Shown: in pieces, positions 1 to 49,987 of the stretch
Numbering within the stretch: the first letter of the stretch is position 1
How the letters are laid out: the number at the start of each line of letters is the position of its first letter
Source: Thelocarpon superellum
Lineage: Eukaryota
Direction: 5' to 3'
DNA length: 49,987 bases
NCBI GenBank assembly: GCA_026025795.1
Contig: JAPEUG010000095.1
Location: forward strand, 1-49,987
Made by a program: the position numbers and the translations under genes
The notes under the pieces: generated by a model
The model's input: the letters and a program-made list of their open reading frames with translations, nothing else
Told to the model about the DNA's origin: nothing
Database searches by the model: none

Positions 1-2928
1 CCCAGTCGCCACGCGTCGCCCGGCACGAATACGACGGCCAAGCCCTCCGAGATAGATGCCTCGTCCGTGGAGATGCATGCCGGCAGCCAGCATCCCTCGT
101 CCACCACCACACCCCAACCCTCGTACCAACTCAAGACGCCGATCCCAGCCTTGTTACGAGGTACGCTCCGGGAATATCAACACTACGGACTGGACTGGCT
201 GGCAGGTCTATACGCCAATGGGACCAATGGCATCTTGGCCGACGAGATGGGCCTTGGCAAGACCATCCAGACCATCGCTTTGCTGGCCCACCTCGCGTGC
301 GAGCACGAAGTGTGGGGTCCGCACTTGATCATCGTCCCCACCAGCGTCATGCTCAACTGGGAGATGGAATTCAAGAAATGGTGCCCTGGCTTCAAGATCC
401 TGACCTACTACGGCACGCAAGAGGAGCGGAAGCAGAAGCGCAAAGGCTGGCGGGACGACGACCTCTGGCACGTGTGTATCACCTCCTATCAACTGGTGCT
501 CCAGGACCAGCAGGTCTTCAAGCGCCGTAACTGGCACTACATGGTGCTGGACGAGGCGCACAACATCAAGAACTTCCGCTCGCAACGCTGGCAGACGCTG
601 TTGATGTTCAAGACCCGCGCGCGTCTGCTCCTCACGGGGACGCCGTTGCAAAACAACCTGACGGAGCTCTGGTCGCTGCTCTTCTTCCTGATGCCCACCG
701 ACAGCTCGGAGAACGGGATCGGCGGGTTCGCCGACCTCAAGGAGTTCTCGGATTGGTTTCGTCGCCCCGTCGAACAGATCCTCGAGCACGGTCGCGAGAC
801 CATGGACGACGAAGCCAAGACCATTGTCACGAAGCTGCACAAGGTGCTGCGGCCCTTCCTGCTGCGTCGGCTCAAGGCCGACGTGGAGAAGCAGATGCCC
901 GGCAAGTACGAGCACGTCGTGTCCTGCCGGCTCTCCAAGCGGCAGCGCTACCTCTACGATGGCTTCATGGCCTTGGCCCAGACCCGCGAGACCCTGGCCT
1001 CGGGCAACTACCTGTCCATCATCAACTGTCTGATGCAGCTGCGGAAGGTGTGCAACCACCCCGACCTCTTCGAGACGCGCCAGATCGTCACGTCCTTTGC
1101 CATGCCCAAGGCCGCCGTGGCCGAGTACGAGGTCAGGGAGCTGTTGGTGCGTCGGCGCCTGCTTCAGGAGGACCCGATGACGCAGGTCAACGTCGACTTC
1201 CTGAACCTGGTCCCCACCGCCAACGAGGGCCAATCGCACTGGTCGGCAGAGGAGAGCACGCACCTCAATGCTATCCGGCCGATGCAAGACCGGTGCAAGA
1301 AGCAGTATGGACGGATTGACTGGCGTTTGCCCTTCGATGCCTCTTCGATCGAGAAGGCCTTGCGCCAGATGGAGAATGCGTCGCGGATGTCACGGTTGGA
1401 GGAGCTCCGGCACTGCGTGTACCTCAACGCCCTACGCAGCCAGAACCGCCCGATCTATGGGCACGGCCTGCGCGAGCGAGTGACGGTGCACGTGGGTCCA
1501 GCGTCCCTGTCGGATTTGCCACAACGTCGCCCCCAGCGGTCGGCGTGGGCCTTGAATACGTCGGACGTCATCCGCGAGATGGTCCCCTCGCTCGCGGTGC
1601 GCGCCCAGCATATGGAGACGACGATCCAGAAGTTCGCCTGCCTCACCCCCGCCGTCGTGGCGCCGGACCTGACGGCCCTGACGCTGACGCGTAACGGCGT
1701 GAGGACGGTGCTGCAGGCGCAGGCACGGTGTCCCGACGACGCCTTCCATGAGGCGCGCGTCCGGCTGTCCATCGCCTTCCCCGACAAACGCTTGTTGCAG
1801 TATGACTGCGGCAAGCTACAGCGTCTCGACCAACTCCTCCGCCAACTACAGGCCGGTGGGCACCGGGCCCTCATCTTCACGCAGATGACCAAGGTGCTTG
1901 ACATCCTCGAGCAGTTCCTCAATATCCACGGGCACCGCTACCTGCGCTTGGATGGCGCGACCAAGATCGAACAACGGCAGATCCTCACGGATCGATTCAA
2001 CAACGACACTCGCATCTTGGCCTTCATCCTGTCCTCACGCTCTGGTGGGCTGGGGATCAACCTGACGGGGGCGGACACGGTCATCTTCTACGACCTCGAC
2101 TGGAACCCAGCCATGGACAAGCAGTGCCAGGATCGATGCCATCGGATTGGGCAGACGCGCGACGTGCACATCTACCGCTTCGTCTCGGAGTACACGATCG
2201 AGTCGAACATCTTGCGCAAGGCCAATCAGAAGCGGATGCTGGATGACGTCGTCATCCAAGAGGGCGAGTTCACGACGGACTACTTCAACAATCTCTCGAT
2301 CCGTGACGTGCTCGGCGACGATGCGTCCGCCATGGACGGCGATGCCTCGGCCAGTGCTGCCATGGATCGCGTGCTGGGCGGTGGGGGCGCCGGCGGGCAC
2401 GGCGTCGGCCACGTGCTGGAGCAGGTGGAGGATCGCGAGGACCGCGTCGCGGCCAAGCTAGCGGAGAAAGAAGTGGTGCAGGCCGACGACGCCGACTTTG
2501 ACGAGAAGGCCGGCCCCGACCCAGCGGCCCTGACGACCTCGAAGCCCGCCGCCATCGACACTTCAGGAGACATGCTCCCTCCTGGCTCGTCGGCCGTGCC
2601 TACCCCCGTCACGGCCACACCGGCGCCTGGCGAGGGCGACATGATCGAGACGTCACTCACCCTCGACGTGGCACAGTCTGGTCTTGCCGCGCCCAACGCA
2701 ATGGAAGACGCGGTGATGGCCGGCGACGACACGACCATCCCGGTGTCCACCCACGCGGATCCAGACGCGGACCCGGATGATGGTGATGAAGACGAAGCAG
2801 GGCACGTGGACGAATACATGGTGCGCTTCATGGAATGGAACCTCAAAGACGTACCGATCGAGCCCGCCGTAGGCAAGAACAAGGGCAAGAGCAAGAAAAA
2901 GGAGGCGCATCGCGTCAAGAAGCGGTGA
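1..2928 (+). CDS. swr1: SWR1 chromatin-remodelling ATPase (H2A.Z exchange), C-terminal part; 5' end lies outside the window
   Basis: Frame open from base 1. SNF2 motifs GILADEMGLGKT, LDEAHNIKN, LTGTPLQN, a long insertion between the ATPase lobes, then ALIFTQMTKVLD, SSRSGGLGINL, QDRCHRIGQ. LAHLACEHEVWGPHL is SWR1-type rather than INO80-type. Confidence 0.95.
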   Translation, partial: PSRHASPGTNTTAKPSEIDASSVEMHAGSQHPSSTTTPQPSYQLKTPIPALLRGTLREYQHYGLDWLAGLYANGTNGILADEMGLGKTIQTIALLAHLACEHEVWGPHLIIVPTSVMLNWEMEFKKWCPGFKILTYYGTQEERKQKRKGWRDDDLWHVCITSYQLVLQDQQVFKRRNWHYMVLDEAHNIKNFRSQRWQTLLMFKTRARLLLTGTPLQNNLTELWSLLFFLMPTDSSENGIGGFADLKEFSDWFRRPVEQILEHGRETMDDEAKTIVTKLHKVLRPFLLRRLKADVEKQMPGKYEHVVSCRLSKRQRYLYDGFMALAQTRETLASGNYLSIINCLMQLRKVCNHPDLFETRQIVTSFAMPKAAVAEYEVRELLVRRRLLQEDPMTQVNVDFLNLVPTANEGQSHWSAEESTHLNAIRPMQDRCKKQYGRIDWRLPFDASSIEKALRQMENASRMSRLEELRHCVYLNALRSQNRPIYGHGLRERVTVHVGPASLSDLPQRRPQRSAWALNTSDVIREMVPSLAVRAQHMETTIQKFACLTPAVVAPDLTALTLTRNGVRTVLQAQARCPDDAFHEARVRLSIAFPDKRLLQYDCGKLQRLDQLLRQLQAGGHRALIFTQMTKVLDILEQFLNIHGHRYLRLDGATKIEQRQILTDRFNNDTRILAFILSSRSGGLGINLTGADTVIFYDLDWNPAMDKQCQDRCHRIGQTRDVHIYRFVSEYTIESNILRKANQKRMLDDVVIQEGEFTTDYFNNLSIRDVLGDDASAMDGDASASAAMDRVLGGGGAGGHGVGHVLEQVEDREDRVAAKLAEKEVVQADDADFDEKAGPDPAALTTSKPAAIDTSGDMLPPGSSAVPTPVTATPAPGEGDMIETSLTLDVAQSGLAAPNAMEDAVMAGDDTTIPVSTHADPDADPDDGDEDEAGHVDEYMVRFMEWNLKDVPIEPAVGKNKGKSKKKEAHRVKKR

Positions 2929-3316
2929 CGGCATCAGCAATGCGGGATAGATGGCGGCCGGTAGCGGCGGTAGATGGATCACGCCGCCAGGCGCTCTTGT
3001 ACATAGCGCACGATTTCCTTCTACCATGCGATCCATGAGGAAACAGCGGACCAGCACCCGGGATCGGGGCGTGACGGAGACGATCGCACGCATGGATGTG
3101 ATGACGGAGTGCAAATCTTCAGTAGATCTGAACAATTCGAGGAGCTTTTTCTACATGTTCAAAGTTGCCCCGTCCGCCCTGTTTCACTTGACAGTAATCA
3201 TGAGGAGAGTGCGATAAAACCTGCGGGAAGTACTGAGCCTTGAAGTCTGAAAGCAAGGCGGATGCCGGTTCAAGTTGGCAGACTCGGCAGTCCTGACTCC
3301 GGAAATTCGGAAGATT

Positions 3317-3465
3317 AAAAAAACATAATAATGTAGGAATCAGAGCTGAATTGCTAATCTACGCGTAGTCGGGATAGTGATAGGATTGGGCACGTGATCA
3401 GATCACGTGCGCGCTCCTACAATGAGAATAAAATCCATGACGTGTTGCAATTTCATCACCCACCT
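3317..3465 (-). ncRNA. Candidate box C/D-like structured RNA (unassigned)
   Basis: Minus strand: GTGATGA (3459-3453), CTGA (3343-3340), internal AATTGC/GCAATT stem, central hairpin, downstream T7 run (3323-3317). No rRNA-complementary guide recognised. Confidence 0.25.
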
Positions 3466-4675
3466 CCCCGGGCTTCAGCAAAGCCGATGTATCGGGACGT
3501 GGTAGTGTACAAAGTACCTATGCTAGATGAATTATCAACTGGATGAATAAACGGAGACCTGCAGCGCAGAGGTCATGCAAGACATCAACTGACGTGAGGG
3601 AGAGCCCTGGGATCCTGCGGGAGTGCGGCAGCATATATGTACGAGTACGTTATGGCAAGCGTGGGCGGGTCGTGTACTCCCTGTACTCGTACGATCCGTT
3701 ACGTCTGTTCTGCGTACTACTCGTACGCCTGCCTGCCCGCCCCGAGACAGGTCAGTCAATCCCGCGTACTGCTCGTACGAGTAGTGTAGAAAGGTCCGAC
3801 CCTTCTTTTCCCTTGGTCCTCGTCCGCCTGCCGATTTGCCGGCGATGCAAGGGCGGGCTGCTTTGCATCACGGACGTGCGACGGCAATTTATCGTTGATG
3901 TTGCTGCTGTTTCTACCGCTCTTTCTACTTCTCGCAGCACCTCTTCGAAGGAGCCTGCGGCACGACTTGCTGCGTAGCTTCTACCAGCACCACGGCTATG
4001 TTACCGCGGAGCCTTGAGCTATCCAGCCTCCTCTCTACCTACGATGGAGTAATTGGCCCTGCGGCCTGCGTGTTTCGACGCGGGACTCGACGTTGAGAGT
4101 CTTGGCGGGATGGGGTCCAGCACGAGAACACGTCCCACGCAAGGCACCGGACGAGGACGAATAGCTACAGACGTAGATGGCATCTCGCACCCGTCCTCGT
4201 ACCGCCGGCCCGGTAGGCAGCGACAGAGCGAGATTTGGTTGGATCACGGATGAGGACCAGCAGGAGGAAGAGTGATTGCACCCGTGTCGATGCATTGTGA
4301 GGTGACACGACCGACAACAGGCGGCCTGTCGCAGCCAGCGTTTCGCAGCTATTCACCATGACTCCGGCCTTTGGCGCAATCACTCTTCATCCTCTTCATC
4401 TTCGTCCGAGGAAGCCCAATGCCTCCCAAGGGATCGATGACGGTCCCTACCCCGCATGAGCCGCACGGCCCTGGCCGACGCGGCCAGCAGGGCCGACAAG
4501 GTCGGCACGGGAGATCAAGCCGTCAGATCCTGTAGACTTGATGCGGGCAGCATTGGGTAGCGGTGCAGCAGTCGGCATCATGGCTTCTCGCGACCTGCGC
4601 GCCAGTTCGACCCTCTTCCCGGTCCTGCTATCTAGCTCCTTCGTACATACTCGCGTCTTGTGTACACAGCTCATA

Positions 4676-4731
4676 GACAGCGTCATGCACCGACCTCCAT
4701 CGTACGATGGCGGTCGGTGCATGACGCCGTC
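4676..4731. repeat. 56-bp near-perfect palindrome
   Basis: GACAGCGTCATGCACCGACCTCCATCGT|ACGATGGCGGTCGGTGCATGACGCCGTC; 26 of 28 positions complementary, no spacer. Confidence 0.95.
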
Positions 4732-4850
4732 GGCTGCTGTTGCGTGCGGCTGCAGACGCGCCAAGGGTCGTCGGGATCGGCACTCTGCACGTCCCTCCTG
4801 CTCGCGGTTGCAGCGGATCGGATGGCACAACCCTCTCCACGCTTCAACTG

Positions 4851-5508
4851 CTCCAGCTGTTCCAGCTGCTCCAGCTGCTCCAGCTCTTTTCGCATCTGCT
4901 CAGCAAGCGGCGTGCACGGATCCTACCGGTCTCATCGCGGACGTGCGATGGAACGCCGATGGACCCGATCCGTGGTGTGGCGTGCAGATGCCAGGTGTCT
5001 GGTGCCAGGCGCGCAACACGCGTCGGACCACCGATCTCAGCCGACACACGCTTCGACGGGTGGGAGTTCGAGGGCGCTTCCATTCTCCGGCGTGCGGCCA
5101 GCGGCCAGCGGCCAGCGGCCAGCGGTTCTCGCCAGCGCGGTGGATCCACACCGGATCCGACGTCGGTGCTTGGGCTGACCCGTTTCCGCGCCAATGTGTC
5201 GCATGCTTGGCCTAGTGCACGCCAGACGTTCTGGAATCTTCACTCGCCCAATGGGCCCCAACCACGAGTGGCATCGGGTGGCGCAGGAGCGCTGGACGAC
5301 CGCCCACCACCAAACCCCGCTACCCACGCCATCCATTACCGTTTCAGATCCGCAGGAGTGGGATGCATCGTGGAGATGGAGCATCTTTCGCACGCACGTC
5401 GGAGCATGAGGCATAGCTCGCGCCTGGCCACGCGGGTGCGCAAGATGCAGGACGCAAAACCCAGGGCGCAAGACGCAAGACGCAAGACGCAAGACACAAG
5501 ACGCAAGA
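4851..5508. repeat. Short tandem repeats: (CTCCAGCTG)n ~4851-4887, (GCGGCCA)4 ~5094-5125, (GCAAGAC)n ~5468-5508
   Basis: Directly visible tandem units in intergenic DNA. Confidence 0.85.
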
Positions 5509-7084
5509 TCCAAGGCGCAAGAGACCGTCGGGGCGCCCCAGACGCGGCCTGCCTGGCGCGGGCATGCATCCTGAGCCTCGTTCTGCCGACTCCGTAGTCA
5601 CCACGAGAGGCTCAATTACTTGTACCTCGATTACGAGTGCCTGCCTGCCTGCCTGTAAGTCCTGCAAGTATCACCCTCCCTGGGTAGGGTGAGGACGGAG
5701 CATAGAGACAAGGGGCGCGCAAGGGAGTCACGGACCTGCGTGCTGAGGGAGGCAGCGTGACAAGGGACGAAGTTACGTAGCAGGGTAAAAGGGCACCGCA
5801 TCCGAGATCCGAGCAAAGGACGCTCCCTCTGCCCGTTGGCCATTGGTGGACGGCCGCGAGAAACTTGGTCATGAACGTGGTCCTCGCTACTTGGGTCGAG
5901 TGGCGCTGCAGCTCGGCCCGTCCTGACTTTGGCCCCAGTCGATCGTGACGTTGCTGCCCTTCCTTCGCTCCCCCATTTGCCGAGCGCATTCACTCTTCGC
6001 CTCTGGGTATTGTTCGCATCCGCGTAAGGAAAGCTTCTTTCTCCCTCCCTGCCAGACCCGCCCATCCCGACCGCCGCCGCCACCGAGTCAGTCGCTTGCC
6101 ATCGTCGCCAACGCCGTGCCATTGACGAACTCCAATCCACCGCACAGGTCCTACTTTTAGCTCCCTCCCTCGCGACTAGTGCTCGTGGCGCCGTCCCTCC
6201 CACCGTCGTCCCCCTACGCCCCCGATCGCCAGATCCACCTTGCCGTCTATCCATGATGCTCGCTGCACGCTTCCACCCTGCCCGCCCTCGTGAACTCGTG
6301 TCCAGCCTTGACCAGGCCGTGGAGGGACGTGGGACGTAGCGACGATGACCCCGATCGGGTAGGGACGGTACCTACCGCCGTCCGTACCGACCGAAGGTTC
6401 TGCTGACCACGACCGCCTGGCACACGCACCACCGTCGCCCGCAGATCCGCCCACCCCTCTGCTGGAGAGGCGCATAGCACGTCCCGACGCACCAGTCAAA
6501 GCAGTCCCCGGCGCGTGCTGACTTGTCCGGGTGGCTTCCGTCGTAGGAGTGAAAGGACGTCGAAGTTACCCTGCACGGATGGTAGGGCCAGCCTATGACC
6601 TCCTACCACGGGCGACGCCATTGAGCTCTCTCGCTCTTTAGCTCTCGAGTAGTAGAGAGTCAGTCCGGCTTCCACACGGCCACGGGTCCGTGACCGACCC
6701 AGGCTGCAGCCAGACTGCTAAGACTGCTAATCTGCTAACACCGGCCAAAAGAAACGCGGCCAGCAGCGCGCGCGATAGCATTTCCATTACTAACCCGCCC
6801 GCCGCCCGTCGCCCGCCGCCCCGTTGCCAGTCCTTGCTACCGCGACCGCTACCTAGAGCCCTGGAGCTTGTTATACGTCCCCTCCTCCGCCGCCTCCACC
6901 ATTCCCCGTTTCCCTCTCCTCCTTCCCCTCACATCTCCTTCCTCCCCGTCCCATTTGTTTCGCACAGGCGATCCGGCCGTCGTCATCTCGTGGGTGTCTT
7001 CGTGTCCCTTGTGTCGCGCGGGTGTTCCTGATTTCTGCCCCCGTCCCGCTCCGTGCGTGCCCTCTCGCGACCTCTGTCGGCCAG

Positions 7085-7685
7085 GTACGTTGCTCGTCCA
7101 ATTTTTTTTCCGTGGTGCGCGCGCACAAGTCGCCTGCACTGCGAGATTCTAACCCCGTGCCCTGGCCCACCTCCACCACTCCACTCCCATCAAACTGCAC
7201 ACTCTCGTCCCCCCTCGCTCTCGCCCCTCGCCCCTCGCCCCTCTCTCCACATCCTGCCTGCACATCCAACCCCCTTCCCCAGGCTTCCCCTGCTCCGGGG
7301 TCCGTCGCCGCTGCTGCCGCTGCGTCGCCCCCCATCTCGTCGGGGTTGGTCTTACCATCACCATCTGGCCTGCGTCGGACCTCGTCGGTCCACGACCAGA
7401 CATTCACCCTGCATCCACTAGCCTCGTCTAGCCGGCTCCGGGGACGGTTGCGACGCACGCAGCGCCATCGTTCCAGTGTTGAGCTGGGGCTTTCGCCCCC
7501 CACCCCACACACACCCTGTTGGCTTGCCCTCATCCCTGTGTGGATCCCAAACAGAGTGAATGCCATTGTGCATCGCACTTTTCCGTCTCTGGTTGGCTGT
7601 GTTTCTCCTGCGGCAGTCCGACGCCTGTCGTGGCGTCTTCGCGTCTGGGACGAACTTGATTCACTGACCGCCCGTCGCATGACAG
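7085..7685 (+). other. Predicted 5'-UTR intron of the nam8-like gene
   Basis: CCAG|GTACGT donor at 7085, CTGAC branch at 7664, CAG acceptor at 7683-7685. It contains the only two ATGs I found between 6600 and the start codon at 8317. Confidence 0.55.
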
Positions 7686-8316
7686 ACTCGCCCCAGTAAC
7701 TTATTCCGTGTCCGTGTTGCGCAGTCGTAACGCTTCGCCCATCACTCGATCGCTTCTAACACCCGAACGGCCGCCTTTTCTTCCTCGAAACATCTCGACA
7801 TCCTGCACGCTCGCCTGTCGGAAAAAGTTGGTCCTGCCACTGCGCTTGCTGCTGCATCTTCTGCATTGCACTGCTCCTCCGCGACGCCGATTACGAATCA
7901 GACCCCATCCATCACCACCGCTTCCTGTTCCACACGGCCCTCCACCCCTCTCGCGCCCGACGAACGCACACCTGCGCGTGCGCTCTGCTCTCGCCATCTC
8001 CCTTCCACCCAGCGCCGCGTTGTTCCTCGGCGCTCACCCGTCTCGCATCCCCGTTCGTACCACCATTCGTTTAGGCCCACCCCATCGTGACGGTTGACCG
8101 CGGCTCTCACATCTGGTTGGTTCGTCACCCACCGCTCATCGAAGGACAGGCCTCATCCACTCTCTGTCCGTTACCGGCCCACCCTTTTCCTCCCCTCCCG
8201 AGCCTTCCTCCCATTCGACCGGAGCTCTCTCGCCTCTTCATCCGCCGAGGTCGTCCTGACGCACCTGCCCTCCATCATCCGATTGTCTCTCGAGGGTCGG
8301 CACAACAGCGTTCATC

Positions 8317-10733
8317 ATGAGTGGCTTTCCCAGTTACGATTACGCCCAGAACCAGCAGGGTCCCGAGGAGACTGCTGGGGCTGGGCCCGCGCCCAATCAA
8401 CAGCAACAAGCGCCCATGGGCCAACCGACTGACAATTCCCCTGGTCCCTTCCAAGCCGGCGGCAATGGTGACCCTGGCGCGACCGGGGGACCGCAGCAAG
8501 GCGGTGACGCCAAGACGACGCTGTGGTAAGTTCGCATTGTGCCTCCGTCCCCCTGCCACCCTTCCCCCGTCCACCGCTCCACCCCTACCCCGCTCCCCCG
8601 CTCCCCCGCTTCCCCGCACCGTCCTAATACTGTCACAGGATGGGCGAGCTCGAACCTTGGATTGACGAGAACTTTGTGCGGAGTGTCTGGTTTGGCATGG
8701 GTGAACAAGTGAACGTGAAGATGATCCGGGATAAGTTTTCTGGGTACGTGGGTCGGTGGTGGGTGCGCCGCGCGTGGCTCTGACCTCGACCTAGGAACGC
8801 GGGCTACTGCTTCGTCGATTTTGCTAGCCCGGCCGCTGCCGCCAAGGCCCTGACCCTGAACGGCACCCTGATCCCCAACTCGAATCGGCCTTTCAAGCTT
8901 AATTGGGCCTCGGGCGGCGGACTTGCCGATCGGCGGTGGGTGTCCCCCTCATTCCGGGCTGCCCCTCTCCCCGCCACGTGCGAGCCGTGGGACTGACCGA
9001 TCGTGGCAGAGATGACCGAGGGCCGGAGTTCTCCATCTTCGTGGGTGACCTGGGTCCGGAAGTCAACGAATACGTCTTGGTCTCGCTCTTCCAGAGCCGT
9101 TTCCCGTCGTGTAAGTCGGCCAAGATCATGACCGATCCAATCAGTGGCATGTCGCGCGGCTACGGCTTCGTCCGCTTTTCCGACGAGAGCGACCAGCAGC
9201 GCGCCTTGACCGAGATGCAAGGCGTCTACTGCGGCAACCGGCCCATGCGCATCTCCACCGCGACGCCGAAGAACAAGAGCGGTGGCGGCGGCCCGGGCAT
9301 GGCGATGCAGGGCGGCGCCGCGGGCGCCGGTGCCGGTGCCCCCGTGGGCATGTATTCCATGGGCGCCCCGCCAATCGGATACTACGGCGCGCCGCAGCCC
9401 ATGAACCAGTTCACCGATCCCAACAACACGACCGTCTTCGTTGGGGGCCTGTCGGGCTACGTGACCGAGGACGAGCTCCGCTCCTTCTTCCAGGGCTTCG
9501 GCGAGATCACCTACGTCAAGATTCCACCGGGCAAAGGCTGTGGCTTCGTCCAATTTGTCCAGCGCCACGCGGCCGAGATGGCCATCAACCAGATGCAGGG
9601 CTACCCCATTGGCAACTCACGCGTGCGCTTGAGCTGGGGTCGGAGTCAGAATAACTCGGGCCCGGCGGGGACTCCGTACCGCCCGGCCCCTCCGCCGCCG
9701 GTCTACCCTTCCATGGGCATGCCGCCGTCGCATCCCTACGGGAACTTTGCGCCCTTAAAGGTGAGCCTCGACGCGTACCTCACCCCCTACGTTCGGACAT
9801 ACAGGCTGACGTCTCTCAGTAAGAGGATTTCTTCATGAGTTCCGCAGCTGGAGTCTGAGCGTCAAGCGACCACATGGGTGTATTTCAAGTCCGCTTTGCA
9901 CATCATTGGCTTCTGTCTTGCCTCTTGGCTAGTTCTTTCTCCTCTTAGCGTTCCTCCCAAAAGAACATGAGGGGTGGCGATCTGCTTTATCTGTCAGGGG
10001 CATCCTCTCCTTTCCTCCCCGTCCTCCACCTCGTCGTCCACACTCTTTTCCCTTCTCTCCATCCCTCTCCCACCCCCATTCGGGTGTGCGTGATGCGCCA
10101 CGATGTGATCGCGTGCTTCGACCACCGTGGGGACCCCCCCAGGGACTGCCTTCGCGAAGGGTCTCGTCGCTCACTCTCCCATGTAACATACTCTGCTCTG
10201 GTGGCGCGGTGTCATCACGAGAGATCGCTCCCACCTACGGGATGGCGGGATGACGGAATTTCCGAGAACGACGACGATCCATCTTTCCAAATGCTAGACT
10301 ATCGATGAATCTCTTCTCTCTCCCTCTCTCCCCCCGCGCCCCTCTCCTTCTCCTTTCATCTCTCTCCATCCCTCCCCTCAATGGCAGATGACGCCGCTCC
10401 GGCCCCACCTTTCCTCTTGCACCCTGCCTCGCGTTGCCCGCTCACTCGCTCGCGGCACGTGATCCGTAACCATGACCGCCACGAGGAGCCCCAGCTGACC
10501 TTGTGCCGTCGTGCGCCCCTCGCAGTCCCCACGCCGCACACGTGCATCCTCCACCTGGACCCGGGACGATGCCACCCGCCGGCCCACCTGGGGCGCTGGA
10601 CCCCGATGTCCCGGGCCCCACCGACGCCATTGCCGTCCACCAGATGAATGAGATGTACATGGCGCAAAGGCAGGGTGTGGCCGAGCGGCTCGAGACCGAT
10701 GGGCGTGGCTTTCATGGCGTCTTCTCCCAGTGA
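8317..10733 (+). CDS. nam8: Nam8/Ngr1/Csx1-family three-RRM RNA-binding protein; short isoform stops at 9822, predicted long isoform at 10733
   Basis: Exons 8317-8525, 8639-8743, 8795-8935, 9010-9760 give KTTLWMGELEPWIDE, NAGYCFVDF, FKLNWA, SIFVGDLGPEV, SRGYGFVRF, DPNNTTVFVGGL, GKGCGFVQF, RVRLSWGRS. All introns are GT-AG with branch sites. Terminal exon is either 9820-9822 (TAA) or 10526-10733. Confidence 0.92.
9760..10525 (+). other. Predicted [D1,2] stwintron: internal intron 9761-9819 nested in the donor of external intron 9760+9820-10525
   Basis: Internal intron GTGAGC...GCTGAC(9805)...CAG(9819). After excision G9760+TAAGA forms GTAAGA. External branch GCTGAC(10494), acceptor CAG(10525). 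The phase-2 join gives AAT CCC CAC in frame. Confidence 0.7.
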
Positions 10734-11905
10734 TTGAATGGGTGGATGGATGGGATAGTTGTCGCTATCTCAGCCCCCTCCCAGGGATCGATGGATGGGA
10801 TGAAGCGGTCGGGTTGGAAGTGCATGCACGCATCAGTGGTCTTCTCTCCAGCTCCTCATCCTCCTCTCGTCCTGCTGCGTGTTGCGGCTCTTCTCTGCTC
10901 TGCTCATCTTTAGCCTCTCTGCGCTCTTGCTAGGTCTCGCGCTCGCACTCGCACTCACACTCACTGCCGGCGTCGTCACCGTCGTCACCGTCGTCTTCTC
11001 CGCTAGCAAGCGTACATAGCGGTCAAGGCAAGGCAGGGAATCTTAGGAGTTGGTCTTGGAACGCTCGCGTCCGAATCGACTAGTGCACTCAAGTCTGCCC
11101 GAAACGTGGTCCCTGTCCTTCCTCCCGCCTCTCCGTCTGATCCAACTCCGTGTGCTCATGCTGAACGGGATGCACGCGTATGTCGGCGAGAGCTCCTGCG
11201 CTCGGACTTTGACCTTGCTTCAGATCATGGTTGAATACTTCGGACCAACGTTGACACTTGGACGGACGGGTCGTTGGCATTTGCATGTTGAGCGATGGAT
11301 CTCCATGAAGAAAAGGCCTAGAACGGGCGGGAAAACCTCTAGGAGCCTTACTGTTCTCACGTTACGTCTTTCTATGCGGATTCGGTTTCTGACGTCGACG
11401 TGATGTCCTACGCCAACATCCATGTATCGTCCAAGTCGTGTACCACGTCCCATCGTGACGATGAACTTCGGGTCCTGGTCAAGGAAGGAAGGAGGCCAGC
11501 GCGTCTGCCGCTCTCCCCATTCTTGTCCTCCCACTTATCCATATCCGACGCCATCACCACTACCCGTCAACACCGCTATGACCGGTCGCCAAGGAAGAAG
11601 AAGGAACGACCATGGCGGCGCGCGATGTGGAACTTGGAGCCGGATAACCATTGCACCTTGGTTGCTTTCCTTACTTCCTGGCCCCGTCTCCGTGCTTGTT
11701 GCTTCATTCTCGCCGTCTCCATCACCATCTCGCTCATCATCCCACCCATCCCACCCATCCCACCGCATCCCATCCGCTATTGCTTCATGTGTGCGTGAAG
11801 GCTTGTCACAGGGCTTGCCAGGCCTGTCCTAGCTCGGGTTGCATTTCCCCGTTGCAATCAGCCCTCGGCCAGTACCGTCGCCATCAACGCTGCCCGCCGC
11901 CCAAT

Positions 11906-14046
11906 ATGCGGTACCAGAACTGGGACGTGATTCTGTTTGCAAATGAATCGCGTATCCCGATTCAAGAATTCAACACGGGATGCCATGTGCTGCAAGATCC
12001 TGGTGCGCCGACCCGACGACTCTTCGTCCCCTGTCGTCGTTGTAACACACATCCCGTCATCTAGAGTCTTCAAAGCTCCAGGCCGTCATCACACAGAACC
12101 TGCCATTCCCCGTCGACCAGGTCATTCCGATCCCGCTGCCCACGATCGTCTCGTTCATCCCGAATCTTCCCAAGGGCTTTCCGTTCCGCATCTCGGTGCA
12201 CAGTTGGGATAATCCGCGTCCGTCGCCGGGCCTGGAGAGTATGATGACCAAGAATGACAAGGTCCTCTTTGAGGCTCGCGTCACGATCGATGGACGCTGC
12301 GTGGCGTGGGTAGATCGAGAGGGATGCCGTCCAACGGCGCTAATGGTGCTGTGGCAGATCCTCCCTGTTCACCAGCAAGGGACCTTGGCCTCAGATCATC
12401 GGTATGCCCGCAGTCTTTGTCGACCGGTCGAGAGGCTAACGAGGGATGGCAGATTGGTTTTCGAGTACGGGATGTGAGTTCACGATTGATGGACCCCACA
12501 TTGATGCATGTCCTAGCTCTAGACAAGTACGGTCATCCCGAGACCTTGAAGTTCCCACCGTTCTGGAGCGAGATTCTTGGGCAAAGCTGGTGGAGTGCGG
12601 CGGAGAGTACCGGCCGCATCAAAGTGATCATCGCCGAGGGATTTCTCCGCGAGCGACTTCAGCCCCCATTTGAACGAGTCAAGAATCTCGTGACGTTTTC
12701 CTTCCAGCATGCCCCCATCGGTGGGTGATGGTGTGGAAAGTGAGGGGCGTAAGGGGCACTGATGAGACATAGGGGTGCTTGAGACATGCGGAATCGCGTG
12801 GCCCAATCCACAGATGTGGCTCCAGATTCCCCTTCCCGCCTTGGCTCCTGCACCTCGTCCTGTGGCGATGATCGATCACGATGCCCACGCACATTCGCCA
12901 CGTCGTCGAGACGGGAAACCTTCTGCATTCAAGCATACAGAAACGCTGCCGGTCCCATTCAAGCTTCGTTCGCAGGGTGCTTCATCGCACGAATCCTCGA
13001 CGCAGCACGTATCCAACGCGCCTCCCATCTGGACCGGGCCCGATCCATTCATCAGTGGACATGGGCAGTCTGGTCCGGAGGCGTGTTTGGAACGGGGCAG
13101 CCATGAGGACCAACCCATGCCGGACTACTCGAACTCGGCCACTACGCAGAGCAGTAGCCGCAGCCGCAGCGTCAGTGGACCAGCAGATATAGGCCGCGCA
13201 GCGAGCCCGGCGGTAGTGGCACCACCCGATGACGCACTGTATAAGGAACTGCTGGAGGCGTTGAGTCCTCAAGAGACGACGGCGACGCTGGGGATATTTG
13301 CCCCAGCCAATACGCGAGCCAGCAGCGCCGACTCGACGCTTGCCCATCCACCTCCGTCGGCGGCTGCTCAAGCGCGCATCGCCTCGTACTCGTCGGTGAC
13401 GCGCAAGGTTCCTCCGTCGGCGATCAAGATTGCCGGTCGAAGGGACCGATCGGATATCAGCATGAGATCGCGCTCGTCCGAGGACGCGGGATCGCACAAG
13501 GAGAATGTGGATGTGAAGATCCAGCGTGTGCCGGCGTCATGCATCAAGGGGAAGAAAGAGGGGAATGAGGCGCTCGATGCTCAGGGAGGGTTGGCACCGG
13601 GGCAATTCGCATCGAGTGCTCGGTTGGGGGAGAGCGGGACTGGACCAGGGACAGGGCCAGGGACGGCGCCGACGAACGTCAGTGTGGTTAAGAGGAAACG
13701 AGGGCGCAAGCCATCGGAGAAGACGGCGACGGTGGCCACGACGACAGTTACATCTGCGACGTCGGGGACGGGGACGGGGGCGGACGGGAGTATATCCAGG
13801 TCCTCACCAACGAGAAAGGCATCGAAGGGTAGGTATGGGTTGGGAGAGGTTCGCGTGGGCATTGACGTGGGTGTTGACGACGATGATGACCATGGCCGTG
13901 ATGACCATGATAATGTCGGTGATGATGGAGAAGGTGAAACGATGGATACGGTGGTGATGACGACGCCGATGATGGGTGGAGGTGGAGGCCAAGGGGGAAG
14001 GAAACCGCGACCACAATCACGCTCACCGTTGAAGGTACTTCGTTGA
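11906..14046 (+). CDS. Conserved fungal hypothetical protein (MRYQNWDV... N-terminal domain, disordered C-terminus)
   Basis: ATG 11906 MRYQNWDVILF...IPIQEF. Spliced exons give LPTIVSFIPNLP, FRISVHSW, VLFEARVTIDG, GPWPQII, LKFPPF, GRIKVIIAEG, ERVKNLVTFSFQHAP, LETCGIAWPN. About 6 exons including a 12-nt micro-exon at 12453-12464. Family recalled, not searched. Confidence 0.8.
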
Positions 14047-14169
14047 CGGTACTGCCCTCGCTGACCAGCGCCCACTACCTCCGGCATAGGTGACTGTTGA
14101 CATTCGATGAGATGACCCACTTCACTTACTGTCGTTTACTGTACATTACTCTGTATCATTAGTAGTGCA

Positions 14170-14720
14170 CAGCATAGCACAGCATCAGATAGCATAGCGT
14201 AGCATCCAGACCATCACACACGCACACACACACACACACACACATTTACACGTGGAGACGTAGAAGTGGACAAACGCAATCTTTCGATCCTATTCGATTG
14301 AACATCCAACATCCAACATCCAACATTCAATGAAGGATGCGAGAGAAAGCAAGAAGGAAAAGCCGGGACAAGGAACCAGACCAGACCAGACCAGATCAGA
14401 CCAGACGGAGACAACAGGGCACGGGAGTACCAACAGGACCCAAAGGAAACCGAAAAACTCTCCACTTGAACCTAGTCAATCCAATGAACCGGGATAATCC
14501 AGACGGGAATAGACATAGACATGGACATAGACCGGGCACAAAGGCTGATGGACCGGAAACCAAAAACCAAAAACCAAAGCTATCCAGAATGAAGCAAAAC
14601 AAAGCAAAGCAAAGCAAGAGGAAGCAAGAGGAAGCAAGAGGAAGCAAGAGGAAGCAAGAGGAAGCAAGAGGAAGCAAGAGGAAGCAAGAGGAAGCAAAAC
14701 AAAGCAAAGCAAGAGGAAGC
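14170..14720. repeat. Micro/minisatellite cluster: (CA)n ~14215-14244, (AACATCC)3 ~14301, (ACCAG)n ~14376-14405, (GAAGCAAGAG)7 14621-14690
   Basis: Directly visible; lies between two convergent stop codons. Confidence 0.95.
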
Positions 14721-14874
14721 AAAACAAAACAAAACAGAACAGTGCAGAGCTATTATCCCCCCCCCTCTTCTCCTTTCCCATTCTCTCTACTCCGTTGTTG
14801 GTCCCCCTCGTTCCGTCATTCCACTCCGCTTTGCTTCGTCTTCGGCAGCGCTCCGCTCGGCTTGGTTCACTCGC

Positions 14875-17714
14875 TCAGACATCGCCTGACCCGGCCTCCA
14901 ACCCTCCATCCGTTCCATTCCCATAAGGTAAGGACATGTCGAAATTCATGCCGCTGCCTACACCATCCTCGGTGTTGAGGAACGAGTCAAAGTCAAATTG
15001 CTCCAGCACGTTGTCGCCGTCGAGCGCAAAGTCCAGGGACATGTCTGGCGCCGCCTGGATTTCCCAACGAGATGCGTCAGTGAGTGGGCCGCCCGACGCA
15101 ACAAGGACGAAGGAGGGGGTGGGAAGAGAAGGGATGTCTTACGTTGGTTCCGTCCATCAGAGGCCCGAATGGTTGCTCGGCTTGGGCTTGAGCCTGTGCT
15201 TGGGCTTGGGCTTGGGCTTGTGCCTGGGCCTGGGCCTGAGCTTGGGCTTGCGCCTGTGCTTGGGCCTGGGCCGCCCCCACTGCCGCCTGGCCCGGTACCG
15301 CTATCGACGCAGGCGCCTGACTACTTCCACTGCTGGCGGGCTGCGGCGCTTGGCCCTTCTGCGTAAACGAGTTCGGATGCTGGGGCGTGATGGGCGTCGA
15401 CGGCGTCGGGGTGGCCGGAGGCTCCGTCTCTGCGGATGGGGTGGCCCCGGCGTTGATATTCGCACCTGATGCCTTCTTCCGAGGTGCCTGTCGTCATCAG
15501 GATCATGAACCTCTCCCTCGTCGAGGTGAACACATACCTTCTTCTCTCCCTTCTTGGCCTTGGGATTCGCCTTATTCGCCGGTTGTGGCGTCGGTGGAGC
15601 CGCGGCCTGCTGTGGTGACGAAGGCTGCGTCCTACCGCTGTTGTTATTCGCAGGCGGCGCTTGTGGAGGCGGCATGGCCGTTCTTTGCTGTGGCGTCCCC
15701 ATCTGGGGCGCCTGTGCCTGTGCCTGTGCCTGCTGTGGCTGCACTTGCCCTTGCGCGTTCGGCTGCATCATCGGGGCCTGCCCTGGTTGCTGGGCTTGCT
15801 GGGCTTGCTGGGCCTGCGCAGCTTGGGCCGCTTGGGCCGCTTGTTGCTGCTGCTGCTGCCAGTTCCCCTGCTGCAGCCCGGCCGCCACCACCGCTGCTCG
15901 CTGCCGTTGCATAAACTCCATCTGTTGCGACGTGAGTTGCCCGGTGAACCCAGGGGGATGCGAGCTCGGCGGTCGCATCATGTTCCCATTCGGTCCGCCG
16001 CCGGGGATGTTCTTGTTCATCGCGTCCATCTCGTGATACAGCTGCGGCGTCATGCCCGGCGGCATCTGGCCCGCGGCGAAGCCCATGGCGGCCGGCGAGC
16101 CTCGCGCCTGCGGCATGCCCCCTTCCGGCAGCGGAGAGCCCGGCAGCCCGGCCTGATTCATCTTGGGCGTGCCGCGCTTCATCTGATCATGCGGGTTGGG
16201 CGATGGGCCCGATCGACTGCCCTGGGGCGACATGGCCTGGAAGCCCGGTTGACCCGCTTGATCCGGTCGCAGATCGCCGCCACCCTGCTCTTGACGAGCC
16301 ATCAACAGGCGTTTCTTATTCTGCTGCTCCAGCAGCATCAGCTGCATCTGATAGTCCTGCAATGCGTGGTTGCCGCCGTTCGGCGCCACGACGCCGCGCA
16401 TCTGCGGTTGGTTGGCGTAGTAGCCTTCCATGTTGGCCGGTAGGGCTTGGCCATCCGGCATGTTCTGCATCATGGGCGATCCCTGGTTCGGCAGTCCCTT
16501 TTGGAGATTCTGATTACTCAGTGCCATGCGCTCTTGATGGGCCAGGTTCTGGTTATATACCTCGATGGATTTGCTCTGTGCCGCCGCATTCTGCTGCTGG
16601 AAGTTGTTGAACTGGCTCGGCGTGAGCCCGTTGGGATTGATGTTGTGCTGCATCAGCAGCTGGTTGGCGTGGATCGCCTGCGCCGTGTTGGCCGCCGCTC
16701 CCGTCGGCTGGCCTTGCATGCCCTGGGGCGGTCCTCGGCCGTTGGGTCCCATCTGCTGGCCATTGAATCCATTCTCCAGCCGCGGTCGCTTCGAGGGCGA
16801 CGGGGCGTTGTCCACGGAGGAGGGTGACTGCTGGCGTTGGTCTCCATTCAGATCCAGACCGGAGCCCTCGCGCTGCATCTGATGCTTCATCTGCGCCGCC
16901 ATCTGCAGCTGCTGGGGTGTGCTATCGGTCCGTGTCAGCCGCGCCATCGGCACCCGCGGGGAGGGCGAACGTACGCTTTCCGACTGTTCAGCATCGCCGT
17001 GCGCTGCAACTCCTGCTGGCTCATGTTCATGCCATTCTGCATGCGCACGAGGTTTTGCATCTGTGCCGGCATGGCCTGCGGGCCCATCTGCCGTAATAAT
17101 TGATGCTGCTGCTCTTGTCGTAATCGTTGTTGTTGCTATCGCCACGTTAGAAGGGATCGCACTCCGTCCGTGCGGGCGGGGGCGCCGCATACCTGCGTGT
17201 GATGGACATATTGCATGACATGGCCCCCTTCACCGGCCTTGGGTTTCTTGCGTTGTGCAACGCAGATGTCCCAGAAGAGACACCACCAATCGTGCAGAAA
17301 GGAGACCTCGGGTTGGCCGGCCGGCACGTTGGGTACCGGCAGATCATCCGGACGCTTGTGGTCGAGGTCGTCTTTGCCCTCGGGGTCCATGTCAGCGGCG
17401 CCATTGCTCAAGACGTTCCCGTCGGCGTCGCGACGCTGACCCGGGCTGGCCTTGACAAAGTCCAGTTGGACCTCGCTCTGCATCAGCGCGCGGGCGCAAT
17501 CCCAGAGTTCGTTGCGGATAAAGTAGTCGTAGATGTACGTGTTGAGCTGCGTCTTGGGGTCACCCGGCAGGGCCCCATTTCGCGATGCCCCGCCCGGCCC
17601 GTTGTTCATCATCTGCAATCCGGCGCCGGCGCCGGCGCCGGCGATGCCCATGTTGCCACCGACGGGCCCGCCGACGGCATTCATCGCCGCCGCCATGTTG
17701 ATGGTGTTATTCAT
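14875..17714 (-). CDS. somA: SomA/Som1 (Flo8/Mfg1-like) LisH/LUFS-domain transcriptional regulator
   Basis: Exons 17714-17193, 17135-16975, 16921-15538, 15487-15143, 15054-14875. Motifs LNTYIYDYF, FLHDWWCLFWDI, APSPSKRPRL, NHALQDYQMQLMLLEQQNKKRLLMARQEQ, TPTPSTPITP, VLEQFDFDSFL; poly-Q and (QA)n tracts. Confidence 0.92.
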
Positions 17715-19918
17715 CGCGCGGTCGCGGCGGACGAGACGGACAGATCGAGTGGCGGGCCTCGATGCCCGACTTGTCCGAGTGGCAGGGCGAGAGGGAGGGC
17801 GAGTGACGGGGAAATCGCGCTATTGGCGTTGATGGATTCCGGCTGGATGTTGGGGGGGGGAAAAGGCACCGACGAGCCGGGAGGCGAGGCCGAGAACTTT
17901 TTGCACCCGCAGGGCCGTCGGGCGCAAGGCCTGGCGAAAGGGTGGACGAGCACAGCAGGCTCGACGGCGGGATGTCACGCGTGAGACGGAGGGTGAGCGG
18001 ACGTCGTTACCAGGGGGGTAAGTGGTTAGTATGCGTGTGGAGCGAGGGCGAGCGGTGCGATTGAGGTTCCGATGCGAAGAGATGCTGCCCCAGCGGTGGC
18101 AGCAGCGGCCGTGGCAGCAGCGCGGCGGCGGTGGTGCGGTGGTGCAGTGGAGCGTAGTGCGTGGAGCGTGGTGCTTGGTGCGACAATCCCAGGCGCCGGA
18201 TGGGGGGTGGCTGGCACTCTGAACGATTGCCGGCCAGGTCCGGCCGCTACGGAAGAGTATTCGCCATGCCCATGCGCAGGCCATCTCTCACCAACCAGGC
18301 TCGCAGCCATGGTGGCCCGCTTGCGTCCCCCGAGCCGATGACCGCGCAAACTGCCTCCGGCTCGCGCCGAGACGCGGTCCTTCAACTCCCCCTACTACGG
18401 CTCGCCACACCATCCTGCCATGCTGTGCTGTGATTTACGTAGCGGCGTCATTCGTCCAGCACCAACGATCTCGCGAAAAGTGTCCCACGGCAAATCATCC
18501 ACGGCCCCATTCCATTAGTAAGGATCATCAGGCAGGGCAGTCTCCTCCCCCCGCGTGACGCTCCCGTTGCGATACGATGACTGGTGAGCACACGGCGGTC
18601 CCTGTACTTTCGGATTACTATCTCGGTCTTGCTTGAGAAGGTCAGCCTCAGCTCCGCGCTGCGGCTTTGCTCAGCTTCGATTACCAACTTCAATGATGAC
18701 AGACCTGCAGGACGAAGACTCTGCAACCGGGCGACGATGGACGACGGGGATCACTACCAAGCTTGGTAAGATGTAGCACTATTGGCAGCATGGCGCATGC
18801 GCACGACCACCATGTTTCCTGATCGTATTGGAGCAGCCAGTCGAGACAATAATGGAGCAAAATTCAACAGGTCCCGCTGGACGCGCCGCGCATACCTCCG
18901 TCCCGTCCAAAGGTTCACTTCGAGCTGCTGGACGATTCGCCCACTCAGCTGGCAGGTCCTCTCTCGTCCTCCCTCCCGCAGTCTCTGAGCGGGTCGGTTG
19001 GAAGCAGCAAACACGCCCGACCACTACGGAGAAGCTGTCTGGTACTCGTACCCGACTACGCTTAGCCACGCAGGTCGTAGGTGCAGCACATCAGATCCGA
19101 CCAACGAATCAGGCGCCGGCCACCACTTCCGATCTGCCCCCGTCTGGGAGGGATCCAATCGACCGGACCTCTTGGAAAAGATTGGCATCGGACGGAGATG
19201 GGCGCTAGAAGATCAAGCCCTTCCTCTGGCTTGTCGTTGTCGAAGAAACATGGGTGAAGTTTCACTCGGGACCACGCCCAGAAGTAGCCGACTAGTCAGT
19301 GCACAAATAGCCATGGTCAGGCCCTTTGCAATCTTACTCCCGGCACCACCCATCGCGCCCCATGCGCGTCAGGGTAAGGGTTGCGCCATGGACCCAGGAA
19401 AATCTCTTGCCGCTTTGATCTGCAGTCAACGGCCTTACTTTCGGTCACTGGTATGAAGTACGGTGCGGAGCGGCATCGAGGGACTGATGCTATCAAACCC
19501 CCACCGCATAGTTTTGAGTTCGTCATTCTAAACCGTCCCGACCGTTGGACTGTACCATCGGAGCTCCTCGGACATGGCGAATTTGACGTAAAATATGGAG
19601 GCTGTGACTAATTTGCGTAACGTGGTTTGGATGGGGCATTTGGGTCGGTGTGACTGATCCGGTGTGAACATCCTGCATCGGCCACAATCGCCGGCCCCGA
19701 AGCGTCGCCCACTGTCGTTTGAGAGGATGCTACGCAGTCTGGGTCCGTCAAACCAGTACACCGCCGCCCCGCCGCCTCGCATCGTCACGGTCGCAAACGA
19801 CGGACCCATCTCCATCGGATCGTCAACCATCCGCACATCGCCTGATGTTCGTTGCCCGATGGCCCCACCACCCTAACGCCCGAGCTCACTTTCCCAAAAC
19901 CAGTGCGTTGGTCGATGT

Positions 19919-20733
19919 CTATTCGTCGTCGGCCGGCATCTCGTCGTCGATATACTTGAGTAAGGTGATGCGCATCTCGGTCGAGTCGTTTCCCCGAAGC
20001 ACGTCGCTCACGAAATGTGCATCCACCTGCATCTGGACCTGATTGACCCGTCCTGTTAGCCGGCGTGCGACGAGAACGACGTTGCAGGCGAGACCGACCA
20101 TCTCCAGGGCGCCTCGTAAGATGCCGCATAGGATATTGGAGTACCAGAGCTCATCTTGTGCGCGACCATCATCCGGGAGCTCGACAAAGTCCGCCAGCGG
20201 GTTCTCCTCGAAGACGAGGGAGAACTGCTTGTTGTCGCTCGTCCAACCGCTGACGGTTGGCGTGACGTTGAGGAAGATCTTGAAGCCCACCTGCGGGGAG
20301 CATCAGCGACGCATGTCCGTCAGCGTTCCACTCGCCGCACCTTAGATATCATCTCGGCCGTCTCGCGGAAGTTGGAGCACCGGCCGACGTTGGACTTGGC
20401 CAGAAAGTCGTCGATCAGCCGCAGGCCAATGTTGTAGCCCATCTTATCCAACTGCTTGTTGACCTCACTGTAGTCGTGATCGAAGTCGCGGCAGAGCTGA
20501 ACAACAACTGTGCCGTAGGTCAAGGTGACCAGTTCCGCATTGACTTTGTCTACTCGAGTCCTGAGGCGGGGTCAACCGGCATTCGAAGGGGGGACACGTG
20601 CTGCGGTTTCGATGCCGCCCGCAACGTCCTCGACACGTACTTCCATGTTCTACATCGATCAGCCCGGAGCAAGTCGTGACAGGCCTGGCATGACTTACTC
20701 TTCGCCCAGTCTGGCAGCTTTGGCTGAGGCCAT
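19919..20733 (-). CDS. bet3: TRAPP complex subunit Bet3
   Basis: MASAKAARLGEE-TWK-TRVDKVNAELVTLTYG, LDKMGYNIGLRLIDDFLA, ENPLADFVELP, LWYSNILCGILRGALEMV, SDVLRG; 9-nt micro-exon at 20649-20641. Confidence 0.95.
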
Positions 20734-21108
20734 CCCCTTGACCCGATGCCTCTCGCGAGATGCACGTAGACGGTTGTCGAGCTCCTCCTCTGTCGCACCA
20801 CGTACACGTAGAACCGCCTCTGCTCTATTTGAGATGATCTATTGAAGTAGGATGACTCTCATGATGTCAAGGCGGGGTAGGGTACGCGGGGCTCGTTCCA
20901 ACACAGGAGGTGATGGTGCGTGGCAGAACATGGATCCATCATCTCTGCCATCCAGATTTGGCGAGGACCGATCGACCTTTTCCTGCCGACTCGACATAAT
21001 TCATATTGCTTCAGAAGCTTCGTCAAAGCCACCAACCTCTGCATCTGCACCTTTCCCACACGTATCGTTTGAAGAGGAGGGCCACTTTGACCCGACTCAT
21101 CCGGCACC

Positions 21109-22521
21109 ATGTCTGCCGAGAAACGGCCGGCGTCGGACGCCTTTGGCTCGACCCAGATGATCGTAAAGAGGCAGAAGTCCGACGCAACCTTGGGTAATGG
21201 CAAGGCGGTCGCGGTGGTCAACAACTCGACACAGAATGGCGCACTCATTCAGGCGGTACGCGTCAACCTCTTTGCACGTCCTTGAAGCTCTGGCGGAAGT
21301 CTGGGAGAGCAACGGGGCTGATGTGCTGGTGCGTCCAGGTCCCGCGTACCAGCGGTCTGCAAGCTCCGATCATGGAGTTGACGGGTACGGATTCCCACGC
21401 TCGAGATGATCAGCCAGGACGAATCGTTGAATGAGACTCTACAGGCCACTCCGGTGAAGTTTTTGCCACCAGATTCGACCCGTCCGGGCAGCACATTGCC
21501 TCGGGATCTATGGACCGGTCAATCTGTGAGGATACGCGGAATGACAGGGAACGCTGGACTAATGAGCGAGGCAGTGCTATGGCGAACCTATGGCGAGTGC
21601 GAGAATTACGGGGTGCTATCGGGACATCGAGGCGCGGTCATGGATCTGCACTGGTCGAGGGATTCGCGGGTCATCTTCTCCGCCTCGGCCGACAAAGAGA
21701 TTGCCAGCTGGGACGTAGAGACGGGCCAGCGGATACGAAGGCACGTCGAACACGAGGAAGTCATCAACTGCCTAGACGTCAGCCGGCGAGGAGAGGAGAT
21801 TCTCGTCAGCGGTTGTGACGATGGATACATCGGGGTATGTGACCATCTTCAATCATCCTCATCCCCCACGGACTCATCTGTTGCAGATATGGGACCCGCG
21901 ACAAAAGCAAGCGATTGACTTCATCGAGGCCGAGTTCCCCGTGACGGCCGTGGTGCTCTCGGAAGCAGGCAACGAGCTGTACTCGGGGGGCATCGACAAT
22001 GACATTAAAGTATGGGACATGCGCAAGAAGAGCGTGGTGTACTCGATGCTGGGACACACCGACACCATCAGCTCTCTCACGGTCTCACCGGATTCGCAAA
22101 CCCTTCTCTCCAACTCCATGGACTCGACGGTGCGCACGTGGGACATCCGGCCCTTTGCACCCACCGACCGCCACGTGAAGACGTACGACGGCGCGAGTGC
22201 CGGGATCGAAAAGAACCTGATCCGCGCAAGCTGGGACAGTAAAGGCGAGAAGATCGCAGCCGGGAGCGGCGACCGGTCCGTCTTGATCTGGGAGGCCCGT
22301 TCCGCCAAGATCCTGTACAAACTCCCGGGACATAAAGGCTGCGTGAATGACGTGCGCTTTGCTCCTGGCGATGAGCCTATTGGTGCGTATCTCTCCATCT
22401 CTTCCGCGTCTGCCACTGTGGCGAGTCAATGGCTGACCGACTGACCGATGGTATGATTGATGGTACAGTCTTGTCCGGCTCGTCAGACAAGAACCTCATG
22501 TTGGGCGAATTAGGGCGATGA
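21109..22521 (+). CDS. spf38: U5 snRNP 40 kDa WD40 protein (SNRNP40/Spf38/Cwf17)
   Basis: Exons 21109-21255, 21339-21384, 21445-21525, 21575-21834, 21887-22382, 22469-22521. RTSGLQAPIMELTGHSGEVF, LWRTYGECENYG, LLSNSMDSTVRTWDIRPFAP, IEKNLIRASW, LYKLPGHKG, LMLGEL. Confidence 0.92.
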
Positions 22522-23334
22522 CCTGTCGTGTGAGTGAAGGTGGAGGTAGAGGCGTCCGTGTAGATGAAGAATGCAGGGTCGACAATACGGAGTACCAGGT
22601 CATTCAAATTCCACTTCTGCTCGTGGCAGACTATCATCCACCGTACTCTACCGTACCATACCATACTGTAGTGGAACGGCACGGAACTGGATGGAGAAGA
22701 GAAGAGGCAAAGCAAGAGGCAGATCCAACACAGAGAAAATGCTTGGAAGAAAGAGAGAAAGACAGGCATCAACGAAAGAAAGAAGGAAAGTGCCCCTCAA
22801 AACCCACAACGTCATGACGTTGCGTATTCTTTGACCGACAACTCCTTTCCCCTTCTCTCAAATCTCAACTCTCAAATGGTGCCCCTCACATCACAACGGC
22901 TCATCCCGACTCACATCGGAGATGAAGAGAAACATTGGAAAACGCCCTGCCTGCCTGTCTGTCCGCCCGCTCACCTCCCTTCCAGTCTGCGCGCGTACGA
23001 GCCGGGTAACCAGCCAGCCAGTGAACCCGCTAGAAAAGTCGTAGGGCTAGCATCTGACCACTGCGACAGATATCGCGATATTGCCGCACACAGCAAGTAG
23101 AGTAAGCACATCGCGCATCCAGATCGTAATAAGATGGGACCGTACGCCATGCGTGTCCCGGAAAACGCCAGTTCATGACCGATCGATGTGTGAGGATAGA
23201 TGATGGTGAGTTGTGAGAGAAATAGTGAGATGCATAGGTGAGATCGCGGGACGGATATGCCATTTCCGCCATATGAGACCTCGTTGGAGATTAAACGTGG
23301 CCGTCTAGATCGACGTGAGATGGGACGGATCGAA

Positions 23335-26300
23335 TCAACGAGATTCGGGCGGCGAGGTCAGGAGCTGTGCGAACGGAGGAGCAGCTGCGGCAGAATATGA
23401 TGAGAGATTGACCCCTTGCGAAATGCGACGATCGGCGCTCACCCTTTCCAATGGATCCGCTTGATCCGTCGACAAGAGAGACGGACTATCCGAAGGCATC
23501 GCTGCCCCCATGGTGGTGTAGGCCCGGCCCTCCAACGCCGGACGAAGAACCCCAGGCGCGTCTTTGGCCTTTGTCACCGTTAACTCGGGCCCGGTGGGAA
23601 TGTGTCCGTCGTTGGCCGACGGTCGCACTTCCTTGCCGCGCTTCAGCAATGCCCCGCCGAGGGTCGCGCATTTGAGGATCGTCTGGATCAGGTGGTTCGG
23701 CTTCAACGGCTTGGAGAGATATTCCTAGGGTGGGTCAGTCAGATGGTCCCCCGCCTGCGCCATGACTGCTCACATCCATCTGCGCCTGGATACATTTCTC
23801 GCGATCGCCAATCATCGCATGCGCCGTCAGGGCGATGATGGGTGACCTGGTCAGCTTGGCATCGCGTTCAAACTCGCGGATCTTCCCCGTCGCTTCGAAG
23901 CCGCCCTGGTCGTCGTCGTCGTCGTCAGCAAAGTCGCGATGATGAGGCCGAGGCGCCAAACACGTACCATGATCGGCATCTGCACGTCCATGAGAACCAC
24001 GTCATATCGCTTCTTCTTCACTGCCTCCAGCGCTTCCAGTCCATTTCCCACCACGGTGACAATGTGATGGTATTTCTCCAGGATCTTCACCGCCAGGCGT
24101 TGGTTGACCTCGTTGTCCTCGGCCAGGAGGATCTCAAAGGAGCGGGAGTTGTCCGATACTGACGGCGCCGCTCGTCCCTCGAGGGCCGGGATCATGCCGT
24201 TGGCCAAGTCGATGGGAAGGCAGGGTGTCGTCATGTGCGAGGTGATACCGAGATCGAGCGCCGTCCGCAAGCTGACCGACACCACTGGGCAAAGGAGCAC
24301 GATGGGGATATACTTGAGCTTGTCGATAAGCCGCAGGCTCTGCGCCGTCTTGATCGAGTCCACGAGAATGACATCGTATGTGGCGCCGGCGCCTTTGCCG
24401 GCGGCCTCGGGATAGGGCACCTCCGTCTCTGAGGACACGGTGATGGGCATCAAGCGGAGCATGCGAAGCATGTCTGAAATCTGCTTGCCGTACTGCGTCA
24501 CACCCTTGTCGATGAACAGGACCTGATGGCCTTGATACGGAAGAAGGTGTGGGCTCATGAAGCTCAGGTCCGTCGTCGCCAGGCGCACCACGCAGGTGAA
24601 GTAAAACGTGCTCCCCTGCCCGTACGAGCTCTTGACCCACACATCGCCGCCCATCAGGTTCACCAGCCGCTTGGAGATGGAGAGGCCCAAGCCCGTCCCA
24701 CCAAAGCGCCGGGTCGTCGAGCCATCGGCCTGCTGAAAGGTGTCGAAGATGAGCCCAAGCTTGTCCGCCTCGATGCCGATCCCCGTATCCGAGACCGAAA
24801 ACTCAAAGGCATACTCATTGGGCTCGCACCGGTGGCCCTGCGAGCTCTGCTTGATGGTGAGCTTCACCTCGCCGTCCTCGGTGAATTTGATGGCGTTGCC
24901 CACGAGGTTGAGGATGATCTGGCGGAGGCGGAAGGAGTCGCCCACGACGTGATCTGGCACCTCATGGTCCACCTCGTAGAGCAGATCGAGGAAGCGCTCG
25001 CTCGACTTGACCGCCAAGGTCTTGAGCGCATTGAAGACGGTGCCACGCAGAGAGAAGGGAATCTCCTCCATGACCATGCGGTTCGCCTCGATCTTGGAGA
25101 TGTCGAGGATGTCGTCGATGATGGTCAGGAGACTGTTGGCCAGATTGTGCACGATGTTGAGCATCTCGCGCTGATACTGCGTCAGATCCGTGTCGAGCGT
25201 GAGCTGCGTCATGCCGATGATGCCGTTCATCGGCGTGCGGATCTCATGGCTCATGTTGGCCAGGAACTCCGACTTGGTCTGATTCGCCAGCTCGGCCGCC
25301 TCACGTGCCGCGGTGTTGCGCTGGATGCTATCGCGCAGGCTGTAGACCATGTTGTTGATCTTGCGCTTCAGCTCGTCCATCTCGCCCGAGGCCTCGACCG
25401 TGATGATCTTGGTGAAGTCGCCGTCGGTGGCGGCGTCGGTGATGTCGCCAAATGCGCGGACCTGCGACGTAAGATTCTGCGCCATGGTGTTGACGTCCTC
25501 CGTGATCTCCTTCCACCGTCCGCCAATGTCCTTGACGTTGGCTTGCCCGCCCATCTTGCCGTCGACGCCGACGTCCTTGGCCACGCGCTTGACCTCGTTG
25601 GCGAAGATGGCCAGCCGGTCGACCATGTTGTTGATGGTGTCCTTGAGCAGTAGCACCTCACCAGAAGCGTGCACGTCGATCTTCTGGCTCAGGTCGCCGC
25701 CCGCGATGGCCTGGGTCACAATCGAGATGCCGCGCACCTGGGCCGTCAGGTTCTGGGCCATGGTGTTGACGTTCTTCGTGAGCTCCATCCACTTGCCCTC
25801 CACGTTCTCCACGTTGGCCTGCCCGCCGAGGGTGCCGTCCGTGCCGACCTCGCGCGCCACCTTGCTGACCTCGAAGGCAAAGGTGCCCAGGCGATCGACC
25901 ATGGTGTTGATCGTGATCTTGAGATCGAGAATCTCGCCCTGCACCTCGACGCCGATCTTGCGGCTCAGATCGCCCTTGGCCACGGCGGTCGTCACCTTGG
26001 CGATCTCGCGCACCTGGGTGGTGAGGTTCATGGCCATGCCGTTGACGTTTTGCGTCAGTTCGCGCCACGTGCCCTCGACGTCATGGACTGTGGCCTGCCC
26101 GCCCAAGCGGCCCTCGGTGCCGACCTCACGCGCGATCTTGGTGACCTCTTGCGCGAATTGGCGCAGCTGACCCACCATGGAGTTGATGGTGGACTTGAGA
26201 TCGAGGATCTCGCCTTTACACTCCGCCTGGACCGTCTGGGTCAGGTCACCCTTGGCCACGGCCGTGGTCACGGTGGCGATGTCGCGAACCTGGGTGGTCA

Positions 26301-27442
26301 GGTTCATCGCCATGGCGTTCACATTGATGGTCAGATCATTCCACATGCCGCGCACCCCTCGGATATCGGCCTGGCCGCCGAGGACGCCCTCCGTGCCCAC
26401 GTCACGGGCGACACGGGTGACCTCGGTGGCGAAGGTGCGCAGTTGATCGACCATGGTATTGATGGTTTGTTGAAGCTCCAAGATCTCACCCTGGGCCGGG
26501 ATATGAATCTTCTGGCTAAGGTCGCCGTGGGCGACGGCGGTGGTGACCGAGGCGATCTCGCGCACTTGATCGGTCAGGTTCTTCGCCATGACATTGACTG
26601 TCACGTATCAGTATGAGGCGCCCATGCCCGAGTGATTGGCGACCACGCTTACCATTCTCTGTGAGTTCCTTCCAGGTGCCGTCGACGCCGGTAATTTGCG
26701 CCTGGCCACCAAGGCGACCTTCGGTGCCGACCTCACGCGCCACACGCGACACTTCGCTAGTGAAGACCTGGAGCTGGTCCATCATGGTGTTGATGGTTCC
26801 TTTGAAGACGGCAATCTCGGGGTCCATCTCGACCGCGTGCACCGTCACCTTCTTGCTCAGGTCGCCCTTGGCGACGGCGGTGACGATGCCACCAATCTCT
26901 CGCAATGCTTTCTGGAAGGCTTCATTGGCCTGTGACTTCTGCTGCAGCATGCATTCCAGCTGCTTGACCCGTTCCGTCCCAACTATTCCGATGTCCTGAC
27001 CCTCGTCATATGCGTTGGAGGGATCGTTGGGCATGCCCTCTCCGGACGGAGGCCTGCCAGCGTCATGGTCGGCGCCCGATGCTGAAGTCGGGTCTTGAGG
27101 ACGAGGCGTGGAGCTCGGCTCGGCGGGCCCGCCCTCGAAGGGTGAGTAAGGATCCGTGCTGCCACTGGGGGTCTCGGGAAGGGTCTGATGATTAACGGTG
27201 GTCGCCCGCGCCTCAAGGTATCGAATGCGAAAGGCGAGGGCGGAGAGCTCGTGCTCGAGCGATCGCTTGGCCGGGGTGTTGTCACCGGGAAGATGGAAGT
27301 TCTCGAGGTCAGCGCCATTCAGGACAGATTTGGCGGCGGTGGCGGAGGGGGAGGGTGTGGAGGCGGTATAGGGCATGAGGCCGCCATCGGCTAGACCCCG
27401 AAGGATGGCCGCCGTGGCCTCGAAAACGGCGTCGTCGTGCAT
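23335..27442 (-). CDS. nik1: Group III hybrid histidine kinase (NIK1/OS-1/NikA) with six HAMP repeats
   Basis: Exons 27442-26653, 26597-23968, 23905-23774, 23724-23335. Six AV(A/T)xGDL-type repeats, H-box [41 protein letters not shown]; receiver LLAEDN...VLMDVQMP...YLSKP. Confidence 0.96.
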
Positions 27443-28234
27443 GGCGTCAGGTCACGATGGGATCGGTCGTGGCCGGGGACGCTGACAAGGGAGCCCACGG
27501 GGCCTTACGGGCATGGGCACATGGAGGTTGATGGGCGTTGATGCCGTACACCGTCAGCAGCGTCCAGTTTCGGATACACGTCAAGCGTTGAGCCGCCGAT
27601 GTCCGTCGCCCGGCGTCCGGCGTCGGTCGATGAGGGGATGAAAGGAAGGACAAGGTGAGACGACGATGGCCGACGTGGATCCTTCAGCCGGGCTTGTCCG
27701 TTGAGTTGGCACCTCGAAAGGAGGTGAGGAAAGTCGCCGTCACGTCCGTTGATCTGCGGCGCTACCTTCCGATTGACGCCCGACTGGCGAGCGAGGCTGG
27801 CAGTGGAGTCTTGGTCGTGGCTCTGGCAGATTGGGAACCCCGGTCGGCTTCGCTTAACCACGATAAAGGCGCGTGCTGGTGAGGGCCGGGATTCTGACTG
27901 AGTGTGAAGTGGCCGCAGGAGATCACGCACAACTGGCTATCGCTTGGACAGCCAGATGTAAAAAGGCGAGGGAGGGGGCGAGTACCGGAGAGGCCAGGGA
28001 GACGGAGGGCGGGAATCTCAATATATCGAGGTTGGGGATGATGGATACACGTACCGCAATAGCTTCAATTCAGCCATGGGCGAGGGTCGCGCATGGGCTC
28101 ATGTGGGAGCAGAAGGTACGAAGTATCGAAACCAACGCCTTGCGCGACCCGACTGGTCCGCAGGTGCTGGTGCCATGTACTCATTCTCGCCCCAGTCTGA
28201 CAGAATCGAAAAGGGTCTCTCGCGCACGCTACGA

Positions 28235-28270
28235 GCCGCCTGGCCGCCTGGCCGCCTGGCCGCCTGGCCG
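28235..28270. repeat. (GCCGCCTG)4 tandem repeat
   Basis: Directly visible upstream of nik1. Confidence 0.85.
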
Positions 28271-29953
28271 CAGGCCTCATGAAACCTCTGCTGCCTCTCC
28301 CACCTCAGGCTTGGTAGGGGCCACTCTCCCGCATAGCCCAGGGTCAGTTGCTGGGCGGACGCGGCGTGACATTCCCTTTTGGCCCTCGGGGCACCATCCG
28401 GCCAGACACCTCCCCCTAACCACCGTCGTGGACCACTAATCATCGCGCTGAGTGCCACAGCCGTAGCGCGTCGCGTCTCGACCAGTCACCGAAGCCTTCT
28501 CCACGCGCGTGGGCACCAATCATCAGTCAAACGAAGCGCAGGCCTCGTCTCCAACATAGACCAGATTCGACGGAGACGACCAGGCTGCCGATGCTCGTGC
28601 TGGACGGACCTGGGCGGCTGCCATCCAACATTGGACCTTACAGATCGGTGCAATGGAATCTGATGATTCAGCCCAAGCAAGCAACGCGAGTGCCACGAAA
28701 GTCGCCTGGTGGACGACGGACAGCAGCCGATAGGTTACGACCAGAACGATGCGTCAGGCATGGACTCCGCCGACATCTGAGTACGAAGTACTACCAAGGA
28801 TACCCGCACTTCACATTCTATGCGAAGTATCTGCAGGGCGGGTACCTTGGTCGTACTCACAGTTGCGAGGTCACGATTCGGGCCATCGCAAGCCCCTGCC
28901 GGGAGAGACTAACGGCAATGGAGTAGGCAGTTGCAAGGTGATGGGGGAAGTTTTGTGGGGCAAAAGAGTCTGAAACACGATGACGACGTTTGTCAGGGAC
29001 TTTTCGTTTTTGGTGGGTGGTGGGTGTGCGAGCACAGCGCCGTTTCAAGCCCCGACTGCACAGCACGGTCCCGAACTAACCTCCCTGTAGAGATGGCCTG
29101 GAATGCTCGTAGCGCCTCGTAGATATCAGGGGCGACGATCTCCCATAGCCCAACGCCACCCTCGCCGACGACGTCACATCTCATCGACAGGTCCGGAGTC
29201 AATTGACTGGCCGTGCCACTGCCGCACCCAGTTCCCCGCGGCGGGACTGGGAGATCTGAAGATCCCTGCATCCTGCACACTTCTTCATCGCGCGAAACGA
29301 CGAGCATCCTGTATTGAATTCTGATCTATTTGGTCGACTCGTCACGTGCAACCAACCAAGGCCGAACTACATGTTGCACTTGCCAGGCATGGGATGACGT
29401 GGGCGAGACCGAATTCTTTCCTCAAATATAAGGAAATGTAATGTGTGGGCCTCGATTGGCACTGGCGTCAACAGAGAGCCAGATGGATGTACGTGCACAG
29501 TATGGTATGGCGTGGTCCGGGGTGGTCCCAGGCCGGGCATCCCACCTTCAACCACGTCTCTTGTCGCCGTCAGGTAAGCGTCCTCGGAATGCCAGAGATA
29601 TTATGTGGAGATCAGTCGTTCACGGCACTGCGATGAGATCCTCAGGTAGAACGTGTGCATGTTGGATGGGGAAGCTGCTTCTTCACCTATGGCGGGCTTG
29701 GGAGCTGTCTGAGTCCAGATAGAACTTTGTGGGTCGGTGCTATCCCACCGCAGTATGTGGATGCTGAAGAATCATCGCCAACGTGACAGATCAAAGGGCG
29801 GAGACAGCGATGAGCGCACATAAGAAAAGCTGCTCATCCGATTGATTGATCACTGGCCATCTTATATACAGAGTGCCCTTCCTTGTGCCACGTAAGAGCC
29901 CCCAACGCACCACAGCCATGCAGCCAAGCCATCGATCACGTGTATCTCGCCGT

Positions 29954-30546
29954 CTATTTCTTGTCCTTCTTGGCCTTGGTCTTGGTTCCCCGCACCTCCT
30001 TCGATCGGTTCTTGCGTTGCTTGCCTGTCGTCGCCCGCATTGTCAGCCTCTTAACGTCATGAAAGGCAACGGACGCTCCCGAAGGATTAGACATGAAGAA
30101 TGAAAAGACGTACGTTGTTGACGGCTGGCCTTTTCAATCTTCTGCGCCTCGCCGATCCGGACCAATCGGTAGTGGGGCTCAAATTTCTTCAACGCGTCCT
30201 TCGAGTCGTAGATGAGCGCAAAGCCCGTGCTCTTGCCACCACCATACTGCGTGCGAAAACCAAATACTGCCACTTGATCCTTGTCGGCCTTGTAGAGTTC
30301 CGCGAGCTTGGTTCGGAGCTCATCCTTGGACACGTTGGCGCGATTGGGGTGAAGAACATCGCTGCGAAAAGGCATTAGACGGCGACTAGCGCAACGGATG
30401 ATTGGAGATGGTAACAGGACAGGTGCCCAGGGTGAGCGTCCGGAATCAAGAAGTAGGACTTACACGACCATCTGCTTGCGCGAGAGAAGGGCGTTTCGCA
30501 GGAACTTGCGCGTTCGCAGCGTCACGGGCTGCTCTCGATCCGCCAT
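29954..30546 (-). CDS. rps24: 40S ribosomal protein S24 (eS24)
   Basis: Three exons: [20 protein letters not shown] | [16 protein letters not shown]...[20 protein letters not shown]...[10 protein letters not shown] | [13 protein letters not shown]. Confidence 0.96.
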
Positions 30547-30866
30547 GGTGTTGGACGATTCTATGAGACCTGCGAAAGCTATGGCCCGATCGATATTTAA
30601 AGAGACGGAGAAGCGGCCGTTAGAAGTCGTCCTGGATGGCGCAAAAGACGGACGTTTGTCGACCTAGCGTGGCTTCTTCCCGCGACCTACGCGATGAAGT
30701 TGTGTGGGCGAGGGCTTAGCGACGCATCTCCACGCTAAGGGTTTAGACCTTGTAGGCTGACTGCAGGGCTTGCTGGAGAAGCGGGTTGGACCAATGAGAG
30801 ACCACCATTTCGATCAATCACGGACTTCGTACTGCTTTCTCATCTCATCCGCAGACACGGCGACGG
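30547..30866. promoter_or_regulatory. Short divergent promoter rps24/efm3 with an inverted CTTAGCG...CGCTAAG pair
   Basis: 320 bp between start codons; CTTAGCG 30715-30721, CGCTAAG 30733-30739, related CCTAGCG at 30663. Confidence 0.45.
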
Positions 30867-32150
30867 ATGGATACATTCCTAAGACGCAGATCCGCGACTC
30901 GATCTCCACCGCACAGCTCAGACCCCCAACTCGAATTATTCCGGCGCCAGTACCTTCAGGTCGTTGATTTCGAGTTACTGAGCTTTCCCGCGGGAGAGCT
31001 CCTGGTAGACCACACGGTGCAGATCTCCCTGTACCAAAAGCTGTTCAACCCGGATGTATCTCAGTACCGCCCGCCTCCAACATACCAGCTTCGTGTACTC
31101 AAAGCACTACTTGTTAGAATCGAGAATAGTATCACTGATCCGGAAGAAGAAGTACGCTGCCATCCGACGTGATCCTTCCATAATCCTTTTCGACGTTGCG
31201 TTGTCCATCGTATCTCGCGTGAAGGAGATCGAGAGCCCATTCCTAATTGTTGACGCCCACAGGAAGTATCCGACAGCCTCTGCTCATACCTGGCATCGTT
31301 GCTAAGCCGACCTTCCCTGGCCCCATCTACCGTGGCCCAAGAGAAATCGTTTGTGACATACTGCTGTCCGTCTCCACTAGATGCACCAGGCCCCCACCAG
31401 CTTCTCTTACGCGAGTCTCGCGCATTGATCTCTGCGTCAGGCTCGACTGGTTTGCGGACGTGGGAGGCTGCGCTTCACCTCGGTCATTTTCTCTACTCAC
31501 AAACTGGGACTGATCTGGTCAGAGGGAAGCGTGTCCTTGAGCTTGGTGCTGGCACAGGCTTCGTCTCATTGCTATGTGCCAAACATGTCGGTGCCAAACA
31601 GGTTCTTGCGACCGATGGCGATGAAGGCGTCGTGCAGGGAATGAGAGCTGTGTTCCCTCTCAACGGCTTCGAGGAGACTAGCCTCTTGAGCGCTGGCTGC
31701 CTCAGATGGGGCGAGCCGCTAACAGGGACATGTGTCGATGGCTTGGAGAGCGTTGATGTCGTCCTGGGAGCTGATATAGTAGGTAAAAACCTTGTGGGTG
31801 GAATGCAACCATGGAAGGCTCATTCTATATCGTGCAGACGTACGACGCTGCTGTCATCCCAATGCTCGTAGCCACTCTTGATGAGCTCTTCAATCGATTC
31901 AACACCGTTGGAGTCATTGTCTCAGCAACCATCCGAAATCTTGCCACCTACGCTACTTTCCAGCAAGCCTGCAGTGAGTCTTTTGAGGCCCGCGTAAGGC
32001 CTCCTGACTAATTGCAAGCACTTAGGAGCCAAACATCTCGAGGCTTCAGAACTTCCAATCACTGCGCCTTCAACAGCACGGCAAACTGGATTCTTCTACC
32101 CCGGGTCGGTGCCCATCCAGATCATTCACATCACACGATTTCAAGCGTGA
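30867..32150 (+). CDS. efm3: Protein-lysine methyltransferase, EFM3/FAM86A (eEF2 methyltransferase)-like
   Basis: Four exons. FRRQYLQ, PPPTYQLRVLK, LLRESRALISASGSTGLRTWEAALHL, SAM motif VLELGAGTG, VLATDG, VLGADI-TYD, VSATIRN, GFFY. Confidence 0.85.
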
Positions 32151-32398
32151 AGCTGTTCTTCACCTATGTATACAAGCGGCTGTCCTCCAACATTATGTGA
32201 ACCAATTCGCTGTTGAATATTCGACGAGTGATTCGATCATGCCCTGCCTGTCTTACTATGCAAAGCCTCCCTCCTGCCTGAGATGGATTATAGAAACCCT
32301 CAAGCCCGAGAACAAGCCACGATCCTTCAACTTGACAGCGACATCTCCAGCAGCACACGGTCTTCGAGGACCGTCACCATATCTCACGGCCAGGCACG

Positions 32399-33994
32399 AT
32401 GTCTCAACGACCGCAGGACAAGTCGACCCCGCCTCCAGCCCTGGGAAAGAGCAATCGAGATACCACTCAGCGACCCTCTACACGCCCTACCCTTGCTAGT
32501 CCGAGGAGTGTGGCCTCGAGCGAGATCTACTCGGAGCGGGAACTGGCTGAGGATTTGTACTCCTCAAGCCAGCCTCCTATGCCTACGGCGCTAGCTATCC
32601 GCGAGCCCAACCGCCAGGATCAGAAACGGTCGAGTCGAGGTCCTCATCTTCAGCCGTCGAGCGGTCAGCCGACCACATCTTCCTCTTCGCGGGATGAGTC
32701 GGAGCGGCCGAGAACGCGTGTCACACCGCGGCTTCTCGAACCAGCTGCCGCGTCGAGAGCGCTGAGTATCTCCTCATCCTCACGCAATGAATCAGAGCGG
32801 CTGAAAACGACTATTGCACCGCGACTGCTTGACCCCGGGGCGGCATCCAGACCGTCTACTTTCTTGACGGCACAGTCTGCCGCGCGGTCTGTGGCACCGA
32901 ATCGAGAGAAGCAGGTGGCTGTTCGCCCCAGTGATAAGTTACAGCCCTACGTCAATGACTCACAGGCCGGCGTCAATAGTTCACGACAGCTTGAGCCAAG
33001 CCAGGCTAGAACCATGACGAACCTACCCGCCGTCACCGTGAGTCGAGCTTCGACGCAGACCTTACGCCCCAGCCAGACTCCTCGAAGCAATGCCGCATCG
33101 AGCCCGTCGTTGCTCCGACCAACGACCGCGGCCTCATCGTTACGGGCTGGCCTCACTCCTTCTCGAGCCCCGACTCCGCCCGCGCAATCCCAGAGCGCCC
33201 GCGCCATCACTCAAGCTGGGACCACCCCCTCTCAAGCTCCGACTTTATCTGTGCAACCTAGGAGCGTGCGCGCCCTGATCCGAGTCACACGTCCTACATC
33301 GATCGCTCCGCGCCTCGGCACCATCGCAGACACCGAAGACGACGGTGTGTTCGAAACCCCTGCCGAAGCTGCCTCATTTCGCTCTACCGCCCCCCCCACC
33401 ATCGCTGGCAGCCACCGCCCGACCCTCGCGAGCGGCAGCGCCAGCGCTCAAGGTTCGTCGCGCGCACCCGCCACCGCCAGCGTCCACGCCCGGAGCGTGG
33501 CGCCCGAGCTTGGTGAGCCCGTTCGCGCACGCTCCACATGGTACGACCCGGCGCAGCCGCCGCCGATCCCAGACCCCCTGCCCGGGCCACACGACAACGT
33601 GCTTGTGTACCGAATCGAAGACGACACGGGCCGGATCTACGAATACAGCGTGTTGGCGGAGCGGGCCGATGGGGGCCTCACGCTACTCAAGGAGATGGAC
33701 CGCTGGGCGCGGCATGTGCGCGATCCGCATTTCGCGCCTATGATGCTTCAGGCCCGGGCGCTACAGAGCGGACTGCTGCGCAAGATCGCGCACGAGGACG
33801 ATACGGGATACACCTACTACGACATCGAGAATCACAACTACGATGTCGCGTGGGCGTGTGCGCAGCAGGGGTGGAAGACCCTGGGAATTGGCGTGGGTGC
33901 GGACCGTGGTAACTTCTTCATGGAGTCTTTCGATCCCGATGTTGCGAGACGTCGTGGCGCCCTGGGCCGTGCACCCGATCACACGCGGCAGTGA
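32399..33994 (+). CDS. Hypothetical (orphan-like) protein: S/R/P/T-rich repeats plus a ~130-aa C-terminal globular region
   Basis: 531-codon uninterrupted ORF; 3' part has coding-like GC-rich third positions; no family recognised. Confidence 0.65.
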   Translation: MSQRPQDKSTPPPALGKSNRDTTQRPSTRPTLASPRSVASSEIYSERELAEDLYSSSQPPMPTALAIREPNRQDQKRSSRGPHLQPSSGQPTTSSSSRDESERPRTRVTPRLLEPAAASRALSISSSSRNESERLKTTIAPRLLDPGAASRPSTFLTAQSAARSVAPNREKQVAVRPSDKLQPYVNDSQAGVNSSRQLEPSQARTMTNLPAVTVSRASTQTLRPSQTPRSNAASSPSLLRPTTAASSLRAGLTPSRAPTPPAQSQSARAITQAGTTPSQAPTLSVQPRSVRALIRVTRPTSIAPRLGTIADTEDDGVFETPAEAASFRSTAPPTIAGSHRPTLASGSASAQGSSRAPATASVHARSVAPELGEPVRARSTWYDPAQPPPIPDPLPGPHDNVLVYRIEDDTGRIYEYSVLAERADGGLTLLKEMDRWARHVRDPHFAPMMLQARALQSGLLRKIAHEDDTGYTYYDIENHNYDVAWACAQQGWKTLGIGVGADRGNFFMESFDPDVARRRGALGRAPDHTRQ

Positions 33995-34560
33995 GAGATC
34001 TCTTGGCGTTGCACGGGGATATGATCAGTGGCTGCGGGCTACTGAGCGAGACGGGGTGGCTCGGGGCCGGGAAGGAGGCTGGGCTGGCCTTGTCTTGATG
34101 TATTTTCAATCTCCGTCCAGGTTTTCGGATCATTTGCACGGCATTGGCGTTACTCATTACTTATCTCGATCTACTCGATCTTTTGCCCACGCCCCAAAAA
34201 CCCCAAGACCAGACCGGAGAGCATGTTGGGAAAGTAGGAAAGGAAATATTCTCGTGCTCCTTGGAGAACAGTGCACCCAGCTCGATGTAGATAAAGGGCA
34301 AGCAATCCATCCATTCGAACACGCCACAGAACTCGCCGCACAACGTAAACGACATAGGACATTGATTATTCTCACACGATCAGTTTGCGTCTGAATAGGA
34401 ACGAATAATCACGACAGAGGCCAGAGGTAGAGACAGACTCAAAGAGCAAGGTGAGGATGACTGCAGTGGTTGGCGCACATGGACGTGGTGGAGCTTGAAG
34501 GTCATTGGCATATCCGGAGGTCTCCCATGTCGGGTATGGCGCAACAGATGCGCGGCTGGA

Positions 34561-36863
34561 CTAGGCTCGGTAGCTTCCGACGGACGAACGATGCGCAGCT
34601 GGTGCTCTTGAGTCGGCCGAGCTGCGTCGATGAAGCACATCGAGCGACGTCGGGTACGGGGGCTGCGGTTGACGGAGCCGGGTGTATTGCTGTCCGCTCA
34701 CGAGCGTTCCGTCATTGGAGGCGGTCGACTCGCCTTGTGACGTTCGTCGATAGCCGCTTTCACTCCCGAAACTGTAAAGATTGGAGGACGAGTTGTGACT
34801 AGGCAACAGGGCCTCGTTGCATGTTGTTGGTGGAAAGGTCGAGCCAAGACAATGAGGGTAGTTGCTCGGGGGCGTCAGCGTGCTTGAAGCACTGGAGGAG
34901 TATGAGAGTGATGGCAGGGACGCGGTGCCGACGACGGGACTGGTCGAGACGGGGAGAAAGATCTGCGAAGAATCCGAGAAGGACGCCGAAGCCGCCCTGG
35001 CTAGTGGAGCCGTCACCATGACCGAGGTTGACACCGTCGTGCCGCGGGCGGAGGCTGGCAGTGCCGCAAAGGGGGCACCGTCACTAGTCCACGACTGAGG
35101 AGCATTCTTGAAGCTGAGGTGCGGGCCGCTTCCGTTTGGGTTGCCGCCCAGGGATTCCCCATTCACGCCAGGTCCGGAGCCATTCAACGTCGATTGCTGT
35201 GGCTTCGGGAGGAGCCGGTCCGCCGCGGAAGAGGCGGTCGGGAGTGAGGATGAGAGCGCACTCATGGTGGGGAAATAAGATCCGTCTGTCGCGAGCGACG
35301 GTGTGCGGGCTACGGTTGAGGTGAGGTAGGGCAGGTGAGCATTGGAGAAGGCGGGAGAGCTTTGCTCAACGAAAAGTGGCCCCCCAGGGCCTCGCGTCCC
35401 ATGGCTAATGGGTGTCCAGCCGCGGGTCGAGCCATGTGAGCTGTACACGCCGTGGGCATTCATGGCGTGGGCGTCATTGCTGGGCAGGATATAATTCTGC
35501 GGCACGGACGCATAGTTGTCGCCCCCGTCATCGTTATACCCCAGCGGAAAGGGGCTCGGATAAAGCGTCTTGCTGGAAACCATTGCACACGTGCTGCCGT
35601 TGACGGGAGGCACCGTACGGTGATAATATGTCGGGCTCGGTACCGACACGGAGCTCTGAAAGGGCAGAGTGGCCGTGCTCGTGGCGGGATATGGGGCCAG
35701 CGCGTTGCTGAGTGGCGAGCTGCCTGGGGGTTCCAGCGTGGACTGGATGCTGTACGAAAACTGTTCGCCAACGGGAGAACAAGACACGTCCTTGGAGCCA
35801 ACCTGCACGGATCACGGATCAACACGCGAGGAGGATGACGGAGAAGAGCCTCGGATGGGCGAGACACACCCTGAGAAAGAGACATTGTCCCTGATCGAGG
35901 CCCGCCTGCTTGCAATTGTTGCATTGGCTTCCGTCTCCAGGATCACCGCTGCATCGAATCTTACGTTTGCGGCAACGTCCGCACTGTCCATGCCGCAGGG
36001 ACGTCAGTGACCCTGATCCACGTGCAGGACGATGGACGGAGAGGGTGAGGGAACGGTTCGGAACGAAAGAAGAGGGTAGGATGCGGCGATCAGGGAGGAA
36101 GACGGCGAAACAAGATGGTGAGGGCGGCAAAAAAAAGGGCGACCGACAGCAACACCAACCCGACGACGAGGATGGCCTCGATTTTGCTCGGGCGCGTCTT
36201 TCACGGGTGAGCCGGCTCGATTCTGGGGCCGGGCCACAGGACACGGCGCTCGAGCACTCAGCCGACCGGAGCCAGGGGTGGCCAATGACACGCAGCGGTC
36301 GTGAGCACGAGCGACAGCAAGGCCGCGACCAGCATCTTGGTAGTCGGCCTCGTCAGAGGTCCCGACGTACGGCGACCGAGGCATGATCTGCGCGGCATCT
36401 CAACTATTTGCCTGGATGGGGTCGCGCGGCGGCCACTGCACGTTGGACAAACACTCACCGTCATCAGAGCGACAGTGGCAATGTTTGCGAGCTCACTTAT
36501 ACACAGATTCAGGGGGGGCGGCGGACAAGGATACACCAGATCTTCGCGCAAGCAAGCGTGGAGCGCTGTTCGGCGGAGAATCAACGAGGGCGACGACACG
36601 CGCGGGGAAGGGGAGCGAGGCAGCGATGTCAGCAACGATGGCGGTGACGGAGTGGGATCAAGGGACCAAGACCGAGTAACGGCGAGATGGACGGTCCGAC
36701 ATTTTAAGTAGAGAAAGGCGACGGGAGAGCGATATCCAGCGGACGGTCTCCTGGTCAGGTCAAGTTTGTGGTGACGAAGATCTCGCCTGCTCTCGTTCCT
36801 GGGGCGCTGGGGGGAGCGTTCGACATTTCCGACGATCAGCCCTCTCTGCTGGTGTAAGCTCAT
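34561..36863 (-). CDS. Zn(II)2Cys6 transcription factor; 5' exon structure uncertain
   Basis: RRRVGVA|(donor 36147, acceptor 35984)|CGRCRKRKIRCSGDPGDGSQCNNCKQAGLDQGQCLFLR|(35869-35803)|VGSKD..., then a long S/P-rich exon to the stop at 34561. Start could be ATG 36863, 36464 or 36384. Confidence 0.8.
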
Positions 36864-37506
36864 GCTGTCGTCAATGTCATGTCGATTTCCTACCTGTACG
36901 ATGCTGCCCTCGCTGGCTAGAGCATAGTATCGTTTGCCACGGCGTGGGCGTGCGCGCAGTCTTGGCTGGCGTTCAGGCACCCTGGCTTGGCCCATGGCGT
37001 TCTGCACCATGGCGGCTTGCAGGACTGTAACGTCTGCTGGCTGTACGACCTCGCCACCCCAGGCCCGACCAGGGTGAAGGCCCCTCGTCTGCGCCGGTGG
37101 GGCAGTATGGAATGAAAAGGCTCGAGTTTATCCGGACAGGTTGAGAAGGAAAAGTCAATGCATACATCAAGCATTGCGGACGATCGGTCCGGTCGCGTGG
37201 GCGGCAGGGTCCAGCCCAGTCTGGCGCGCCCAGACCCGGCCGCCGCCGCCACCATCACCACGCCGGCGGCGTGAGAGAGACCCAACTGCCTCGTCCCGAG
37301 ACTGCGTGCCCACCTGAATCAGGGCGTAAGAGTCAAGCAATCATCAATGGTAGCGGTCAAGTTTCCCTGCATGCCCGATCGATGCTCATGCGAGGCTGCC
37401 GCCGTCCGATTCCGTGCGTTTGTAAAGATCCGTCACAACCTCTGGCCTAGTTTCCTTCACCAGGTCGGCTACGCGGCCAAGCGTGATACATGTGCCACAC
37501 GTAGGA

Positions 37507-37619
37507 GTCGGGGTCGGGGTCGGGGTCGGGGTAAGGATTGGGGTTGGGGACGTGAGTGGGCCGGTGGGCGTCAACAGCCGCTGCATCGACCGTTGACCGT
37601 TGGCTGTTGACCGTTGACG
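37507..37619. repeat. G-rich (GGGGTC)n run and (GTTGACC)n repeats
   Basis: Directly visible; the G4 tracts could form a G-quadruplex. Confidence 0.7.
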
Positions 37620-39805
37620 TGTAGCAAACACGGACGATGCATGAATGCACAACAGCGTTTCAGGGTGCAGAGTGGCCAGAGCAGGTCCAAGAGACTCATC
37701 ACAAACTTGTTTCCGTGCGCGTAGGAAAGATAAGAAGGGTCCCATCATTGCGGCCTACAGGAAAGTACCTACACTTGTCCTGTCCGTCTGTGCCGGCGCC
37801 GACATGGACACAGTGACGGGCGCCATCACAGTATGGCCTGGCGCTAATCCCGTCTTGTTGCGGGGAGATGATGGGGTGAGACCCGACATCAAACCGGAGC
37901 AGCGGCTCTACCTTCCACCCCCAGTCGGCGCGCATGGCCGTGCAAGACAGGCGGGAGCGAGGATCAAAGAACGCGCGCAAGGTGGGGTCGACATGTTGCC
38001 ATATCGTCACGGCACCATGATTACCGGCACTGCTGGTCAGACGAGACCAGGAAGGTACCTCAGCCACGCAGGATTCAAATGCTGAGGTTGGTGGGGTCCA
38101 TTACCCGGCGCGCACGTCGCACGGCCGGGTGGCCTCCGAAGATAGACCGAGGAAGGAGAGGGGCAGAGGCACTGGCAGAGGCACCGGCAGCGCGAGAACC
38201 GTTAGACATGACGGGAGCCGGATCCACCGACCAGGTCTCTGCGTGGCTGCAGGTGGGCACGCTGAGGCCCTGCCACGCATTGATCGTGCGGATGTCGTGT
38301 CACCCACAGGGATAAGCCGCGGGCATATCGCATCCAATGTGCTAGAGGTGAAACCACAATGAGGGTCGACACACCTGCACCGTACTTGGAGTGGGCCAGC
38401 GATCGCCAAAAGCCAGTACCGTGCTGGCGACCGCCGTGATGGCGGCAGCCTCGTTTCTGGTCAGGGCAGTTGGCGGCCGGGTCCACAACGTCACACCGGG
38501 TTAACAACAGCCCTGCAGGTGGGGGGTCGACCGGCGAAATTTTAGATGCGGACCAGGTGTCCTACATCGTGCATCAAGCAATGTTACGATCAGACTTTTC
38601 CATCCATTGGCACAGGCGCTGGGGGTTGCAGGGGATAGAGAGCGCTGGCCAGCACGAGCACGACGGAAAAGGTCACGCGCGCTACCGGGGCCCGGCAATT
38701 GATGCCATTTGAGGGCCCAGCAGTAGTGCAGCTGTCATACAAACGAGCGTTGCAGGAGACTGGCACTGCAGCATGCCCCGGCCACTCAATCCCCAGCGGG
38801 CTGGCCCGGGTACTGCCCACCATGTCTCCGGCAGGTAACTTCAGACCGTGATGGGTCCGATTTCCACGTGTTGGGAGCCAATAGGACCACGACCGCCCAT
38901 CGGGCGCCGTCGGACTCGTCGTCTCACCGCGGCAGAACATGGAGGAAGGCTCCCTCATCACGCAAGCCACCGGAGAAATGCCTCCCGACAGGATCGCGCA
39001 ACGAATGCTCAACAGATCTTGCGGCCATCGTCGCTGGAGGCCGAGGCTGTACCGCCGTTCAAACGTCGATGGACAACCATGTCTCGTGTAGCTCTGGCGG
39101 CAGCAAGGTGGAGACCGCATGGTGCAAGCACAGATGGGGGTGCTGGATGTGTGAGGATGTCGCACAAACACGCACCCTCTCTTCGGCTTGGTCAAAGCGA
39201 GGCAGGGAGTAGACTACGACCAGCATAGCTGTTGCTCGTGCCTTGCCCCATCGAGCGGCCGCCAATAATGCCCGTCAATCGGGGAGCGAAAAGTACCTTC
39301 TGGGTAGGCGAAAAGAGCAGCGACAAGGGGCTGGTCAGGCCATTGTCGAGATACGCCGTACGAGGCACGGCGAAGAACATCAAATGCGTGCGGGTAACAT
39401 CGGGCTTGCTGTTTCCTGCTCAGCGATCCGATCTCTTCCCTGCTCCGTCCAACAAGATAGCGAGAGACTCCAGGCGAAGTTTGATCGATGTCGTGTTTGA
39501 TGCAAAAATCCTCCATGATGGTAGAATGGGATTGCTCTGATGTACGAAGTACCAAGTACGTTGCGTACTCGCAAACCTGTTGAGTTTCGCTCGGTACGAC
39601 ACACAGATTCTTAGCGTGTTCTCTCGAGGCGAATTGCAGGCCCCAGACGAAGATATCCAATTAACCGTGTTGTTGGTCTCGACGCCCAGAACAAGCGTAT
39701 GCCATCGCCGTCGTAATCAACAGGTCTCGGTGAGTGGTAGGTCGATGGACGCATCATGTGAAAAGATCTTGCGTCGACGACCGATTCCTGGAGCGACCCG
39801 AGACG

Positions 39806-41329
39806 ATGAGCGTGCTCTTGGAAACCTCCGTCGGTGACCTAGTCATCGATCTCTTGCCCGAATATGCCCCGAAGCTGTGCGAGAAGTACGTGACCTCCCC
39901 CACTCCCTTACTACGTTGGTCCGACTGAATGCAGCTGAGAATGATAGTTTCCTCAAGCTGTGCAAGGTCAAATACTTCAACTTCTCGCCCCTCTACAATG
40001 TGCAGAAGGACTTCTCGTTCGAGACGGGCGATCCGATTGGGCCCGGCTCAGCGGGCAGCGACGGCGGCATGTCCATCTGGGGCCTCATCCATGGTCCCGC
40101 ACGCCAGAGCTTCCCCGCCGAATTTCATCCCAAGTTGAAGCATGTGGAGCGGGGTACGGTTAGCATGGCCACCGCGCCTGGCCCGAAAGATCCCGACGAA
40201 CGGGTCGCGGCCAGTCAGTTTATTGTGACGATGGGCGACCAGCTCGACTACTTGGACGGGAAGGCGGCCATCTTCGGCAAGGTCGTCGAAGGGTTCGACG
40301 CGCTCGAGAAGATCAACAGCGCCTTCTGTGATGAGCAGGGCCGACCGCTGAAGGACATGCGGATACGACACACCGTCGTTCTGGACGACCCGTTTGTTGA
40401 CCCAGACGGGATGATCGAGCCGGCCGAGAGTCCGCTGCCAAGCGCGGCGCAGCTGGCAACGGTGCGCATTGCCGATGACGAAGAACTCGACGAGAACATG
40501 GACGAAGAGGCGGTAGAGAAGCTGCGGCGCGAGCGCGAGGCGCGGGCGCAAGCACTGACTCTGGAGATGGTCGGGGATCTCCCATTCGCCGAGGTCAAGC
40601 CCCCCGAGAACGTGCTCTTTGTCTGCAAGCTGAACCCGGTCACGCAAGGTACGATGGGATCTCGGGCGCCGATGGACTCGGGCTAATGTGCTCTCGATGT
40701 AGACGAGGACCTTGACCTGATCTTCAGCCGCTTTGGGAAGATCTTGTCGTGTGAGGTCATCCGAGACAAACGTACGGGAGACAGCCTCCAGTACGCCTTC
40801 ATCGAGTTTGAGAACCAGAAGGACTGCGAGCAAGCCTATTTTAAAATGCAGGGCGTTCTGATCGACGATCATCGCATTCACGTCGACTTCTCTCAGAGCG
40901 TACGGACAATGGCCCCTCTTCCTATTGTCTCGTGCTGATCCGACGAGGCAGGTCTCCAAGCTCTCGGATACGTGGCGAAATGCGACCAATTCCAGTCGCG
41001 CACGACGGGGCGGCGGGTTTGGCGGCATCTCAGGGCTCGAGAAGAAGCGACATTACAAGGCCATGGACCATTCCGGTGGTCGCGTACAGGGCTACGGCAT
41101 GGTCTTTGATAAAGAGGAGGTTCGTCGGCGGCATGCGCGTCACGATCATCAACCGCCTGCATCTTCTTCACGAGCCCGTTCAAGGAGCCGGAGCCCGGCC
41201 CGTCGGGATCGACCGAATCGCGGACCACCACGAGATGATGGACGGCGGGACGAGCGAGGCCCCCACCATCGAGAAGAAGAACGGCGAGGACACAATTACG
41301 ACCGAGAAATACGGCGGTATGACCGTTAG
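39806..41329 (+). CDS. rct1: Cyclophilin-RRM protein (PPIL4/Rct1/Cyp6)
   Basis: [107 protein letters not shown]-rich tail; 4 exons. Confidence 0.93.
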
Positions 41330-41722
41330 CGGCTGACAGCGACCATGCATGGCTGGCGTTTCGCGAATGAGTGAATGGCGGTTCAATGTAGCGATTGTTG
41401 GCTGGAATACTGTTCCTAGAGCAGCCGGCGCTGATAGGCACTATAACCGACCACTTCATAGTGCGAGTAAGTCCACGGAGTACCGTACTGGGCAGGCCGG
41501 GAGTGCTGGGGGTGAACCACGAAACGTAGAACGCTGAGCCACGTGGGGGCCAGGAGAGTCTTACGGAAGGCGGGGCAATCTTTGGTGAGACCATTCGCGA
41601 CGTCAGCCGCACTGGTCAGAGTGGCAAGTTATCCCACCACCCACCAAACATTGCTCGCCCACGAGACTTGGGAGGACGTTCACGTCAAGGGACGACCCGG
41701 ATACCTTCAACATCGGGGCATC

Positions 41723-43386
41723 ATGGCATCAGCGTACAAAGAGACGGTCGATGCTGTGCTAGGATCACTCCATCTGCCCTCATCGGAGTCCAGTGCGCCA
41801 CCTCGAGAGCCGTCGAAAGAAGAGCTCGAAGCGCTGCAGGAGAACTATCGACAGGCCCAGCAGGAACAGGTCTTTGCCTTTTACGAGGGACTCAGCTCCA
41901 CGGAAAAGGCGGTGTTCTATGATCAGCTCGCCAGCATTGATCCCCACCACATCAATGACATCACTCACAAGGCCCTACATCCTCCGCCGTCCAGCATAGG
42001 TGGCAAGGACGCTCCTGTGGAGCCGCTGCCAGATTCCGCCACGGCCTCGATCCTTGATTCTGAAGCGACAGATATTGAAGAATGGTATTCATCTGGACTG
42101 GACCTGATCGCCGCCAACAAGGTGGCCGTGGTGCTCATGGCCGGGGGCCAAGGCACGCGGCTGGGCAGTTCAGCGCCGAAGGGCTGCTTCAACATCGGCT
42201 TGCCGAGCGAGAAGTCTCTCTTCCAGATCCAGGCTGAGCGCATCCGACGCCTTCAGCGTCTGGCTCAACAGAAGCACGGCAAAGAAGGGGTGGTGATTCC
42301 GTGGTACGTCATGACTAGCGGACCGACACGGGGGCCTACCGAGCAGTATTTTGCCAAGCATCAATACTTTGGCCTGGCCAAGGAGAACGTGGTCATCTTC
42401 GAGCAAGGCGTGTTGCCATGCGTTTCTAATGAGGGCAAGATCCTGCTTGAGAGCAAGTCTAAAGTAGGCCCCACCAATTCTACAGCCCCACGACCCGGAA
42501 GTAAACTAATGGTGAGCAGGTGGCCGTGGCCCCTGACGGGAATGGCGGCATCTATCAAGCACTCGTCACATCGTCGGCCTTGTCTGACATGCGCAGACGA
42601 TCCATCGAGCACATCCACGCCTATTGCGTCGACAACTGTCTGGTCAAGGTGGCTGATCCCACCTTCATCGGATTTGGCGCAGCCAAAGACGTCGACATCG
42701 CGACGAAAGTGGTGCGAAAGCGGAACGCCAAGGAGCCCGTGGGGCTCATCCTGTTGAGGAACGGCAAGCCCGATGTGGTGGAATACTCGGAGATCGACGC
42801 GGTGACGGCGGAAGCCAAGGATCCAAAGCAGCACGATGTGCTCAAATTCCGCGCCGCCAACATTGTGAATCACTACTACTCCTTCCGTTTTTTGGACTCT
42901 ATCCCCCAGTGGGCTCATCAGTTACCTCATCATGTGGCCCGGAAGAAGATTCCGTGCGTGGACCCCGAGACGGGGGAGAGCATCAAGCCTGAGAAGCCCA
43001 ACGGCATCAAGCTCGAGCAATTCGTCTTTGACGTCTTCCCGATGCTGGCGTTGAGCAAGTTCGCCTGCATGGAGGTCAAGCGGGAGGACGAGTTCTCGCC
43101 GCTCAAGAATGCCAAAGGCACTGGCGAAGATGACCCCGACACGAGCCGCAAGGACGTGCTGTCGCAGGGCAAGCGCTGGGTGCAAGCGGCGGCCGCCACG
43201 GTGATCAGTGAGAGCGACAGCAGCGGCGGCATTGAAGTCTCGCCCCTAATCAGCTACGTAAGTGCTTCCGTGCCGATCCCAGGTTGAGGCGTATGAAGGC
43301 TCACATCAGACTAGGGTGGCGAGGGCCTGGATTTCCTCAAAGGGCAAATCATCAAGGAGCCTGCCGTCATCGAGAAGGAGCCGTAG
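41723..43386 (+). CDS. uap1: UDP-N-acetylglucosamine pyrophosphorylase
   Basis: [76 protein letters not shown]; 3 exons. Confidence 0.96.
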
Positions 43387-44669
43387 GGGTCGGATACATC
43401 CGTCCACCTGTACACTGGTACGGAGTAGCACAAATGTTCGAGGCCTTGAGTTAACCGCAGGCCCACCTTACCGAGCAACAAGGACCACACCTCTTTCTTG
43501 TAGCTACTTCGTACGGGTACCATAAGTCACTCGTCCACCGTACAAGCATGGTCCTGCGGACTACTGCTGCAGCAACGGGATGGTGACGGGCCCGCTTGAG
43601 CAGGGCTATCGATAGCTCTCCAACATGCACGAGCCTTTGGTGATCTCCGATGGCGACCTGACGCTAGAAGGAGAGTAGGCAAGCTTCGCCCGGCGCCGAC
43701 CAATGACCTCCCTAAAAATCCCAACCTTAAATGTCGAGTCGGCACCAGGATGCCTGCCTGGCAGAGGCCGGCTGTAAGTCTCGACTGGTGTCTGCCAGAG
43801 GCTGCCAGCGAGACCTAGGTACAAGTACGAGGACGGCTTGTATACCATGGCCGCTCGCACCTACGCCGCTCGCACCTACGAGTACCGGGAGGGCTTGCCA
43901 ACGCTGCGCATTCGCTTGTGCAGACGAGCATAGAGAAGCCGCAGCTAGCGACTAACTCCTCCTGTGGCAAGTAGTGCCACGGACAAGTGCCACCGCCGCA
44001 GACGAAGGGTCCGCCATCCGACTGCGTCGGCGACTAACATATTGTCTGGCCGTGGCTAAAAAGTTGAGTTTACGTACCCGGGAGCAGCACGGTGCTACCA
44101 TACCCACAAGAGACTGGACCCGCGGGCAAGCCTTTCCACCAGCAGTCGGTCCTTTCCCCTGCGGCGAGCTCTCTCCGTACAAAGAGGCCAGTCGTCCTTC
44201 GCTTTCGCTGCACTGATCGTGATCCCCACCATCCACATCATTTTGACGGCCACATCGTTACCCGTGTGGGAGGAAGGAAGAGCCGTGCTGTCGTCGTGGT
44301 CGGAGTGCGCGTGCGAGCGTGAGTGAATCGGAGAAGAACCAGGTTAGTGCCACGTGCGTGATAAGGCATTCTTCGGACGACCACCCGCCACGCTTGCAGA
44401 GACATCGTGGCCGGGTCGTAGGTGTGGCCATGAGGTCGATAGGGAGCTTCTACTCCTCGTGACCCTCCTGACCACCTTCCTACCCTCATCCGACCTCTCT
44501 TGCGTGGGCCAGGGGCCCCGAGCCCGGGGGCCACGGGTGGTTGGTGTGCTGCCGCTGTTGTCGCTGCTCATGCTGCTCGCCGCCGGTCGATACTCTTGCC
44601 GTCGTCGGCAGGCTTCGGACCAGGTCTGATGCTGACTTAGCTGGTACAGAGCACCTGTGTCGTCCCGGT

Positions 44670-45722
44670 ATGGCGTCTCTCTCCCGTCGGGCGTGCTATA
44701 AGTGCGGGAATGTGGGCCACTACGCTGGTGGGTCGTCCTGATTGACCCGAGCTGGATTTGCCCGTTGACATGCCCGTAGAGGTCTGCTCTTCGGCCGAGC
44801 GTCTCTGCTACAACTGTGAGTTCCTCCCACGTGGCAGCCGTGCCCTACCTGCTCATCTGGACTGTGCTGACCTCTCGCGTTAGGCAAGCAGCCTGGTAGG
44901 TCGATGCCTGTCCCATCAGGAGATGGAAGCTCTTGTTGACCACAGCCTTTCCCACACCTAGGTCATGAGTCCAACGGATGCCCACATCCCCGTACAACTG
45001 AGAGTAGGCGATCCCCCCGATCTTCCCTCGTCGCGGCGCATGCATGCTGATGTGTCGCGGTAGCCAAGCAATGCTATCATTGCCAAGGCGTTGGGCACGT
45101 CCAAGCGGACTGCCCGACGCTCCGGTTGAGTGGTGCAGGCACGAGTGGCGTGTGCTATTCGTGTGGCCAACCTGGACATCTCGCCGTTGGTGCCCCCCCC
45201 AATGAAGATTGTGAAGATCCTGGCTGACCGCGAGATAGCGCTCATGCCCATCCGGCGGTATGGGCCGTGGCGTCGGCCGTGGCGCACCCCCTGCGCCTCG
45301 TGGGGGCTACCCTGGAGGCTTCCGGGGCGGATTTGCGGGGACGCCGCGCTCGGCGACGTGCTACAAGTGTGGCGGGCCCAACCACTATGCTCGGGACTGC
45401 CAAGCCCAAGCGATGAAGTGCTACGCCTGTGGAAAACTGGTGAGCGCCGCGCGCCTCACGGCCGCTTCCTAGGCTGCCCGCTTACCCAGCGCAGGGACAC
45501 ATCTCACGCGACTGTACGGCGCCCAATGGTGGACCACTCAATACCGCTGGCAAGACGTGCTACCGCTGCGGCGAGGCCGGGCACATCTCGCGCGACTGTC
45601 CGCAAGTCGAACAGAATGGCGAGGTGGCTGCGGCTCCGGCGCCGGATCCGCTCGTGTCGACGACGGCGCCGCCGACCTTGGCTCCGCAGCCGGCCGCGGC
45701 GCCCACCGCGGCGGCTGCGTGA
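44670..45722 (+). CDS. byr3: CCHC zinc-knuckle nucleic-acid-binding protein (Gis2/Byr3/CNBP family)
   Basis: Seven exons encoding seven CX2CX4HX4C knuckles (CYKCGNVGHYAEVC, CYNCKQPGHESNGC, CYHCQGVGHVQADC, CYSCGQPGHLARSC, CYKCGGPNHYARDC, CYACGKLGHISRDC, CYRCGEAGHISRDC) plus an RGG region; 12-nt micro-exon 44884-44895. Confidence 0.9.
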
Positions 45723-46545
45723 GCCCGCGATGCGCGCGCCTGCCTCCCGCGGGAGACAGGTGAGGCGGTGTGGGCTCGACGAGCGAGGTGGCTCATCATT
45801 TGCGGCAGCTTTCTTTATTTCATAGCATTTCTTGTTCCTCCGGTAGCCGGTCGTTTCCGCTTCTTGCTCGCTGCATTCTCACGGCGCCTCCCACCCTGTG
45901 ACGCAGCCTGGGTAGGCATGCATCTCCTTTCAGCGCTGACTTCGACTTGACGACCCCATCACACATACATGACCCCCCTCACTCATGACTAGCATCTCGG
46001 TACACCTAATACCTCACGACTGGCGCCATCTGTATTCTGGAACGTTGGCTCCCCGCGCGGAACGAGTCGGGGCGGAGGGAGGAGGGCAGAGGCGAGAGAG
46101 GGAGCGAGGAGGCACACCACCAGGCAAAGAGTATGTGGACGGATGAGGAGAGGAGGGTTACAGCAGAAGAAGTTCGTATGCGACAGGGGGTGCTGGCCTG
46201 TTTGGATGCCAGGGCTTTGGCTCGGCCACGCGCGACGCCATTTGATTTCTTTGATCTGCTCGACCGGCGTCGCACGACTCGGCTCATCTGTATCTATCAC
46301 CAAAATCTAGTTCTTGATCTCCACCAGGCTCATGGCACTTCGTCCTCTGCTCGTTGATCGAGCGCTGGGGGCATGTTGCGCGGAGATCGCAGTGTAATTG
46401 GCGGGCGTCGGTGGAGGGAGCGGGGCGGTTCGCCTATTCCAATTCCACCACTCGCGGAGAATTTGTACTTGGTACGAGGTACATGTCTGGGCCCAATCCT
46501 TCTCCCCGAACTGTCCCGTCCCACGACTGATTCATGTTCTTCAAC

Positions 46546-47584
46546 ATGTCGGTCTCCAGTCATCCGGCATTGGTGCAGGACTACACCACCCTGGCTTTAG
46601 CGTTGCCGGCGCTCTCGACCTTCCGGGACCGAGCATCGCATTACCTCTATCTGCGCCGTCACGAGCCGAAGCTCCCGACCCCACTGGATGCGCGCACTCT
46701 CTTCGTGGTCAATGTCCCTGTCGACGCCACCGAGCATCATTTTCGACACCTCTTTGCGAGCGTGGGGGGTGGGCGGGTCGAGAGAGTCGAATTTGACACC
46801 GACCGATCCCGAGACCGAACCACCGCTCCCCCACTCATGGTCCAGCCGACGAGCACCAGAGGACTGAGCCGGAAACGCAGTCGCCAGGAGCGGCTCGAAG
46901 ACAGCGGGCCGGAAGAGCCGGCCCTCGAGCTCTGGGACCGTGAGCTTCACCGTCCGGGCAGCACGGCATTGGTTGTGTTTCTCGACCGAATGAGCCTGGA
47001 GGCGACGATGAAGGGGATTCGAAGGAGAGCCCGCAAGCCCGTGCCGTGGAGACTGCAGACGGAGGGAAAGGTCCCGGAGCTAGGATCAGAGCGTACGTCA
47101 CAAGTTGCGGACATGGTCCTCGTCTGCAAGCCTAATGCATTGCCCCAGGTTATCTCGCGCATCATCAGCTCCGTTATCCTCCCCGCCTTCCCCTACAGGC
47201 ATCTATCGACGGCTTCATGACTCGCTACGCCTCCGTCGAAGCACAGCGAGCTCAACATGCCGCCCGGCTGCGTCAAGACCCGGACGAAGATGGCTTCGTC
47301 ACCGTCACGCGGGGCGGCCGAACGGGACCGGCCCGGCAGGAGGAGGCACAAGCGGCGGCTGAGAAGCAGAAGAAACGGGACGGATTGAAGAACTTTTATC
47401 GATTCCAGACGAGGGAGGAGCGGAAAAAAGCACATGGCGAACTTTTACGGAAGTTTGACGAGGACCGAAGACGGGTGGGAGAGATGAAGCGGAAGCGGGG
47501 GGCGTTCAAGGTAGGCCTCGCGGCCCCACCGTTCTCTGCCTCTTTGAATCTAAGCAAGCTAATCATCGGACGTAGCCCGAATGA
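46546..47584 (+). CDS. rrp7: Ribosomal RNA-processing protein 7
   Basis: HYLYLRRHEPK, RTLFVVNVPVDATE, STALVVFLD, PDEDGFVTVTRGGR, NFYRFQTRE, LLRKFDED, FK-PE*. Final coding exon 47576-47584; alternative ATG at 46534. Confidence 0.9.
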
Positions 47585-48162
47585 CTGCGCCTGCCTAGAC
47601 GCTGAGCCTCCGACCCGCGTGTAGGTAAGGAAGATCTTTCTTGTCAACCGTGCATCTCGGGCTTCTGCGTGATGAATTCGCTGGGGCCATAGCAGCATGA
47701 GGCAAACGCTTCTCAAGCCTCATGCCGTGACTGCACCACCAGCTATACTACATGGCACATGAGTGCCCAATATTCTGACGCGTGATGTCCCGGTGCAATA
47801 TATTCGCCCTTGATCAGTCGTGTTCCCAAGTGCGAAGACTAAGATGCTTAGACAGGCCAGCGGTCATAAAGCCTTTCGCTACGTCCTCTCGGTGTTGCCT
47901 CGCTGTGATGTTCGGGTACGGGAGATGTGGCCTAGGTGGAAGGCACGATCCATCGGCCCATGTAACACTCGGAAAACATCTGGGGAGATCTGAGAGGCAC
48001 TGCGGAATCCCATTCACTCATCTCGTGGCCCACGCTCATTTTTGACCCACTCGATCTGGGGGTCGGTAGCCACGTCTAGCCGTTTCATTCCGCAATAATC
48101 GTCCACGTCGGCATCGATGCACCTCTGCCACACACACCTCGGGTGACCGACGGACGGCCGAG

Positions 48163-49980
48163 ATGGTCAAATACTGGAGCCTCAACACCTCGATCCGACT
48201 CACCATCGCCGGTGATGCTCCTCCACGGAGCCCAGGATCGGTGTCGCCCTTGGCTCCAGCGTCGGTAGCGCTGCGTGGTGTTCGACAGCCCCACGTCTCG
48301 GCACGAAGTCCGCAAGTCTCGAATTCATCATGTGGCTCCCGACCGTCTTCGTTGCCGCCCATCTATCTGCCCGAGGTAGCTTTGCCGCAAGCGCCGCAAG
48401 GCCATGGTGACACGTGGGACGTCTGTGACAAGGATGGGCCTGAATTCATCAGAGATCATCCTTTCTATCTAGTGAGGGCTGGCAAGGGCCTCTTTCGTGG
48501 CCTCGACACCCTGAGCCCGACCGCGACCGCGACCACGACCTCCACTCGATCCACCTTTGGCCGGCATATTCGACGTCCCATATCTCCCAGCAGCTTTTCG
48601 ACGCGCGCGTCTGGCTCCTCTACCACCTCCAAATTGACTCCCACGTCGGCGAACCAGCGGAGCGCCCATGTGCCATCTCCACGCGTGTCGCTTTCAGCAC
48701 GCTGCCCCCCTCCACCGAACCCTTTGGTCTTGCGCACACCACGGACGCTTTCGGTAGAAGTAGAATTGTCGACACGATCCTTTCCCGAGGGGCTCCCCAC
48801 AGGCTCGTCAGACGACCTCCAGGTTGTCATATTCCTCAACGGAGAATTCGCGGCAATACGTTTTGTCTCACATGAAGCTGTTCGTGACGATCTACAAGTC
48901 TCAAATTTGAGAGAAAGGTTTTCCGGCCGAAGAGCGGGCGCTGCGGTCGAGCAACAGTGGCTACTGCTTCCTCCGGGCCAGCACGGCGACAGCTCTCCTG
49001 GAACCACAAGTCGGGCTCAGTGGGAGGCGCGCAACGGGGAAAAGGAACGATGGACCAGCATTGCCAACGCGATGGCCAACGAAGCCAAGCGATGGGGAGT
49101 GGACCAGTTTGGTGCCTTAACCGACATGGGGATGCATCTCCACGACCTCAGTGCAATGCAGATGCCCGCTGAGATGGCGCAAACGCAAAGGGCTGGGCCG
49201 AAGTTCGGCGTTGTTGATGTCGTCATATTGAATGGAAGCGGTCAAGTTCTGAAGGGCTTCGTGCAAGGGCTGGAACGACAGCTCGATCTTGAGCCTGAAG
49301 AGTCGAAGCCGATAATACCAGCGACGAGAACTCCCCATGCACTCGCCATCCTGCATCCAACCGCGCTCCAGCGACAATCACACAGCCCGACAGCTCCCAC
49401 TGTTGGAAGGAGCTCCTCTTTAAAATCCGCCTCAGCAACGCCTTTGCCAGTGGTGAAGGCGAAAACGAACCGGACGACGAAACCGAGAGTCCGTAAAGCG
49501 CCGCGAACGAGACATCGAAAAGACTTTCCGGCCACTATTGGGGACTCCTTACCGGCGTCTGGACCGCACGGGGAAGCCACTAACCTCGTCTTCTCGCCCG
49601 CGAGGTCGCCTCGGTCGGTGAAGAGCGGGACACCTCTTCCAAAATATTTCGTGGCGGGAGATAAGCGACCAAGAGCGTCTTCCGATGGGAAAGGGCATGG
49701 CTTACCTGGCTTACCTCGTTCACCAAAAGCTTCATCCCCGAGGTCGTTTCCAAGGCCTAATTTACCTCCAGCGCAAGATCCATGGAAGCCAGGTGACATT
49801 CATGACGGCAGCGTCGTCACTTATGCAGCCACGGTTGATAAGAGGAAGCGCGACAGTGTGGGCGATGCTCCTGCCGAAGGATCGGCGTACCAAGCCTGTC
49901 CGCTAGAGCGGCCGTGTGTCTTCAAGGCCACAGGAGTGGTGATGGCCGCGAGATTTATCGTCAGGCCCGAGGACCTGTAG
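48163..49980 (+). CDS. Hypothetical fungal protein
   Basis: 605-codon ORF with ordered blocks (DDLQVVIFLNGEF, FSGRR, FGVVDVVIL, SVVTYA, FKATGVVMAARFIV) between disordered segments; no function recognised. Confidence 0.7.
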   Translation: MVKYWSLNTSIRLTIAGDAPPRSPGSVSPLAPASVALRGVRQPHVSARSPQVSNSSCGSRPSSLPPIYLPEVALPQAPQGHGDTWDVCDKDGPEFIRDHPFYLVRAGKGLFRGLDTLSPTATATTTSTRSTFGRHIRRPISPSSFSTRASGSSTTSKLTPTSANQRSAHVPSPRVSLSARCPPPPNPLVLRTPRTLSVEVELSTRSFPEGLPTGSSDDLQVVIFLNGEFAAIRFVSHEAVRDDLQVSNLRERFSGRRAGAAVEQQWLLLPPGQHGDSSPGTTSRAQWEARNGEKERWTSIANAMANEAKRWGVDQFGALTDMGMHLHDLSAMQMPAEMAQTQRAGPKFGVVDVVILNGSGQVLKGFVQGLERQLDLEPEESKPIIPATRTPHALAILHPTALQRQSHSPTAPTVGRSSSLKSASATPLPVVKAKTNRTTKPRVRKAPRTRHRKDFPATIGDSLPASGPHGEATNLVFSPARSPRSVKSGTPLPKYFVAGDKRPRASSDGKGHGLPGLPRSPKASSPRSFPRPNLPPAQDPWKPGDIHDGSVVTYAATVDKRKRDSVGDAPAEGSAYQACPLERPCVFKATGVVMAARFIVRPEDL

Positions 49981-49987
49981 CCCGAAT

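Follow-up and report, generated by a model that had tools for sequence, protein, structure and literature searches.

The window analysed in the present study, 49,987 nt of contig JAPEUG010000095.1 from Thelocarpon superellum, carries a gene for a Nam8-like protein with three RRM domains, and the last intron of this gene has a nested layout (Table 1). Exon 4 codes for RRM2, the linker, RRM3 and a proline-rich segment (RRM_1, E=6.5e-34), and it shows 86-93% identity to the proteins of relatives from several fungal classes. The closest named full-length match was a lichen-associated MAG protein (88%), and the related protein P0001 contains three RRM_1 stretches in Pfam. Among solved structures, the best match was Nam8 (5zwn_V), with E=3.9e-76 for one sequence and 6.9e-94 for the profile; it spans residues 40-347 against 51-388, and the runner-up was Pub1 (6e-24). 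The three RRM domains lie in the Nam8 arrangement and Nam8 is the closest characterised protein. The label 'Nam8-like', which was given in the first-pass annotation, fits this best structural match. Yeast Nam8, which belongs to the U1 snRNP, and mammalian TIA-1 likewise have three RRMs. Relatives also carry the source labels Csx1 or NGR1, and Nam8 is a candidate one-to-one orthologue only.

Table 1. Features of the Nam8-like gene and of its nested last intron in the window
Feature	Positions	Strand	Remarks
Exon 1 of the Nam8-like three-RRM gene (ATG at 8317)	8317..8525	+	GTAAGT donor next; translation continuous with relatives
Exon 2	8639..8743	+	Acceptor CAG|G, donor G|GTACGT; in frame
Exon 3	8795..8935	+	Acceptor TAG|G, donor G|GTGGGT; in frame
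Exon 4, long-form version	9010..9759	+	Final AA belongs to the Asn codon (phase 2)
Exon 4, short-form version	9010..9760	+	Ends with the Lys codon AAG
G with two roles: base 3 of Lys AAG (short form) or G1 of the external donor (long form)	9760	+	Sequence; relatives
Internal intron, 59 nt	9761..9819	+	Donor GTGAGC, branch GCTGAC 9805-9810, acceptor CAG
TAA stop of the short reading, at the same time U2-A4 in the external donor (G|TAAGAG)	9820..9822	+	Sequence
External intron remainder, 706 nt (707 with G9760)	9820..10525	+	Donor G+TAAGAG; branch GCTGAC 10494-10499; CAG 10523-10525
Last exon, long form	10526..10733	+	T completes Asn, then 68 codons, TGA 10731-10733; tail similarity to P0001

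The internal intron is flanked by TTA AAG and TAA GAG, and after its removal the joint reads AA|GTAAGAG. The short open reading frame has 402 aa and ends APLK*, and the long one has 470 aa and reads ...APLN|PHAAHVHPPP...GVFSQ*. In the first-pass annotation, the 59-nt intron at 9761-9819, the APLK* end and the assembled donor had been proposed, and our sequence check found every one of these features where it had been placed. An open frame runs through the exon at 10526-10733, its first codon has to be completed by two upstream bases (AA+T = Asn), and the reading frames agree with the earlier proposal that it requires the phase-2 donor at 9760. It had also been claimed that the assembled donor does not exist in the genomic DNA. 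This is correct for the register using G9760, the only one created by splicing, but not for the hexamer GTAAGA as such, which is present at 9819-9824, where TAAGA follows directly on the final G of the small intron. The external intron contains a pyrimidine tract (TTTCTTC, 9828-9834) and the element GGAGTC (9850-9855), and the CAG at 9845-9847 is conserved. Its length of 707 nt compares with 59-113 nt for the other introns of the gene.

By definition, the internal intron of a [D1,2] stwintron splits the second donor as G1|U2RWGY (PMC9024468). In the window, the internal intron is of the U2 type, with a donor, a branch point and an acceptor of its own, and it lies between nucleotides 1 and 2 of the second donor (GUAAGAG once joined). 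A separate branch point and a separate acceptor serve the external intron. The exons are joined in frame by consecutive excision only, and excision in one step shifts the frame by +1. On these features, the last intron of the gene is best classed as a [D1,2] stwintron, which is a known kind of intron.

The predicted joint was also found in related fungi. P0001, a transcript-like protein of 450 aa called on an assembled contig of 1994 nt, is identical to the conceptual long protein at 399/447 positions (89.3%). It crosses the predicted joint directly (...GNFAPL-N-PHAAH...) and P0002 does likewise, both being known as proteins whose genes might have an ordinary rather than a nested intron. In the transcripts of relatives which reach the tail, the codon corresponding to position 9760 is Asn and not Lys. 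Joining through an intermediate exon, which the first-pass annotation had set against its own proposal, fails, as the junction in P0001 is direct. Furthermore, the genomic locus L053 reads AAG|GTTCGT, a 56-nt intron, ACAG|TAAGGC, a 568-nt segment and ACAG|T CCC AAT..., its tail being in phase 2, and it is a second genomic locus of the nested design seen in the window. With the junction in P0001 and P0002 and the layout in L053, the structural proposal (a [D1,2] type, a second donor that depends on the first splice, and an exon 10526-10733 with which the long form ends) appears to stand.

In three Pezizomycete-like genomic loci (L060, L061, L075), one ordinary intron is found at the identical point and in the identical phase; in L060 it is AA|GTAGTT...TAG|T with 215 nt. 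The locus L055 is intronless at the stwintron position. Small introns of 51-78 nt occur at the orthologous position in 13 genomic or unspliced loci. The first splicing step was seen directly in one pair of sequences: the cDNA-like L034 matches the genomic L052 at 100% but lacks the 64-nt small intron and every intron upstream of it, and the two are colinear for 597 nt beyond the stop. In one species group both forms were present, since L019 (AAG TAAGCA...) and L013/L029 (AA|C CCC TAC...) are 98-99% identical as far as AA and divergent after it. Both RNA species exist in relatives, and we infer that both would also be made in this organism. The stwintron at the Nam8-like gene is apparently old in Leotiomyceta.

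In our judgement, it is probable that the gene carries a [D1,2] stwintron with a two-step route to the protein of 470 aa, and that the RNA produced by the first step codes for 402 aa. In the first step, the 59-nt intron would leave, G9760 would meet TAAGAG and the donor G|UAAGAG would be built. In the second step, the assembled donor would be joined to the acceptor at 10525 across the 707-nt pyrimidine-rich external intron. The product of this step would be exon 4 with its AA end joined to T10526, coding for the 470-aa protein with a conserved C-terminal tail of 68 residues. The RNA left by the first step would already be a complete open reading frame, in which AAG is directly followed by the donor's own TAA, and would code for the tail-less protein of 402 aa. 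The long second intron may be the slow step that sets the ratio of the short and long forms, and it could be poorly spliced or unspliced. An ordinary intron may have come first, and the nested arrangement may have originated by insertion of the small intron in its donor.

The alternative which survives best, and which we hold possible although clearly less probable, is that the stwintron is real and only the long form is made. The RNA ending at the Lys codon would then be a transient intermediate ('splinter') which is cleared or spliced, with no protein and no switch. A stop codon followed by a 3' region of about 900 nt is of the type expected to draw nonsense-mediated decay. In addition, the phase-2 GUAAG donor brings an in-frame TAA automatically, and since this TAA is inherent in the donor, the short open reading frame can exist without selection. 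The stwintron intermediate has also been described as a transient RNA species (PMC12403724). However, transcripts with a K/Q codon and an immediate stop were assembled often (34/80 related loci, 16 of these as TAAG and 31/34 outside the three genomic standard-intron contigs), 67/204 related proteins end at K/Q and L019 was assembled beside L013/L029, these counts coming from species other than those which combine the nested intron with the ancestral tail. Many lineages also appear to make the short protein alone, which suggests that it is functional in its own right.

We consider it improbable that only the short form is made, with the gene ending at AAG-TAA as in Dothideomycete-type relatives and with 10526-10733 as a relic exon. 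Most annotated relatives have about 400 aa and end in K or Q, and the small intron and TAAG occur in several genomic loci with no conserved tail downstream. In the window, however, the exon is intact, its 68 codons are stop-free, and GCTGAC, CAG and a good G|TAAGA donor are in place. The exon also agrees with the tail of P0001, an expressed relative, at 51/69 residues (74%, E=8e-25), and chance is an unrealistic explanation here. In comparison with L053, the window tail gave a dN of 0.345 and an invalid NG86 dS (-1), which we read as saturation of the synonymous sites, and in the intron flanking the last exon similarity was undetectable. The tail was found across Ascomycota, and the N junction together with the conserved tail was present in 25/204 related proteins (Pezizomycetes, Orbiliomycetes, Lipomyces, Saitoella and Pneumocystis). 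On these comparisons the tail is old and constrained.

The ancestral last exon was found in 15/80 loci in addition to the window (tblastn with 14 tail queries, E<=1e-3), and nothing convincing was found in the remaining loci by tblastn on the + strand at E<=50. The loci L015/16, L040, L052, L056, L067, L069 and L078-80 were without the conserved last exon within 1.2-3 kb (tblastn, E up to 50). Several lineages seem to be without the ancestral last exon, or to splice to a different exon. Since the conserved last exon is missing in many genomic loci, the short product alone would be viable in those lineages. That the tail is kept in all Leotiomyceta was considered and was dropped, as the last exon was missing from many loci by tblastn. 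The tail had no Pfam match, the tail did not match solved chains including Nam8 (one sequence or a 14-sequence profile), the ESM Atlas gave no usable match, and Rfam showed no family within 9700-11400 at E<=1.

Direct one-step splicing of 9761-10525 is out of frame and reads ...APLKSPRR...PPDE*. Every GT/GC...AG single intron with a donor in 9650-9899 and an acceptor in 10380-10599 was tested, and 26 combinations were in frame and stop-free. In each of them the donor departs from the consensus or residues are retained or deleted, and the conserved APLN|PHAAH joint was reproduced by 0/26. The GTAAGA donor at 9819 is in frame only with the poor acceptors 10485, 10488 and 10494 and would retain 58 nt of the intron, and with the acceptor 10525 it is out of frame. 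Only the nested route yields the conserved reading frame. That the tail is reached otherwise (by an ordinary intermediate exon, by the genomic GTAAGA at 9819 or by one-step GG-AG excision) is highly improbable, for although the genomic hexamer, the 26 combinations formally in frame and the conserved CAG at 9845-9847 speak for it, none of the 26 matches the APL-N-PHAAH joint of P0001, P0002 and 23 more proteins, the 9819 donor breaks the frame at 10525, GG-AG introns were not met in the portions of the stwintron literature looked at (PMC9024468, PMC12403724), and the nested layout recurs in L053.

With a [D1,2] stwintron as the preferred reading, the gene can be compared with the known cases. 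It was not found in the main texts of PMC5639578 and PMC9024468 or in one supplement of the latter, and a narrower search of PMC12403724 and PMC6616335 likewise did not find it. In the stwintron papers covered and in a wider literature search, no description of this case was found. The lipS stwintron described by Flipphi et al (2017, PMC5639578) is of the same [D1,2] type, with the internal intron between G1 and U2. The lipS intron is nested in Leotiomyceta and standard at that place in Pezizomycetes/Orbiliomycetes (PMC5639578); the window gene matches this pattern, which is given here by L060, L061 and L075 (standard) against the window and L053 (nested). In contrast to lipS, the window intron is the last one, is in phase 2 and has a very long external part (707 nt). 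Being the last intron and in phase 2, it leaves an intermediate with an immediate in-frame TAA and a complete open reading frame. After loss in lipS, the intronic sequence is all gone (PMC5639578), whereas in the present gene decay of the arrangement goes with loss or replacement of the exon downstream, and the internal intron persists just 5' of the stop.

The 'sister' [D1,2] stwintrons of Hypoxylaceae/Xylariaceae are likewise excised in two steps (PMC9024468, PMC12403724). For them a one-step mis-splice is known, in which G1 is exonic and the frame shifts by +1; in the window, this would give the ...APLKSPRR...PPDE* product. The 'sisters' are copies of recent origin which resemble each other in sequence, carry terminal inverted repeats and occupy positions that are species-specific (PMC9024468, PMC12403724), but the window stwintron is single and old, and its position is common to distant fungi. 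In it no terminal inverted repeats were found, just three weak internal pairs of 10-12 nt. The rtnA stwintron described by Kavalecz et al (2019, PMC6616335) also shows alternative splicing and lineage-specific loss of a neighbouring exon. However, it is of the [D5,6] type, is found at its gene's 5' end and involves exon skipping (PMC6616335), while in the window the alternative would be a halt after the first step, and what depends on it is the terminal coding exon.

The present case goes beyond a standard stwintron in that the intermediate is a complete open reading frame, gene models stop there or improvise, and the ancestral last exon is lacking or a different one is used in several lineages. 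With it, the few known [D1,2] stwintrons gain one that is old and widely shared. Its ordinary-intron state is clear in fungi that branched earlier, and several fates are seen afterwards, depending on lineage. The splicing intermediate would be a complete coding mRNA for a protein which appears sufficient in other lineages, and this makes the gene a natural place for testing two-step splicing as a switch. Moreover, the gene product is itself a putative chooser of 5' splice sites. It is conceivable, although we regard it as rather unlikely, that this is an autoregulatory two-step switch by which a putative U1-snRNP helper of 5' splice sites sets its own domain make-up. In such a switch, protein bound on the conserved pyrimidine tract below the G|UAAG donor would decide whether the second step runs. 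Completion of this step would give the tail-bearing form and a halt after the first would give the tail-less form. A competition of the second step with intronic polyadenylation, which the first-pass annotation had also put forward, would be a further possibility. Such a device would have been conserved since early Leotiomyceta, with the tail kept, replaced or lost by class. Genes of RNA-binding proteins with autoregulatory unproductive splicing or intron retention (e.g. PMC4379411) likewise show, in their own transcripts, an alternative outcome that is conserved, and the non-coding sequence beside the choice point is conserved as well. In contrast to these, the alternative product here would be a full three-RRM protein and not obviously a dead transcript.

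The nested intron also affects annotation. In addition to the 67/204 related proteins that end at K/Q, 93/204 run into the intron, so that 160/204 stop at or read beyond the Lys/Gln codon. The tail is reached in nine lichen gene models, all by invented junctions that differ from one another. These figures bear out the earlier expectation that gene finders would miss the long form. A single nested intron makes gene models omit or garble the conserved C-terminal module of a protein related to splicing. In yeast Nam8, residues 401-454 are essential, and many fungi have versions of about 400 aa without the Nam8 C-terminal domain (Qiu et al 2011, PMC3082912). The window tail (10526-10733) shows no detectable similarity to the Nam8 C-terminus. 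Through its effect on annotation, the nested intron may account for at least part of the picture which Qiu et al (2011, PMC3082912) drew from the homologues of about 400 aa.

The gene has four coding exons on the + strand, encodes a protein with three RRM, and shows a nested layout at its 3' end (table). As claimed in the first-pass annotation, removal of the small intron leaves an ORF ending in APLK-TAA (402 aa), and AA|GTAAGAG can be read across that joint. A 470-aa protein (...APL-N-PHAAHVHPPP...GVFSQ*) results when 9759 is joined to 10526, and a one-step splice from 9761 to 10525 shifts the frame (...PPDE*). The need for a phase-2 donor was confirmed. The annotation had also held that the GTAAGA donor is absent from the genomic DNA, which has to be corrected: GTAAGA is present at 9819-9824, where the small intron's final G meets TAAGA. 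This register is out of frame with the acceptor at 10525 and would retain 58 nt; splicing creates only the donor register using G9760. Sited 3' of the productive register by the length of one intron, the genomic GTAAGA is a competing donor built into the layout. The external intron also carries long pyrimidine-rich runs (TCC/CTC-rich) at 9990-10080 and 10310-10380, which form weak inverted pairs with GGGATGGCGGGA at 10239-10250.

Features of the Nam8-like gene and its probable nested last intron
Feature	Position	Strand	Remark
Exon 1	8317-8525	+	
Exon 2	8639-8743	+	
Exon 3	8795-8935	+	
Exon 4	9010-9760	+	ends ...GCG CCC TTA AAG
Small (internal) intron	9761-9819	+	59 nt; GTGAGC, GCTGAC 9805-9810, CAG; signals good; then TAAGAG
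Pyrimidine tract TTTCTTC	9828-9834	+	counterpart of the tract after the stop
GGAGTC	9850-9855	+	the window's hexamer
Branch GCTGAC, external intron	10494-10499	+	about 700 nt downstream of small intron
Acceptor CAG, external intron	10523-10525	+	
Last exon, open	10526-10733	+	in frame only with two upstream bases

An exhaustive listing of every single GT/GC...AG intron able to connect exon 4 with the tail frame left 26 routes formally open. Each of them relies on a donor that departs from consensus or else retains or removes residues, and the joint conserved in relatives is reproduced by none. With the translated last exon as query, one longer protein was matched (P0001, E=8e-25, 74% identity), a 450-aa product called on an assembled contig of 1994 nt and reading ...GNFAPLNPHAAHMHPPP...; it is identical to the conceptual long protein at 399/447 residues (89.3%), straight across the joint. 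A second protein, P0002, reads ...FAPMNPHAVHMHPPQ... there. These sequences indicate that an mRNA with exactly the predicted Asn joint exists in close relatives, which rules out joining through an intermediate exon, the scenario that the annotation had set against its own reading. A survey using the last 106 residues of P0001 as query, combined with reading of the tails, found the N junction and conserved tail in 25 of 204 collected proteins, including named proteins from Morchella, Tuber, Orbilia/Arthrobotrys, Lipomyces, Saitoella and Pneumocystis. The tail is old. Comparing it between the window and genomic L053 gives dN=0.345 and an NG86 dS of -1, which is not valid and which we read as saturation of synonymous sites.

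Metagenome contigs scanned against an alignment of 14 proteins gave 80 loci, sorted by the sequence after the junction codon. The Lys/Gln codon is followed immediately by a stop in 34 (TAAG in 16 of these) and by GT or GC, the small intron being unspliced, in 18; 17 have the Asn junction and 11 are more distant or truncated. The AAG|GT...AG|TAAG arrangement upstream of the tail, which the annotation had proposed to look for, recurs in L053: AAG|GTTCGT, a 56-nt intron with GCTAAC, ACAG|TAAGGC, 568 nt and then CGCTAAC...ACAG|T CCC AAT GCT GCA CAC, with the conserved tail in phase 2. Across 13 loci, each representing a group of near-identical ones, the small intron measures 51-78 nt and is followed by TAAG in nine, TGAC in two, and TAAT and TGAG in one each. 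In three loci (L060, L061 and L075, on contigs ranging from 6 to 147 kb, L060/L061 >140 kb), a single ordinary intron occupies this point in the same phase (in L060 AA|GTAGTT...TAG|T, 215 nt), and their tails share 71-84% identity with the Morchella protein; L055 is intron-free at this position. The same nested-versus-ordinary distribution is described for lipS, where Leotiomyceta have the stwintron and Pezizomycetes and Orbiliomycetes carry a standard intron in its place (PMC5639578), and the present layout fits the [D1,2] definition as published (PMC9024468). The nested layout and its frames are confirmed as observations, and the stwintron reading, well supported by comparison with relatives, is probably correct. 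GC-AG versions of the small intron seem common, with K-then-A readings in several protein calls; L059 and L062, 95.6% identical, have the donors GCAAGT and GTAAGT, respectively.

The cDNA-like contig L034 matches genomic L052 at 100% identity, lacks the 64-nt small intron as well as every intron upstream of it, and is colinear with L052 for 597 nt beyond the stop. By this comparison, the pair shows removal of the small intron and a persistent RNA of that step in one organism. L019 (ATG AAG TAAGCA...) and L013/L029 (ATG AA|C CCC TAC CAG...) are 98.4-99.3% identical up to AA and then diverge; therefore, one species group yields both a Lys-stop RNA and an Asn-joined RNA. These observations all come from relatives; for T. 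superellum itself, we infer that both forms coexist. Lys-stop forms also occur in Pezizomycete- and Orbilia-like sequences (P0135, P0145, P0159, P0177, P0182, P0196, P0201; L002, L003), where the intron is ordinary (AA|GTAG...), and retention of the last intron, with the tail-less product that it entails, may predate the nested layout.

The downstream exon of L013/L029 is Gln-rich and ends in NFNNTY*, not in the ancestral tail, and other contigs join AA to exons giving N*, NY* or NDAQQQQTYEGAQGV*. Asn-joined transcripts without the ancestral tail (L013, L021, L023, L029, L009, L049, L050, L064) suggest that the second splice is still in use, onto last exons that have been replaced or are nearly empty. 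No recognisable tail was found within 1.2-3 kb in many genomic loci having the small intron and TAAG. We infer that this splice is widely retained and that several lineages have replaced or lost the ancestral last exon. In these, the tail-less protein would be the main or only product, and the 402-aa product would therefore be a workable protein. In one lineage (L007, L069, L070, L078, L079, L080) the small intron spans 72-78 nt and stays in frame with a Gln-rich reading, KVGGQQQQ...WSPDASNHQQ*, ending at the same TAAG; it may have become coding, because it is retained in cDNA-like L007 and L070. In L051, P0108 and P0117, the unspliced small intron reads as a 13-residue extension (KVGPVSVDESTPQY* or KVGQVSVDESSPQY*), alike between relatives, with its TGA stop inside the branch-site TACTGAC.

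The expectation that gene finders would miss the long form was borne out. Among the 204 proteins (three N-junction proteins and P0022 being reassigned by eye), 67 stop at the Lys/Gln codon, 93 run on through the intron's start, with V or A (from GT or GC) following K/Q, and 10 are other cases; nine lichen-associated models reach the tail via nine different invented peptides, none with the Asn joint. Among solved proteins, Nam8 from the U1 snRNP of yeast is by far the best match (E=3.9e-76; profile 6.9e-94), followed by Pub1. Since sources label the relatives Csx1 or NGR1, the protein is fairly called Nam8-like and is a possible one-to-one orthologue. Searches of Pfam families and of solved chains gave no match for the tail. 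Many fungi are described as having three-RRM homologues of about 400 aa without the Nam8 C-terminal domain, residues 401-454 of Nam8 as essential, and TIA-1 as binding U-rich stretches beside 5' splice sites (Qiu et al., 2011, PMC3082912).

Descriptions of stwintrons, of the intermediates they form and of the one-step mis-splice already exist (PMC9024468, PMC5639578, PMC12403724, PMC6616335). The gene was not mentioned in the part of the stwintron literature that was searched, and wider queries gave the same result. What is new is that the splicing intermediate holds an entire ORF, coding for a protein that suffices in other lineages, that the position is the last intron in phase 2, so the new donor provides the stop codon, that the layout is widely shared and the fate of the last exon differs between lineages, and that a splicing-factor gene is misannotated in recurring ways in many genomes.

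Positions 6-20 after the T of the stop are 63-81% pyrimidine in 31 non-redundant loci, compared with about 45-60% over most of the following 50 positions. In 21 of the 31, a hexamer that is GGAGTT or differs from it at one base (G[GC][AG]GT[TCA]) lies 21-58 nt after this T; it is exact in 15. Tract and hexamer are suggestive of regulation, and a regulated switch is a testable idea. In a 2026 Histoplasma preprint, a gene named CSX1, possibly the orthologue, is described with long and short 3'-trailer isoforms differing between growth forms. The hexamer (L001, L004, L005, L008, L012, L015, L017, L018, L033, L036, L040, L048, L059, L077 and others) is often inside AGCGGGAGTTGG or CAGGAGTT, in otherwise unalignable sequence.
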